Of a DNA stretch of 57,481 bases, positions 1 to 57,481 are shown piece after piece. How positions within the stretch are numbered: position 1 is the stretch's first letter; each line of letters begins with the position of its first letter. Source of the DNA: Candidatus Campbellbacteria bacterium (GTDB lineage Bacteria > Patescibacteriota > Minisyncoccia > Phycocordibacterales > CSBR16-193); the NCBI GenBank assembly GCA_007117035.1, contig SKHG01000001.1:1-57481 (forward strand). Direction: 5' to 3'. The notes beneath the pieces were generated by a model that saw only the letters and a program-made list of their open reading frames with translations, searched no databases and was not told the origin of the DNA. The translations under genes and the position numbers were made by a program.

Positions 1-132
1 ACTTGAACCGAGGGCAGGCGAAGCCGGTTGAAAACCGTACTGCCCGAGTGGGGGTCGAGGGAGTGAGATATTTTTAAGTTCGTAGAACGCAGAAAATATC
101 CACGAGAGTGACCAAGTCCTAGTGGGCGGACA
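1..132. repeat. GC-rich structured element bounded by tRNA-3'-end-like inverted sequence (left end cut off by the window)
   Basis: ACTTGAACC (1-9) is the reverse complement of a tRNA T-arm GGTTCAAGT. CAAGTCCTAGTGGGCGGACA (113-132) reads as T-loop/T-stem/acceptor 3' strand. Nested hairpins 12-45 and 63-103 carry GAA/GTA triloops. Confidence 0.5.
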
Positions 133-142
133 ATTAATAAAT

Positions 143-167
143 TAGTCTGGTACGAAGTATCAGGCTA
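143..167. terminator. Hairpin downstream of holA, probable terminator
   Basis: TAGTCTGGTAC-GAA-GTATCAGGCTA inverted repeat flanked by T/A-rich sequence. Confidence 0.5.
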
Positions 168-181
168 TTTTATTTATCCGA

Positions 182-895
182 TTAAATCAGTAAAATAAAT
201 CTTTCCAACTCTTGTGAAAGATCGTTCTTTCCTCGATGAGCTTCGTGATATATATCAACTAAATAATTTAAACGAACCTCTAACTCTGACTCAGTAAATT
301 TAGTTGATGCTTGTTTAGCTTTTTGGTATGGGTATGACTTCAGTCCAGCCTCTAATGCAGTTTTGGTTTTTTTAGCTAACAGTAAAGTTTTCAGTTGCCA
401 AAAAATTAGGCCGTGCAACTCCTCTGGAACCTTACCGTTGAGAAGTGCTAAGTGAAATTTCTCCCAAGCCTGTGCTTTGTTTCTAACTGCCAGAGCCTCG
501 GTTAAACCAAAAACATTAAACTCATCCTTTTTCTTTTTGCCTAACACTACCGAACTTTTAGTAGAGTACTTTTCTAGTTTCTGTAGATCTGATTTACTTG
601 GATCACTTTCGATAAAAATAAATATGTGTTTGGTTTCAGATATCTCTTTTAGACTAGAAAAAAAGAATTTCTTTTCTTCGATTGGTAATGTGAGTAATTG
701 GTCACATATCACAATATAATTACTCTCAAACAACCCCTGCCCACGAAAAAGACTTTCGAATAGTTCGCGACTCCATTTTTCATTATTAAGACGAAAAATT
801 GAAGAACCAGGCTTTCTCTCAAGAAGCTTACTAGAGAGATTGATGACTTTCTTTTTTACTTCAGCAATATTTTGATCAACAAACAAGTAATACAT
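182..895 (-). CDS. holA: DNA polymerase III delta subunit (short form)
   Basis: GLF motif in the N-terminal part, FNVFGLTEAL helix, and a C-terminal LERFIL ending typical of HolA; directly downstream of polA. Confidence 0.7.
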   Translation of the reverse strand: MYYLFVDQNIAEVKKKVINLSSKLLERKPGSSIFRLNNEKWSRELFESLFRGQGLFESNYIVICDQLLTLPIEEKKFFFSSLKEISETKHIFIFIESDPSKSDLQKLEKYSTKSSVVLGKKKKDEFNVFGLTEALAVRNKAQAWEKFHLALLNGKVPEELHGLIFWQLKTLLLAKKTKTALEAGLKSYPYQKAKQASTKFTESELEVRLNYLVDIYHEAHRGKNDLSQELERFILLI

Positions 896-915
896 GATTT
901 ATAAAATATTAAAAA

Positions 916-3309
916 TTAATTTTCATACTTATTCATCTCTTTCCAGTTTAAACCAATCTCTACCTCAACTGTGATTGGTACTCCTTTAGCATCCTTACCT
1001 GCCAAAGCCTCTTCCATTATTCGACGAATCTCTGGTAGTAAAGTTTCTATCTTTTCATTTTTAATCTCGTAAACTAATTCGTCATGAACCTGTAGTAATG
1101 GAAAAACATTTTTAAGCTCACCTTCTTTTTGCAGGAAAATATCAACCTCAACCATGGCTTTTTTGATGATGTCTGCTTCTGTTCCTTGGATCGGTGCATT
1201 AATAGCCATTCTTTCTGCTGAAGCACGAATGTATGGAATCGGGGAATGAATTCCAGAAAAATACCTACGTCGACCAAACATAGTGGTTGTGTAACCATCT
1301 TGTGCTGCTTCTTTTTTTACATTCTCCATATAGTCTCGCAACTCTGGAAAACGAGAGAAGTATAAACTTAGAAACTCTCGAGCTTCGCTTTGGGTAGACC
1401 CTAGATTATCCTTTAGAGCATTGACTCCCATACCGTATAGAATTCCAAAGTTTATAATCTTTGCTTTTCGACGCATCTCTTTAGTCACCTCGTTAGGCGA
1501 AACACCAAAAACCTCTGACGCAACCCCTTGGTGAACATCACCTTGTGAGTGAAATATCTCTACCAACTTTGAATCACCAGACAAAATAGCAGCAATTCGC
1601 AACTCAATCTGGGAATAATCAAAAGCAACAAGAGTAAATCCTTCTGTGGCACGAAAAATTTTACGGATTCGATTACCTTCAGGACTTCTTATCGGTATAT
1701 TTTGCAAATTTGGATGTTCTGATGACATTCTTCCTGTTGTGGTTCCAGTCTGAACAAAACGAGCGTGCAAACGATTTTTTTCGGAAACCATCTCCAAAAT
1801 TGGCTCGAGATAAGTTGATACTAATTTGGCCAAACCACGATACTCTAAAATCTTTTCTATTACAGGATGTTGGTCTTTGAGTTTTTCTAGTTCTGACTCA
1901 CGAGTCGAGCGTGCGCCACCAGCGGTCTTTTTCTGATTTTTACTAGAAAGACCTAGCTCATCAAAAAGAACCTGGCCGAGTTGTTTGGGTGAGTTAATAT
2001 TAAACTCTCGACCAGCTGAACTGTATATTTTTTTCTGTAAATTGTTCAAATCCTTTTTATATTCTTTTAGCAAAACTTTTAAACTATCAATATCAATAGA
2101 TATACCACGATCACTCATAGACTGAACGACAGGAATAAGCGGTAACTCAATCTTTTTATAAAGCTCTAACAATCCATCATCCTTTAAACGTTTTTGGAGT
2201 GCTGTAGGAGCTTGGTCAATATTTTGAACTCCTGCAATCTGCAAAACATCGTCATTACTTGGATCAGTTCGGTTAGAATCAATCAACCATGTTGCAATCT
2301 TTTGCTTCTCCAACTCTTCGTCAGATATATTTAGTTTTGAAAAATCTTTAGCTTCTTTTTTAACAATATCCTCTTTAGCTGTATCACCTTCTACTGTTTC
2401 TCTTAATCTTTGGTTTAGTGAACGGAACTCAAGCATTGAAAAAAGTTCACTTATTTTAGAAACATCCACTTCTTCTTTCCAATTTTTATTAGGTAAAGAA
2501 AAGTTAATAGGTACATCACGACGAATAGTTGCCAACATCTTTGAAAAAATTGCCTCCTCCTCGTTTTCGGTTAATAAATTAATTATTCTAGGTTTTATAC
2601 CAACTTCTTCTAACTTCTCAGGTTTTTCTTTGGCAGTTTTAATAATTTTTTCAACAGAACCGATTTTCTGAATTAAAGCAGTTGCAGTCTTCTCTCCGAT
2701 TCCCCGAACTCCAGGAATGTTGTCTGAAGGGTCACCTGACAGACCTTTGAAATCTGGTAGCAAATCTGGAGGAAAACCAAATCTTTCTTTCATTCTGTCT
2801 TCGTTATAAAGAACTGTTTCTTTAATACCTTTTTTAAGTGTGTAAACAGAGACTTTATCTTTATCAACTAACTGCATTGTGTCCATATCACCAGAAGCAA
2901 TAATTATTTTAAGATTTTTGTCTTTTTTTGTCTGTTCAACAATAGTTCCTAAAATATCATCAGCCTCAAAACCAGCTTTCTCATAGACTGGTACAGAGAA
3001 AGCTGAAAATACTTCTTTGGCTTTAATAATCTGACTAATAAGTTCGTTGTCGGTTTTAGCTCTCCCAGCTTTGTATTCATCATAAGCGTCGTGACGATAA
3101 GTTGGTTCTGGCACATCAAAACAAGCCACGATGTAATGGGGCTTAAAGTCGTTTACAATCTTCATAAGCATTGTTGAGAGTCCGTAGAGTGCACCTGTTG
3201 CTTCACCTCGACTCGAGGAAAAATTTGGTAAAGCGTGATAAGCTCGATGCAAAATAGCGTGAGCATCTAAAAGAACTAGAGTTTTTTCATTTTGTTTTTT
3301 ATTTATCAT
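916..3309 (-). CDS. polA: DNA polymerase I (5'-3' exonuclease + polymerase; 3'-5' exonuclease region largely deleted)
   Basis: LLDAHAILHRAYHA, GFEADD, GDPSDNIPGV, TTTGRMSS, DYSQIELR, INFGILYG and QVHDEL motifs. Confidence 0.97.
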   Translation of the reverse strand: MINKKQNEKTLVLLDAHAILHRAYHALPNFSSSRGEATGALYGLSTMLMKIVNDFKPHYIVACFDVPEPTYRHDAYDEYKAGRAKTDNELISQIIKAKEVFSAFSVPVYEKAGFEADDILGTIVEQTKKDKNLKIIIASGDMDTMQLVDKDKVSVYTLKKGIKETVLYNEDRMKERFGFPPDLLPDFKGLSGDPSDNIPGVRGIGEKTATALIQKIGSVEKIIKTAKEKPEKLEEVGIKPRIINLLTENEEEAIFSKMLATIRRDVPINFSLPNKNWKEEVDVSKISELFSMLEFRSLNQRLRETVEGDTAKEDIVKKEAKDFSKLNISDEELEKQKIATWLIDSNRTDPSNDDVLQIAGVQNIDQAPTALQKRLKDDGLLELYKKIELPLIPVVQSMSDRGISIDIDSLKVLLKEYKKDLNNLQKKIYSSAGREFNINSPKQLGQVLFDELGLSSKNQKKTAGGARSTRESELEKLKDQHPVIEKILEYRGLAKLVSTYLEPILEMVSEKNRLHARFVQTGTTTGRMSSEHPNLQNIPIRSPEGNRIRKIFRATEGFTLVAFDYSQIELRIAAILSGDSKLVEIFHSQGDVHQGVASEVFGVSPNEVTKEMRRKAKIINFGILYGMGVNALKDNLGSTQSEAREFLSLYFSRFPELRDYMENVKKEAAQDGYTTTMFGRRRYFSGIHSPIPYIRASAERMAINAPIQGTEADIIKKAMVEVDIFLQKEGELKNVFPLLQVHDELVYEIKNEKIETLLPEIRRIMEEALAGKDAKGVPITVEVEIGLNWKEMNKYEN

Positions 3310-3313
3310 AAAA

Positions 3314-3766
3314 TTATTTCAGTCCTTTTATATTCACCACTCTCTGATCCCCTTCCCCAACTTGAAACTCAATCTCGATTACATTTTCTGGAATTACCTC
3401 ACGAACCTTCTCTGGCCACTCCAAAGCAATAAGAGAACCCGGCTCACTTAATCTATCTATCCATTCAAGGTTCTGGAGTTCTTTTCCGTTTTCCAAACGG
3501 TAACAATCTATGTGAACTAATTTCGAAAAAATTTTGTGTTTAGTTTTATAGCGCCTTTCAATCACAAAAGTTGGACTGGTCACATCTTCACTAACACACA
3601 GCTTTTCAGCCAAAGCCTTAACAAAGGTTGTTTTACCAGCACCGAGCTCACCCGAGAGTGTCACCAGAGTTGCTTGATTTGTTTTTTCTACCACTTCACT
3701 AAGTATTTCAAGAACATCCCAAGCCATTTTTTCAGTATCTTTTGTGTTCTTTAGATTTCTTTCCAT
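3314..3766 (-). CDS. tsaE: tRNA t6A biosynthesis ATPase TsaE
   Basis: LSGELGAGKTTF, VTSPTF, HIDCYRL and EWPE motifs. Confidence 0.95.
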   Translation of the reverse strand: MERNLKNTKDTEKMAWDVLEILSEVVEKTNQATLVTLSGELGAGKTTFVKALAEKLCVSEDVTSPTFVIERRYKTKHKIFSKLVHIDCYRLENGKELQNLEWIDRLSEPGSLIALEWPEKVREVIPENVIEIEFQVGEGDQRVVNIKGLK

Positions 3767-3783
3767 TACAACAGTATAACAAA

Positions 3784-3815
3784 AAAGAGCCGTATCTCGT
3801 AGGATACGGCTCTTT
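3784..3815. terminator. Intrinsic terminator after the 3830-4384 lipoprotein gene
   Basis: AAAGAGCCGTATC-N6-GATACGGCTCTTT inverted repeat. Confidence 0.8.
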
Positions 3816-3829
3816 GCTAAAAGCCTAAT

Positions 3830-4384
3830 TTAATACCTCGGGGGTGGCCACTTTCCGAGGTAGGCCAAGAACGGTGGCGGAGCCGTTAAGTAGTGAAGTT
3901 GAGTCACTCCAACAGCTTGTTGACCTTTAAAAGGTCCACGCAGACCATACTGACCACCACTAAGACCTGTGGTAGACATAGTGTTCCTTAAACCCCTTCT
4001 GGGATTATAGTTGAACACGAAGGCTGCATGTTCTGTTGGTTTTTCGATATCGTCAAGAAAAAGAAACCTTTTTGTCTCCTTTTTTCCTTTATCAAAATCA
4101 ACAAACACACTTTGACCTGGTTGAATTAGTCTCTGGAGTGATCTTTTCTCCAAAGCCTCTTCAGCTGACGCCTGGGACATCTGACCAGTCCGTACCAGCA
4201 AATCCAGTTGCTGTATCAACGGGTCAGCTTTTATATCCTGAGGATACTGAATAACTGGAACAAACCAAATTGGTTCGTTAGTGTTGTTTATAAACACAAC
4301 CCGAGGGTCTGATACTGTCTGGCAACCTGAGAATATAATCGCAACCATGGTCACGAATACAAACAGAATAATCTTTTTTTTCAT
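3830..4384 (-). CDS. Orphan putative lipoprotein
   Basis: MKKK + hydrophobic stretch + lipobox FSGC; strong AGGAGG, own promoter and terminator. Confidence 0.8.
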   Translation of the reverse strand: MKKKIILFVFVTMVAIIFSGCQTVSDPRVVFINNTNEPIWFVPVIQYPQDIKADPLIQQLDLLVRTGQMSQASAEEALEKRSLQRLIQPGQSVFVDFDKGKKETKRFLFLDDIEKPTEHAAFVFNYNPRRGLRNTMSTTGLSGGQYGLRGPFKGQQAVGVTQLHYLTAPPPFLAYLGKWPPPRY

Positions 4385-4460
4385 AATTCCTCCTTTTTTG
4401 TTTTTGTTTTTGTTTTAAAGAACTAGAATATAGTATACAACTAACATCTTACTTTGTCAA
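4385..4460 (-). promoter_or_regulatory. sigma70 promoter, boxA-like motif and RBS
   Basis: TTGACA (4460-4455), 17 nt, TATACT (4437-4432), then GTTCTTTAAAA, an A-tract and AAGGAGG-AATT-ATG. Confidence 0.8.
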
Positions 4461-4467
4461 TAAGAAA

Positions 4468-4512
4468 ACCGGCAACCTGATTCTGTCTTTGACAGAATCA
4501 AGATTGCCGGTT
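4468..4512. terminator. Long hairpin/terminator between the two lipoprotein genes
   Basis: AACCGGCAAcCTGATTCTGTC-loop-GACAGAATCAAGATTGCCGGTT, ~20-bp imperfect inverted repeat. Confidence 0.75.
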
Positions 4513-4521
4513 GTTTAACCA

Positions 4522-4974
4522 CTACCATCGACTACGACGGTGTTGCAGTCGATGTTCGGGGGAACCTGCGGCTGGTCGATACCCCTCAACAACCCAAGTA
4601 TATCCTGGGATGAGATTACCTCTCCGGTCGTAGAAAACAAACTCCTCTACGGCAACTCCCCGATATTCTCCAGTTTGAGTATCTCGTGCATGGAGAGTTA
4701 TGGCTAACTTTCTGTAGTCATGACTCAACCAGCGCCTAGGAACCAAAGCACGGTCACCAGACCTCAACACAACCGCCTCATCTTCAGTGGTGAAATCCCT
4801 ATGATCTCGCAAGACCACAAGTTCCACACCTGTAGAGGGGTGTAGGTTGTTGTATACCGCAACTCCCGGCTGACCCGGAAGCAGGGCGCCTGAAAGTGAA
4901 ACACCTCCAGTTGCACAACCCGACACAAATACCGCGATTAGAATCGCGACGATTGAAATAATACTTTTTTTCAT
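4522..4974 (-). CDS. Orphan putative lipoprotein
   Basis: MKKS + hydrophobic stretch + lipobox VSGC; strong AGGAGG; leader nearly duplicates that of 3830-4384. Confidence 0.8.
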   Translation of the reverse strand: MKKSIISIVAILIAVFVSGCATGGVSLSGALLPGQPGVAVYNNLHPSTGVELVVLRDHRDFTTEDEAVVLRSGDRALVPRRWLSHDYRKLAITLHARDTQTGEYRGVAVEEFVFYDRRGNLIPGYTWVVEGYRPAAGSPEHRLQHRRSRW

Positions 4975-5050
4975 AATTCCTCCTTTTTTTGTTTTTGTTT
5001 TAATGAACTATAGCTTCATTATGTATATCACACATTATATTTTATGTCAA
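4975..5050 (-). promoter_or_regulatory. sigma70 promoter, boxA-like motif and RBS
   Basis: TTGACA (5050-5045), 17 nt, TATACA, then GTTCATTAAAA, an A-tract and AAGGAGG-AATT-ATG. Confidence 0.7.
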
Positions 5051-5070
5051 GCTTATTTATATATTTACTA

Positions 5071-5099
5071 TTGACAAAGTTTGGTGTGTGGTGTATGCT
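5071..5099 (+). promoter_or_regulatory. sigma70 promoter giving a leaderless mRNA
   Basis: TTGACA (5071-5076), 17 nt, TATGCT (5094-5099), ATG 8 nt later. Confidence 0.7.
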
Positions 5100-5107
5100 T
5101 TATTCAG

Positions 5108-5536
5108 ATGAACACGTACATTAAAACAGTCATATTACTTCTCTTAGCCTCCTTTGTTGGGGTTGGAGCAGTACAAGCAAGTATTCTTGAGAGAATAAAC
5201 GTTGCGACCCATCGGGTTGCAACTCAGGATGGATATGGGACAGTTGTGGTTAGAGATAGTTACACTATTTCTTCTCGAGCTCATGTTCGGGTGAGGAGTG
5301 GCTTGGATTATCAACGCCCTTCACGAACAACTGAAGTTCGTAGAGATAGAGTTATCCAGTCCAGCCCCAGAACAGAGGCACGGATTGATCGCAGACGCTC
5401 GGACAGATCGAGTGTTTACACCCACACTGAAACTATTCACAGACGGACAACCACCGTGACCCCACCCTCAAACAGACAAAGGTCTTCTTGGGGAGACAGA
5501 GGTCCACGGACAAGGACAGTCCGCATCACTGAATAA
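5108..5536 (+). CDS. Secreted Arg/Ser/Thr-rich orphan protein (start revised to ATG 5108)
   Basis: Signal peptide ending AVQA; strongly basic low-complexity mature region; promoter upstream and terminator downstream. Confidence 0.7.
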   Translation: MNTYIKTVILLLLASFVGVGAVQASILERINVATHRVATQDGYGTVVVRDSYTISSRAHVRVRSGLDYQRPSRTTEVRRDRVIQSSPRTEARIDRRRSDRSSVYTHTETIHRRTTTVTPPSNRQRSSWGDRGPRTRTVRITE

Positions 5537-5546
5537 CTTGCTACAC

Positions 5547-5580
5547 AATCGCCACACTACTAGATAGTGTGGCGATTTTT
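5547..5580 (+). terminator. Intrinsic terminator
   Basis: AATCGCCACACTA-CTAGA-TAGTGTGGCGATT followed by a T-run. Confidence 0.85.
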
Positions 5581-5622
5581 ATATTGGTTAAAATTCTCCA
5601 AGTAATGTAAAATACTAATATT

Positions 5623-7293
5623 ATGATTCATTTTGATGACAAAGACCAAAATGCCTCACTTTCAAAGTTTAGAAGGAAGGAGCAAGAATATTTAGCAGAA
5701 AGACTAGCCAATAAACATGGTTTGCAGTACACCGATCTTTCTATTATTCCCATAAACAGCAATGCTGTTGCTATGGTTCCCGAAGAAGAATCCAGAGATG
5801 CAAAGGTTGTTGTTTTCAACAAAGTGAACAAAAAAATTAATATAGCTGTTTTGTCACCCGAAATTGATAAGACAAAACAATTAATAAAAAAACTAGAAGG
5901 GCAAGGATTTTTGTTAGAAATTTTTGTAGTTTCTGAAGAAAGTCTAAAAAACGGCTGGGCTATTTACAAAGAATTTTCTAAAACTGAAAAAAGTGAGGAG
6001 GGTTCTTTCTCAGTTTCACCTGAAAGAATAAAAGAGATTGCAGAAAGTCTAAAAGACATTGCTTCAATCACTGAAAAAGTAGAGGCTCTGATTAACGCAA
6101 AAGATACTAAAAGAAACACAACATATCTTTTAGAATTGATTATGGCAGGGGCTTTGTCTATTGAAGCATCTGATATTCATTTTGAGCCAGGTGAAGAAAG
6201 TGCTCGTCTAAGGTACAGACTAGACGGGGTGTTGGTTCAGATCTCGGCTATCCCTATTGATGTGTACAACTTTATTCTTTCTAGAATAAAGTTACTTTCC
6301 GGTTTAAAACTTAATGCCAGCAAAGCTCAGGACGGAAGGTTTAGTATATCTTTCGGAGAACTAGACATCGAGATTCGTTCCTCAATTATTCCAAACGCTG
6401 GTAGTGAGTCAATCGTACTTCGAATACTCAACCCAGAGTCAATTAAAGTACCTCTTGAAGAATTAGGTATGCATCCTAAACTTTTAACAATTTACCAAAA
6501 AGAAATTAAAAAACCCCACGGAATGATCCTTACAACCGGACCAACTGGTTCAGGAAAAACCACTACCCTTTATGCTTCTTTGCAAAAAATATATTCAGAC
6601 GAAACAAAAGTTATAACAATCGAAAACCCAATTGAGTATCACTTAGACGGTATTGTTCAGACACAAACTGATGAAAAATATGGTTTTGCTGAAGGTCTTC
6701 GTTCTGCTTTAAGACAAGACCCTGATGTAATCATGGTTGGTGAGATTCGAGACCAAGAGACAGCCGAGACTGCAATTAATGCATCTCTAACAGGTCACTT
6801 GGTTTTTTCCACCCTACACACCAACACCGCAGCAGGAACATTTCCCCGATTGATAGATTTAGGTGTAAACCCAAAAATTATAACCTCAGCCTTAAATCTT
6901 TCGTTGGCACAAAGACTTATTAGAAAACTTTGCTCAAACTGTAAAAAAGAAAGAGAAACAACAGAAGAAGAGAAGGAAAAAATAAATAAAATCCTAGATA
7001 ATATTAAAGATAAAAGCTATATTGAAGAAATAGATAACACAAACAGTGTCTACGGTCCTGTAGGGTGCGAGAAGTGTAACAATCTGGGATACAAAGGTCG
7101 AGTTGGAATATACGAAGCAATCATATCAACCGAAGCTGTGGAAAAAGTCATCTTAGGAAACCCTAGTGAGAGAGAAATCTTAGAAGCTTCTCAGGAACAA
7201 AACATTCCTAATATGCTTGAGGACGGTATTTTAAAAGTTCTAAATGGTATAACTTCTTTAGAAGAGTTGGAGAGTGAAGTTTCTTTAGACTAA
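5623..7293 (+). CDS. pilB: Type IV pilus/T2SS assembly ATPase (GspE/PilB family)
   Basis: ASDIHFEP, AQDGRF, GPTGSGKTT, LRQDPDVIMVGEIRD, TGHLVFSTLHTN and CxxC...CxxC motifs. Confidence 0.92.
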   Translation: MIHFDDKDQNASLSKFRRKEQEYLAERLANKHGLQYTDLSIIPINSNAVAMVPEEESRDAKVVVFNKVNKKINIAVLSPEIDKTKQLIKKLEGQGFLLEIFVVSEESLKNGWAIYKEFSKTEKSEEGSFSVSPERIKEIAESLKDIASITEKVEALINAKDTKRNTTYLLELIMAGALSIEASDIHFEPGEESARLRYRLDGVLVQISAIPIDVYNFILSRIKLLSGLKLNASKAQDGRFSISFGELDIEIRSSIIPNAGSESIVLRILNPESIKVPLEELGMHPKLLTIYQKEIKKPHGMILTTGPTGSGKTTTLYASLQKIYSDETKVITIENPIEYHLDGIVQTQTDEKYGFAEGLRSALRQDPDVIMVGEIRDQETAETAINASLTGHLVFSTLHTNTAAGTFPRLIDLGVNPKIITSALNLSLAQRLIRKLCSNCKKERETTEEEKEKINKILDNIKDKSYIEEIDNTNSVYGPVGCEKCNNLGYKGRVGIYEAIISTEAVEKVILGNPSEREILEASQEQNIPNMLEDGILKVLNGITSLEELESEVSLD

Positions 7294-7511
7294 AAATCAT
7301 CTTCAGCATCAACACCATCATCCTCTTCCCAATCACTTTCTGAATCAGATTCTTTTTCTGAAACATTTTCACTTTCTTCGTGTTCGCTTTTTTGTCCACG
7401 AAGAAATTGGTCCCAATCTTCCTCAACTTCACTATCCTCCACAGATAAGTCCTCTGTTTCATCATCGACATTTAAACTATCATTAAAAAGAAAATCTTCT
7501 GGTGCTTCCAT
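7290..7511 (-). CDS. Small, very acidic hypothetical protein
   Basis: 73 aa, D/E-dominated; ATG after an AT-rich leader; converges on pilB. Confidence 0.65.
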   Translation of the reverse strand: MEAPEDFLFNDSLNVDDETEDLSVEDSEVEEDWDQFLRGQKSEHEESENVSEKESDSESDWEEDDGVDAEDDF

Positions 7512-7640
7512 AAATTTAAATAATATTATTAAAAACTAACTAAAAACCAGAACCTCTGATTTACTAGAATATATTTTTAACAAACTATTTTGAGCAAATC
7601 AAGACTGTGGAAAACTTTATTCCAGAAAAAACAAAATAAT

Positions 7641-8144
7641 CTAAATTCTGTTGTATCTATAATGTGAGCTCGCGGTTAAGGCAATAGCAATAGCATCATA
7701 TTCATCATCAAATTTAATGTTCTTTGGACAATTTACCAAACACTCGACCATTTTTATAATTTCCTGCTTTCCACTCCGACCGTTACCAGTTACAGACATT
7801 TTTATCTGCAAAGGAGAGTATTCTTCCACTTCCAAAGAAGCTAGAGATGCTTGAAAAAGCAAAACCCCTCGAGCTTCAGCGACCTGTAAGGCTGTCTTAA
7901 CATTTTTGTTAAAAAAAAGACCCTCAATTGAAAATATTTGTGGTTTATATTTTTTTATAACATCAGACGTCTCAATACCAAGTTTTAAAAGTCTTTTGTC
8001 GTGATCTATGTCAGCTGATGTTTCAATACAAGTTGAAAACTTTAAAACGTCTCCGTTTTTAGTTTTTTCCAAAATAGCCAAACCAATGCGCTGATAACCT
8101 GGATCAACTCCAAGTATCGTTATTTTTTCATTTTCTTTATTCAT
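7641..8144 (-). CDS. ruvC: Holliday junction resolvase RuvC (start revised to ATG 8144)
   Basis: ILGVDPG, IEGLFF, EARGV, PLQIK...TGNG and DDEYDAIAIA motifs. Confidence 0.95.
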   Translation of the reverse strand: MNKENEKITILGVDPGYQRIGLAILEKTKNGDVLKFSTCIETSADIDHDKRLLKLGIETSDVIKKYKPQIFSIEGLFFNKNVKTALQVAEARGVLLFQASLASLEVEEYSPLQIKMSVTGNGRSGKQEIIKMVECLVNCPKNIKFDDEYDAIAIALTASSHYRYNRI

Positions 8145-8676
8145 CAACTTTTTTGTTTGTGTAGACGACTTGAACATCATCATTTTCCTCCAAAACTTCA
8201 ATTATGTTGTCTATTTTTTTACTGTCCTCTAAAGAAACAGGTATGGTTGTTGTTGGGGACCAGCCGTCATCTGTTTTTTCAAAGGCCCAAGACGCAGAAC
8301 CCGGCTGAGCTAAATCCAGACCGTTTTTAGAAAGAGCACTTTTTACTTCAGCGGCAGTTCTGTTTCTATTGTCAGTTAAACCTTCGATAATCAATGCACT
8401 ACCGCCTGGACCATACGCTTCATAACGAACATACTCCATGTCTGTTGCATTCTTATCTGAGGCTTTTTTAACAGCTCTTTCAATATTATCGTTTGGCATA
8501 TTAAAAGATTTAGCTTTTTCAATAATATTTTTAAGTGAGGCTGAGTTTAGATCTCCCCCTACCTTCTTAGCCTCGACAGTTATTAATCTAGCCATCTTGG
8601 AAAAGATCTTGCTTTTTTCTCCATCAGTCGCTGCTTTTTTATGCTTTATCTTTGACCATTTATTATGTCCAGACAT
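8137..8676 (-). CDS. yebC: YebC/PmpR family protein (short form)
   Basis: MSGHNKWSKIKHKK, YEAYGPGG, TDNRNRT and DDVQVVYTN motifs. Confidence 0.95.
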   Translation of the reverse strand: MSGHNKWSKIKHKKAATDGEKSKIFSKMARLITVEAKKVGGDLNSASLKNIIEKAKSFNMPNDNIERAVKKASDKNATDMEYVRYEAYGPGGSALIIEGLTDNRNRTAAEVKSALSKNGLDLAQPGSASWAFEKTDDGWSPTTTIPVSLEDSKKIDNIIEVLEENDDVQVVYTNKKVDE

Positions 8677-8702
8677 ATTTTATATATTTTATTAACTAAT
8701 AA

Positions 8703-9701
8703 TTAAATTTTGTGATTAAGGTGTTCATATGCTTTTGCAGTTGCAACTCGACCTCGAGGTGTTCGCTCCAAAAAACCAATCTGTAATAAATATGGCTCAT
8801 TAAACTCTTCAATAGTTGAGTACTCTTCCGAAAGAGATGCGGCTAAGGTGCCAACTCCCACCGGACCACCAGAAAATTTATCAATCAAAGTGTTTAAAAT
8901 AACACGATCAGACCTAAGTAGTCCTAACTCATCGATTTCCAAGAGTGAAAAAGTTTCAATTACACCTTTTAAATTCAAAGAAGTGTGCTTGTTAACTTGT
9001 GCAAAGTCTCGACAACGCTTTAAAAGATAATTAGCTGAACGTGGAGTTCCACGACTTCTTTTGGCAATCTCTTTTGACGCATCTTCATCGATATCAACAC
9101 CCAAAATCTCTGATGATCTGTTAATGATTCTTTGTATCTCCTCTTCGTTATAAAACTCCAGACGAAAAACCCCTCCAGAAAAACGACTTCTAAGAGGTGA
9201 AGAAACCATAGCAACTTTAGTAGTTGCGGCTATTAGAGTAAATGGTGGTAGTTCAAGTTGGATTGTTCGTGCTGAAGGTCCTTTACCAAGAACAATGTCT
9301 AACACACCAGACTCCATGGCTGGATACATCACCTCTTCAACACTTTTATTTAAACGATGAACCTCATCTATAAAAAGAGTATCTCCAGCAGAGAGGTTGG
9401 TTAAAATAGAAGCCAGATCTCCAACCTTCTCGATTGCTGGACCAGAAGTTATTTTAAGAGGACAGTTACTCTCCTTTGAAACAAGATGTGCGAGGGTAGT
9501 TTTTCCTAAACCTGGTGGGCCGTAGAAAAGGATATGCTCTGGTGGATGGTTTCGCTCTTTAGCAGCTTGTAATAAGATAGAAAGATTTTTTTTTATACTT
9601 TCTTGCCCAACATAATCACTCCAATGATCAGGTCGAAGTGTCGAATCTAGAAAACCACTGTTGTCTTGATTTATTTTTGAAATAGAATTATCACTTGACA
9701 T
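8703..9701 (-). CDS. ruvB: Holliday junction branch-migration helicase RuvB
   Basis: LRP, GPPGLGKTTLA, FIDEVHR, SRGTPR and RTPRGR motifs. Confidence 0.97.
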   Translation of the reverse strand: MSSDNSISKINQDNSGFLDSTLRPDHWSDYVGQESIKKNLSILLQAAKERNHPPEHILFYGPPGLGKTTLAHLVSKESNCPLKITSGPAIEKVGDLASILTNLSAGDTLFIDEVHRLNKSVEEVMYPAMESGVLDIVLGKGPSARTIQLELPPFTLIAATTKVAMVSSPLRSRFSGGVFRLEFYNEEEIQRIINRSSEILGVDIDEDASKEIAKRSRGTPRSANYLLKRCRDFAQVNKHTSLNLKGVIETFSLLEIDELGLLRSDRVILNTLIDKFSGGPVGVGTLAASLSEEYSTIEEFNEPYLLQIGFLERTPRGRVATAKAYEHLNHKI

Positions 9702-9723
9702 AGTTTTTTTTTCGTGTTAACCT
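9695..9723 (+). promoter_or_regulatory. sigma70 promoter for the intergenic structured RNA, overlapping the ruvB start codon
   Basis: TTGACA (9695-9700), 17 nt, TGt-TAACCT (9718-9723). Confidence 0.6.
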
Positions 9724-9759
9724 TTTGGAAGTTCAAGAAATTTGAAACATTTTCCAAAC

Positions 9760-9957
9760 ACTCCATATTAAACACATCTAAGCAACGGCCTAGCCCTCTG
9801 ATACTGTGCGTGACCAATATTAAAACGTGCGTAGTATCAGAGGGCCGGGTTTAGTGTTTACCTTCGAGGATGTCTTGGTTTCGACTGAGTCACACCTTAG
9901 AAGTAAACTCTTTGTTAATACCAATTTTTCGTTGCTTAGAGATGTTTGATATTGAGT
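9760..9957 (+). ncRNA. Unidentified highly structured ~200-nt RNA (three-way junction)
   Basis: Closing helix 9760-9787/9930-9957; hairpin 9793-9845; UUCG-capped hairpin 9856-9908; many G-U pairs work only on the + strand; upstream promoter; no ORF in the track. Confidence 0.7.
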
Positions 9958-10160
9958 AATAAAAAAATTTAACAATTACTCTAATTAAAAATCTCTTTTT
10001 GAATTATCTACCAAACAGATATTTTTGGCAACCTTTTTTTTAGATTGGTTGTTTTGTTCTATGTTAGGTTATAGTACTATTTAATTATAAGTTATCTAAA
10101 AAACAACCCTTTTCAACAACTTATCTATATATTAATATACTAATCATCTTTTATAAAAAA

Positions 10161-12656
10161 ATGAAAAAAATTAAGAAAAAAATATTTAAAATAGTTCTTT
10201 ATCTTCTAGGAATAGCAATTATTATTGGTATTTTTATGCTAGGTATTTTTGCGTTATGGATTTCTAATATGCAGATTCCAAATTTAGACGCCTTTGAAGA
10301 AAGAAGAGTGGATCAATCGAGTAAAATATTTGACAGAACTGGAGAAATTTTACTTTTTGATGTTTTTGAAAACACAAAAAGAACTGTTGTACCTTTCGAA
10401 GAAATATCTGAAAATATTAAAAACGCCACTATAGCGATTGAGGACAGTAATTTTTACAACCATCGTGGAATAGACTTCAGAGGAATAGTTAGAGCTGTCG
10501 GTGTTAACATTTCAGAACAAGATCTAAAACAAGGTGGTTCTACCATCACCCAGCAAGTTGTTAAAAACTCTGTTTTAACCTCTGATAAAAAAATATCACG
10601 AAAGGTGAAGGAGTGGATTTTCTCAATTAGACTTGAGAGAGTTTTAGAAAAAGACGATATATTAAACATCTATTTAAACGAAAGCCCTTATGGTGGAAGT
10701 ATTTATGGTGTCGAACAAGCTTCTATTTCTTTTTTTGGTAAAACAGCTTCTGATGTTTCAATTGCAGAAGCAGCATATTTAGCAGCTTTACCTAAAGCAC
10801 CAACGACTCTTTCACCGTACGGACAAAACAAAGAAATGTTAGATAGTAGGAAAAATTTAGTTCTTCGTGAGATGTTGAGACATAATTTTGTTTCTGAAAA
10901 TGAATATCAAGAAGCACTACAAGAGAGAGTTAAGTTTCTTCCTAGAGATGAAGGAGGTATAAAAGCACCTCATTTTGTTATGTATGTTAAAGAATACCTA
11001 GAAGAAGAGTTTGGTAGAGATGTTTTAGAACAACAAGGTTTAAAAATAATAACTACTTTAGATTACCCACTCCAGATAGAAGCAGAAGAGGTTGCATTAA
11101 AATATGCGCTTTCCAACAAAGATAGATTTGACTCTGAAAATGTTGCAATCTCGGTAATAGATCCTAAGACAGGTGAAATTTTGGTCATGGTTGGTTCTCG
11201 GGATTATTTCGATTCAGAGATAGATGGCAACTATAATGTAACCACAGCAAAAAGACAGCCTGGTTCAGCTTTCAAACCTTTTGCTTATGCTGAAGCTTTC
11301 AACAAAGGATACACCCCAAACACAGTCTTGTTTGATTTAAGAACCCAATTCTCTGCTAGGTGTTCACCTCTAAACTTATCAAGTCTAGATGGTTGCTACT
11401 CACCACAAAATTACGATATGAATTTTAGAGGTCCAATGACAATGCGAGATGCTTTAGCTCAATCTGTTAACGTCCCAGCTGTTAAAACCCTATACTTGGC
11501 TGGAATAAGGGACACAGCTAGACTTGCCGAAAGAATGGGAGTTTCAGGACTAAGTAATGATTTAGAAAGATTTGGTTTAACTTTAGTTCTTGGTGGTGGA
11601 GAAGTTTCATTACTTGAAATAACTGCTGGTTATGGTGTTTTTGCAAACGAAGGTATAAAAGTTGAAATTTCACCTATTTTAGAAGTTATAGACAAAAACG
11701 GAAACATTTTAATTAAAAAAGAAAAAAATGAAGAAAAAGTTCTTTCAAAAGATGTTGCTTTAATGGTCTCTGATATTCTATCCGACAATGTCGCTCGTAC
11801 CCCACTATTTGGTAGTAACTCTCTACTACATTTCCCAAATAGAGATGTCGCTGTTAAAACAGGAACAACTAATGATTACAGAGATGCGTGGATAATTGGC
11901 TATACTCCTTCAATTGTTGTTGGTGCTTGGGCTGGAAACAACGACAACAGATCAATGAACCAAGAAATTGCTGGAATGGTTGTGGCTCCGTTGTGGAATG
12001 AGTATATGAAAACTGTTTTAAGTGAAACCCAGAACACTTTTTTCCCTGCCCCACCTCAAGAAAACTCATTTAATCTTAAGCCAGTCTTAAGAGGTGTTTG
12101 GTTGGGTGGAGAGTCTTATTTAATAGATACAATTTCAGGTAAGTTAGCAACAAGATACACACCAGAAGAAACTATTAAAGAAATTGTAACTGGTGGTGTT
12201 CACTCTATTCTGCACTGGGTGGATAGAAAAGACCCCAGAGGACCTGTTCCGACCAACCCACACAAAGATGACCAGTACGAGCTTTGGGAGTCACCTGTGC
12301 GATTGTGGGTTGAAAGACAAGGTATAACTCCTATAACAAATGTAGATATTCCAGACGAAGAAGATGATGTTCATTTGCCAGTTTTTTTTCCTGAGGTTTT
12401 AATAACTAAACCATCCAACAACGAAACTGTTTCTTATCCAATAAACATAGAGATAGACTACGCAGGACACAACCCTCTATCTAGAATAGATGTTTTGGTT
12501 AACGAAACTGTTATTAGAACTTTTGAAAATAGTTCTATGAGAAACATAGCTATTCCTTTAGACAACTATATTGGTGAGGAAATAACCCTAACTGTTGTTG
12601 TTTATGACACTGTTTTAAACAAAAACAAAGATTCTATTACTGTGTTTGTTGAATAA
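10161..12656 (+). CDS. Class A penicillin-binding protein (PBP1A family) with C-terminal Ig-like domain
   Basis: EDSNFYNHRG, QGGSTITQQ, RKVKE, SAFK (SxxK), SVN and KTGT motifs; N-terminal TM anchor. Confidence 0.95.
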   Translation: MKKIKKKIFKIVLYLLGIAIIIGIFMLGIFALWISNMQIPNLDAFEERRVDQSSKIFDRTGEILLFDVFENTKRTVVPFEEISENIKNATIAIEDSNFYNHRGIDFRGIVRAVGVNISEQDLKQGGSTITQQVVKNSVLTSDKKISRKVKEWIFSIRLERVLEKDDILNIYLNESPYGGSIYGVEQASISFFGKTASDVSIAEAAYLAALPKAPTTLSPYGQNKEMLDSRKNLVLREMLRHNFVSENEYQEALQERVKFLPRDEGGIKAPHFVMYVKEYLEEEFGRDVLEQQGLKIITTLDYPLQIEAEEVALKYALSNKDRFDSENVAISVIDPKTGEILVMVGSRDYFDSEIDGNYNVTTAKRQPGSAFKPFAYAEAFNKGYTPNTVLFDLRTQFSARCSPLNLSSLDGCYSPQNYDMNFRGPMTMRDALAQSVNVPAVKTLYLAGIRDTARLAERMGVSGLSNDLERFGLTLVLGGGEVSLLEITAGYGVFANEGIKVEISPILEVIDKNGNILIKKEKNEEKVLSKDVALMVSDILSDNVARTPLFGSNSLLHFPNRDVAVKTGTTNDYRDAWIIGYTPSIVVGAWAGNNDNRSMNQEIAGMVVAPLWNEYMKTVLSETQNTFFPAPPQENSFNLKPVLRGVWLGGESYLIDTISGKLATRYTPEETIKEIVTGGVHSILHWVDRKDPRGPVPTNPHKDDQYELWESPVRLWVERQGITPITNVDIPDEEDDVHLPVFFPEVLITKPSNNETVSYPINIEIDYAGHNPLSRIDVLVNETVIRTFENSSMRNIAIPLDNYIGEEITLTVVVYDTVLNKNKDSITVFVE

Positions 12657-12677
12657 AAAATTGTTTAAAAAAACAAT

Positions 12678-12929
12678 TTAATAAATTGTGACAGATCTTC
12701 CTGTTTTTTCTTTTATTCTTGAAACTATAGATTTTTGATGGAAAAGTAACTCGTTTTTAATAAACGGATTTGTTTGAATAACCACAACATCTTCTTTAAC
12801 TTTAATCGATGAACTTGGTACAGAAACACCAACCTCCTCTTCAATTACTTGTATGGTAGTTTTTTTAATAAAATAATGAGAAGAGAGTATTGTTTTATAT
12901 TTTTCAACAAAAGAGGAGAAAGGATTCAT
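12678..12929 (-). CDS. Small conserved protein, possibly DciA/DUF721-like
   Basis: 83 aa directly after dnaN; NPFIKNELLFHQKSI helix resembles the DciA KH-like fold (inference). Confidence 0.5.
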   Translation of the reverse strand: MNPFSSFVEKYKTILSSHYFIKKTTIQVIEEEVGVSVPSSSIKVKEDVVVIQTNPFIKNELLFHQKSIVSRIKEKTGRSVTIY

Positions 12930-12933
12930 ATTT

Positions 12934-14037
12934 CTATTTATTCATTGGCATAACTAAATAAAGAAAAGAATTATCTCCAATACCTTTAATGACTAAAGGA
13001 TGTCCTGGTCCTGAAAAACTAAGAGAGACGCTGTCTGTATTAATACTTTGAAAAACATCAATGAGATATTTATGGTTAAAGGACATAGAAATTGATTCCC
13101 CTTCTAAAGTACCTTTTAAAATAACAGAACTTTCACCAACATGAACATTTTTTGTCTCTATTAATATTTTTTTATCTTCAGTGGAAATAATAACTTTTAC
13201 TTGTTTGAATTCATCTGTAAATAAATTACCTATCTTTAAAGCGTTAGAAAGTTCATCTTTTAAAACAATAACTTCTGTTGTTGTTTTTTTAGGAATTATT
13301 TGAGTGTAATCAGGAAAAGTTCCATCAATTAGACGGGATGTTAAGTAACCACTACTAGTAGATAAAGAAAGTTGGTTTTTATCAACTGATATTAAAACAG
13401 TTTTATCTAAACAATTCTCAACAACTCTTATAATCTCTGGAATATTTTTAAACGGTATTAGAACAGACTCAATTTCATCACCGGAAACTTTTTTTACACT
13501 CTTTTCAGCTAACCTAAAACTATCTGTAGCAACAAAGAAAACAGAATCAGCTTTTGTGTACATAAAAACACTTGATAGTTCTGGTTTTATACTAGACGAA
13601 GAAGAGCTAGACCAAACAGATCTTAAACCATCTATTAGTGATTTTGGTGATAAGGAAAAAGAAGATTCTTGATTAACGACAGGAATAGATGGAAAATCAT
13701 CTATTGAGTGAGTTTTAATAGTAATTGATGTTGAAGGAGTATTTATTTTCAAAACATTACCTTCATGTTCTATTATTAATTTTTCTTCTTTAGGTAAATT
13801 ACTTACAAAAGATGTTATAACATCTGCAGGAACAGCAACCTCTCCATTTTTTATAACCTTCACAGGAACCTCAAACTCAACACCTAATTCAAGATTAGTT
13901 GCAACAACTTTAAAATTATCTTTCTCGGTTTTAAAAAGAAAACATTCTAAAACAGGAAGACTTAAATTTTTTCCTGTTGCTTTATGTGTTTTGGTTAAAA
14001 CTTCATCTAGTCTTTCTTTAGTGGTTTCAATTTTCAT
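12934..14037 (-). CDS. dnaN: DNA polymerase III beta clamp
   Basis: ATNLELG, VATDSFRLA, SRLIDGTFPDY and YLVMPM motifs. Confidence 0.97.
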   Translation of the reverse strand: MKIETTKERLDEVLTKTHKATGKNLSLPVLECFLFKTEKDNFKVVATNLELGVEFEVPVKVIKNGEVAVPADVITSFVSNLPKEEKLIIEHEGNVLKINTPSTSITIKTHSIDDFPSIPVVNQESSFSLSPKSLIDGLRSVWSSSSSSSIKPELSSVFMYTKADSVFFVATDSFRLAEKSVKKVSGDEIESVLIPFKNIPEIIRVVENCLDKTVLISVDKNQLSLSTSSGYLTSRLIDGTFPDYTQIIPKKTTTEVIVLKDELSNALKIGNLFTDEFKQVKVIISTEDKKILIETKNVHVGESSVILKGTLEGESISMSFNHKYLIDVFQSINTDSVSLSFSGPGHPLVIKGIGDNSFLYLVMPMNK

Positions 14038-14297
14038 ATTAATAATATTAATTTATTTTTTAAAAACTTATTTTTAGTATTATATGTGTGGATATGTGGA
14101 AAACTTTATTAACTTCTTATTTCTAAACAAGTTAATGTTGTTAATACTTGTGTATAAGTGTTTGTTAGTTGATGAAAAAAAAGTTGATAAGTTGATAATG
14201 AACAAAAACATAGTTTTACAAACACATGTTTTCAACTGTTTGTATCCAAGTAACTGACAAGTTTTACACATAGTTATTAACATATTATTTATATTTT
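14038..14297. promoter_or_regulatory. dnaA-dnaN intergenic region, candidate oriC part
   Basis: DnaA-box-like TGTGGATAT (14087), TGTGGAAAA (14095), TGTGTATAA (14149) and tandem GTTGATAA, beside an AT-rich tract at 14038-14085. Confidence 0.7.
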
Positions 14298-15653
14298 TTA
14301 TCCTATTAGAGCTCTAATTTGATTTAACTCTCTATATAAGTTATCGTTATTTTTAAGATCCTCTCTAACTCTTTCACAAGAATGAATAACAGTTGTATGG
14401 TCTCGACCACCTAATTTCTCCCCTATTGATGGGTATGAAATTTTATAATGCTCCCTTAAAATAAACATTGTTAGTTGTCTAGGTTTAACAACCTCTTTCT
14501 TCCTCATTTTTTCATAAATCTGTTTCTCATCTATGTTGTAAAATTTAGCAACAATTTTAACTATCTCTTCCGGAGGAGTTATTTTTTTAGGTTTTGTTGT
14601 GTTTTTGATTAATTCTTTAATATCAGAAACATTTAGGTCTTTCCCTTTAAGTTGTGTTTGGAAAACAATAGAGTTTAAAACACCTTCTAGATCCCTAACA
14701 TTTCCTTCTATTGAATAGGCTAAAAAATCTAAAACTTCTTCAGAAAGTTTAATGTTACACATCTCTGATTTTTTTCTTAAAATTGCGGATCTAGACTCTT
14801 TGTCAGGAGTTGGTATATCAATTATCATTCCTGCATTAAACCTTGATTTTAAACGGTCCTCTAAGTTTGGAATATAGTTAGGGTGTTTATCTGAAGAAAA
14901 GATTATTTGTTTGTTTTTATCATATAAGGTATTGAAAAGATGAAATAACTCCTCTTGGGTCTTTTCTTTGTTGGATAAAAACTGAATATCGTCCATTATT
15001 AAAACATCATATTTTCTATATTTCTCCTTAAAGAGATTCATTTTATTTGTTTGGATAGAATTTACATAATTAACTGCAAAAGTTTCTGATGTGATGTAGA
15101 AAACTTTTTTTTCAGGAGAGTGTTCTTTTATACTGTTTCCGATTGCTTGAATTAAATGAGTTTTTCCGTGTCCAGTACTACCATAAATAAATAGTGGGTT
15201 GTAAACAACTCCAGGTTGTTTAATTGTTGCTTGGGCTGCAGCAAAAGCAAGTTCATTAAATGGTCCGACAATAAAAGAGTTAAAATTATATCTTGGGTTT
15301 AGATTACTGTCTTTGTTTATATATATATTAGCTAAAGGAAGCTCTTGTGAGCTTTGAGGTGTTTTTTTTGTTTCATTTTTTTGTTCTTTTTCTTCTGGTT
15401 TGGTTATAATAAACTTTAAAGAGTGTATTTTGTTTCCAGAAGTTGTTCTTAATGATTTTAGAATTACAGAGTGATATTTTTTAGACAACCAATCTCTCAC
15501 AAAAGCATTTGGGACACTCAAATAAACTACACCAGTTTGGTACTTTGATATAAAAGTATTTTTAAACCAAGTATTAAAATTAGCGTTTGAGATTGAGAGT
15601 TCTATTTCTACTAAAACCTTATCCCATAATTTTGAGTTATCTATATTATCCAT
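14298..15653 (-). CDS. dnaA: Chromosomal replication initiator DnaA (ATG 15653)
   Basis: YNPLFIYGSTGHGKTHL, DDIQF, RLKSRF, NVRDLEG and GGRDHTTVIH motifs. Confidence 0.98.
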   Translation of the reverse strand: MDNIDNSKLWDKVLVEIELSISNANFNTWFKNTFISKYQTGVVYLSVPNAFVRDWLSKKYHSVILKSLRTTSGNKIHSLKFIITKPEEKEQKNETKKTPQSSQELPLANIYINKDSNLNPRYNFNSFIVGPFNELAFAAAQATIKQPGVVYNPLFIYGSTGHGKTHLIQAIGNSIKEHSPEKKVFYITSETFAVNYVNSIQTNKMNLFKEKYRKYDVLIMDDIQFLSNKEKTQEELFHLFNTLYDKNKQIIFSSDKHPNYIPNLEDRLKSRFNAGMIIDIPTPDKESRSAILRKKSEMCNIKLSEEVLDFLAYSIEGNVRDLEGVLNSIVFQTQLKGKDLNVSDIKELIKNTTKPKKITPPEEIVKIVAKFYNIDEKQIYEKMRKKEVVKPRQLTMFILREHYKISYPSIGEKLGGRDHTTVIHSCERVREDLKNNDNLYRELNQIRALIG

Positions 15654-15717
15654 AATTTTCAACCACCAACTTTTACTTATTAAGATTTAAGCGATCAATA
15701 CACCGTATCATAATATG

Positions 15718-15778
15718 TGTGAACAAAGTACACAAGAGTTTGGTTTATGTATATAACCTGTGTATAGTTTGTGGATAG
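15718..15778. promoter_or_regulatory. DnaA-box cluster upstream of dnaA
   Basis: TGTGAACAA (15718), TGTGTATAG (15759) and TGTGGATAG (15770). Confidence 0.65.
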
Positions 15779-15867
15779 TTTTTTTTAAAATATAGGTTTT
15801 ATAAAATCACATAAAACATAGGTGTTGGATTTGATTAAAGTATTTTTTTCTGGTATCTTTCTTGTAT

Positions 15868-16002
15868 ATGTCACAAACATACAAACCAAAAAGGAAAAAA
15901 AGAAAAACTACTCACGGCTTTTTAGTAAGAAGTAAAACAGCTGATGGAAGAAAAATTTTACGAAACCGAAGAAGAAAGGGTAGAAAAAAGCTAGCAGTTT
16001 AA
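15868..16002 (+). CDS. rpmH: 50S ribosomal protein L34 (not in the ORF track)
   Basis: Translates to [44 protein letters not shown]; divergent from dnaA and upstream of rnpA. Confidence 0.95.
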
Positions 16003-16004
16003 AC

Positions 16005-16331
16005 ATGTTTTCAAGTAACAACAGGTTATCCACACCTGAAGTAAATAGAGTTTTTCTCAAAGGAAAGAGGGTTAACTCCCCTCTTTTTCAGATTGTCTAT
16101 CTGAAGGTTGATGAGGATTATAAGGTTTCTGTTAATGTCTCAAAAAAAATATCTAAGAGTGCTGTGGGTAGAAATCTTCTAAAAAGACGGTTGTGTAGTA
16201 TAATGAAAAAACATCTTCCTGTTTTAGATGGTTTGTGGATGGTTTTATTACCTAAAAAGAATATCTCTAAAAATGAATTAGAAGGTTTCGAATCAAATTT
16301 TCTAAAAGAAGTTAAAAAAATAAAAATATAA
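16005..16331 (+). CDS. rnpA: Ribonuclease P protein component
   Basis: VSKKISKSAVGRNLLKRR motif; rpmH-rnpA-yidC synteny. Confidence 0.93.
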   Translation: MFSSNNRLSTPEVNRVFLKGKRVNSPLFQIVYLKVDEDYKVSVNVSKKISKSAVGRNLLKRRLCSIMKKHLPVLDGLWMVLLPKKNISKNELEGFESNFLKEVKKIKI

Positions 16332-16335
16332 ATAT

Positions 16336-17055
16336 ATGCTTGAGTTTTTCAAAACAATAATCTATCAACCCTTATATAATCTTTTAATAACAATAATAGA
16401 CGTTATCCCAGGCGGAGATGTTGGTTTAGCAGTAATTACTATAACTCTTCTGGTTCGTTTTGTTCTTTTTCCTCTATCAAAAAAATCGATTGTTACTCAA
16501 CAAAAAATAAAAAAGTATCAAGAAGAGTTAAATAAAATAAAAGAAAAATACAAAAAAGATCGCCAAAAACAAGCAGAAATGATGTTAGCTTTCTATAAAG
16601 AAAAAGGCATAAATCCTTTTTCTAGTATTTTTTTAATGTTAATCCAGATACCGATTATTATTTCTCTATACTTAATATTTCTGCACACTGCATTGCCAGC
16701 AGTAGAAGTAGAACTTTTATATACATTTATTCCAGAACCTGATGTTTTGAGTATGAATTTTATGGGATTTATTGATATTTCAGGTCGAAGTTGGGGCCTA
16801 GCTCTTTTGGCTGGTTTTGTTAGTTTTTTCCAAATGCAATTATCCCTGCCTGAAATTAAAAAGGTTGATAAACCAAGTTTTAAAGACGATTTAGCGCGAA
16901 GTATGAATGTTCAGATGCGCTACATATTCCCTATCATAATATTCATTATAGCTTATATGTTCTCAGCGGTAGTTGCTCTGTACCTCTTTACCAGCAACCT
17001 TTTTGCAGTAGGTCAGGAGCTCTTAGTTAAGCGTCGTATTAAAATAGAAGATTAG
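16336..17055 (+). CDS. yidC: Membrane protein insertase YidC (short form)
   Basis: GLAVITITLLVRFVLFPL, YKEKGINP, LIQIPI and ALYLFTSN motifs. Confidence 0.93.
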   Translation: MLEFFKTIIYQPLYNLLITIIDVIPGGDVGLAVITITLLVRFVLFPLSKKSIVTQQKIKKYQEELNKIKEKYKKDRQKQAEMMLAFYKEKGINPFSSIFLMLIQIPIIISLYLIFLHTALPAVEVELLYTFIPEPDVLSMNFMGFIDISGRSWGLALLAGFVSFFQMQLSLPEIKKVDKPSFKDDLARSMNVQMRYIFPIIIFIIAYMFSAVVALYLFTSNLFAVGQELLVKRRIKIED

Positions 17056-17094
17056 AGTTGTGCAAACTCGGTATAAAGTAGTATTATATTGAGT

Positions 17095-17589
17095 ATGGAA
17101 GAGAAATCTGACAGACTAGTTTCAGTAACTAAAGATTTGTTAAGTAATCTTGGCCTGGAAGCAGAAGATATAAGACTCGAAAAAAGACCTGAACTTGGTT
17201 TCGAAAGTTGGGTCTCAATAAAAAGTAGAGACTCTAAAACTCTTATTGGACAACGTGGTGAAACACTAAGAGCTCTAAACTACATTATTAGACAGATAGT
17301 AAACCAACCAGAGTTGTTTTTTGTTGTTGATGTAAATGGTTACCATAGAATTAACATAGAGAAACTAAAACAAAAATCAGAGATTATTGCCAACAGGGTT
17401 AAATCATTCCAAAGTAAAATGGAACTTGAACCGATGTCTTCTTTTGAAAGGCGTTGCGTGCACTCCTTTCTGTCTAATGATCCAGAGTTAGCAACAGAGT
17501 CAATAGGACGAGGTAGCCAAAGAAGAATTGTGGTTAGTTATAAAAACATTGATCATACAGATCAATCACAGGACGCTTTTGATATATAA
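17095..17589 (+). CDS. jag: Jag/KhpB-like KH + R3H RNA-binding protein
   Basis: LIGQRGETLRAL, VDVNGY, PMSSFERRCVH and TESIG motifs; follows yidC. Confidence 0.9.
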   Translation: MEEKSDRLVSVTKDLLSNLGLEAEDIRLEKRPELGFESWVSIKSRDSKTLIGQRGETLRALNYIIRQIVNQPELFFVVDVNGYHRINIEKLKQKSEIIANRVKSFQSKMELEPMSSFERRCVHSFLSNDPELATESIGRGSQRRIVVSYKNIDHTDQSQDAFDI

Positions 17590-17619
17590 AAAACCTGAAA
17601 TATCTCAGGTTTTTATATA
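17584..17619. terminator. Bidirectional terminator between jag and the T4SS-like operon
   Basis: AAAACCTGA-AATATC-TCAGGTTTT inverted repeat between convergent genes. Confidence 0.7.
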
Positions 17620-17647
17620 CTCTAAACTCTTGATTATTTAATACAAT

Positions 17648-18904
17648 TTAAAGTTCTCTTACCCAAAGCATTGAGTCTCTTTTGTTTATAAAGAATAGAT
17701 TATCATCCTCTTCGTCTAGAAATAGATTAATGGCATCTATTCCCTGTAGCTCATTCTCAACTAGTGTTGCTCGGCCTGTTTCGGCATTTATACGCCATAT
17801 CTCATCTGAGAAAAACAACTGACCTTGATACCAATAATCAGGATAGCGTGCAGTCAGCGATATTTCCTTTGGAACCGCACAGTATATAATAGTGTTTTGA
17901 GTGCTACTCCAGACACATTTTTCTGGTAAGGTATTTTTATCAGAAGGTCTAATTTGACCAGTTGTGTGGTTATAAAAATAACTTTCTATTCGACCAGATC
18001 CAGATTCTGCATAAAAGATAAATTGACTGTCTGGAGAAGTTTTGGTTGTTAAACCAGGAATATTTCTTAGGTTTGGCTCCATTACCCTACTTGTTTGATT
18101 AAAGAAGAAGTTGTGACCACCCACTTCCCCTGCTGGTGCAGTAGTGATTGATAAAATGTTTTCTGTTGCCCACTCTAGATTCCATTCCTTAATCGGAGAA
18201 GACAGAACGTTTGCTTGGTTCCGACCATCAGGGTTAGATGTGAAGAACCTTCCTTCATCATGAATTAGAGAAGCAATTTTTGATTTGTTGGGTGAGACTG
18301 CAAGACGACTAATGTTCTTTGGTAGGAAAATTGATTCTGATGGTATTGTTTCTAAACCAGATCTTATGTCGTCTATGCTTATAGTTCTCATATACAGACT
18401 TTCAATATTTTCGTCATCTTCTTCGTACTGAACAATTACACCTTGATTTGTCCAGTACCCTCTAAAAACATTACTAGAGATGAATGAATCAGAAAGTTGA
18501 TCAACAGTGTCTAAACCTAGCTCAACCTCGAACAGATAACCAGTTTCTTTTTCAACATACCTTACATACCAAAACTTATCTACATTCTCAACCTCTTCTT
18601 TTTCCAAGTCCTCTAATCTTGGAGATTTAAAAGCAGATACACCTAACGCTATTGGTGTATGAGAGATAATCCTTAAAATCTCAGGTTTTTCGTATGGAGC
18701 AACAAAGTCATCATCAATAATTAACTCATCAAGGTCTGGATCATCTTTATCAGTAACCTGGTCACCTCGGTCACCGAATGGAATAAATCTAGAAATTCCT
18801 TCCCTTTTCTCCGGGGAGTCTTCAAAGAAGAACACTAGGTAAAGCAAAAAAACTAGACCTAAGAGAAGTAATGTGGTTGTTAAAATAATAAGTGTTTTTT
18901 TCAT
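17648..18904 (-). CDS. Membrane-anchored protein with probable beta-propeller (TolB-like) domain
   Basis: N-terminal TM; repeats such as AVSPNKSKIA and TSPDSQFIFY; TLPEKCVW and YCAVP motifs; last gene of the T4SS-like operon. Confidence 0.6.
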   Translation of the reverse strand: MKKTLIILTTTLLLLGLVFLLYLVFFFEDSPEKREGISRFIPFGDRGDQVTDKDDPDLDELIIDDDFVAPYEKPEILRIISHTPIALGVSAFKSPRLEDLEKEEVENVDKFWYVRYVEKETGYLFEVELGLDTVDQLSDSFISSNVFRGYWTNQGVIVQYEEDDENIESLYMRTISIDDIRSGLETIPSESIFLPKNISRLAVSPNKSKIASLIHDEGRFFTSNPDGRNQANVLSSPIKEWNLEWATENILSITTAPAGEVGGHNFFFNQTSRVMEPNLRNIPGLTTKTSPDSQFIFYAESGSGRIESYFYNHTTGQIRPSDKNTLPEKCVWSSTQNTIIYCAVPKEISLTARYPDYWYQGQLFFSDEIWRINAETGRATLVENELQGIDAINLFLDEEDDNLFFINKRDSMLWVREL

Positions 18905-18915
18905 TTTTTTACAAA

Positions 18916-19752
18916 TTATTCATCGGTTCCATAAAACGAGCGACAGCCGTGTATAATCCTTAAAATTCTTTCTGTGGGGTTATTAGCTACAGCGTCTAAT
19001 TTATCCCTGTATTCAATTGCACAAGAAGTTCTCGCCTCTCGAGGATTATCGTAATTTCCGACCTGAAATTCCCTACGATGTGTATTAACTGTAACCTTAT
19101 AAAAACTATAATTTCCTCCAGAGACCTCAGCGCACCCAGTGACTGGATAGTATGTAGAATCACGGTCTGTCATAAGTTCTAGTCTTTTTTCTTCACAAGC
19201 CCTTGAAGAAGAATGTGTTTCTAGTGTCCACTCACTTGGAATATCAGAACCTACATTGAACCATCTATTCATAAGACTAGTGTTTCCAATATCTATAGAT
19301 TGAATATGTAATAAATATGACAAAACACTCCTGTCTTCAAAACTATCAACGGATCCAGGTGAATCTAAATTTAGGTCGAATTTTAATAAATCTGGATTTA
19401 TAGTACTTAAAAGAAGCCATGCACCCAACGCTATTGCAAGTCCTAAAAGAGCTGCTCTTATTTTCTCTTTTCCAGCTTCAACACCGCTTTGAGATCCTCC
19501 TGAAGTTATGTATCTAATTCCACCCCAAGTTATTATAATAACCGCTAAAACTGCTGTAACATAAATTAAAAATGTTACCATCCCACTTGCGTATCCAGTA
19601 AAATCCGAAGGGTCCCCGTAAAGCCCTAGATCTGCTAAAGGTACAAAACCCTCAGCATAAGACACTACAGGAAAAAACAGGAAAAGAAAAAAAGCAAAAG
19701 GTATTCCAGGTGCTAATTTAATAAGGTTTTTGTTTTTTATAAAATTAAACAT
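18916..19752 (-). CDS. TrbC/VirB2-like T4SS pilin with Cys-containing C-terminal extension
   Basis: Signal peptide (SYA), then two hydrophobic helices flanking GGIRYITSGG...GKEKIRAALLGL and ending INPDL. Confidence 0.75.
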   Translation of the reverse strand: MFNFIKNKNLIKLAPGIPFAFFLFLFFPVVSYAEGFVPLADLGLYGDPSDFTGYASGMVTFLIYVTAVLAVIIITWGGIRYITSGGSQSGVEAGKEKIRAALLGLAIALGAWLLLSTINPDLLKFDLNLDSPGSVDSFEDRSVLSYLLHIQSIDIGNTSLMNRWFNVGSDIPSEWTLETHSSSRACEEKRLELMTDRDSTYYPVTGCAEVSGGNYSFYKVTVNTHRREFQVGNYDNPREARTSCAIEYRDKLDAVANNPTERILRIIHGCRSFYGTDE

Positions 19753-19753
19753 T

Positions 19754-20833
19754 TTATCTATTGAACTCTAAACGAAAACTACTTTCACCTGCTTGAGTTG
19801 ATTTACTGTCGTGCTGTCCTCTAACAGATATTGTGGCTCGCCCACTCAATATGTCCCCATTTTCATCAATCGGTAAACCCAAAGATGAAATGTATGAATT
19901 GTTAAAATCATTCATTCTATTCCCGTTAACTCTCCAAGTAATATGAAGATTAGGATCTTTTTTAGATTCTACTGAGAAAAAATATGGAACTACCGAAAAT
20001 GAGATTGATGGTTCACCTACTATAGAGTAAGAACTTCTTAGCGTTTGGTTGTAGTCAATTCCTTTTAGATCGTCGTGTTGGTAAATCAACATAGATGGGA
20101 CGAACAACTCAACAGTCCTAGTAGATCTAGCTGAAACTCCTGTTCGAGGATCAAAAACCTCCACCATCACCTCTGGTGGGCGAATCTGGCTTGAACCGTT
20201 TAGAGTTATCGAACTTTTACCCCTCCTTTCTCTCTCTACAATATTTCCGTTGACTCGCCATGTGTATATTAAGGAACTAGGGTCTGTAACTTGATTTAAC
20301 CTCGACATATAAGGGATAGCAGAGACTGTTAAATCACTCCTTCGAGTGTTTAATGATTTGCCTTGATAAAAAGCAGGTGTGTAGGTTTGAGCTTCCCAAA
20401 TTAAATCAACCTCTCCACTCGATATAACAACCTCTTGATGTATTGGTTGTGGTTCATCTGATGTATGAATCACTGCTTTAATCCTAGTTTCTGTTGCTCT
20501 ACTTGAGTTTGTAAAGCTAAACTTAGTCTGCCCAAAACCAGAGGAGATTAGAACACCATTTTGGTACCATTCAATTTTACTACTGTTTAAAAAAGCTGAA
20601 CCTTCTGCTGTAACAGTAACTTCTTTGTCGGGTTCAGGAAAAACAGGATCTGTGACCAAGCTGAATCTTTGGTTAGCCATCTCTCCGAACCCCATAAATT
20701 CCATCATATTTTGAGTCTCTAACTGTATCATTTCATTAAGAGCATCTTGGTTCTGAGAACTTACAACCAAAGGTGTTATTAAAAAAACTAAAAAAAACAA
20801 AAGGAAACTTTTTTTATTTTTTATAAATTTCAT
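19754..20833 (-). CDS. Exported protein with repeated Ig-like beta-sandwich domains
   Basis: Signal peptide; repeated W-x-x-NG motifs (IEWYQNG, YTWRVNG, ITWRVNG); WEAQTYTPAFYQGK. Confidence 0.6.
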   Translation of the reverse strand: MKFIKNKKSFLLFFLVFLITPLVVSSQNQDALNEMIQLETQNMMEFMGFGEMANQRFSLVTDPVFPEPDKEVTVTAEGSAFLNSSKIEWYQNGVLISSGFGQTKFSFTNSSRATETRIKAVIHTSDEPQPIHQEVVISSGEVDLIWEAQTYTPAFYQGKSLNTRRSDLTVSAIPYMSRLNQVTDPSSLIYTWRVNGNIVERERRGKSSITLNGSSQIRPPEVMVEVFDPRTGVSARSTRTVELFVPSMLIYQHDDLKGIDYNQTLRSSYSIVGEPSISFSVVPYFFSVESKKDPNLHITWRVNGNRMNDFNNSYISSLGLPIDENGDILSGRATISVRGQHDSKSTQAGESSFRLEFNR

Positions 20834-20896
20834 ACTTGTTTATGTTTATCAATATTATATCATCTTTTCTTTAATGTGTTTTGTTGAAAACTATCA

Positions 20897-21265
20897 CTAA
20901 ACCCGACTTGAAGCAATGGTGGCTGTTATTGCAATAGTCCATCCTGGCAATGTATTTAAAACTGGAATAATTGCTATCAACCATCCACTACCCATAGAAA
21001 GAATTCTTTTTGGTGTCATTAATTTAACTCCTTTTAAGAAAAACCAAAAAGTAAAGATCATACCAGCAGTTAATCCAATTAGGTAACCAAACATAGATGC
21101 AAAAAAATTACCAACAACTGGTATAAAATGCAGAAGGTTTATAAAAAGAACTAGCAGATCGATTATTAAAGCAACTCCAATCATTAAAACAGCTGTGAGG
21201 CCCGTTATCTTCATCTTTTTACCCGATTTTGGTATTACGGGCATTGTTGTGGCTTGAGCTGACAT
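20897..21265 (-). CDS. Small multi-pass membrane protein of the T4SS-like operon
   Basis: Three to four hydrophobic segments with IPVVG and IPVLNTLPGWT; 9 nt downstream of virB4. Confidence 0.7.
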   Translation of the reverse strand: MSAQATTMPVIPKSGKKMKITGLTAVLMIGVALIIDLLVLFINLLHFIPVVGNFFASMFGYLIGLTAGMIFTFWFFLKGVKLMTPKRILSMGSGWLIAIIPVLNTLPGWTIAITATIASSRV

Positions 21266-21274
21266 TTAATTTAA

Positions 21275-23071
21275 TTAAAAATCTTTTTTAGTTTCCTGCC
21301 TTTCTTTTTTTATGGCTAATATTTGGGATGGATCTGAAGTAATAATCTGATCTTCTGTATAAGAAGGTATTATTTTAATAGCAACATGCTTCATTCCTGC
21401 AAAGAACATCCCTTCTCCAACATTGGATTCAAGAAGTAGAAATTTCTCTTCTTCAGTTAGGTTGAAGGTTTTTTGAAGTTTGTCTATCGTTGTAGGTGAT
21501 TGCTTCAAAAGAATTTGAATAGATGAGTTTGTAATGATTGGTATACCATAAGGAGAGTTTAAGAAATCTCCAACATCTTGAGTGATAGTAGCTAGGCCCA
21601 AGTAATACTTTCTTCCTCTTTTAGCTAAACTCAAAAGAAAAGAAGCAGTGTCTTCAGATTTCATCATCCACCAAGCCTCATCTATAACCAGTAGTCTTTT
21701 TTGTAATCTTTTTCTAACAGCGTTCCAGATATGGTTTGTAATAATATACATCGCAATTGGTTTTAACTCATCTTCCATATCCCGAAGAGAAAAAACCACA
21801 AGTTTTTGATTGATATCTACATTACTAGGTTTGTTGATGAAACCCGACCAAGTACCTTTGGTGTATTTGCTTATCCTTTGGGTCAAAGATTCACCACCCT
21901 CCATACCTTTAAGAACCATCTCAAAATCAGACAGCAAAGGAGGTTCAATCTCTTGAGTTTTTGGATCACTTTCCTCGGTAATATCTTTTAGTGCATAAGT
22001 TTCGGTAAGCGCTCTATCAACAATCGCGTCTTCTTCTGGAGTAAGACCTCCCATCATAATTCGGATCATTCCAACCAAATGAATTATATGAGAACGTAAA
22101 GCAGATGAAAACGGTTCATCGTCTGATGAAGCCATAATATCAAAAGGATTTATGTTGTGTTCCGAGCTCAAAGAAATGTTAAAATATCTTCCACCAACTG
22201 CGTTGGCTAGATGTTCGTATTCTTTTTCTGGATCTAGAATAATAACTTCAGTATCAAACATTAAACTTCTTAAAACCTCTAATTTAACAGCATATGATTT
22301 ACCAGCGCCTGAGATAGCAAAAGTAACAGAGTTGTAGTTTGGTAAGGAAAAACGGTCAAACAAAACCAAACTAGAGTTGTGTCGATTGATTCCATAAAGA
22401 ATACCTTTGTCCGAAGTTAAATCGAATGAAATAAAAGGGAAAAAACTTGATAACGGAGATGAATTAAGTTTAGTGTGAACTTGTAAAAGATCATTCCCGG
22501 TTGGTATAACACTTTTAAACCCTTCTTCTTGTTGAAAAAGTGCTGGCCGAACATACACTAAACGAGATTCCAGCATTGATTTCATCTCTGACTCAACCCT
22601 GTCTAAATCTTTTTCATCTTTTCCATAAAGAGTAATATATAATCCAACACTGAATAACTTTTCTTGCGCTTGTTGCAAATCATCTCTGAGGGACTCTAAA
22701 TCCTGAAAGGCTGTTTCTAGTTGAGGATCTCTGACCATCCCCTTCTCTTCTCTGTCGCTAATCTGGCTTTGGATCTCAGCAACCTTTTTTTGAAACTGTT
22801 TTAGAACACGCGCGGTTTCGATTGGGTGAACAAAAATTGAAACATCATACATTTTGTCGAGGTTAATAATTGGTGAGATCCAACCTTCGTTTAAATATCT
22901 AGGATAAGAAATAACAAAATAACTTCTGGCAATCCGATCACCGATCTCTAAATTTTTAGAACTTATTCTCATTGCACTAGAAGACACAGTATTTTTGAAA
23001 GATTGGTCGACCTTCTCGTCCTTTTTTACTTCAGTTTTTTTACCAAATAAGTTTTTAAAAAATTCAGCCAT
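21275..23071 (-). CDS. VirB4-like type IV secretion ATPase
   Basis: GILYGIN, Walker A AISGAGKS, ILDPEKEY, INPFD, Walker B VIDEAW and RKY...ITQ motifs. Confidence 0.92.
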   Translation of the reverse strand: MAEFFKNLFGKKTEVKKDEKVDQSFKNTVSSSAMRISSKNLEIGDRIARSYFVISYPRYLNEGWISPIINLDKMYDVSIFVHPIETARVLKQFQKKVAEIQSQISDREEKGMVRDPQLETAFQDLESLRDDLQQAQEKLFSVGLYITLYGKDEKDLDRVESEMKSMLESRLVYVRPALFQQEEGFKSVIPTGNDLLQVHTKLNSSPLSSFFPFISFDLTSDKGILYGINRHNSSLVLFDRFSLPNYNSVTFAISGAGKSYAVKLEVLRSLMFDTEVIILDPEKEYEHLANAVGGRYFNISLSSEHNINPFDIMASSDDEPFSSALRSHIIHLVGMIRIMMGGLTPEEDAIVDRALTETYALKDITEESDPKTQEIEPPLLSDFEMVLKGMEGGESLTQRISKYTKGTWSGFINKPSNVDINQKLVVFSLRDMEDELKPIAMYIITNHIWNAVRKRLQKRLLVIDEAWWMMKSEDTASFLLSLAKRGRKYYLGLATITQDVGDFLNSPYGIPIITNSSIQILLKQSPTTIDKLQKTFNLTEEEKFLLLESNVGEGMFFAGMKHVAIKIIPSYTEDQIITSDPSQILAIKKERQETKKDF

Positions 23072-23072
23072 A

Positions 23073-23714
23073 TTATTTTATTTTATTCTTTTTAAAAGCT
23101 GATCTTTCTTCTCCTGGATTGAAAAGAGAAAAGAATAGTTCTATTAGTTCATCGTTTTTTAACCTAACAGTTCTGAGTCCTGTTCTAGAAAGACCTTGTT
23201 CAACAACCGAAACCCTGTGACTCAGTTGAATTTTTTGTTCTTCAAGTGATGCAGCTTCATCTTCTGTGCTTTCTTTCTTACCTAGAAAAGAAAGAAATCC
23301 ACCAGACTTACCTTTAAAGAAGGAGTTGTAAGGTACTACAACAAAAAATGTTTTTGTCATAATATTAACGTTTTGTGTAAAGTTTTTGATAAACTCCATA
23401 TATTCTAGAGTTTGAATTTTCAGAAGCTCGTTTTCTTGGTGCTCGTACTGTTCTCTTAAAAGTTCTAGGTACGGGTTAATATCCATCTCTCTGGATCTAA
23501 TAAATATCTGCATAGAAAAGTCTAGTGTGTTCAAAAAGTTTTGGAACTGCATCAAGACTGCGTTTCTCTCTCCTTCAGACTTTAGAGCAAAGTTTATAGA
23601 TGAAACCATTATAATCGATCGTAGAGATCCATCATCTAAGATTAGAGCTTCACCGCTAACCTCTTTAATAGGAACAAATTTTTGTGCCGATTCTGTTTTT
23701 TTAGTCTGAGCCAT
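23073..23714 (-). CDS. TraC-like protein (stand-alone VirB4 N-terminal-like domain)
   Basis: SSINFALKS...FLNTLDFSMQIFIRSR and FFVVVPY; lies between prgI and virB4. Confidence 0.7.
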   Translation of the reverse strand: MAQTKKTESAQKFVPIKEVSGEALILDDGSLRSIIMVSSINFALKSEGERNAVLMQFQNFLNTLDFSMQIFIRSREMDINPYLELLREQYEHQENELLKIQTLEYMEFIKNFTQNVNIMTKTFFVVVPYNSFFKGKSGGFLSFLGKKESTEDEAASLEEQKIQLSHRVSVVEQGLSRTGLRTVRLKNDELIELFFSLFNPGEERSAFKKNKIK

Positions 23715-23778
23715 TTTTTAATTCTAACTTACTTAAGCTTTATTGCGAAATATCGTTTAGTTTTCAACCTTTGGGGAA

Positions 23779-24180
23779 CTAAATATTTTTATTAATTTTG
23801 TCATTCTGTTCCATTAACTCATCTTTAACTTCCAACTCAAAACTCATGTCTTCTAATCTGTTTTCTCCGGGTGTTTTAATTTCTAGGTCGTGTGTACCCA
23901 ATTCTTCTCTCTGCCAGACATATAGTTTACTGCTTGTAAAATATTTAAAAGCTGATTCCATAATGTTAATAAATGGACGGTTGTTTATTTTGTAGAAAGC
24001 TAACGCAACAGCCAAAAAACCAATCGGGATTGAGACTAAGATTGCTAAATATGTTGGCAAAAGAATTAAACAAGCAACCACACCTCCACCCCCTCCAGCA
24101 ACATATATAAATTGCTTAAAGGTTAATGGGCCGAATATTTTATCTTCAATCTCAATAAACTGTGGTACTTGGAATCGCAT
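23779..24180 (-). CDS. PrgI family (VirB3-like) protein
   Basis: MRFQVPQFIEIEDKIFGPLTFKQF followed by two TM helices. Confidence 0.88.
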   Translation of the reverse strand: MRFQVPQFIEIEDKIFGPLTFKQFIYVAGGGGGVVACLILLPTYLAILVSIPIGFLAVALAFYKINNRPFINIMESAFKYFTSSKLYVWQREELGTHDLEIKTPGENRLEDMSFELEVKDELMEQNDKINKNI

Positions 24181-24269
24181 AATATGTTTAATTTAAAATT
24201 AGTCTAGAGCATCTGTATTTTAGCACACTAAGTTTTTAGGTCTAAACCATATGTGACTTACATCTGGTT

Positions 24270-25007
24270 TTATTCAGCTGGTACGCGATAAGGGTCACCA
24301 TCTGGATAACTATCTCCATGCTTACTGTGGCTACTGTTTTTTAGTGTTTCGGTGTCGTTGTTTTGGAACCTAGAATCTTCAATCTCTCTCAAGATACTTT
24401 CTCGGTCCATAGAGTTTTTTGAACTTTCTTCTGAGTTAATTTTCTCTCTAAGTGTTTGTGGGTTTGAATTTTGAACAGGTGTTTCTTCAGATTTTTCTAT
24501 GTTTACTGAGGAATTTTCTGTATGTGTAGATTTAACTTTTTCTTCCAGACTAGTCGGTGTGCTTTGTTCAGGCCGTGGCGGTTTTGGCGGTTCTCTGTGT
24601 TCTACAGGTGTTTCTTCTTTGGAATATGACACTGAGTCCCAAAATTCTTTTTCTTCGGGTGGTGGAACCTCTCCTTCTGCGATTAACATTCTGCTGTACA
24701 TCTCTCCAATTAGATCTATAGCAGGTTGAAATATTTCCTGATTAACTTCATAGAATATTGACTCAGATTTTTCTGAATCAATCAGAAGACCTTCCTCGAT
24801 ACTGTCTATAAAATCAGCAATATGGCTGATGCCGTGAAGCACCATCGCCACTTCTAGAATTAGTCTCTGTTCTTGTTTATTATTCAGTTCCACAGCCCTA
24901 GATATTTCTAAAATCTTTTTATCCCAACCAGATTCCTTAATGTAGATTTTAAGGTTCTTTGGTATAGAATCCTGTTTTTCTTTAAATGTTTTGATTATTT
25001 CCTCCAT
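24270..25007 (-). CDS. Cytoplasmic protein with disordered acidic region and C-terminal DPYR motif
   Basis: Helical N-domain (VNQEIFQP), P/E/S-rich linker, ends GDPYRVPAE; 1-nt gap to the VirB6-like gene. Confidence 0.7.
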   Translation of the reverse strand: MEEIIKTFKEKQDSIPKNLKIYIKESGWDKKILEISRAVELNNKQEQRLILEVAMVLHGISHIADFIDSIEEGLLIDSEKSESIFYEVNQEIFQPAIDLIGEMYSRMLIAEGEVPPPEEKEFWDSVSYSKEETPVEHREPPKPPRPEQSTPTSLEEKVKSTHTENSSVNIEKSEETPVQNSNPQTLREKINSEESSKNSMDRESILREIEDSRFQNNDTETLKNSSHSKHGDSYPDGDPYRVPAE

Positions 25008-25008
25008 G

Positions 25009-27204
25009 TTATTGACTTATTACCTCTTTTGCTTTTTCAGCATCACCTGTTTTTATAGCATCGATTAGTTTTTCATTTTTAATATCTTTTGGTGAAGCGT
25101 TTGTCTTTTTCAAAATAGCCGCTTTTTGTTCAAGTTTTATTGCTTTAGGTTTTTTTTGGTAGGAGAATGTACGACTTGTATCTGGTAAGTAGAAAGGTTT
25201 TTCTTTTGTTGTGTTATCTGCATATTTTGCCTGCCTTGTTTCTCTTAGAGAGGATTTTTCCTTTAATCCGTAAGTTTCTTTGTCTGAGCTACTCATTGTT
25301 TTTAGTTCTTCTTCACTGACTCCAAGTTTCGCTCTTCGAGACTCAACATCTTTTGTGGTTACACCTCTTATATTATCTCTCTTTTTGCGAGCCTCAATAA
25401 GTTCATCGTTTGCTTTTATAGCCTCACGAGTTTTTTTAATTTCATCTTCAAGCCTTCCTACCTCACTATTGGGTCCCAGATCAGACTCAGGTTTTTTCTG
25501 TTTTTCTAACTCCTCTATTTCTTTGAGAGCTGTATTATAAGTAGACTGGTCAGTAGCGCTATCTTTTATTTGTTGTTGTTTCTTAATTTTATCGTCTATT
25601 TCTCGGTTGGATTTCTTGTTTTCCTCGTTTTCTGTTATTAATTTTTGACGTTCTGCAGCTTTTCCTCCAATTTCTGAGTAAGCTTGCTCCATCCCCTCAC
25701 CACCTTCAGCCTTTCGAAGATCGTCATCTGCTTTTTGAGTTTGAGCAACACTTGGACCAAGTCTTTCTGCCCTGCTCACTTCTTTTTTAATTGCCCTGTC
25801 GTCCCTGTCTCTCTGCCCTGTTTTTTTGTATGCACCCTCGCTAGCATCAAGTGCTAGATTTCCTACACCTCTTGCAATTGTACTATCAGAAGTGGCTAAG
25901 TTTCTAAGTCTTTCTGAGCTTTGTGCTCTTTTTGCTGCAGCTCCAAGAGCACGGCCACCTGCGTATTTACCAACAGCCAAAGGAGAGCGTAGAGTTTTAC
26001 TGATAGATTTCTTGGCCCAACCAATAGCATTAGATGATCCAGCCATTCCTAGTTTTTGAGCAATCAAGAGTGATGCCATAATCAAACCTATTACAATACC
26101 AAAATTGAAAAATAAAGTGATCGCTCCTTGGTCTGCTGACCCGTCGCTTTTTCCAGAAAAACCACTCGACAAGCTTGCACTCCCTGGATCTCCCAGGATT
26201 CCTGCACCGCCCGGACCTCCGGTTAAAACAAACAGTGAGGCCCAGATCAAAGCAAAAAACAAAGGAGCAAAGATAGAGTAGTTTATTAGGGCTTGCCACC
26301 ACTGATTTGCATAGCTTTGTGTTTTAGGTAGAACCATGCTTACAAAAGCAAGAGGAGAAAGAATCATTAAAAATATCAAAACAATGTAGCGAACAACGAA
26401 CATAAATGTAGCGGCCAGAAAAACAAATGCTGTAACTATAATCATCGTTGATCCACCAATACCAATCATAAAAATACTAGCGTAGTTGTCATCTCCTCCA
26501 CCAACACCTTCTATAAGTGCACTAGCCCCTTGTTTGTTAGTGTATGTGGTAGTTAACTTTAAAGGATTCATGAAAGCCTGTGACAGTGATTCGTTGTCTT
26601 GAGATATTGCGCTGTAGAATCCAGTGGCTACAAAGTTTGTTGTGTCGACAATAACCTTTGTGAAGAATAGGCTGAAATTTATAAGGAGAGCAAAAATAAT
26701 TACATACACTAATGTTTTTTTTGTGTCGATACTTCCTAAACCTAAAACAGTAGAGATTGCAACATATAACAAGATAAATATAAAAAACATGTTGGCTAGA
26801 TCTCGAAAGGCTGTCCAAGCAGCGTCAATTCCATCAATTGCATTTATGTTTTGCCCCATTTCTATCACCGTATACTTCATCGCAAAATCCAGAACCTCGC
26901 CAGCCATCCAAAGGAACCAACTTGTAACAGTTAGAAAAAGGTAGGAAATATTAGCTCCAAAGACTGTAAAACAAGCTGCCCAATTAAAACCACCTCTAAA
27001 TGTAAAACACTGACTTGTGTCAAGCGGTAAATCACTAATCCTTAAATCTTCCCCATATGTTTGAGCTGAAAGATTGTTTAATGAAGGAAGATAGCTGTCT
27101 CCATTTTCCAGATTGAAAGGTAGTAGTAGAAAGATAAAAGAAAAAAGTAAGGAGTAGATTACAATTCTTTTTAAATAAATTTTATTTTTTATATTTTTTA
27201 TCAT
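25009..27204 (-). CDS. VirB6/TrbL-like polytopic membrane protein with long charged C-terminal tail
   Basis: About 8 TM helices; WTAFRDLANMFFIF, LLINFSLF and LSPLAF...WW motifs; Gly/Ala-rich segment then K/E coiled coil. Confidence 0.75.
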   Translation of the reverse strand: MIKNIKNKIYLKRIVIYSLLFSFIFLLLPFNLENGDSYLPSLNNLSAQTYGEDLRISDLPLDTSQCFTFRGGFNWAACFTVFGANISYLFLTVTSWFLWMAGEVLDFAMKYTVIEMGQNINAIDGIDAAWTAFRDLANMFFIFILLYVAISTVLGLGSIDTKKTLVYVIIFALLINFSLFFTKVIVDTTNFVATGFYSAISQDNESLSQAFMNPLKLTTTYTNKQGASALIEGVGGGDDNYASIFMIGIGGSTMIIVTAFVFLAATFMFVVRYIVLIFLMILSPLAFVSMVLPKTQSYANQWWQALINYSIFAPLFFALIWASLFVLTGGPGGAGILGDPGSASLSSGFSGKSDGSADQGAITLFFNFGIVIGLIMASLLIAQKLGMAGSSNAIGWAKKSISKTLRSPLAVGKYAGGRALGAAAKRAQSSERLRNLATSDSTIARGVGNLALDASEGAYKKTGQRDRDDRAIKKEVSRAERLGPSVAQTQKADDDLRKAEGGEGMEQAYSEIGGKAAERQKLITENEENKKSNREIDDKIKKQQQIKDSATDQSTYNTALKEIEELEKQKKPESDLGPNSEVGRLEDEIKKTREAIKANDELIEARKKRDNIRGVTTKDVESRRAKLGVSEEELKTMSSSDKETYGLKEKSSLRETRQAKYADNTTKEKPFYLPDTSRTFSYQKKPKAIKLEQKAAILKKTNASPKDIKNEKLIDAIKTGDAEKAKEVISQ

Positions 27205-27207
27205 TTT

Positions 27208-28683
27208 CTATTGTTCGATGAATATCCATAGACCCCCTATATCTTCATCGTCATCCACTGCTCCGTCTGGAGTCTCTATCCAGTTTGAAGCCCTGTCTTC
27301 TCCGGTAAACTCAATATTTCCAAGTCGAGAATCTTGATCAATGTACAAACGTAGGTTTCTTGGAATAAAAAACCAACCAGTTCCCTCACTCCAAACCCAA
27401 ACCTGTACTTCTTGTTCTGGATCAGGAGAGAAATTTGCATGGCCAGTAAAATTACGATCAGAAATGTCTGTTGTACCCTCCTCACCATCTACTGAGTAGT
27501 TCACTATTATTGGACCGCTGTTTCCGTCAACTATTAAATTATTCACACCTGATGCTTCAAGCCATTGTTTTTCCGGAAATCCATCAACGGAAACAAACTG
27601 GGACGAGCTAATAACTGTTCCATCTTCTTCGGTAAATTCATAAATGTTTGTTGTATCTAAGGCTTCAATTCCATCAGCTCGACTTTCTTGAATATTGGAT
27701 TCATCTAGTAATCTCTGAGTAGCGCTTCTTTGACCGATTGTTCTTCCACCACGAGAGGCTCCACTTAATCCCCCGCTAGAGAAAACCTGATTCATAAACT
27801 GACCCAGCAAAGCTCCAACTAATTCATTAAACTCATCAGCTAACTCTAAACTTCGCATTCCACTAGGTAAGGCTTGGTTTAGTTGGTTGTTGATAACAGT
27901 TCCGGGTGTCTGAATGTTTCCATCTCCATCCTTCCACGAAAGAAATCCCTGGCCCCAGTCTAGTTCGATTAAGGTAATGGATTGAGCGCCTTCAATCCGA
28001 ACAGCCATTTCGGAACTAGTTTGAAGATACGATCCATGTGGATTGTTTTGTTGATTTTGAGTTAATGAGAACCAAGCGTTCCAACCACCTCTCCCACCTT
28101 GAATAAAGTCACCAGCTAAGAAACCTTCTATGTTCTCTATTACATCCGTTACGGTACATCTCGGTATGGATGTTGTTCTTGATGTTTCTAAATGAAGCGA
28201 AAGTTGCATTTGAATATCAAGACGAAAAGGCTCACATAACCATGGTGCAATAGACTCAATAAATGCCCCACCGATTTCATCAGCGATACCAAGTAAAAAT
28301 CTGCCAGGATTTTCGATAAAGGCTGGTGAACCCTGAAAACCACTGTTAACCCAGTCAGTTATGCTCGAGACCATTCTAGACAATATAGCTTGAGTCAAAG
28401 CCCAAGCGATTCCGTCCAGAGCCCCTTCTTTTGCTGCAGTAAGCCATGTGGTGGCCGTTGCGGTTGTTGCAGTAGCGGCAGCAGTTGCAGTTGTTGCTCC
28501 AGCTGTTGTGGTGTTTTGAGTTAGATTCACAGAATCAAGAACTGGAACAACTTGTGCTATTGCTTTCGAGGGTTGATTTTCAGAAAAGAAAGTTGGAATT
28601 GGTGATAAAAACAGAGCAAAAAGTAGAATGAAAGCAACTCCTTTTTTAGCAACAATTTTATTTTTTTTAAGTCCGTATCTCAT
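27208..28683 (-). CDS. Exported protein, VirB5/TrbJ-like candidate
   Basis: Signal peptide (AIA), QVVPVLDSVNLTQN, Thr/Ala run, WVNSGFQGSPAFI; immediately upstream of the VirB6-like gene. Confidence 0.55.
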   Translation of the reverse strand: MRYGLKKNKIVAKKGVAFILLFALFLSPIPTFFSENQPSKAIAQVVPVLDSVNLTQNTTTAGATTATAAATATTATATTWLTAAKEGALDGIAWALTQAILSRMVSSITDWVNSGFQGSPAFIENPGRFLLGIADEIGGAFIESIAPWLCEPFRLDIQMQLSLHLETSRTTSIPRCTVTDVIENIEGFLAGDFIQGGRGGWNAWFSLTQNQQNNPHGSYLQTSSEMAVRIEGAQSITLIELDWGQGFLSWKDGDGNIQTPGTVINNQLNQALPSGMRSLELADEFNELVGALLGQFMNQVFSSGGLSGASRGGRTIGQRSATQRLLDESNIQESRADGIEALDTTNIYEFTEEDGTVISSSQFVSVDGFPEKQWLEASGVNNLIVDGNSGPIIVNYSVDGEEGTTDISDRNFTGHANFSPDPEQEVQVWVWSEGTGWFFIPRNLRLYIDQDSRLGNIEFTGEDRASNWIETPDGAVDDDEDIGGLWIFIEQ

Positions 28684-28684
28684 A

Positions 28685-29518
28685 TTAGATTTCTAGATCT
28701 TGCATATATGTAAAATGCCAACCGTGTTCACCTCTTTCGAAACTGATACCTTGTTCATCAAAGTATTCAGCAACATTAATAAAAGCCTTGTACATTTTGT
28801 CGGCACCAGCAAAGTAGTTTCTGATACCGTAGAGACCTCTTAATGGATCAATAAAAGAGTATGTTAGATCAGAGATATTGTGTTGGGTTCTTTTCATACT
28901 GTTTAGGACTTCAAGATGAATTTCTAGTGCAGATTCTGGAACCGAAACATCCAAAGCCTCAGAAATAATTTTGTTGTAACCTTTGATTATTATATTTAGG
29001 TCAGCTAAACGAATACGATTATTTTTATCCATGGCTTCCAGGTAGATATCCATCTCGTGTTCACTTTGTGGAGAGTTTTCAGTAATCACTCGACCCATCT
29101 CTTGGGCGTATTTTCTTAAACTTTCTTGGTCTACTGCTGTTGTTGTTTTAATGTCTGATTTATTAAAAAGTATTTCAGGGATGTCTATTTCATCTATTAG
29201 TTTCTCTATTAAATCTAGATATGCATCTTGATCAGGCTCTATTCCATATTCTTGATTTTGAATAAAAAAAGCAAACAACTCCTTGGAAGCTGCTTCAGTC
29301 AGGTTCTCTAGATTGTGTGCCCGAGGATCTTTTTCCTCTGATTCGAACAAAACACGCTCTAGCTCTTCTGTCCAAGAAGCTGATCTTTCTTGTGATTCGG
29401 TTGATAAAGCTTCTAAGTCCTGGCGGTTGTATGAATCAGGTTGTGCACCAACTCCAATTGCAGTTATAACTATCACTATCACAGCGATAGGAATAATAAT
29501 TTTTATTTTTATTTTCAT
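28685..29518 (-). CDS. Membrane-anchored helical protein, first gene of the T4SS-like operon (ATG 29518)
   Basis: N-terminal TM; VSVPESALEIHLEVLNS and DPLRGL motifs; TATAAT upstream. Confidence 0.7.
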   Translation of the reverse strand: MKIKIKIIIPIAVIVIVITAIGVGAQPDSYNRQDLEALSTESQERSASWTEELERVLFESEEKDPRAHNLENLTEAASKELFAFFIQNQEYGIEPDQDAYLDLIEKLIDEIDIPEILFNKSDIKTTTAVDQESLRKYAQEMGRVITENSPQSEHEMDIYLEAMDKNNRIRLADLNIIIKGYNKIISEALDVSVPESALEIHLEVLNSMKRTQHNISDLTYSFIDPLRGLYGIRNYFAGADKMYKAFINVAEYFDEQGISFERGEHGWHFTYMQDLEI

Positions 29519-29633
29519 AATCAACAAACCTCTTAAGTTGTAATAATTATATCAGAAAAACATATTAAATAACAAAGAAAGTAATACACAGTTTGGTTTA
29601 CTAGCATCAATTTTTTTATAATATTTTTTATGC

Positions 29634-31061
29634 CTAAATCTCTAAAATTAAAGTAGTGATATTTTCTTTTTTACGCCCTAACTCTGTGTGTTTCAGAACT
29701 TCTCCGTAAGGGCTGATGATACTCGAGACGCCACCTTTAACTGACCTTAATGTGTAGTTTCGATTACTTACTGCCTGAACTTTACTCATAATGTGGTGAT
29801 AATAAAAAACTTGTCTAGTTGGAACTACTAAATCATTACCAGATATAATATTCAAAATTGTTTCTTCAGAACTATTATTTGAAAAAACAGCAACCTCAGA
29901 ACAGATTAAACCTCTTACTAGTCCATGCTGGGTATTCATAAGTTTTTTCTCTCCACTCACCATAAGTCTAGCGTGTTCTTTTTCAAATCTATCTGGCACA
30001 GACTCAGTTATCGGTAAGAGATTTATTTTTTGATAACTATCTTTTAGTTCCCCGTTCTCCATAACAACCAACGAGTTTAAATATTTATCTTGAGCTTCGT
30101 CTAAAAAATGTACTCCAAATATTATTGAGAGTTGAGGGTGTGTCTTAGAAAAATCTGTTAATAAGGAGTAGAGATTATAAATTCCACCCTGTTGGTCAAG
30201 ACCTATTGGTTGAAAAGTTTTTCGGTCTATTATGAAAAAAGGAAATATGTTTTCAGGTAAAACCACAACACTGATTTGTTTTTTTGATAAAATATCCCTA
30301 AGCTCATACTCAATTTTATTGAAAATACCAGACTCAGTAATTCCTACAGTATTATAAGGAGAACTTAAAACAGCTACTGTTAAACCAAGTTCTTCGTCTG
30401 ATTTGTTTTGAAGGGTTAGAGCTCCATATCCGTAGACTAAAATTAAGATTATTAAAAATAAAACCGAATACTGAACTCGATTTTTCTTTTTATCTGAAGC
30501 CAAAACCCCAGTTAGAGAAATGTTTACAGACAGAACAACAAAACCTAATGCATAAACTCCCCAAATCGATGCTAACTGTATCATCTGTGGAGAAGAGTGG
30601 AGTAGAAATCCTAAATGCCCCCAACTTAGTCCAAAAAATAAGTTCGCTCGAACATATTCCATAACTACCCAAACCAAAGAAAAAATAAAAGTTTTTAATA
30701 AAAAACTTAATTTAATTTTTCTAAAAAACCACCCAAAGATGAAAAAAAACAGCCCCCCACCCATAATGGCTGTTAAGATTATAATGCTAGCAAATATTAA
30801 TTTAAAATAATCTAGTAATATTCCTTCAACAAAAAACAAAGGTTGCCCTTGAAAACTTAAAAGAGGTAAAAGCACAGTTAGTCCAAAAATAGTTCCAACT
30901 AAAGTGTCGATCAGGTAGCTCCTTTTGTTGCTCGGTGATTTTATTAAGAAATAAAGCCAAGGCACTAAACTTATAAGAGCTATAAGACTCCCAAACCAAA
31001 AAGAAAGATACAATAAAATTGGTGTAAAAAATGGTAAAATGTCTATATATTTTTTTAACAT
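29634..31061 (-). CDS. lnt: Apolipoprotein N-acyltransferase Lnt
   Basis: Multi-TM N-half (EYVRA, GLSWGHLG, WGVYALG) plus nitrilase triad VVLPE, YQKINLLP and LICSE. Confidence 0.85.
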   Translation of the reverse strand: MLKKYIDILPFFTPILLYLSFWFGSLIALISLVPWLYFLIKSPSNKRSYLIDTLVGTIFGLTVLLPLLSFQGQPLFFVEGILLDYFKLIFASIIILTAIMGGGLFFFIFGWFFRKIKLSFLLKTFIFSLVWVVMEYVRANLFFGLSWGHLGFLLHSSPQMIQLASIWGVYALGFVVLSVNISLTGVLASDKKKNRVQYSVLFLIILILVYGYGALTLQNKSDEELGLTVAVLSSPYNTVGITESGIFNKIEYELRDILSKKQISVVVLPENIFPFFIIDRKTFQPIGLDQQGGIYNLYSLLTDFSKTHPQLSIIFGVHFLDEAQDKYLNSLVVMENGELKDSYQKINLLPITESVPDRFEKEHARLMVSGEKKLMNTQHGLVRGLICSEVAVFSNNSSEETILNIISGNDLVVPTRQVFYYHHIMSKVQAVSNRNYTLRSVKGGVSSIISPYGEVLKHTELGRKKENITTLILEI

Positions 31062-31095
31062 ATGTTATACTCAGCTTAAATTAAACTATATCATT

Positions 31096-32286
31096 ATGTT
31101 CTCAAAAAAGAACTGTTTTAAAAATCCTTTTTCGCTCCAGATTATTTTTTTGTATTTTATTATAATTGTTTTTCTAATTCTTTTAGTTGTTCCTAGCTCT
31201 TCTGTTGCAAGCCCAAAAGATTATTCTGATCAAGAGAGGCTGTTATCTTTTTGGTTTGGACTAAGTAGTTCTGAAACTCCTGTAATAAAAAAATCAGTTT
31301 CAGAGAATCAAAGTACAGTAAGCCAAAATCAGAACAAAGTAACATTTAACAGAAACCTAAAGTTGGGAGACAGAGGTCGAGATGTGCTTCGTCTACAGGA
31401 AATTTTAAATCAAGATCATCAGACACGCGTAGCCTCGAGTGGTCCAGGTTCTCCTGGTAATGAAACAGAATTTTTCGGTTCCTTAACTCATTCAGCAGTT
31501 GTTCGTTTTCAAGAAAAATATAGATCCGAGGTCTTAGTACCAGCGAACCTAAACCGCGGAACAGGATTTTTTGGACCCTTAACTAGAAACAAAATAAACC
31601 AGACAGAAAAAACTCAAACCGTGTCTGGTAGTTTAATGAACCCAAATCTAATAAAACCACCCAAAAGAGATAATTTTTCATCTCTAGATATAGACTTAGG
31701 AAGTTCTGATGATTTTATGTTAGCTTTCCCTTCTAAATATTTTGGACCCCATTTTACTTCTTTAGAAATTATAGGTTCAGGTTTTTCTAATAGAGTAGGT
31801 AATTTAAAAGTACTTTTTGGTAATGATTATTCTATCGATTCCGTGAATGTCATCAACGATGGAAAAATTTCGGTTCGAATTCCCTCATCTATTCCTCGCG
31901 GAGAGTATCAGGTTAGAGTATCAGATGGCCGTGAGATAGCTTTTGGGGAGAGTTTTTTTATAATAACGCGACCATCTGATCAACCCCCAAAAATAGATTC
32001 CATCAGTCCCTCTTCTGGCAAATATGGAAAAACGGTCGTGGTTAGAGGTAGTAATTTTACTACTGACAATACGATTATGACAACGTACAATGAAATAAAG
32101 GGAGTTGTTTCAGATAATGGTCAAACTCTGGAATTTAAAATGACTCCTTTAAGTAACAATCCTGAAGTAGAGGCTCTAGTTTTAACCGGAAAATCAAATT
32201 TGGAAAATACCACAGATGTTTATATTTACATTAAAAATGAGAAAGGGATTAGTGCGGAGCCAATTATTTTTGAGTTAGAAATATAG
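31096..32286 (+). CDS. Exported peptidoglycan-binding protein with IPT/TIG domains (ATG 31096 preferred)
   Basis: LKLGDRGRDVLRLQEILN...FGSLTHSAVVRFQ...GPLTR PG-binding-1 repeat; IDSISPSSG...VRGSNF IPT motif. Confidence 0.85.
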   Translation: MFSKKNCFKNPFSLQIIFLYFIIIVFLILLVVPSSSVASPKDYSDQERLLSFWFGLSSSETPVIKKSVSENQSTVSQNQNKVTFNRNLKLGDRGRDVLRLQEILNQDHQTRVASSGPGSPGNETEFFGSLTHSAVVRFQEKYRSEVLVPANLNRGTGFFGPLTRNKINQTEKTQTVSGSLMNPNLIKPPKRDNFSSLDIDLGSSDDFMLAFPSKYFGPHFTSLEIIGSGFSNRVGNLKVLFGNDYSIDSVNVINDGKISVRIPSSIPRGEYQVRVSDGREIAFGESFFIITRPSDQPPKIDSISPSSGKYGKTVVVRGSNFTTDNTIMTTYNEIKGVVSDNGQTLEFKMTPLSNNPEVEALVLTGKSNLENTTDVYIYIKNEKGISAEPIIFELEI

Positions 32287-32293
32287 AATTATT

Positions 32294-32674
32294 ATGCAAA
32301 AAAAATACTTATTCAGAACTTTTGTAATATTGATATTATTAACTTTTGTTTTTGTCGGTGTTTTTTATCACAAGCAAAAAGAGGTTCAAAGTCAATCACC
32401 ACTTGTTTTTGGTGGCAAAATAACTTTTTGGCAGGAGTGCTCTTGCACTCCAGGTCCTGGCTCTTTTGTAATAACAATAACAGGAACAAATCCAGGGACC
32501 TTTCTTTTTCTACCTGGAAGATCGATACCATTTCGCGAATATCAACACGCACGAATCGGTGTTTGGGCCTTGGGTAATTACACTCCAGGAGCAGTTTGTT
32601 TAACTGGTAAATTTTGTATTCCTGCTACACCACCGCCAATAGGTACTATACATCAAATAGGAACCTCATTTTAG
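32294..32674 (+). CDS. Small exported Cys/Gly/Pro-rich hypothetical protein
   Basis: N-terminal TM; FGGKI...CSCT, WALGNY...C...C and IGTS motifs. Confidence 0.7.
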   Translation: MQKKYLFRTFVILILLTFVFVGVFYHKQKEVQSQSPLVFGGKITFWQECSCTPGPGSFVITITGTNPGTFLFLPGRSIPFREYQHARIGVWALGNYTPGAVCLTGKFCIPATPPPIGTIHQIGTSF

Positions 32675-32675
32675 G

Positions 32676-33461
32676 TTATAGTTTCTGAGACAAACAAAAC
32701 CATTTGTTTACATTGAGTTCTTCTGCTCGACAGTCATTTGAAAGTTCGCAGTTTTTGAGTAAATTTTCAATATTTATGTCAGGAAAAACCTCTCCTAGAT
32801 TTTTTCTCAATTTTTTCCTTTTGTGAGCAAAACCAGCCTTTAAGACTTTAAAAAATTTTTCTTCTGAAACCTGAAAGTGTTCAAAACTTTTTTTTGAGAT
32901 ATTTTTTATAGACAAAATTGCTGAATCAACATTTGGAACTGGTTGAAAACTTCCACGTTTTACAGTTTTAACAAACTTCGGTTCCCCGTAGGCCCAAACA
33001 CTTACTGCTAGAATTGATGATTTTTTTAGGTCGGTTATTCTTTGAGCCACTTCTTTTTGGAGTAACAAGACCATGCTTTTTGGTGGGTAAGTAGTTGAAA
33101 AAGTTTTTTTCAATAAATCACCTGTTAAGTAATATGGAATGTTGGCAACTAATTTATATTTCTGAGGCAGATAGTTTTGAATATCTATATCACGCACATC
33201 TCCTTCAACTAAGACTAACTTTTTTTCTCTGATCTCCTTTTCAAATTTTTCATTTAAAAAAGGTAACAAATCTCGGTCTTTTTCCACCGCAACAACCATC
33301 TTTGTCTGAAGCAGTAGTTTCTCGGTCAAAACTCCTTTCCCGGGTCCGATTTCCAGAACACAATCTTCTTTACTAAGTTCAGCTTCTTTAATTATTAACT
33401 CCAAAGCCCCTACCGAGTTAAGGAAATTTTGCCCTAGTTGTTTTTTTGGTAGATGTTTCAA
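32676..33461 (-). CDS. rsmA: 16S rRNA dimethyltransferase RsmA/KsgA
   Basis: LGQNFL, EIGPGKG, VANIPYY, QKEVA and FQPVPNVDS motifs. Confidence 0.96.
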   Translation of the reverse strand: MKHLPKKQLGQNFLNSVGALELIIKEAELSKEDCVLEIGPGKGVLTEKLLLQTKMVVAVEKDRDLLPFLNEKFEKEIREKKLVLVEGDVRDIDIQNYLPQKYKLVANIPYYLTGDLLKKTFSTTYPPKSMVLLLQKEVAQRITDLKKSSILAVSVWAYGEPKFVKTVKRGSFQPVPNVDSAILSIKNISKKSFEHFQVSEEKFFKVLKAGFAHKRKKLRKNLGEVFPDINIENLLKNCELSNDCRAEELNVNKWFCLSQKL

Positions 33462-35395
33462 AATTCTATATTTATTAAAGGTTTATTGTCTGATCTTGTT
33501 GATTCGGCACTGTTGTTTTGATCCAGTAGATCAATATTCATATCTCCAAGAAATTCAGAAGGAAGATTGCTTTGAGTTGAGCCAAAGATAACTCTTTCAC
33601 GAGCCAAAGATAGATGCGCGCTAACCCGAGCTCGTGTTAAAGCAACATAAAAAAGTCTACGCTCCTCCTCTTCTTTATTTGGGGTTGTGTTTTCGTCAGT
33701 ATGAGGAAAAAGTCCTTGCTCAAGACCGGTTATGAAACAGTGATCGAACTCTAAACCCTTTACTCCATGAACAGTAGATAGGCGTACCCCCACAGTGTCC
33801 TCGTTAAAGGAGTCTTGCTCTGAAAACAACGCAATGTGTTCCAAGAACTGGTCTACTCCACCCTCTGTGCCATCATATCTACGAGCCAGAGTTACTAGTT
33901 CGTAGATGTTTTCCAATCTCTCGTCCTCACCGTACTCTTGAAAGTATTTCTCGAATCCACCGTCTTTAATAATACAGGTTACTGCTTTTGAAACAGAGTT
34001 TTTTGCCAGGTCTGCAACTTTTTGGCAGACTTTTTTGAAATTTTGATACTGTTCAAGGGTTTTTTTGGGTAATTCTTCTTCTCTCCCTTCCAATATTTTC
34101 AGAAATCCAACCTTACCAATTCCACGAGGTGGTTTATTGATAACCCTCTTTAAATCTCCCCGACTCTCTGGAGATAGCGAAACTCGTAAAAAAGCCACCA
34201 AGTCTTTTATCTCCTGTCTTTCCAAAAATCTTACGCCAGAAGTACAGTATGGGATTTCTTCACCTAAAAAAACTTCTTCTAGAACTCGAGACTGAAAGTT
34301 TGCTCTGTACATCACCACAATCTCCTTCGGATCTACTCCAGAGTGAAGAAGTCTCTTTACCTCTTCTGCGATTCCTTGAGCTTCTCCTGTTTCACTCCAA
34401 AAGGTTCGTACTTTAATTTTTGAGCCACCACTTTTTTGGGTAAACAGGTCTTTCTTTTTACGTTTTTTGTTTTTTTCGATTATCTGATTAGCTGCAGAGA
34501 GAATTATCTCACTGGATCGGTAGTTCTCTTTTAGATAAAAAACCTGAGCCTTTGAGTATTCTTTCTCAAAACGCAATATGTTTTCTATCTCTGCGCCTCT
34601 CCAGCTGTAGATGGTTTGATCTGGGTCACCGATAGCATAAATATTTTGATGTTCTTCGGCAAGTAAACGTATCATTTCGTGCTGAACTCGATTGGTGTCT
34701 TGATACTCGTCAATATGTAGCCACTGCCAACGATCTTGGTATTTTTTCAAAACCTCGGGTTGGCTGTTTAGCAAGGTTACTGGACGTAAAAGTAGGTCAT
34801 CAAAATCCAATGACCTTTCTTCCGACAAAAGATTTTCATACTCCTGCCAGATGACCGGAAGTGCAACAGTCAATGCGTCCTGACTGTTTTTGGTGTTTTT
34901 TGAAAAGCTTTGAAGCATGACTCCGCTTCCTTTGTATCTGGATATAACACCGAGAGTTTTTCCAATGTCAAAGTCATCGGTCGAATGCCCAGCTCTTTTG
35001 ATGGCCTCTCGAACCATTTTTTTAGATTCTGATCGATCTAGGATAGAAAAATGTCTCGGAAGATTAAAACTTTCAAGGTTTTCTCGAATAATCAATAAAC
35101 CAAGAGCATGAAAGGTTCCTATAAAAGGATTGTTTTTTTGATTAGAGTATGGATTTTCAGGAATCCTTGATGTGAGTTTTTCGATTCTTTCTCGCATCTC
35201 TCGAGCTGCTTTGTTAGTAAATGTGATCGCGCAGATTCGCCCTGGATCACAACCATCAGCAATTAACCTCGCTACTCTAGCAGTTAAGGTTTTAGTCTTA
35301 CCTGTTCCAGCTCCAGCTATTATTAAAACTGGTCCTGCACCGGCTTTTAAAGCCTCTTCCTGGGCTTTGTTAAAATTGTGTTCATCTAGATTCAT
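33458..35395 (-). CDS. pcrA: UvrD/PcrA ATP-dependent DNA helicase (start 35395 or 35407)
   Basis: AGAGTGKT, TFTNKAA, DEYQD, GDPDQTIY, NYRS, KGLEF and EERRLFYVALTRA motifs. Confidence 0.95.
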   Translation of the reverse strand: MNLDEHNFNKAQEEALKAGAGPVLIIAGAGTGKTKTLTARVARLIADGCDPGRICAITFTNKAAREMRERIEKLTSRIPENPYSNQKNNPFIGTFHALGLLIIRENLESFNLPRHFSILDRSESKKMVREAIKRAGHSTDDFDIGKTLGVISRYKGSGVMLQSFSKNTKNSQDALTVALPVIWQEYENLLSEERSLDFDDLLLRPVTLLNSQPEVLKKYQDRWQWLHIDEYQDTNRVQHEMIRLLAEEHQNIYAIGDPDQTIYSWRGAEIENILRFEKEYSKAQVFYLKENYRSSEIILSAANQIIEKNKKRKKKDLFTQKSGGSKIKVRTFWSETGEAQGIAEEVKRLLHSGVDPKEIVVMYRANFQSRVLEEVFLGEEIPYCTSGVRFLERQEIKDLVAFLRVSLSPESRGDLKRVINKPPRGIGKVGFLKILEGREEELPKKTLEQYQNFKKVCQKVADLAKNSVSKAVTCIIKDGGFEKYFQEYGEDERLENIYELVTLARRYDGTEGGVDQFLEHIALFSEQDSFNEDTVGVRLSTVHGVKGLEFDHCFITGLEQGLFPHTDENTTPNKEEEERRLFYVALTRARVSAHLSLARERVIFGSTQSNLPSEFLGDMNIDLLDQNNSAESTRSDNKPLINIEF

Positions 35396-35598
35396 TTGAG
35401 ATCTCATAGTATCATAGTGCTGAGTTTTTTGGCATAAAAATAACAAAAAATATAGAAAAAACATTATCCCCACTTAAGGTTGACCAGACAGTTTAAGTGT
35501 ATATAATTAACTACGTAGAGAGATGAGAGGTTTTCCAGACATTTTAGGAAGCTAAATCGAAGCTTATTTTACCAAATGCACAGGACCCCAATTCTTCA

Positions 35599-36705
35599 TT
35601 GGTAAGAAACGAGAAGGATTGGTCGAAAAATAGATTTTACGACCGAAAAAGGTCTAAAAAACAAAAGAATTATGACCATGGAACATGGACCACGGTTGTT
35701 TTCGTTTTTGTTATTCTAGCGGTTCAGTCCATATATGTATTTGGAAATCAAGAAGACACGTATGCAAGCGTGTCTCATCTTTTGGTAGGCGAAAACTCTG
35801 TAAACATCACTCTTTTAGGAGATGATCTTTTCTCAGATGAATTTCATAACTACAGCCCTCGATTTACAGAAGATGGACTAGCCTTTATTTCTGGAGATTT
35901 CAGTACTCAGGTCTCAAGCTCCAAAGTTAGTGGTAGAGGTGGAAGTATGTCATTTATTCACGAAGTTAGGGCTAACGACACAATCGAAAGTTTGGCAAAA
36001 GAGTTTAATGTAACTAAAGAGACAATAGTTTGGGAAAATGACATCAGTGATCCCAACTCTCTTAAGGTTGGTCAAGAACTACATATTTTACCTTTTTCAG
36101 GTGTTCGGCACAGAGTTCGTTCCGGAGAGACTCTTTCTGAAATAGCTGAATACTACGATATTTCTGTAAAAGAAATTGCTAAATTCAACCATTTTTCGGT
36201 CAACGATGTTTTGATTGCAGGTAACCCGATAAATATTCCTGGTGCCCAAAAAAGACAGAAAAATATTGTTACACAGACCACACGCTCAACCACTTCATCT
36301 GTTAGTATACAGGCAGTTTCCCAACCTTCCCCTTCCCAAGCGATAAGTAGTGGATTTATTCCTCCTCTTAAACCTGGCACATACATAATCACTCAAAGAC
36401 TGCATGGTTATAACGCAGTTGATATGGCTCCAGTAAACGGTATTGGCTCCAGAATCTATGCTGCAGCAAGTGGTACAGTGACTCAGAGTGCTACAGGCTG
36501 GAACGGTGGTTACGGTAATATGATTGTTATAAGTCATCCAAACGGCACACGAACTCTTTATTCTCACAACCAATATAACTACGTTTCTGTTGGTCAGTAT
36601 GTTTCCCAAGGAGATGTTATAGGAACAGTTGGTAGTACCGGACTCTCAACTGGCCCACACGTTCACTTTGAGGTTCATGGCGCAAGAAACCCATTTGCTT
36701 ACTAA
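35599..36705 (+). CDS. LysM-containing M23 metallopeptidase (start uncertain)
   Basis: TM segment, two LysM repeats, HGYNAVD, YSH and STGPHVHFEV motifs. Confidence 0.9.
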   Translation: MVRNEKDWSKNRFYDRKRSKKQKNYDHGTWTTVVFVFVILAVQSIYVFGNQEDTYASVSHLLVGENSVNITLLGDDLFSDEFHNYSPRFTEDGLAFISGDFSTQVSSSKVSGRGGSMSFIHEVRANDTIESLAKEFNVTKETIVWENDISDPNSLKVGQELHILPFSGVRHRVRSGETLSEIAEYYDISVKEIAKFNHFSVNDVLIAGNPINIPGAQKRQKNIVTQTTRSTTSSVSIQAVSQPSPSQAISSGFIPPLKPGTYIITQRLHGYNAVDMAPVNGIGSRIYAAASGTVTQSATGWNGGYGNMIVISHPNGTRTLYSHNQYNYVSVGQYVSQGDVIGTVGSTGLSTGPHVHFEVHGARNPFAY

Positions 36706-36727
36706 AATATTTTAAATATATAGACTT

Positions 36728-36755
36728 AAAAAAACCGGATTTCACCGGTTTTTTT
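36728..36755. terminator. Bidirectional terminator
   Basis: AAAAAAACCGG-ATTTCA-CCGGTTTTTTT between convergent genes. Confidence 0.75.
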
Positions 36756-36771
36756 ATATAAAGTTTTTGTT

Positions 36772-38337
36772 TTAAAAAATAGACATTGATCGGTCTGGTC
36801 GATACTGTGTAGCTTCTAAGATGTGATGTTCTAAAATATCTTCAGAGTGTTCCAAGTCAGCAATAGTCCGAGCTACCTTTATCACTCGGTGATAAGACCT
36901 GGCAGAAAACTCCAGTTTTTCCGCTGCTGAGTTTAATGTGTTTTGGGCTTTTTTCGATAAACCAGAGTGTTTTTTTAACTGTTCGGGACTCATCTGACTG
37001 TTATTTTTTATCTTTAGTTTTTTAAATCGATTTGTCTGAATATTTCGAGCATCTTTAACTTTTTCGTATACATCCTTACTGGTCTGGTTTTTATTTTTCT
37101 TGTCCAGAGAAAGATCTTTTGCTGGAACAGCGCTAACTTCTGTCCATATATCTATTCTGTCTGTAATTGGTCCAGATATCTTTTTTTGATAACGCATAAT
37201 ATCCTGTGGAGTGCAGACACAGCGCCTGTTCTCAGTCGAGAGATAACCACAAGGACAAGGGTTCATAGCAGCGATTAAAACAAAGTTGGCTGGAAAAACG
37301 ACAGTTTCTTTTGATCTCGAGATCTGTATCTTCCTCTCTTCGATTGGTTGACGAAGAGACTCAATAATCCTGCGTTCAAATTCCGGAAACTCATCCATAA
37401 AGAGCACCCCGTTGTGGGCAAGAGTTATCTCTCCTGGCTTTGGGTCCATACCTCCACCAACAAATGAAGCATAAGAAGCTGAGTGGTGTGGTGATCGAAT
37501 CGGTGGATGTGTTATAAGAGGCTCATTTCCGAGGTTGTTGGCGATAGAATGAATTGAGGTCACCTCGTAGGAGTCGTCTAAAGAAAGTGGTGGTAGGATC
37601 GAGGTAAAAGCACGAGCCAACATTGTTTTTCCAGATCCTGGTGGGCCGTACATAGCAACGTGGTGACCTCCAGCTGCCGCAATTTCTAGAGCTCTTTTGG
37701 TTTGGGTTTGACCACAAATTTCTGAAAGATCTGGTAGTTCTAGGATTCTGTTAGTAACCACTGTTTTTGTTTGTTTTTCTATCTTTACGCCCAATAAAGA
37801 CGGATCGTGCTCCGCACTTTCTTTAGGAGAAAGGTGGGCAATTAACTCTCGGAGATTTTTCGGAGCATAGATATCTATTCCTTGAACCAACGCAGCTTCT
37901 TTGGCGTTTTCAGGTGGTACAAAAACCTCTTTAAAACCTCTTTGTTTAGCAGTTCTAACTATTGGTAGAACCCCTACGGTTTTTTTCAGAAAACCATCCA
38001 AGGATAACTCCCCAATGAACAACCTTCCTTCAGCATTAAAACGCACAAGATCTGACGCCAAAAGATAACCAAGAGCAATAGCTAAGTCATACGCAGCACC
38101 TTCTTTTTTGACATTTGCAGGAGCTAAAGAAACTACAATTTTTTGGTTTTTTTGTTTCGGTGATGTAAAACCAATATTTTTAATAGCTGAGGATATTCGG
38201 TCTTTCGACTCTTCCACAGTTTTAGCTGGTAGGCCAATAAGGCTAAAAGAGTGTAATCCTTGCGAGAGGTCAACTTCAACCTCAATTATTGGTGGATTCA
38301 AAGCTGGTTGAGCACTGTACACCTTTGCAAACGACAT
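36772..38337 (-). CDS. comM: YifB/ComM Mg-chelatase-like AAA+ helicase
   Basis: LAPANVKKEG, GPPGSGKT, SPHHSAS, PGEITLAHNGVLFMDE, AMNPCPCG and SARSYHR motifs. Confidence 0.95.
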   Translation of the reverse strand: MSFAKVYSAQPALNPPIIEVEVDLSQGLHSFSLIGLPAKTVEESKDRISSAIKNIGFTSPKQKNQKIVVSLAPANVKKEGAAYDLAIALGYLLASDLVRFNAEGRLFIGELSLDGFLKKTVGVLPIVRTAKQRGFKEVFVPPENAKEAALVQGIDIYAPKNLRELIAHLSPKESAEHDPSLLGVKIEKQTKTVVTNRILELPDLSEICGQTQTKRALEIAAAGGHHVAMYGPPGSGKTMLARAFTSILPPLSLDDSYEVTSIHSIANNLGNEPLITHPPIRSPHHSASYASFVGGGMDPKPGEITLAHNGVLFMDEFPEFERRIIESLRQPIEERKIQISRSKETVVFPANFVLIAAMNPCPCGYLSTENRRCVCTPQDIMRYQKKISGPITDRIDIWTEVSAVPAKDLSLDKKNKNQTSKDVYEKVKDARNIQTNRFKKLKIKNNSQMSPEQLKKHSGLSKKAQNTLNSAAEKLEFSARSYHRVIKVARTIADLEHSEDILEHHILEATQYRPDRSMSIF

Positions 38338-38349
38338 TTTATATTTTTA

Positions 38350-38715
38350 TTATTCTTCCCTGTGTTTAATACAAGTATCAGCAGCAGGGTTAGCTTCTAG
38401 TCTTTCTTTCTCTATCTTCTCTCCAGAGATTCGACAGATACCATACTCACCAGACTTTATTCTTTCTAAGGCTTTTGTAATATTTTTGTATCTAGTTTCT
38501 AACTGATCAAGGATGGCTGAGTTCCCACCGTAAGATTCAGAAGAATCAGCTGACTCACTTGAATCGGAGCTTGAAAAATCACCTCTGTCTGGACGAGCTT
38601 GCCAGTCACCAGGAGTTTCGGGGTTTCTCTCTCCTACTGTATCCATCTCTTTCTCCAAAAGTTCTTTCTCTTTTTCTAGTTCTGTTTTAAATTTTTCTAT
38701 ATCTTTTTCATTCAT
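38350..38715 (-). CDS. DksA/TraR family protein (ATG 38715)
   Basis: Coiled coil followed by ALERIKSGEYGICRISGEKIEKERLEANPAADTC. Confidence 0.88.
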   Translation of the reverse strand: MNEKDIEKFKTELEKEKELLEKEMDTVGERNPETPGDWQARPDRGDFSSSDSSESADSSESYGGNSAILDQLETRYKNITKALERIKSGEYGICRISGEKIEKERLEANPAADTCIKHREE

Positions 38716-38768
38716 ATAATTAAATTCTATCACCATAGAGTTTTTGTGCAAATAAATTTTGGTTAATA

Positions 38769-39461
38769 TTAAATTCTATCTCGGTAGAAGTTTAGAATAG
38801 CTCTGAAATCAGCTTCGTCTCTTACTATAACAACTGTTTTATTATCAAGGTATCCATAAAGAACTCCGTTTATACGAGCGTAGCTGTTTAAAATATGTTG
38901 AGTTCTAAATCCTGTGTTTACAGAGGAGGTTATTCCAAAATCAGATAGACTCAATGGCAATGTGTTTTCAAAACTAAGCATCCCTTTTTGTAGACTAGCC
39001 TGATCAACTCCTTTTATTAAAACAAAAGGGAAAGATGTTCTTTGTTCAGAAAAATACCCTATCGAGATTCCCAGAGCTGATTTTCGAAGTTCGTTTGGCA
39101 CAGGTTCTTTTATCCTAGAGAAAAAAGAAGAAACTGAATGTAAGACTTTTCCGTCTATTGCTAGAAAGCTTATGTTTGCTCGCTTTTCTGACTCTAACGC
39201 TAATCTTGCAAAATGTAGAAAGTTTTGTTCAATAAATTCATGACTTTGAACTTCGACAGCGGTGTACGAGACAGGAATTACTGGTTTTTCAAAGACTTCT
39301 TCAGCTGAAAAAAAATTAATAAGGACAAGTAGAGTTATTCCAGAGAGTATTAAAACAAAAGCTAAAATAGATAAAATAAATTTCCAGTTTGCAATCTCTA
39401 CCTTTTCTGGTTCTGGATTAGAAAAGTATTGTTCAGTTTGTTGTGTGTTTTCTTCATTCAT
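38769..39461 (-). CDS. Hypothetical single-pass membrane protein
   Basis: TM at about aa 27-50; C-terminal GMLSFE and LYGYLDNKTVVI. Confidence 0.65.
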   Translation of the reverse strand: MNEENTQQTEQYFSNPEPEKVEIANWKFILSILAFVLILSGITLLVLINFFSAEEVFEKPVIPVSYTAVEVQSHEFIEQNFLHFARLALESEKRANISFLAIDGKVLHSVSSFFSRIKEPVPNELRKSALGISIGYFSEQRTSFPFVLIKGVDQASLQKGMLSFENTLPLSLSDFGITSSVNTGFRTQHILNSYARINGVLYGYLDNKTVVIVRDEADFRAILNFYRDRI

Positions 39462-39533
39462 ATCTGTATTATCGAATTAAGTGTAGAAAAAGTAAAGTAT
39501 TAATTAGATTTAGTTTTTTAGAGTAAACAAAAA

Positions 39534-39623
39534 TTGACTAAACCAGATTTTTGTGATATACATACATTTGATCGTTCTTTACACTAAAGAACAATAAACA
39601 AAAATAGAAAAGGAGGAAATTAG
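39534..39623 (+). promoter_or_regulatory. sigma70 promoter, boxA-like motif and RBS
   Basis: TTGACT (39534), 17 nt, TATACA (39557), then CGTTCTTTACAC, an A-tract and AGGAGG (39611). Confidence 0.7.
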
Positions 39624-40040
39624 ATGAACAGAATTGTTGTTATAGCAAATAAATATATCCTAAAAAGGCAATTAGTCTGGATAGTATCTTTGCTGTTGCT
39701 CTTGGTGGTGGTACTTCTTGTTACTATCCTAGGGCTTGTTCAAGTGAACAGGACTCTGGCACAGCAAGTTGAATCGCCTCTGGTTTTACAGACCGGAATC
39801 GAGACTCAAGCAAAGATGAGTCGGGCTGAAAATAAGTTAATCCAAGAAGGGCTTGAACATCTCAATGAGGAGTTCTCTTCTTTCAAGGAGGAAGTCCGGG
39901 ATATGCTCAAGGTCTCAAATGTAAAAAACCAACCTCAAGTTGGTCAGTACATAGATCAACCGAAAAAGCTGTCTTCTCTCACAGAGGAACTCGCCATCTT
40001 GAACGAAAGGCTCAGAGTCTCTCTCAATCCAAGGAGATGA
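39624..40040 (+). CDS. Orphan membrane-anchored coiled-coil protein
   Basis: Hydrophobic N-terminal helix, helical C-part, strong SD, own terminator. Confidence 0.75.
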   Translation: MNRIVVIANKYILKRQLVWIVSLLLLLVVVLLVTILGLVQVNRTLAQQVESPLVLQTGIETQAKMSRAENKLIQEGLEHLNEEFSSFKEEVRDMLKVSNVKNQPQVGQYIDQPKKLSSLTEELAILNERLRVSLNPRR

Positions 40041-40048
40041 CACTAAAC

Positions 40049-40083
40049 AAAACAGGAGGTTCTAACGAACTTCCTGTTTTTTC
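40049..40083. terminator. Intrinsic terminator
   Basis: AAAACAGGAG-GTTC-TAAC-GAAC-TTCCTGTTTT. Confidence 0.75.
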
Positions 40084-40125
40084 TATTAATTACTTGTTAA
40101 ACTGACTAAAAAATATAAACAGTAT

Positions 40126-42237
40126 CTATTTTTTAATAAAATCAGGATCTCTTTGTTTAATAGAGAGAGAAATTCTACCTTTTTCATCAACCTCCTTAAC
40201 TACAACCGGAACTCTATCCCCAACCTTAAGATAATCTTCAACTTTTTCAACTCTAAAAGATGCAATTTCCGAAACATGGACTAATCCGTCAGTGTTGGGC
40301 CCAATCTTTACAAATGCTCCAAAATCTACTATTCGAACAACCTCTCCTTCGATTTCATCACCTTTTTCATACTTTCGAACCAACTCCTCGATTGCTGTTT
40401 TAGTAAGTTGGCCTTTTTCTTGGTTTGGTGCAGTTATGTAAATTGAACCATCGTCCTCGATATCGATATCAGCTCCAGTAACATCTTTAATACCGTTTAT
40501 TGTTTTACCACCAGGCCCTATAACGGTACCAATATCTTTGGGATTGATTGAAAGTATTATAATAGATGGAGCATTAGGTGAAACCTCTTTTCTGGGTTCA
40601 ACTATCTCTTGTTCTATCACATCAAGGATCTGCAATCTAGCAGCTTTAGCTTTTTCCACAGTTTCTTTTATAGCTTCGAAAGAAATCTGTTCTAGTTTTG
40701 TGTCCATCTGGACAGCAGTTATACCTTTTCGGGTTCCAGCCACCTTACAGTCCATATCGCCGTAATGGTCTTCAGGGCCTTGGATATCTGTCAGAATTTT
40801 GTATTTATTAGAATCTTTTTGATCAACTACTAGTCCCATAGCAATTCCAGCTACAGGTGCTTTTATTGGCACTCCAGCATCCATCAGGGCTAGAGTTGAG
40901 CCACAGATTGAACCCATTGAGGTTGAGCCGTTAGAAGCCAATGCTTCTGAGACTATTCTGATTGTGTAAGGAAAGTCTTCTTTGGTTGGAATAACAGGAA
41001 TCATTGCTTTTTCAGCCAATGCTCCATGCCCGATCATTCTACGGTTCATCCCACCCATTCTTCCAGTTTCACCAACAGAAAATGGTGGAAAGTTGTAGTG
41101 GTGCATAAATCTTTTACTGTTGTTTCGAACTTCTATTCCATCAACTATCTGTGCGTCACTCGGTCCTCCCAAAGTTAAAGCTGAGAGAATATGAGTTCCT
41201 CCTCGATAAAATATTCCTGATCCATGTAGAATATTTGAGATTCCTCCAGCCTGAGCGTAGAGTGGACGAACTTCATCAATTTTTCTACCATCGGCTCTTT
41301 TATCTTCTTCTATTGCTCCAATATGAATCATCTCATCAACTTTTTGTTCGAAGTACTCTTTAGCCAGATCAATTTCTTGAATTTCGTTATCTTTCAAAAC
41401 TGTTTTCCACATATTTTTTAGTTCTGTAATTTTGTCTTTTCCTGGTGTTTTGCTAAAAACAAAAGGCGCCATCTTAGGTTCTATCTCCTTAGAAAACAGT
41501 TCCTTCACCTCTTCAGAAACCTCAGTTATATGAACAGTTCTTTTGTCTTTACCCATTTCCTGCACAATCTTTTTCTGAAAATCTTGTAGTTTCTGTAAAA
41601 CTAAACGACCTTTATCGAGAGCTAAGGATATATCGTTCTCAGATACCTCGTAGGCTCCAGCTTCGAGCATTGTAACACCATCCTCTTTTCCGCAGATTAC
41701 CATATCTAGATTTGAGCTGACCTCTTCCCTTTCAGGGTATGTTGGGTTTACTAAAATTGATCCGTCTTCAAGTTTTTTACCTATTCGAACCGCACTAACT
41801 GGACCGTTCCAAGGAATATCTGAAGTTGCTAGAGCTAATGATGTACCTAAAATTGAAAGAATATCAGGGTCATCCTCACCGATAGAAAGAACTGTGATAA
41901 CTATCTGTATTTCATTGCGAACCCGTTGGTCAAAAAGTGGTCTGATGGTTCGGTCAATCATACGAGCAGAAAGAATGGCTTCATCGGAAGGTCTTCCTTC
42001 GCGTCGCATAAATCTGCTACCTAAAATGACCCCAGCAGCATAGAATTTTTCCTCGTAGTCAACAGTTAAAGGGAAAAAAGGCATACTACTCTCTTCTTTT
42101 GACATCACTGCAGTTACCAACACTGTTGTGTCGCCTAATTTTATCAAAACACTCCCGTCTGCGTTTTCAGCAAGATCATTAAATTCAACATGTAGCTCTT
42201 TCCCTTCAATTTCGGTGGAGAAACTTTTTTTTTGCAT
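40126..42237 (-). CDS. pnp: Polyribonucleotide nucleotidyltransferase
   Basis: FFPLTVDYEE, HYNFPPFS, SNGSTSMGS and EDHYGDMD motifs; KH and S1 domains. Confidence 0.98.
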   Translation of the reverse strand: MQKKSFSTEIEGKELHVEFNDLAENADGSVLIKLGDTTVLVTAVMSKEESSMPFFPLTVDYEEKFYAAGVILGSRFMRREGRPSDEAILSARMIDRTIRPLFDQRVRNEIQIVITVLSIGEDDPDILSILGTSLALATSDIPWNGPVSAVRIGKKLEDGSILVNPTYPEREEVSSNLDMVICGKEDGVTMLEAGAYEVSENDISLALDKGRLVLQKLQDFQKKIVQEMGKDKRTVHITEVSEEVKELFSKEIEPKMAPFVFSKTPGKDKITELKNMWKTVLKDNEIQEIDLAKEYFEQKVDEMIHIGAIEEDKRADGRKIDEVRPLYAQAGGISNILHGSGIFYRGGTHILSALTLGGPSDAQIVDGIEVRNNSKRFMHHYNFPPFSVGETGRMGGMNRRMIGHGALAEKAMIPVIPTKEDFPYTIRIVSEALASNGSTSMGSICGSTLALMDAGVPIKAPVAGIAMGLVVDQKDSNKYKILTDIQGPEDHYGDMDCKVAGTRKGITAVQMDTKLEQISFEAIKETVEKAKAARLQILDVIEQEIVEPRKEVSPNAPSIIILSINPKDIGTVIGPGGKTINGIKDVTGADIDIEDDGSIYITAPNQEKGQLTKTAIEELVRKYEKGDEIEGEVVRIVDFGAFVKIGPNTDGLVHVSEIASFRVEKVEDYLKVGDRVPVVVKEVDEKGRISLSIKQRDPDFIKK

Positions 42238-42249
42238 TGTTATTATATA

Positions 42250-42777
42250 TTATTTTCTTCTTTGCCTTTTTTTGCCTAATAAATATCTTTTAGGGTCGTT
42301 ATCAAGATCAATAAAATCATCAGCAACCTCTTTTAGTTTAGCTGAAGAAGATTTTCCAAAAGAAAGAACCTCAACTTGGCAACCTTCGTTAATCTTAAGA
42401 TACTCAACTAACGGCACAAAATCTCCATCTCCAGACACTAAAATAACAGTGTCTAGTTTGGGAGCAGCTTTAATAGCGTCAACTGCTATTCCAACATCCC
42501 AGTCACCTTTCTTTGCCCCACCAACAAAAACCTGCAAATCCTTAGTTTTAGTTTCTATACCAAGTTTTTCTAAAGCATCAAAAAAGTTTTTCTCTTCTCC
42601 TGTTTCTGTTGTTATAACGTAAGCAATTGCGCGAATCAAAGCTCTGTCACCAACTCCGTCATTTACTATGTTTCCAAAATTGACCCTTGATCCGTAAAGG
42701 TTTTTGGCACTGTGGTATAGGTTCTGAGCATCAATAAAAACTCCTACTCTTTGTTCTTTATGTTTTATGACAGACAT
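42250..42777 (-). CDS. NYN domain (LabA/DUF88) protein
   Basis: FIDAQNLY, KGDWDVGIAVD, SGDGDF and ADDFIDL motifs. Confidence 0.92.
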   Translation of the reverse strand: MSVIKHKEQRVGVFIDAQNLYHSAKNLYGSRVNFGNIVNDGVGDRALIRAIAYVITTETGEEKNFFDALEKLGIETKTKDLQVFVGGAKKGDWDVGIAVDAIKAAPKLDTVILVSGDGDFVPLVEYLKINEGCQVEVLSFGKSSSAKLKEVADDFIDLDNDPKRYLLGKKRQRRK

Positions 42778-42801
42778 TTTATTTTAAAGAAAAAGACCAA
42801 T

Positions 42802-43077
42802 TTAGGCCTTTTTCTTTTTCAAATTTAGTTTTTTAACTACCTTTTCAAGCCTTTTGGGCGCTTTTTCTTTTAGATATTTCATGTGCTTTTGTCGATCAGC
42901 AACCATCTGTAAAAGTCCGCGTCTTGAATGACTATCTTTTTTATGTTTTTTAAGGTGAGAAGAAAGTTCCTCGATTCTTTCAGTTAGAATCGCAATCTGA
43001 ACCTCTGGAGAACCAGTATCCTTATCGTGAATTTTGGTTTTATCCATAACTCTCTCTTTCTTATTTTTTGTTATCAT
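42802..43077 (-). CDS. rpsO: 30S ribosomal protein S15 (ATG 43077)
   Basis: [13 protein letters not shown] and [12 protein letters not shown] motifs. Confidence 0.97.
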
Positions 43078-43084
43078 AAGCGTT

Positions 43085-43136
43085 AAGTTACCACACGTCT
43101 GAAGTTTTTGCAAGTAAACTCAGGCCGTAGTAGAGT
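43085..43136. promoter_or_regulatory. Divergent promoters sharing one palindromic -35 (rpsO and xerC)
   Basis: TTGCAA (43108-43113) lies 17 nt from TAGAGT (+, 43131) and 17 nt from TGg-TAACTT (-, 43090-43085). Confidence 0.65.
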
Positions 43137-43142
43137 ATATTT

Positions 43143-44060
43143 ATGGAAAAAACGATTTCAAGACATATCACTGAATTTTTGGAATATGTGGAAATAGAAA
43201 GAGGTCGAAGTGCAAAAACTGTGGAAAACTATCACCACTACCTAAAAGTATTTTTTGATTTTACAAAAATTCGCAAAATTGAGGATATTAATGAAGACAA
43301 AGTCCGGTCTTTTCGAATTTGGCTAAATCGCCAACCAGGTCGAAACACTGGTCAAGGATTGGGTAGTATGAAAAAAAAGACCCAAAACTACTACCTAATA
43401 GCTCTGCGTTCCTTTTTAAAGTATATGGCTAAAAGAGAGATAAAAACCATGTCACCCGACAAAATAGAGTTAGCAAAGGTTTCTGAAAGAGATATCGATT
43501 TAATCTCAGCAGACGAGCTAAAACGACTAAGATTAGCGCCAAAAGGGGATAGTTTAAGGGCTTTGCGTGACAGAGCTATACTAGAACTTCTTTTTTCAAC
43601 AGGGATGCGAGTTTCTGAGATCTGTTCCTTGTCGCGTGACGACCTAGATCTTGATTCAGAGGAATTTTCTATTCGAGGTAAGGGGGAAAAGATAAGAGTT
43701 GTTTTTCTTTCAGCAGACGCAAGAGATGCTCTAAAAAATTATCTAGACAAAAGGGTAGACACAGATGATGCGCTTTTTATACAACTTAGTAAAAACCCAG
43801 GAACTCATAGCAACCTGAGGTTATCAACAAGGTCTGTTGAGCGAGTAGTAAAACATTGTGCTATTAAAGCAGGAATAACAAAGAAGGTTACACCACATGT
43901 TGTCCGGCATAGTTTCGCTACTGACCTTTTACGAAACGGAGCAGACCTGCGATCGGTCCAAGCGCTTTTAGGACACGCACATATTGCTACAACACAAATA
44001 TATACTCACGTTACAGACTCGCATTTAAAAGAGATATATAAAAAATATCACGACAGATAA
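43143..44060 (+). CDS. xerC: XerC/XerD-family tyrosine recombinase
   Basis: RDRAILELLFSTGMRVSE, GKGEKIR, TPHVVRHSFAT and LGHAHIATTQIY motifs. Confidence 0.9.
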   Translation: MEKTISRHITEFLEYVEIERGRSAKTVENYHHYLKVFFDFTKIRKIEDINEDKVRSFRIWLNRQPGRNTGQGLGSMKKKTQNYYLIALRSFLKYMAKREIKTMSPDKIELAKVSERDIDLISADELKRLRLAPKGDSLRALRDRAILELLFSTGMRVSEICSLSRDDLDLDSEEFSIRGKGEKIRVVFLSADARDALKNYLDKRVDTDDALFIQLSKNPGTHSNLRLSTRSVERVVKHCAIKAGITKKVTPHVVRHSFATDLLRNGADLRSVQALLGHAHIATTQIYTHVTDSHLKEIYKKYHDR

Positions 44061-44228
44061 AAATATTATTAAGGACACTAGTTGTCTTTTAGTTATCCAC
44101 ACCTTTGTCCTTTACAAATATTTAATGTCCTTTACAATGATTGGTAGGTGTTTGATGTCTTTTGTCGCGACCACAGCAAACATGCTCTTTCCTCAACAGT
44201 TCTTTTTTAGAGATTCTCTCGAGAGAAT

Positions 44229-45050
44229 AGTTTCATGTGTAACCTACAACAAAAACACACCTCTCAACAAACTCTTTTTTACTCTTGTTACACATGAAAC
44301 ATAACTAAACACCCCAGCTAGATTGTCTAAAGCTTCAGACTCTCTGTACTTGGGGTGTTTTCTTTTTCTGTATTTTTTGTTTCAGGATTTTGATAATAAT
44401 GTTTTACATGAAACACTAACTACCTGTTTTTCAATATAAAAGTACAAATTTTATGAATATTTCACGTGAAACAGACAGTTTTGTTTACTTTTAATGGTTT
44501 TTAGCCCTTTTTTATGTTTCACTTGAAACATTTTTTGAATTTAAGATTTTTGTAAATCCACGACAGTTGGTTTTTCTATATGTTCAGTAAATAGCACATC
44601 TTTTTCTTTTGGATATTTAGTCGGGAACTTTTTTCAGACAATAGATATTGTAAAATAGTTATCCTAGATATAGTTATTCTAGATTAATTTGTGTCGTAAT
44701 TTTTACTAGCTAGTAATTTAATTGCCAATGATCTTTTTTAGTTTATTAAATTAGAAATTTAATTTATGTTGAATTAACATAGAAATTTCTACAGAAAAAA
44801 TATTTAAATCGCATATGTTCTTTAATGATAAGAACTTACTGTTTTGAGTCAGTATAGAAAAACTTAGCAATAGGGAAATATATAATGTTTAATTGTTGAT
44901 TATCTGATTGTTTTGCATAATCTAACGATACTTCATACAACTAAGTTATTCTTCAAAATATTCATTGTTTGTTAATGAATTATCCCCTGTTTCACATGAA
45001 ACAGGGGATTCGTGTCTATTTGATTAGAAACCAATGTTCCACATGAAACA
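44229..45050. repeat. Cluster of seven parS-like palindromes
   Basis: Matches to TGTTTCACGTGAAACA at 44229, 44286, 44400, 44458, 44515, 44988 and 45035. Confidence 0.8.
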
Positions 45051-46532
45051 TTACTTAATACCGTATTTTCCTCTAATTTTTTTAACTTTCTGCTCTTCCT
45101 CCTCTTCTTTCTTGTTTTTTCCTCTTTCGCCAAGCTTTTTTAACTCCTTTTCTGATAGTTTAGACAGTTCTTGAGCTTTTTTTAGTAGATATTCTGTTTC
45201 GTTTAGTTTAGGATCTTCCAAAACCTCATCGAGTAGAATATGGAGGATGTGGCCGATAATTGGTCCTGGTTTTATCTGTAGATCTTTTTGTAGGTTGTTA
45301 CCGTCAATCTTTAGCATACCAACTGATATTGGATCAGACATTACTTCTTCAATCATTGATTGATACTTTCGAAGACGATAAGGTTCTTCTTTTGGTCTGC
45401 CGATAGCTACTCGATCAGCAATTCTTAGATTGATTAGATCCCAAACATTCTCTTTGCCAACATTGCTTATCATCCTTCTTACAGCCGAAAGGGTAATCTG
45501 TTCAGTATCTGAAAAAAACATATGCCAACGAATTAAGGTAACTACTTTATCAATTGTTTTTTTAGGAAATTTTAGTTTTTGTAGGATTTTCTTACTCATT
45601 CTTTCGCCAACCACCTCGTGTCCATAAAAGGTATAGTTATTTTTTCCTCCTTTTCGTCTAGTTCTAGGCTTACCAATATCGTGGAAAAGTGCAGCTAGAC
45701 GAATTTCTAGAGGCCAACCCTTGTCAGCAGTGTGTTGTAGGGCGACCAAAAGATGCATAAATACATCATATTTATGAGTTGCAGTTTGTTCCATTCCAAG
45801 ACCTTCTTCTAGTTCCGGAATTATTTCCTTTAAAACTCCTAGTTTTTGTGCAATCAATACAGACTCTGCAGGGCTGGGAGACATAACTATCCTAATAAGC
45901 TCATCTCGGATTCTCTCTTGAGCGATTTTATTTAAAATGCTGACATTTTCGGCTATAGCCTGGCTAGTTTCGTGCTCAATTGTAAAGTTCAGTTCTGCCT
46001 GAAGACGAATAGCTCTTAGAATTCTCAGACCATCTTCTTGGAATCTAAGGCGGGGGTCTCGAACTGCTTTTATCCTTCTTTTCTCAATATCTCTTAGGCC
46101 GTCAAACGGGTCAACTATTTTTAGGCTTGGCATATCAACAGCGATTGCGTTAATTGTGAAATCTCGCCTTTCTAAATCTTCTTCAATGTGTTGTCCCCAC
46201 TCTACAGAATCAGGTCTTCTTGAGTCTGAATATTCTGACTCAACACGAAACGGTGTAACCTCGATTATCTGTAAGGTTGGATTCTCCTCTTCCTCAAAAA
46301 CCACACCAACAGTTCCAAAATTATTTTCATAATGAGTGTGTGGAAAAATAGATATAATTTCTTCAGGGGTTGCGTTTGTGGTCACATCCCAGTCCTTTGG
46401 CATTTTACCGCGCAGTAGATCCCTAACACACCCTCCAACTAGATATGCTTCAAAGCCTTTTTCAACCAGAGTGTCAGTGACTTTGCGAGCCGTCTCAGGT
46501 ATTTGTTCTTTGCTGATCTTTTCCTTTTTCAT
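45051..46532 (-). CDS. cca: CCA tRNA nucleotidyltransferase with HD domain
   Basis: YLVGGCVRD, DWD, DLERRDFTINA, EDGLRILRA and FHDIGKP motifs. Confidence 0.93.
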   Translation of the reverse strand: MKKEKISKEQIPETARKVTDTLVEKGFEAYLVGGCVRDLLRGKMPKDWDVTTNATPEEIISIFPHTHYENNFGTVGVVFEEEENPTLQIIEVTPFRVESEYSDSRRPDSVEWGQHIEEDLERRDFTINAIAVDMPSLKIVDPFDGLRDIEKRRIKAVRDPRLRFQEDGLRILRAIRLQAELNFTIEHETSQAIAENVSILNKIAQERIRDELIRIVMSPSPAESVLIAQKLGVLKEIIPELEEGLGMEQTATHKYDVFMHLLVALQHTADKGWPLEIRLAALFHDIGKPRTRRKGGKNNYTFYGHEVVGERMSKKILQKLKFPKKTIDKVVTLIRWHMFFSDTEQITLSAVRRMISNVGKENVWDLINLRIADRVAIGRPKEEPYRLRKYQSMIEEVMSDPISVGMLKIDGNNLQKDLQIKPGPIIGHILHILLDEVLEDPKLNETEYLLKKAQELSKLSEKELKKLGERGKNKKEEEEEQKVKKIRGKYGIK

Positions 46533-46596
46533 AAATACTTCTCTATTCTATTACACCTTTTGTTTTTTTACGAATTTAATGTATGATTGTTTCACT

Positions 46597-46668
46597 GCAC
46601 CCGTGGTGAAATGGATATCACAACGGTCTTCGGAACCGTCGTTCCAGGTTCGAGTCCTGGCGGGTGCA
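46597..46668 (+). tRNA. tRNA-Arg(UCG), CCA not encoded
   Basis: GCACCCG acceptor; ACGGT-CTTCGGA-ACCGT anticodon arm; GGTTCGAGTCC T-arm. Confidence 0.95.
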
Positions 46669-47009
46669 CATAAATTAAGTTTTTAAAACACAGAAATCTT
46701 TTGCTGGAATTGTTCTGTACTCTTTATTATCGAACAGTTATTTTGAAATAATAACTACGGATATTATTCAATGTATTACTAAAGTTCTATTATTTTTTTG
46801 TAGAACATATTTTGTAAAAACTAAAAAAGGGAATCCTATATTTTTTAAAAACAACTCTTTGAATAAGTCATGATATAATCACTAGAGTAAGAAATGGAAA
46901 AATAAATTTATTTTGTGTTATATATTTAACTTGTTTCATATTTGAAAAAAAAGATGGTAGTATAGATGCGTGAAGTAAAGGGTAAATTTTTGAGTAACAA
47001 ATATTTCTT

Positions 47010-47083
47010 GCGAGCATAGTTTAACGGTAGAACGTCTGGTTGCCAATCAGATAATGGGGGTTCGATTCCCCCTGCTCGCACCA
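47010..47083 (+). tRNA. tRNA-Gly(GCC), CCA encoded
   Basis: GCGAGCA acceptor; TCTGG-TTGCCAA-TCAGA anticodon arm; GGTTCGATTCC T-arm. Confidence 0.95.
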
Positions 47084-47247
47084 AATAAAATAGATAGAGA
47101 TTTAAATTTTAAATCCTTGTTTGTAGAAAGTGAAACATAAAGATAATTTTTTTTGTGGGTTTATGGGTCAAAAACAAAAATTTTATTTTCTGTTTAAGGG
47201 TCAAAATCTTGTCCTTACTTTCTTGTTTTTTTAAAAAAGTGCCAAAT

Positions 47248-47318
47248 TTATCCACTTTTTAAGCCAAAACTGTGGATAACTCTGGGGATATGTGTATAAA
47301 AGGACAAAAAATGTCCGA
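47248..47318. promoter_or_regulatory. DnaA-box cluster plus GGACA-N5-TGTCC palindrome upstream of yraN
   Basis: TTATCCACT (47248), TGTGGATAA (47271), TGTGTATAA (47291) and AAGGACA-AAAAA-TGTCCG (47300). Confidence 0.55.
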
Positions 47319-47360
47319 AATATAGTAAAATATGAAAAAAGTTTAGTTAATAAGACTTTT

Positions 47361-47729
47361 ATGAAAAAAGACAAAGTAGGTGCAAAAGGAGAGAGAATCG
47401 TAGCTGATTTTTTGAAAAAGAAAGGACACACAGTCTTAGAAATGAACTATACTAAAAAGACAGGTGAGTTGGATTTGATAACCAAAGACCTTAATAGTGT
47501 CCTTCACTTTGTTGAAGTCAAAACTGTTTCGGATGAAAAATTTCTAGAGACGCTACCAGCTGAAGAAAGAATAGATGAACGAAAACGAAGACATATAAGA
47601 AACACAGTTTCAATCTATATGGAAGAAAAAGAACTGAAATGGGAGAACACTTCTTGGTCTTTTGATTTAGTAGTAGTTTCTCTTTTTCCAGAACAAAAAA
47701 TAAGGGTAATCGAAAATATAATTCTGTAG
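47361..47729 (+). CDS. yraN: YraN family nuclease (ATG 47361)
   Basis: GAKGERIV, GELDLI, FVEVKT and FDLVVV motifs. Confidence 0.9.
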   Translation: MKKDKVGAKGERIVADFLKKKGHTVLEMNYTKKTGELDLITKDLNSVLHFVEVKTVSDEKFLETLPAEERIDERKRRHIRNTVSIYMEEKELKWENTSWSFDLVVVSLFPEQKIRVIENIIL

Positions 47730-47775
47730 GTTTTTTGTGAAGAGTATGATAAACTTTTTTTGTTACTACGTTGAA

Positions 47776-47848
47776 CGGGGCGTGGTGTAACGGCTAACAT
47801 ACTCGGTTTGGGACCGAGCGACTCCGGGTTCGAATCCCGGCGCCCCGA
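47776..47848 (+). tRNA. tRNA-Pro(UGG), CCA not encoded
   Basis: CGGGGCG acceptor; CTCGG-TTTGGGA-CCGAG anticodon arm; GGTTCGAATCC T-arm. Confidence 0.95.
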
Positions 47849-47936
47849 CAAAAAGAAGGGTACAAAAGTATCTTTTTAGTTCTTGATTATTTTATAATAA
47901 TCAAGATCAATTATTTTTAACTTAATAATTCTAAAT

Positions 47937-48179
47937 ATGTTAATAATTTATACAAAAAAAGGTTGCCCTTGGTGTGTTGGAGCTCTAAATTTTCTAAAAG
48001 AAAAAGGCCTGAAGTTCGAGGAACGAGAAGTTCTTAGCAGTAAAGAGTTTTATGAAGAGTTGGTTCTAAAATCTGGACAAAGTAAGGCACCAACAGTAGA
48101 TCTAAACGGTGAAATTTTAGCTGACACTGACTCTGAAGCGTTGGAGATATTTTTGAAAAATAAAGGGGAGTTAAAATAG
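47937..48179 (+). CDS. Glutaredoxin-like protein
   Basis: YTKKGCPWC active site; SGQSKAPTV. Confidence 0.9.
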   Translation: MLIIYTKKGCPWCVGALNFLKEKGLKFEEREVLSSKEFYEELVLKSGQSKAPTVDLNGEILADTDSEALEIFLKNKGELK

Positions 48180-48198
48180 GTTTCAGTTCTAAATAGTT

Positions 48199-48597
48199 CT
48201 AAATATTTTCTGTGTATATACGCAGGATTTCTTCTATTACCTCAGTAGGTGAGTATGAAGATTTTACAATAAAACCATGGATGTTTAGTTTTTTAGATAT
48301 GTTTATTATCTGATCGTTGCCTTGGTTGGTCAACATAATAACTATTATATTATCCAGAAGGTTTTCTTCGTGTGCTCTCTTCAAGGTTTCTAAGCCATCC
48401 ATCTTTGGCATAATTATATCGAGCAGGATCATATCTGGCCGAGTTTCTTTACTGAGAAGTTTCTCAATCATTTCCTCACCATTTTTAGAGCAAATAACAT
48501 TGATGTCTTGTTGCTTTAGTTTTTTGGAGTAAATATCCAGCACGAAATCTTCATCATCAACAAGAAACACTGTCTTTGGTTTTTTAGAATTATTCAT
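48199..48597 (-). CDS. Single-domain response regulator (receiver)
   Basis: LVDDE, ILLDIIMPKMDG, MLTN and FIVKS motifs. Confidence 0.92.
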   Translation of the reverse strand: MNNSKKPKTVFLVDDEDFVLDIYSKKLKQQDINVICSKNGEEMIEKLLSKETRPDMILLDIIMPKMDGLETLKRAHEENLLDNIIVIMLTNQGNDQIINISKKLNIHGFIVKSSYSPTEVIEEILRIYTENI

Positions 48598-48732
48598 AAT
48601 TATTTTAGTTACCTCTTATTATTTATAGTACTCCCTTCTTTTATTTTTAAAAGAGAAGTTGTACACAGTTCACTTTTTAAGCAGTGAAGAAATTTAAAGA
48701 GTCTGTTACTATAGTGTTACTAAACAAGAACA

Positions 48733-49038
48733 ATGTTTAAAAGGTTTCAAAGAAATACTGAGGATTTTACCTGTACCCACTGTGGTTTAGAGGTTTTAGG
48801 TGATGGGTATACTAACCACTGCCCAGAATGCTTGTGGAGTCAACATGTGGATGTTAATCCTGGTGACAGAGCGTCTGTTTGTGGGGGATTGATGAGACCA
48901 ATTGGGTTAGAGACACATAAAGGCAAACAGAGGGTGGTTCAAAAATGTGAAGTTTGTGGTTTTTTGAATAGAAACAAGCTGAATTCTAAAGATAATCAAG
49001 AAACAGTCATTAAGTTGTCCACATCTTATACACTTTAA
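48733..49038 (+). CDS. RNHCP-domain zinc-binding protein
   Basis: FTCTHCG, TNHCPECLWSQHVD...PGDRA...CGG and CEVCG motifs. Confidence 0.88.
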   Translation: MFKRFQRNTEDFTCTHCGLEVLGDGYTNHCPECLWSQHVDVNPGDRASVCGGLMRPIGLETHKGKQRVVQKCEVCGFLNRNKLNSKDNQETVIKLSTSYTL

Positions 49039-49135
49039 TCTTTTTGTTCTCTACTCAGACCTGTTAAGCTTAATACTGTGTTGAGGCGCTGGGAAACCGG
49101 CGCCAAAACATTTTATAAGTTAACCAATTTATCCT

Positions 49136-49312
49136 ATGGATGAGAACACAAATCCAAATCCAGCAACTCCAGTAGGAGATGACAACGAAGGACAAGCTAC
49201 ACCAGCAGAGGATGTTGTTGTAGATCTTGAAGGGGGAGACACTGCAGGAGACGCTCCTGCAACTCCTGCTGAAGGTTCTGAGGAGCCTGAGGCTGAAACA
49301 CCAACAGTCTAG
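49136..49312 (+). CDS. 58-aa acidic, Pro/Ala/Thr-rich peptide (not in the ORF track)
   Basis: MDENTNPNPATPVGDDNEGQATPAEDVVVDLEGGDTAGDAPATPAEGSEEPEAETPTV; 5' hairpin 49085-49104 and terminator downstream. Confidence 0.7.
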   Translation: MDENTNPNPATPVGDDNEGQATPAEDVVVDLEGGDTAGDAPATPAEGSEEPEAETPTV

Positions 49313-49328
49313 TAATTGTTGTGTTAAA

Positions 49329-49363
49329 AAACAAAAACACCCGGAGTTCGGGTGTTTTTGTTT
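49329..49363 (+). terminator. Intrinsic terminator
   Basis: AACAAAAACACCCG-GAGTT-CGGGTGTTTTTGTT. Confidence 0.85.
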
Positions 49364-49415
49364 GGATGAATTAAATTTTGTGATAAGATAGATTAGTTCA
49401 TTGATTATGAATTTT

Positions 49416-49486
49416 GCGGGTATAGTTTAGTGGTAGAACGACTGCCTTCCAAGCAGTAGGCGGGGTTTCGATTACCCCTACCCGCA
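49416..49486 (+). tRNA. tRNA-Gly(UCC), CCA not encoded
   Basis: GCGGGTA acceptor; ACTGC-CTTCCAA-GCAGT anticodon arm; GGGGT-TTCGATT-ACCCC T-arm. Confidence 0.93.
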
Positions 49487-49490
49487 CAGT

Positions 49491-49512
49491 AAAATCCCCG
49501 AAAGGGGATTTT
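49491..49512 (+). terminator. Intrinsic terminator after tRNA-Gly
   Basis: AAAATCCCC-GAAA-GGGGATTTT. Confidence 0.85.
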
Positions 49513-49779
49513 CTTATAAAAAACATAAAACACATCCTTTTTAGTTTAAACATCTTGAAATATAATTATTTTATAAAAACCAAAAGTGACAAAACTTCGA
49601 GGTGTGGAGTTTCTAATTAATAGTATGAGGTTTAAAAAGATAAGATAATGTAATGTGATATAGTATATACACACTTTGGTTTTTGAATGTTATCTATAGT
49701 TTTAAAAAGTAGTTTAAAATAACATTTTGAGTTACTAGTTTTGTTGATTAATGGTTAGAAAGTTAATGTTTAATAATAT

Positions 49780-51405
49780 ATGTTAAGAGCAAATGAAATA
49801 CCTGGTGATGTGCCTAAAGATCAAAAAGAAGTATATTTTGATAAAAAGACCAAGCAAGAATCTCTTGCTGATGAAATGTTTCAGGAGTTACCGTTTGCTG
49901 AAGACTCTAAGGAACTCATCGATATAGCCAGAGATTATCTTTCTAGAGTTTCTTTGGTTCAAGAAGAGAGTCAAGATGTTGAAACAGAAGAGTTGCAAAA
50001 GTCTAAAGATCGTATTGAAGAAATTAAAATAACACAAGACACCAGACTAAATCTGGTGGATGAAAGAATCGAGAATCCATTTGCTGATCTTGATAAAGAG
50101 AGTTATGAAGAACTTGAAAGAGTTGGCGTACTTGCTTCAGAGGATGTTGGTACCTGTAGAGAGTTGTCTAAAGTATTGGCTGAATTTGAAAAAAAGTTAG
50201 AAGAGCAGGGGTCTTTAACCTCCGAGCAGAATGAGTACTACTCTCGTTTGCAGGACCTTACTCAAAAATATGATAAATATATTGAGTCTACTTTATTGGA
50301 GAAACAGGCTGAGTTTGAGGAAAAGAGACAGAAAGTGAGAAACAATGTTACCGAGCACTATAAAAAAAGACTTGAAGAGTTGGAAGAAAAGATAAAAAAC
50401 CTTGAGCCTGAAAATCAGGTTGTGGAAAAAACTGAAGATTCGAACCTAAAACAAGAAGAGTTTGAGGAAAAAATTAGACAAGAAAGGGCAGAGATAATAA
50501 AAAGCACCCAAGCAGAGGTTCAGTCTTTGAAAGATAGGCAAGAGAAAGCTCTCGAAGTGATTGAGCGTGTCACAGGATCTAGTGATCCTGAAAGAGATTT
50601 TGTTGATGATCTTTTGGAACTAGAAAAAAACGATAAAAATGATTACAAAGAGGTGGTGGACAATCTTCGTTCAGTTCTTATTCGATCCATAAAGGATGGT
50701 GATAAAGACGCACCGTCTAGTCCTAGAGAAATAATTCCGTGGAAAGGTAATAAGCATACATATCCATATATCACAACGATTAAACATCTAGAAAATGATG
50801 CACTTGTCGCAGAAGCCCTAAAAGATGCAATCTCGGAAGGAGATAAGCACGCTACACAGATTCAGAAAATGCTAGAGAGGGTAATAAATAACAACAAGGT
50901 TTTGTATAAACTTATTGGAAGAGAATGGTCTAAAGCTAAACAAGGAAAGAAATCTCAAAGAGGACAGCTTTATGTTGCTTTTGATTTAAGACAGAAAAGA
51001 GAGTACGAAGAGGCAAGTAAAAAAGAAGCAGAAAGGCGTGAAGAATTAGATACCAAGTATCGTGCTCGTGAAGAAGAGATATCTGCTGTAGCAAACAAAG
51101 AAGGTGGCCTTAGGGTTACTGTGCCTACATTTAAGCCTGTTTTCTCAGCTAAAGAGGGTAGACGGATACTGAAAGAAATTGGTTACAAAGAAGGCGCAGT
51201 TCGGCTTGAGAAATTTAAAACACCTAGAAAGAATACAGAGATGGTTCGTGTTGTTGAGGTTTCTGGAGATTTAAATGATAAAGATATACGAAAAGGTCAA
51301 GTATCTACTCCAGATTTAAGACAGTTCCCACACTGGCTAAATGAACAGTATGGTTTTAAAAGCATACCTTGGTCAGAGGAAGAAGTAGTTTCTAGTAGTA
51401 GTTAA
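49780..51405 (+). CDS. Large charged coiled-coil orphan protein
   Basis: 541-aa open frame, E/K/Q-rich helices, no signal peptide or recognisable catalytic motif. Confidence 0.8.
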   Translation: MLRANEIPGDVPKDQKEVYFDKKTKQESLADEMFQELPFAEDSKELIDIARDYLSRVSLVQEESQDVETEELQKSKDRIEEIKITQDTRLNLVDERIENPFADLDKESYEELERVGVLASEDVGTCRELSKVLAEFEKKLEEQGSLTSEQNEYYSRLQDLTQKYDKYIESTLLEKQAEFEEKRQKVRNNVTEHYKKRLEELEEKIKNLEPENQVVEKTEDSNLKQEEFEEKIRQERAEIIKSTQAEVQSLKDRQEKALEVIERVTGSSDPERDFVDDLLELEKNDKNDYKEVVDNLRSVLIRSIKDGDKDAPSSPREIIPWKGNKHTYPYITTIKHLENDALVAEALKDAISEGDKHATQIQKMLERVINNNKVLYKLIGREWSKAKQGKKSQRGQLYVAFDLRQKREYEEASKKEAERREELDTKYRAREEEISAVANKEGGLRVTVPTFKPVFSAKEGRRILKEIGYKEGAVRLEKFKTPRKNTEMVRVVEVSGDLNDKDIRKGQVSTPDLRQFPHWLNEQYGFKSIPWSEEEVVSSSS

Positions 51406-51510
51406 TTTCTCTAAAAGATAAAACTGATTAACAAAAAATATTTTTGAATAAAGTCTTTTTTGTCTAAGGTTCAATTAGAAATTATTAAAATACTTTGTTC
51501 TGTTATACAC

Positions 51511-51549
51511 AAAACAAAAAACTCGGGTTTATCCGAGTTTTTTGTTTTT
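51511..51549. terminator. Bidirectional terminator (hup / 49780 gene)
   Basis: AAAACAAAAAACTCGG-GTTTAT-CCGAGTTTTTTGTTTT. Confidence 0.85.
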
Positions 51550-51570
51550 CCTCTAGAGAAAAAAGTGAAA

Positions 51571-51843
51571 TTATTTCACTGCGTCTTTTAGACCTTTTGC
51601 TGCTTTGAATTTAGGAACATTCATTGCTGCAACTTGAATAGTCTCACCAGTTCTTGGGTTTCGAGCTTCTCGTGCCTCTCTTCTTCTAACTGAAAAAGTT
51701 CCTAGACCTGAGATTGAAACATCCTCTCCTTGTTTTAGTGTGTCGATAATTGAGTTGATAAATGTCTCAACGATCTCTTGTGAGTCGGTTTTTGTACCTC
51801 CGACTTTTTCGTGGATCTTCTCTACAAGCGCTTGTTTATTCAT
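51571..51843 (-). CDS. hup: DNA-binding protein HU
   Basis: MNKQAL, GLGTF, ARNPRTGE and PKFKAAKGLKDAV motifs. Confidence 0.96.
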   Translation of the reverse strand: MNKQALVEKIHEKVGGTKTDSQEIVETFINSIIDTLKQGEDVSISGLGTFSVRRREAREARNPRTGETIQVAAMNVPKFKAAKGLKDAVK

Positions 51844-52007
51844 AGAAAAATTTTTTTACTTATAATAAGCTGACTCGACCAGTGAATGTCTTACAGATGA
51901 TTATTCATCATCCATATCAGCTCCTAATATTATACCCTAAAGTGATATTTTTCGCTACAACCTAAGGGTTTTAAGCTTAAATATATTTTAGTTCGAGTGT
52001 AGTTTAT

Positions 52008-53543
52008 CTATCGAGCGTAATCAGTAATTCGACTCTCGCGAATCAGAGTAATTTTTATTTCTCCAGGATACTTTAGTTCGTTTTCAATTCTTAACGCAAT
52101 CTGTCGGGCTAGTTTTTTAGCTTCAAGATCTGAACATTTCTCTGGAGTAACGAACACTCTGACTTCACGTCCAGCCTGAATAGCGTAGGACTTTTCAACT
52201 TCAGAGAACGAAGTAGCAATAGTTTCGAGTTCTTTGAGTCTTTTTAGATAGTTTTCGACGGTGTCTCTACGAGCTCCAGGTCGGCTACCAGAGATTGAGT
52301 CTGCCACCTGAACAATAATAGATTCCATTGTTTCGTAAGGATATTCCTCATGATGAGCTTGCATAGCTTTTATAATTTCCTCGCTAGCATTGAATTTTTG
52401 CAGTATTCGACGTCCGATTTCGACATGAGTACCAGCAACCTCGTGATCCATTGCCTTACCGATGTCATGAAGTAGGGCACCTGCTTTGGCTACAGCGACA
52501 TTAGCACCGAGTTCTTCAGCCAACATACCAGCAATGTGTGTCATCTCAATTGAGTGGTTCAAAACATTTTGTCCGTAACTAGTTCGGAAGTACAGTCGAC
52601 CAAGGATTGAGACAAGACGTGGATCTAGGTTGTACACGCCACATTCATAAACAGCCTGCTCACCCTTTTCTTTGATTATTTTGTTTATCTCTTCTTTTGC
52701 TTTTTCAACCATCTCTTCTATCTTTGCTGGTTGGATTCGACCGTCCAAGATTAGGTTTTCAAGAGCAATTCGAGCAATCTGTCTTCTAACTGGGTCAAAT
52801 GATGAGATGGTGATGGCTCCAGGAGTATCATCAACAATTATTTCAACACCAGTAGCCCTTTCAAAAGCCTTTATGTTTCTACCTTCCTTACCAATAACCT
52901 TACCTTTTATTTCGTCAGATGTAATCGAGACTGTGGTGGACATCATATCTGAAGAAACTGAGTTTCCTAGACGATGAATAGCTGTTGTTAGTATCTCTTT
53001 AGCTCGATCCTCAAGTTTTTCTTTTCCAGAGTTCTCGAGTTTTTGCATACGAACCATAATATCTTCCTCGGAAGTCATCTCAATCTGTCGCAGAAGTTCT
53101 TCTTTAGCTTGTCCTTGAGACAAAGAAGCTATTTTTTCTAGAGCTTTAACTTGCTCAGATTTTATTTTATCTGCGTCTAGTCTTACATTTTCAGCCTCTT
53201 CAATCTTACTTTTTATATGATTTTCTTCTTTATCCAAGTCTATCTGTCGCTGATCTAGTAGTTCTTCTTTTCTTATTAAACGAGCCTCGGTCTTTTTACC
53301 CTGCTCTTCTTTTTCTTTTATTTCTTGTCGACTCTCTTCTACTATTTTTTCAGCCTTCTTTTCGGCTTCTTCTGTTAGTCTTTTTGACTCATCTCGAGCC
53401 TCCAAGATCATCTGCTTTATTTTTAACTCAACTGAACCTCTTTTCCCTAAAGAGATTATCCAGCGTAAAAAATATCCGCCAGTAATTCCAACTAGAAAGA
53501 AGGTGCCCAGTAGGAGAATTAGTGTTAGTGTTTGAATTTCCAT
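52008..53543 (-). CDS. rny: Ribonuclease Y
   Basis: N-terminal TM, coiled coil, KH (KGKVIGKEGRNI), HD (LLHDIGK) and SRPGAR. Confidence 0.97.
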   Translation of the reverse strand: MEIQTLTLILLLGTFFLVGITGGYFLRWIISLGKRGSVELKIKQMILEARDESKRLTEEAEKKAEKIVEESRQEIKEKEEQGKKTEARLIRKEELLDQRQIDLDKEENHIKSKIEEAENVRLDADKIKSEQVKALEKIASLSQGQAKEELLRQIEMTSEEDIMVRMQKLENSGKEKLEDRAKEILTTAIHRLGNSVSSDMMSTTVSITSDEIKGKVIGKEGRNIKAFERATGVEIIVDDTPGAITISSFDPVRRQIARIALENLILDGRIQPAKIEEMVEKAKEEINKIIKEKGEQAVYECGVYNLDPRLVSILGRLYFRTSYGQNVLNHSIEMTHIAGMLAEELGANVAVAKAGALLHDIGKAMDHEVAGTHVEIGRRILQKFNASEEIIKAMQAHHEEYPYETMESIIVQVADSISGSRPGARRDTVENYLKRLKELETIATSFSEVEKSYAIQAGREVRVFVTPEKCSDLEAKKLARQIALRIENELKYPGEIKITLIRESRITDYAR

Positions 53544-53573
53544 AATTAAATAATTACTGAGTAGACTTTTTTG

Positions 53574-53690
53574 TGCTCGAGTACATTACCTTTTAGGCAT
53601 AAAAACACATTAAGACAACTCTCAGAAAATCCAGAGATATTTTTCTGACTTTTTGCCTGTTTATAGAGAGGTATGGAATTTATCCAAGCA
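53574..53690 (-). ncRNA. Rod-like structured RNA upstream of rny (6S-like candidate or rny leader)
   Basis: On the - strand: TGCTTG/CGAGCA, CAT/ATG, ACCT/AGGT, a bubble, AGGCA/TGCCT and TCAGAAAAT/ATTTTCTGA nest into one long irregular hairpin. Confidence 0.45.
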
Positions 53691-53694
53691 TTCT

Positions 53695-54273
53695 CTATTT
53701 TGCTGAATAGATTTTGTCTATAATTCCGTATTTAAGCGCTTCTTCTGCACTCATGAAAAAATCTCGGTCTACATCTTTTTCAATCTGCGCTAGAGATTTT
53801 TTAGTGTTTCTGGATAGAATCTTATTCAGTTTGGCCCTAGTGTTTATTATGTGCTTGGCTGTGATCTCGATATCTGAGGCTCTTCCCTCAGCTCCGCCCC
53901 AAGGTTGGTGTATCATTACTTCTGAGTTTGTCAGAGCAAATCGCTTACCCTTGGCTCCTGCCGAAAGAATAATTGCGGCACCTGAAGCTGCAATCCCGAC
54001 ACAAACAGTCGAAACATTGTTTTTTATGTGGTTCATTGTGTCTAGCATTGCTAGTGTTGCTGTGACTGAACCACCTGGTGAGTTTATATATATCTGAATA
54101 TCTTTCTTAGAGTTCTCTGATTCTAAGAAAAGTAGTTGAGCAATTACTAGGTTAGCTGTGTTGTCGTCAATCGGACCACCTAGAAAGATAATATGATCAC
54201 GCAAAAGACGCGAAAATATATCGTATGCTCGCTCACCGAACTGTGATTTTTCTATTACTGTTGGAATTAACAT
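53695..54273 (-). CDS. clpP: ATP-dependent Clp protease proteolytic subunit
   Basis: [28 protein letters not shown] and DRDFFM motifs. Confidence 0.97.
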
Positions 54274-54374
54274 ACTTAAAACGGAGTTAGTAAACTATAT
54301 CAGAAAGAGAAGTTGAAAACAACGCCTTCCTGTACCAGTCATTAATATCTTTAGACAAAAAAGGCTAAAAAATC

Positions 54375-55451
54375 CTATTTATTAGCCTTTTTTTCATCTA
54401 CACCTTCGGACTCAAGACTTTTCAAGACTTCTTCATTGGCTAGTTGGCTAATAACAAATATTCTAATTTGTTCAGGATTTGCTTTTGGATAGTGTTCCAT
54501 TAAAGTTTTGGTTTGTTCTTCAACAACTGCGTTGTCTGGATCTATGTTTTCTTTCTGAACAATTGCGTTTAGAGTTAATTGCATTTTTGCCCTGTTTTCA
54601 GCTTGAGGACGCCACTCTGTTTTAAGACTTTCTTCTGTTTTTTTAATCTGAGACAGATAATCCTCAAATGATAGACCTGCGTGTGAGACATCGTGTTTTA
54701 GGCGATCAATCATTTTAGCCAACTCTTCTGAGATAATCAGTTCCGGTATTTCCATCTCTGTCTTTTCCATAATTTTCTCAATTATAGATATTCGATGTTT
54801 TTCAATTTCCTGAATCTGTTTTTCTTTTCCGATTCCTTCTTTAATGCTTTTTCTTAGTTCTTCTACTGAAGAATATTCGCCTAAAGTTTTGACTGTCTGA
54901 TCATTAATCTCAAACTTTTCGTCATTGTTTTCTTTAGATTTTGATTGTTTTAGTCTTTCAAAAACCTGATCTATTTCAGAATCCTCAACTTTCACTTCTT
55001 TAGTCCTCGGATTATTTTTTTTGTTCTCAGCCCCTGCGATTTTTTTGTAATCAGGTAGCTTAACTTCAGGAATTAAAGCCACTTTTATTATATATTCTAG
55101 AGGGTTGTCTGGTGCCAGCTTAGTTATACTTACTTCTGGAGAGCCGATTGGGTAAATCTGAAAGTGTCTAATCAACTCAGGATACTCATTTTGTAGGACT
55201 TTTTCAGCCATCTCTTGTAAAAGGGCAATCTGGCCAATGTGTTTTTCAACCATATCATCAGGAACCTGCCCCTTTCTGAAGCCATCAATCTCTAATCCTG
55301 TTTTTAGTTCTTTAATTACTGCAGATTTTTGTTTTAAAAGTTCTTCGTAAGCAATTGAACCGGAGATTACTGCTTCTCCTTTTTCTTTCTTTAGTTCTGG
55401 GTCTTTACTCATAATGTTTTTTTCTTCAGTTTCTTTATTATCTTTTGTCAT
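54375..55451 (-). CDS. tig: Trigger factor lacking most of the FKBP PPIase domain (start 55451 or 55412)
   Basis: IDGFRKGQVP ribosome-binding motif and PEVKLPDYK; short middle region; upstream of clpP. Confidence 0.9.
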   Translation of the reverse strand: MTKDNKETEEKNIMSKDPELKKEKGEAVISGSIAYEELLKQKSAVIKELKTGLEIDGFRKGQVPDDMVEKHIGQIALLQEMAEKVLQNEYPELIRHFQIYPIGSPEVSITKLAPDNPLEYIIKVALIPEVKLPDYKKIAGAENKKNNPRTKEVKVEDSEIDQVFERLKQSKSKENNDEKFEINDQTVKTLGEYSSVEELRKSIKEGIGKEKQIQEIEKHRISIIEKIMEKTEMEIPELIISEELAKMIDRLKHDVSHAGLSFEDYLSQIKKTEESLKTEWRPQAENRAKMQLTLNAIVQKENIDPDNAVVEEQTKTLMEHYPKANPEQIRIFVISQLANEEVLKSLESEGVDEKKANK

Positions 55452-55581
55452 AGTCTTGCAGTTTAACTTTTTTTGTTTCATGTGGCAACACAAAAAATAT
55501 CTCTTTTTATTAATCTAGATGGTAAAACCAACAGGATTTCAGGTCTGATGGTCATAAAGACGATATGTTTTAAACATTTCG

Positions 55582-55854
55582 TTAGTATTGGGAAACATCA
55601 TCCACCTCTCGTTCGATTTCTTCTGGGTCAATCTCTTCTAACTCTATTTCAATTTCACTTACTTCACCTTCATTTGTAGGTTCACTTTTTTGTTGATTAA
55701 AAAAGTACACACCACCTACTATAAGCACTATTATTATTAAGATAATACCGATTATGGGACCAGCTGGTTTGTATTCACCACTATCTTCAAATCCAGATTC
55801 TGTTGGTTCAATGTTATCTGTACTGTTTTCAGGCTTGTTTTGTTTCTCGTTCAT
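55582..55854 (-). CDS. Small acidic single-pass membrane protein
   Basis: GPIIGIILIIIVLIVGGVYF TM flanked by acidic segments. Confidence 0.75.
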   Translation of the reverse strand: MNEKQNKPENSTDNIEPTESGFEDSGEYKPAGPIIGIILIIIVLIVGGVYFFNQQKSEPTNEGEVSEIEIELEEIDPEEIEREVDDVSQY

Positions 55855-55998
55855 AATTTATTAGGTTAGTTGATAATATTATTAATAAAAAACCATAGTT
55901 CTTGGTCATATAATAACCTATTTTCTCAGTTTTGTGATATATAACAAACACACAAGTCGTTTACTTGTTCTTTTGTAAGAGATTTACTCTCTTAATTT

Positions 55999-56898
55999 TT
56001 AGATCACCTCAAAAGATATATTTATCTCTTCTATCTCTTCGAACTGTTCAAGAGTTTTTCGAATCTGGGCTTCGGTTATTTCTCTAGCACATTTCTGCTG
56101 AGGAAAACCGGACAGGTTAATTTCTGCAACGTTACCATCAATTGATATCGAAATAACCTCGTTTAGTTCACGGATAAAACTGTTTGGTCTAAACCCTTCT
56201 CCTCCGGTGTGATTTGTTAAACTTTGAGGGCTTGAATATGAAGAAAGGGTGTGTAGAGTGTCAAGAATTAAGTCTTCGGTTATCGGAATTGACGTTTGTA
56301 TAGATTTTAAAGTTTGTGCTTCTAAACATTGATCTCTGAAATGTTCAACTCCTACTTCTTGAATCAGTTTTCGGAGATTATCATTATGTGGGTGGTAATG
56401 AGATACTGATCGTGTCTGACAATCACTGTCTGCAATTTGCCAAATTCTATTTTGTTCATTTTCTTGATGTGTTAGTGTAAGGTTTATGTTTCTCTGACGC
56501 GTATGATCATACGGCGTTCGTTCGGTTATGGTTATAACTGCTACAAATTTTCCTTCTGAAGTTTCTTTGATGTTTTCTTCTAAAATTTCTACCTCTTTTA
56601 ATTTAAAAACTGTGCAAGTTAGTAATCTGTTGAAATTTTTAGTTTCTCTCGTTTCTTCAATTTTTCTGTGAAAGTCTTCGGTAACTCGATTGTCTCGGGG
56701 TGCAATATTATCTGTTCCTGAGCCAATGAAGTTTGAAAAAAGATCTTCAAGCATCGTTCGTATCTCGGCTTGTTCTAATGGGCGTGCGTCATCTGACCTG
56801 TTTAGTAAAAACCAAATAGAGACCCCCGCTAAAGCAATAACAGTAAAGCTGATAAGTATATAAAAGATAGGATGTTTTTTTTGTGGTATTTTATACAT
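55999..56898 (-). CDS. Membrane-anchored protein with C-terminal GerMN domain
   Basis: N-terminal TM; ISIDGNVAEINLS...AQIRKTLEQFEEIEEINI. Confidence 0.7.
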   Translation of the reverse strand: MYKIPQKKHPIFYILISFTVIALAGVSIWFLLNRSDDARPLEQAEIRTMLEDLFSNFIGSGTDNIAPRDNRVTEDFHRKIEETRETKNFNRLLTCTVFKLKEVEILEENIKETSEGKFVAVITITERTPYDHTRQRNINLTLTHQENEQNRIWQIADSDCQTRSVSHYHPHNDNLRKLIQEVGVEHFRDQCLEAQTLKSIQTSIPITEDLILDTLHTLSSYSSPQSLTNHTGGEGFRPNSFIRELNEVISISIDGNVAEINLSGFPQQKCAREITEAQIRKTLEQFEEIEEINISFEVI

Positions 56899-56954
56899 AG
56901 ATATTTTTAATTATATTTTTTATTATACTATAAAACACTTTACTTTATGTATAT

Positions 56955-56991
56955 TATTGTGGATAAAGTTATTTTAAGTTATCCACAATAA
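56955..56991. promoter_or_regulatory. Inverted pair of perfect DnaA boxes in a divergent intergenic region
   Basis: TTATTGTGGATAA...TTATCCACAATAA. Confidence 0.6.
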
Positions 56992-57045
56992 CAATTTAAC
57001 TTTTAGAGGATATACTTAATATATATTATTAAACGTAATTTCATA

Positions 57046-57481
57046 ATGATTTCTCCATTAAATAAATTAAAGTTAGGCAACCTTTTTGGTTTTTGTGTCG
57101 CATTTTTTCTGTTACTCGCTTTTTCTTTCTTAACCGTCAACGATGTTCATGCTGGTGCACCAGATTTAGATAATCCTGAGCATTATGAAGTACTTGAGGT
57201 AAGTGAGTATAAGATTTCTCAAAGGAATTATTATCATAGGTTTTTATGGAGATGTATATCCTCTGGATCTACTATTTCAATAAGTATATGTTGGTGGGAG
57301 CCGAATGTAATTATAGACCCAACTTTAAGAAATGGTTTCGGGTATTTTGAGTGGAGGCAGTATGATCGGGATTTTTTAGACTCTATATATGGAATATGGA
57401 ACAATGAAACACAAAGGTATGACTATGTCTATAGAGACGATTTTGATTGGGATAGTTATGATTGGAATGATCCGTTCCCTG
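57046..57481 (+). CDS. Exported hypothetical protein, runs off the window end
   Basis: ATG 57046; MISPLNKLKLGNLFGFCVAFFLLLAFSFLTVNDVHA signal peptide; frame stays open to the end; W/Y/D-rich. Confidence 0.7.
   Translation, partial: MISPLNKLKLGNLFGFCVAFFLLLAFSFLTVNDVHAGAPDLDNPEHYEVLEVSEYKISQRNYYHRFLWRCISSGSTISISICWWEPNVIIDPTLRNGFGYFEWRQYDRDFLDSIYGIWNNETQRYDYVYRDDFDWDSYDWNDPFP

What the first reader, a model, noticed from the sequence alone, without database searches (positions are those of the whole stretch)
9695..9957. Unassigned ~200-nt three-way-junction RNA with its own promoter, divergent from ruvB
Seen: a ~25-bp closing helix (ACTC.ATATTAAACA..TCTAAGCAACG 9760-9787 with CGTTGCTTAGA..TGTTTGATAT.GAGT 9930-9957) encloses a ~19-bp hairpin (9793-9845), a ~20-bp UUCG-capped hairpin (9856-9908) and a 19-nt single-stranded linker (9911-9929). 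At least seven G-U pairs work on the + strand and would be A-C mismatches on the - strand, which indicates selection on a + strand RNA. A TTGACA-17-TAACCT promoter overlaps the ruvB ATG, and another hairpin (9724-9758) spans the predicted start. The first loop (TATTAA) could pair with the linker (TTAATA), and both contain ACCAAT. It is not a tRNA, RNase P RNA or complete tmRNA. Size fits 6S RNA but the branched shape is atypical, and another 6S candidate lies at rny. Inference: a novel CPR ncRNA class, or a long structured 5' leader of the PBP1A gene 200 nt downstream. This is the strongest unexplained signal in the window.
Basis: partly seen in the sequence, partly recalled or inferred. Interest (0 to 1): 0.78.

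Follow-up and report, generated by a model that had tools for sequence, protein, structure and literature searches.

The report
Conserved small RNA gene beside ruvB
This is a real, tightly folded small RNA gene lying back-to-back with the DNA-repair gene ruvB; it is an unusual three-armed version of an uncatalogued RNA family found across ultra-small Paceibacteria (CPR) bacteria, and its job is not yet known.

Summary
Window 9760-9957 (+) folds into a 25-bp closing helix enclosing two 23-bp hairpins and an 18-nt linker (MFE -83.8 kcal/mol, z = -9.9). It is single-copy and matches no Rfam family.

It is not a lone oddity. Homologues lie upstream of ruvB, divergently, in all 9 family relatives. 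A covariance model found them in 102 of 151 genomes of the order and 46 of 151 of the class, both underestimates: 16 of 20 apparent negatives carry it next to ruvB.

The usual form is a ~164-nt four-way junction. In a 28-sequence alignment, 44 of 61 pairs show compensatory changes, and G-U outnumbers A-C 225 to 36, which fixes the strand. An exact TTGACA-16..18-TAnnnT promoter precedes 79 of 83 copies, usually overlapping the ruvB start codon.

The window's copy is derived: arm P4 has decayed into the linker and arm P2 carries a 55-nt insertion.

The PBP1A-leader, SRP, 6S, Y-RNA, tmRNA, RNase P, 5S and MITE readings failed their tests or were excluded because the canonical gene lies elsewhere. 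Function is unknown. My best guess is a stable protein-binding RNA. At least seven earlier reports of this scan describe the same family.

The parts
9695..9700 (+). -35 hexamer TTGACA of the RNA's promoter; its last two bases plus 9701 are the ruvB start codon on the other strand
   Evidence: Sequence and ORF 8703-9701(-). An exact TTGACA with a 16-18 nt spacer and TAnnnT lies upstream of 79 of 83 family copies; 58 read TTGACAT.
9715..9723 (+). Extended -10: TG (9715-9716), one base, then TAACCT (9718-9723). Predicted start near 9730.
   Evidence: Sequence. TG is at this place in 69 of 79 family promoters. The hexamer is weak and is not listed by the consensus scan.
9724..9758 (+). Leader hairpin between the promoter and P1. 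It is similar in the nearest genus (L039); its role is unknown.
   Evidence: Folds. The leader runs 7-262 nt from the end of the -10 hexamer to P1 across the family.
9760..9787 (+). P1, 5' arm of the closing helix (25 bp with 9930-9957). Its junction-proximal part, CUAAGCAAC, is the family's conserved block.
   Evidence: P1 has compensatory changes at 21 of 26 pairs in the 28-sequence alignment.
9788..9850 (+). Hairpin at the P2 position, 23 bp, enlarged by a 55-nt insertion relative to the family model. Its loop (9812-9824) carries ACCAAUAUUAAAA, the P4-loop/3'-strand motif of relatives.
   Evidence: The model alignment shows the 55-nt insert in P2. The motif lies at relative position 0.27 here and at 0.75-0.78 in 7 relatives.
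9853..9911 (+). P3, the conserved core arm: CGAGGA ... UUGG / CUGAG ... CCUUAG with a tandem U-G/G-U and a bulged A.
   Evidence: The tandem U-G (27 of 28) and G-U (28 of 28) and the two G-C pairs of the GAGGA/UCCUU helix (28 of 28) are nearly or fully invariant.
9912..9929 (+). Single-stranded linker, a decayed P4 arm. It keeps UACCAAU but has lost pairing.
   Evidence: In the model alignment most P4 pairs are flagged as non-standard and part of the 3' strand is deleted. The whole family f1 lacks P4.
9930..9957 (+). P1, 3' arm (GUUGCUUAGAG...).
8703..9701 (-). ruvB, whose start codon is interlocked with the RNA's -35 hexamer.
   Evidence: Pfam RuvB_N, AAA_lid_4 and RuvB_C. ruvB is divergent upstream of the RNA in 64 of 67 loci.
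10003..10031 (-). Promoter-like site on the minus strand (TTGCCA-17-GATAAT). If real, ruvB mRNA would start here and run antisense through the whole RNA gene. Uncertain.
   Evidence: Consensus scan only: 10 of 12 matches, and the region total of 5 sites compares with 3.2 expected.

Best explanation
Window ~9730-9957 (+) is an independently transcribed gene for a stable, highly structured small RNA. It is a derived member of an uncatalogued RNA family of Paceibacteria (Parcubacteria, CPR).

The family core is a long closing helix P1 with a conserved junction-proximal sequence, plus arm P3 with a fixed motif: a GAGGA/UCCUU helix, a bulged A, a 1x2 internal loop and a tandem U-G/G-U. Arms P2 and P4 make the usual four-way junction but are dispensable. 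The window's copy has lost P4 pairing and enlarged P2, and a sister genus has lost both arms.

The gene is locked to ruvB because its consensus -35 hexamer overlaps the ruvB start codon.

Shown here: the structure, the strand, the promoter conservation, the distribution and the synteny.

Inferred:
- The RNA acts in trans as a protein-bound, nuclease-resistant RNA, with the P3 motif as the binding site (about 0.45).
- Within that, a 6S-like RNA-polymerase partner is the most concrete guess, but it is weakly supported (about 0.15).

The confidence given is for the identity claim (a real RNA gene of this family), not for the function.
For: Fold:
- z = -9.9 on the + strand; single copy in the genome.
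- Homologues lie upstream of ruvB in 9 of 9 family relatives.
- RNAalifold gives 48 pairs, 24 of them compensatory, in 8 sequences.
- In 28 sequences of the order, 61 pairs are 90.5% paired against 37-48% when the partner is slid; 44 pairs show two-sided changes; 0 of 500 shuffles reach the observed values.

Strand:
- 225 G-U cells against 36 A-C (170 against 36 without the two invariant columns).
- Model scores are higher on the + strand everywhere.

Membership, tested independently:
- Model R2 was built without any family-f1 sequence. It hits 9765-9952 (+) at 37.5 bits, E = 1.5e-10 locally, and at 27.6 bits, E = 1.5e-4 genome-wide.

Promoter:
- Exact TTGACA-16..18-TAnnnT in 79 of 83 copies, with an extended-10 TG in 69.

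Distribution:
- 102 of 151 genomes of the order and 46 of 151 of the class.
- 16 of 20 listed negatives were rescued at their ruvB locus.
- At least 120 species records labelled Paceibacterota, Parcubacteria, Taylor-, Zambryski- or Adlerbacteria, or Minisyncoccia.

Not a leader:
- The downstream gene in relatives is a convergent T2SSE ATPase.

Canonical RNAs lie elsewhere:
- RNase P RNA, tmRNA, 5S rRNA.
Against: - There are no expression data. No RNA run was listed as holding the stretch, so the transcript, its ends and its abundance are predictions.
- The window's -10 hexamer (TAACCT) is poor, and no + strand terminator was found between 9958 and 10160.
- Model R1 included the window's own sequence, so its 94-bit score is circular.
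- Nothing identifies a protein partner.
- The junction is tight rather than an open bubble.
- A second orphan structured RNA, downstream of ndk, gets the only 6S-like score in a relative (26.9 bits, below the cut-off). This weakens any argument that this RNA must be the missing 6S.
- The minus strand also folds well (z = -6.9) and may be transcribed as a ruvB leader.
- One earlier report on this family was later marked 'part of it fell'; which part is not stated.
Confidence: 0.8

Rival explanations
1. 6S-like regulator. The RNA docks in RNA polymerase holoenzyme as a promoter mimic, with P1 and P3 as the two duplex arms and the junction (P2/P4 melted, or absent as in the rod forms) as the open bubble.
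For: - Size: median 164 nt, range 108-196.
- Single copy with a very strong consensus promoter.
- Rod-like forms of P1, internal loop and P3 occur in genus g3 and in G328.
- Sequence conservation is concentrated next to the junction.
- No canonical 6S was found: 0 of 61 relatives over the Rfam cut-off and none in the window's genome.
Against: - The Rfam 6S model gives no match to this RNA, even at E <= 10, on the window or on a prototype, and none at E <= 0.1 on 20 homologous loci.
- In most members the centre is a compact four-way junction, with P2 and P4 supported by covariation, not a bubble.
- The shortest members (108-135 nt) are small for a 6S RNA.
- Another orphan RNA, downstream of ndk, scores better with the 6S model.
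Confidence: 0.15
2. Cis-acting module for ruvB. The strong divergent promoter sitting on the ruvB start codon, and/or the + strand RNA pairing with a ruvB (or pilB-ruvB read-through) transcript that runs antisense through it, sets ruvB expression by transcriptional interference or RNase III cleavage.
For: - Near-invariant arrangement over a whole class: ruvB is divergent upstream in 64 of 67 loci.
- The -35 overlaps the ATG in 58 of 83 copies.
- pilB-type gene and ruvB are co-directional, with the RNA on the opposite strand between them.
- In the window, a minus-strand promoter-like site lies beyond the RNA's 3' end.
Against: - A pure antisense or interference device needs no conserved intramolecular fold, yet 44 of 61 pairs covary and G-U pairs are kept on the + strand.
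- The physical overlap alone can explain the frozen synteny.
- A related rod form in another class (G328) has its own TTGACA promoter but no ruvB within 1.5 kb.
Confidence: 0.15
3. Base-pairing small RNA. A conserved single-stranded C-rich element (RCCCAY in the P4 loop of many lineages; ACCAAU, present twice, in the window) is a seed that pairs with G-rich ribosome-binding regions of target mRNAs.
For: - The motif [AG]CC[ACT]A[TC]A[TC]T[AG]AAA occurs in 8 of 83 copies, always unpaired or in a loop. The window shows it in the new P2 loop and, degenerate, in the linker.
- CCCA occurs in the 3' 40% of the sequence in 16 of 83 copies.
Against: - The loop sequence is not conserved across the window's own order.
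- No target search was done.
- The most conserved parts, P1 and P3, are double-stranded.
Confidence: 0.08
4. Structured 5' leader or riboswitch of the PBP1A gene (10161-12656).
For: Same strand, about 200 nt upstream of PBP1A, and no clear terminator between them.
Against: - PBP1A adjacency is unique to this genome.
- In 9 of 9 family relatives, and in most others, the next gene is convergent.
- There is no riboswitch match in Rfam.
Confidence: 0.02
5. DNA-level element: a MITE or REP-type repeat, or a cruciform-forming inverted repeat acting as DNA.
For: A long inverted repeat with nested inverted repeats. Both strands fold better than shuffles.
Against: - One copy per genome.
- Fixed locus.
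- Strand-asymmetric G-U against A-C, 225 to 36.
- Its own consensus promoter.
Confidence: 0.02

Closest known systems
The unnamed 'four-way-junction RNA beside ruvB' of Paceibacteria, as noted by earlier agents of this scan (not a published family as far as my searches show)
   Same: P1 and P3 core sequences, a consensus TTGACA promoter overlapping the ruvB ATG, single copy, divergent from ruvB.
   Different: The window's copy is the longest of 83 (196 nt by the model-hit ends, 198 nt for P1 to P1; median 164). Its P4 is unpaired, its P2 carries a 55-nt insertion bearing a P4-like loop motif, and PBP1A replaces the pilB-type gene downstream.
6S RNA (SsrS; Rfam RF00013)
   Same: A stable, single-copy RNA of about 150-200 nt with a strong sigma-70-type promoter and a long closing helix plus a second long arm. 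No other 6S is detectable in these genomes at Rfam's cut-off.
   Different: No covariance-model match. It has a compact four-way junction instead of a large central bubble. RNA polymerase binding and product-RNA synthesis are untested.
Bacterial SRP RNA (4.5S; Rfam RF00169 and RF01854)
   Same: A rod-like small RNA with conserved internal loops in the distal arm. No canonical SRP RNA is detectable in the genome.
   Different: There is no Ffh or FtsY to bind it. PF02978 and PF00448 are absent from the genome, tblastn with E. coli Ffh finds nothing, and PF00448 hits 0 of 151 in the class sample and 0 of 151 in the phylum sample. Nelson and Stegen 2015 state that neither the ffh nor the ffs gene has been detected in Parcubacteria genomes (PMC4508563, passages read). 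By inspection there is no GNRA-capped domain IV motif.
Bacterial Y RNA (YrlA type) with Ro60/Rsr
   Same: A long helix formed by the 5' and 3' ends, closing a multi-helix junction.
   Different: There is no TROVE/Ro60 gene in the genome and no Rfam Y-RNA match.

Membership tests
Paceibacteria ruvB-adjacent junction RNA (family defined here by models R1 and R2) | Significant score to a covariance model built without the query or its close kin | tested here: met
   R2 was built from 28 sequences of other families of the order. It scores 37.5 bits, E = 1.5e-10, on 9765-9952 (+) against 16.4 bits on the minus strand, and 27.6 bits, E = 1.5e-4, genome-wide.
Paceibacteria ruvB-adjacent junction RNA | P1 closing helix of about 25 bp with a conserved CUAAGCAA / UUGCUUAG block next to the junction | tested here: met
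   9760-9787 pairs with 9930-9957 over 25 bp, and the block is present.
Paceibacteria ruvB-adjacent junction RNA | P3 core: GAGGA/UCCUU helix with a bulged A and a tandem U-G/G-U | tested here: met
   Present at 9853-9911, with one top pair of the GAGGA helix lost.
Paceibacteria ruvB-adjacent junction RNA | Four-way junction with a short P2 hairpin and a paired P4 hairpin | tested here: not met
   In the model alignment most P4 pairs are flagged non-standard and P2 holds a 55-nt insertion. The same loss of P4 is seen in all 10 family-f1 genomes, so P4 is not essential to the family.
Paceibacteria ruvB-adjacent junction RNA | Divergent from ruvB, with a TTGACA -35 on or near the ruvB start codon | tested here: met
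   TTGACA is at 9695-9700 and the ATG is the complement of 9699-9701. The family figures are 64 of 67 and 58 of 83.
6S RNA (RF00013) | Match to the family covariance model at or above 46.4 bits | tested here: not met
   No 6S match at E <= 10 on 9600-10200 or genome-wide, and none on a prototype homologue.
6S RNA (RF00013) | Large single-stranded central bubble between the closing and terminal helices | tested here: inconclusive
   Most members have a tight junction with covarying P2 and P4. The rod forms of genus g3 have a modest internal loop.
6S RNA (RF00013) | Binds sigma-70 holoenzyme and templates product RNAs | not testable with these tools
   Needs biochemistry or small-RNA sequencing.
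Bacterial SRP RNA (RF00169, RF01854) | Model match, and presence of its partner Ffh | tested here: not met
   The best SRP hit in the genome is 12.1 bits and lies elsewhere; there is no large-SRP hit. No Ffh or FtsY was found.
Y RNA / YrlA | Ro60 (TROVE) orthologue in the genome | tested here: not met
   PF05731 finds 0 matches, while the controls ring.
Riboswitch or 5' leader | Conserved association with a downstream gene on the same strand | tested here: not met
   The downstream gene is convergent T2SSE in 21 of 32 tested ORFs, and PBP1A occurs only here.
MITE / REP repeat | Several dispersed copies per genome | tested here: not met
   One full-length copy in 812,790 bases. Genomes usually hold one locus.

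The most novel reading that the evidence does not exclude
The RNA is the RNA subunit or regulator of a so far unknown ribonucleoprotein specific to SRP-less Paceibacteria. It is a housekeeping RNA class of its own, neither 6S, SRP nor Y RNA. Its P3 loop with the tandem G-U binds a lineage-specific protein. Its gene is deliberately interlocked with ruvB, so that synthesis of the RNA and expression of the recombination motor are reciprocally coupled.
Probability: 0.12. Interest if true: 0.85.

Novelty: categorically new. Interest (0 to 1): 0.62.

Why it matters
Paceibacteria are among the most abundant and least understood bacteria. They have tiny genomes and lack even the signal recognition particle. 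An RNA kept in one copy, at one locus, behind a near-perfect promoter, across an order and much of a class, is very likely important to these cells, and it is not in any catalogue.

The window's copy and its family add a natural deletion series. The four-way junction, a three-way junction and a plain rod all occur. This shows that P1 and P3 are the functional core, tells experimenters which parts to mutate first, and tells model builders what to search with.

The work also shows that whole-genome covariance searches here miss many copies that a ruvB-anchored search recovers.

Tried and rejected
- BLASTN of the element against 60 relatives gave only chance-level short hits. Homologues were found only through ruvB synteny and covariance models.
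- Rfam found nothing relevant at gathering score on the window, at E <= 10 on the locus, on 9 and then 20 homologous loci, or on a prototype.
- Expression: no RNA holder was listed for 9700-10000. The one related metatranscriptome, kept as contigs, laid 0 records on 9400-10300. This says nothing either way.
- SRP RNA idea: dropped because Ffh and FtsY are absent.
- Y RNA idea: no Ro60.
- 'RNA in place of RuvA': RuvA is present on contig C13.
- 5S, RNase P and tmRNA are all present elsewhere.
- Resemblance of the P3 base to the GTPase-associated region of 23S rRNA: it amounts to one shared 5-bp helix plus short words, about what chance gives in a 23S rRNA. Dropped.
- Terminator-like hairpin plus U-run in the leader, seen by eye: only 12 of 83 copies have a U-run within 14 nt before P1, and 3 have a strong hairpin there. 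It is not a family feature.
- An IS110-type transposase lies about 900 nt from the G328 copy. This is a single case, so it is treated as coincidence.
- Literature: searched Patescibacteria / Parcubacteria / candidate phyla radiation with noncoding RNA, covariation, 6S RNA, ruvB, ncRNA, RNA motif and structured noncoding RNA. They listed no paper describing this RNA; I saw listings only. The library lacks most subscription journals.
Full report
OBSERVATION. Window 9755-9962 (+) has an MFE of -83.8 kcal/mol, against -43.7 +/- 4.1 for 200 dinucleotide-preserving shuffles (z = -9.91, none as stable). The reverse strand folds less well (-69.3, z = -6.92). The helices are P1 (9760-9787 with 9930-9957, 25 bp), a 5' hairpin (9788-9811 with 9825-9850, 23 bp), a second hairpin (9853-9879 with 9884-9911, 23 bp, UUCG loop) and an 18-nt linker (9912-9929). 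Of 71 pairs, 8 are G-U. TTGACA lies at 9695-9700, followed by a 17-nt spacer with TG at 9715-9716 and TAACCT at 9718-9723. The ruvB start codon is the complement of 9699-9701. The flanking genes are ruvB (8703-9701, minus), with yebC and ruvC behind it, and a class A PBP (10161-12656, plus).

NOT A KNOWN FAMILY, NOT A REPEAT. Rfam 15 gives only four tRNAs in the window at gathering score. On 9600-10200 at E <= 10 it gives only three meaningless matches. The genome (812,790 bases, 81 contigs, 96.6% complete) holds one full-length copy. RNase P RNA (98.4 bits, contig C1), tmRNA (127.5 bits, C66) and 5S rRNA (C23 and C24) lie elsewhere.

HOMOLOGUES. BLASTN against 60 relatives found nothing beyond chance. 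I therefore fetched the ruvB loci of the 9 other genomes of the same family. All 9 carry, upstream of ruvB and in the divergent orientation, a long closing helix with the same junction-proximal sequence and the same inner hairpin motif. RNAalifold on 8 of them gives 48 pairs, 24 with compensatory changes. A covariance model from these (R1) found the RNA in 102 of 151 genomes sampled from the order, nearly always at one locus per genome. A second model (R2) was built from 28 sequences of other families of the order, with none from the window's family. It found the RNA in 46 of 151 genomes sampled from the class and in only one further genome of 150 others sampled from the phylum.

These tallies are underestimates. 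Twenty genomes of the order were listed as negative. A filter-free search of their ruvB loci finds the RNA upstream of ruvB in 16, and two more loci are cut by contig ends. Their titles read Paceibacterota, Parcubacteria, Taylor-, Zambryski- or Adlerbacteria, or Minisyncoccia; many titles carry other or generic labels.

ARCHITECTURE AND STRAND. The usual form (median 164 nt, range 108-196) is a four-way junction made of:
- P1, about 26 bp.
- P2, a short hairpin of variable sequence.
- P3, a long arm with a GAGGA/UCCUU helix, a bulged A, a 1x2 internal loop and a tandem U-G/G-U.
- P4, with consensus CUUUUrrU...AUUrAAAG.

On the 28-sequence alignment, a 61-pair consensus is 90.5% paired, against 37-48% when the 3' partners are slid by 1-3 columns. 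Forty-four pairs show two-sided changes, and 0 of 500 shuffles reach any observed measure. The tandem U-G (27 of 28) and G-U (28 of 28) are nearly or fully invariant. G-U cells outnumber A-C cells 225 to 36, or 170 to 36 without the two invariant columns. Selection therefore acts on the strand opposite to ruvB.

PROMOTER AND SYNTENY. An exact TTGACA, a 16-18 nt spacer (17 in nearly all) and TAnnnT lie within 350 nt upstream of 79 of 83 copies. TG of an extended -10 is present in 69, and 58 read TTGACAT, that is, an ATG on the other strand. ruvB is divergent upstream in 64 of 67 loci; the other three have little upstream sequence or none with ruvB. Downstream, the usual neighbour is a convergent PilB-type ATPase (T2SSE in 21 of 32 ORFs tested). 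The family therefore lies between two co-directional genes on the opposite strand and leads into no gene. This removes the PBP1A-leader reading. The overlap of the -35 hexamer with the ruvB start codon can by itself explain why the pair never separates.

THE WINDOW'S COPY IS DERIVED. R2 contains none of its kin, yet it aligns 9765-9952 (+) at 37.5 bits (E = 1.5e-10), against 16.4 bits on the minus strand. P1 and P3 fit the model. P2 holds a 55-nt insertion, and most P4 pairs are flagged non-standard. All ten genomes of the family lack a paired P4. Genus g3 lacks P2 as well and is a 114-134-nt rod of P1, an internal loop and P3. A rod form with the same P3 core and its own TTGACA promoter, but no ruvB nearby, is the single hit outside the class. 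P1 plus P3 is therefore the core.

The loop of the enlarged hairpin reads ACCAAUAUUAAAA. In 7 relatives this motif forms the P4 loop and 3' strand, at relative position 0.75-0.78. The linker keeps a degenerate copy of it. The proposed loop-linker pairing cannot be tested by covariation, because no relative has the insertion.

WHAT IT DOES. Nothing here shows a function. I commit to the following reading. It is a stable, strongly transcribed RNA that acts in trans through a bound protein. The conserved P3 loop and tandem G-U are the likely binding site, and P1 is a protective or processing helix (about 0.45).

A 6S-like partner of RNA polymerase is the most concrete version (about 0.15). In its favour are the size, the promoter, the copy number, the rod forms and the lack of a canonical 6S (0 of 61 relatives over the cut-off; none in the genome). 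Against it, the 6S model does not match this RNA at all and the junction is compact, with covarying P2 and P4. A different orphan RNA downstream of ndk also takes the only 6S-like score (26.9 bits in G002). It has a structured counterpart in the window's genome on contig C66 (z = -4.1) that shares a UGCGGrCACCCAC word.

A cis role in ruvB control, by interference or antisense pairing, is plausible from the layout and from a minus-strand promoter-like site at 10031-10003. It does not explain the conserved fold (about 0.15). A base-pairing role for the C-rich loop motif is possible in some lineages (about 0.08).

EXCLUDED.
- SRP RNA: the small- and large-SRP models find nothing. The genome has no Ffh M domain and no SRP-type GTPase. 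tblastn with E. coli Ffh finds only P-loop noise. PF00448 gives only 3 weak P-loop matches in 61 relatives, and hits 0 of 151 in the class sample and 0 of 151 in the phylum sample. This agrees with Nelson and Stegen 2015, who state that neither the ffh nor the ffs gene has been detected in Parcubacteria genomes (PMC4508563, passages read).
- Y RNA: no Ro60.
- Replacement of RuvA: RuvA is present.
- Repeat or DNA element: single copy, fixed locus, strand-asymmetric pairing.

PRIOR KNOWLEDGE. No paper describing this RNA turned up (listings only). After I had established the family, the scan's own notes showed at least seven earlier follow-up reports of the same family in other genomes. All named 6S as the closest known RNA and left the function open. 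One was later marked 'part of it fell' without saying which part. These notes are not independent evidence. My tests agree with them on structure, promoter, synteny and absence from Rfam.

New in this report:
- The deletion series (four-way junction, three-way junction, rod).
- The relocated P4 motif.
- The measured false-negative rate of whole-genome model searches.
- The rival 6S candidate.
- The exclusion of the SRP, Ro60 and RuvA readings.

VERDICT. This is a real RNA gene and a derived member of an uncatalogued, class-wide family. Its function is unknown. It is new to public catalogues but not to this scan.

Noticed in passing
whole genome G000; samples of 61 relatives, 151 class and 151 phylum genomes: No SRP system was found. 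There is no Ffh M domain, no SRP54-type GTPase (Ffh or FtsY) and no SRP RNA in the genome. PF00448 hits 0 of 151 in both the class and the phylum samples. This is already reported for Parcubacteria by Nelson and Stegen 2015 (PMC4508563). The phylum-wide zero seems broader than that paper's claim and deserves a check.
   Followed up: partly
G000 contig C66, about 23635-23765, minus strand (L270:330-470); relative G002 C42:18120-18277 (L267:1501-1658): A second orphan structured RNA lies downstream of map-ndk. It is rod-like (-47.3 kcal/mol, z = -4.1) with a promoter-like site in front. The counterpart in G002 is followed by an intrinsic terminator and scores 26.9 bits with the Rfam 6S model (cut-off 46.4). 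The two share UGCGGrCACCCAC. It may be the lineage's true 6S.
   Followed up: partly
L072:1501-1679 and 1700-1879 (G059); also G028 and G143: A few genomes carry two copies of the RNA: in tandem in G059, and on two contigs in G028 and G143.
   Followed up: no
L122:1501-1634, minus strand (G328, another class): A rod-form relative (P1 plus the P3 core) with its own TTGACA-17-TATATT promoter is not next to ruvB. A VanW-like gene lies downstream and an IS110-family transposase about 900 nt upstream.
   Followed up: partly
G000 contigs C23 and C24: There are two different copies of 5S rRNA and of the 23S GTPase-associated region. This means either two rRNA operons or some contamination (3.5% estimated).
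   Followed up: no
window 1-181 (+), 4385-4521 (-), 44821-45020 (-), 51406-51605 (-): Other intergenic stretches fold better than mononucleotide shuffles in a crude scan (z about -4.5, -6.0, -7.6 and -6.3). The gaps at 47730-48198 and 48598-49779 score higher but lie beside or contain tRNAs.
   Followed up: no
window 10003-10031, minus strand: A promoter-like TTGCCA-17-GATAAT site points towards the RNA gene and ruvB. It would make a ruvB leader fully antisense to the RNA.
   Followed up: no
L267:1747-1931 (G002): A long, near-perfect hairpin region lies just downstream of the 6S-like candidate. It draws spurious microRNA and CopA model hits.
   Followed up: no
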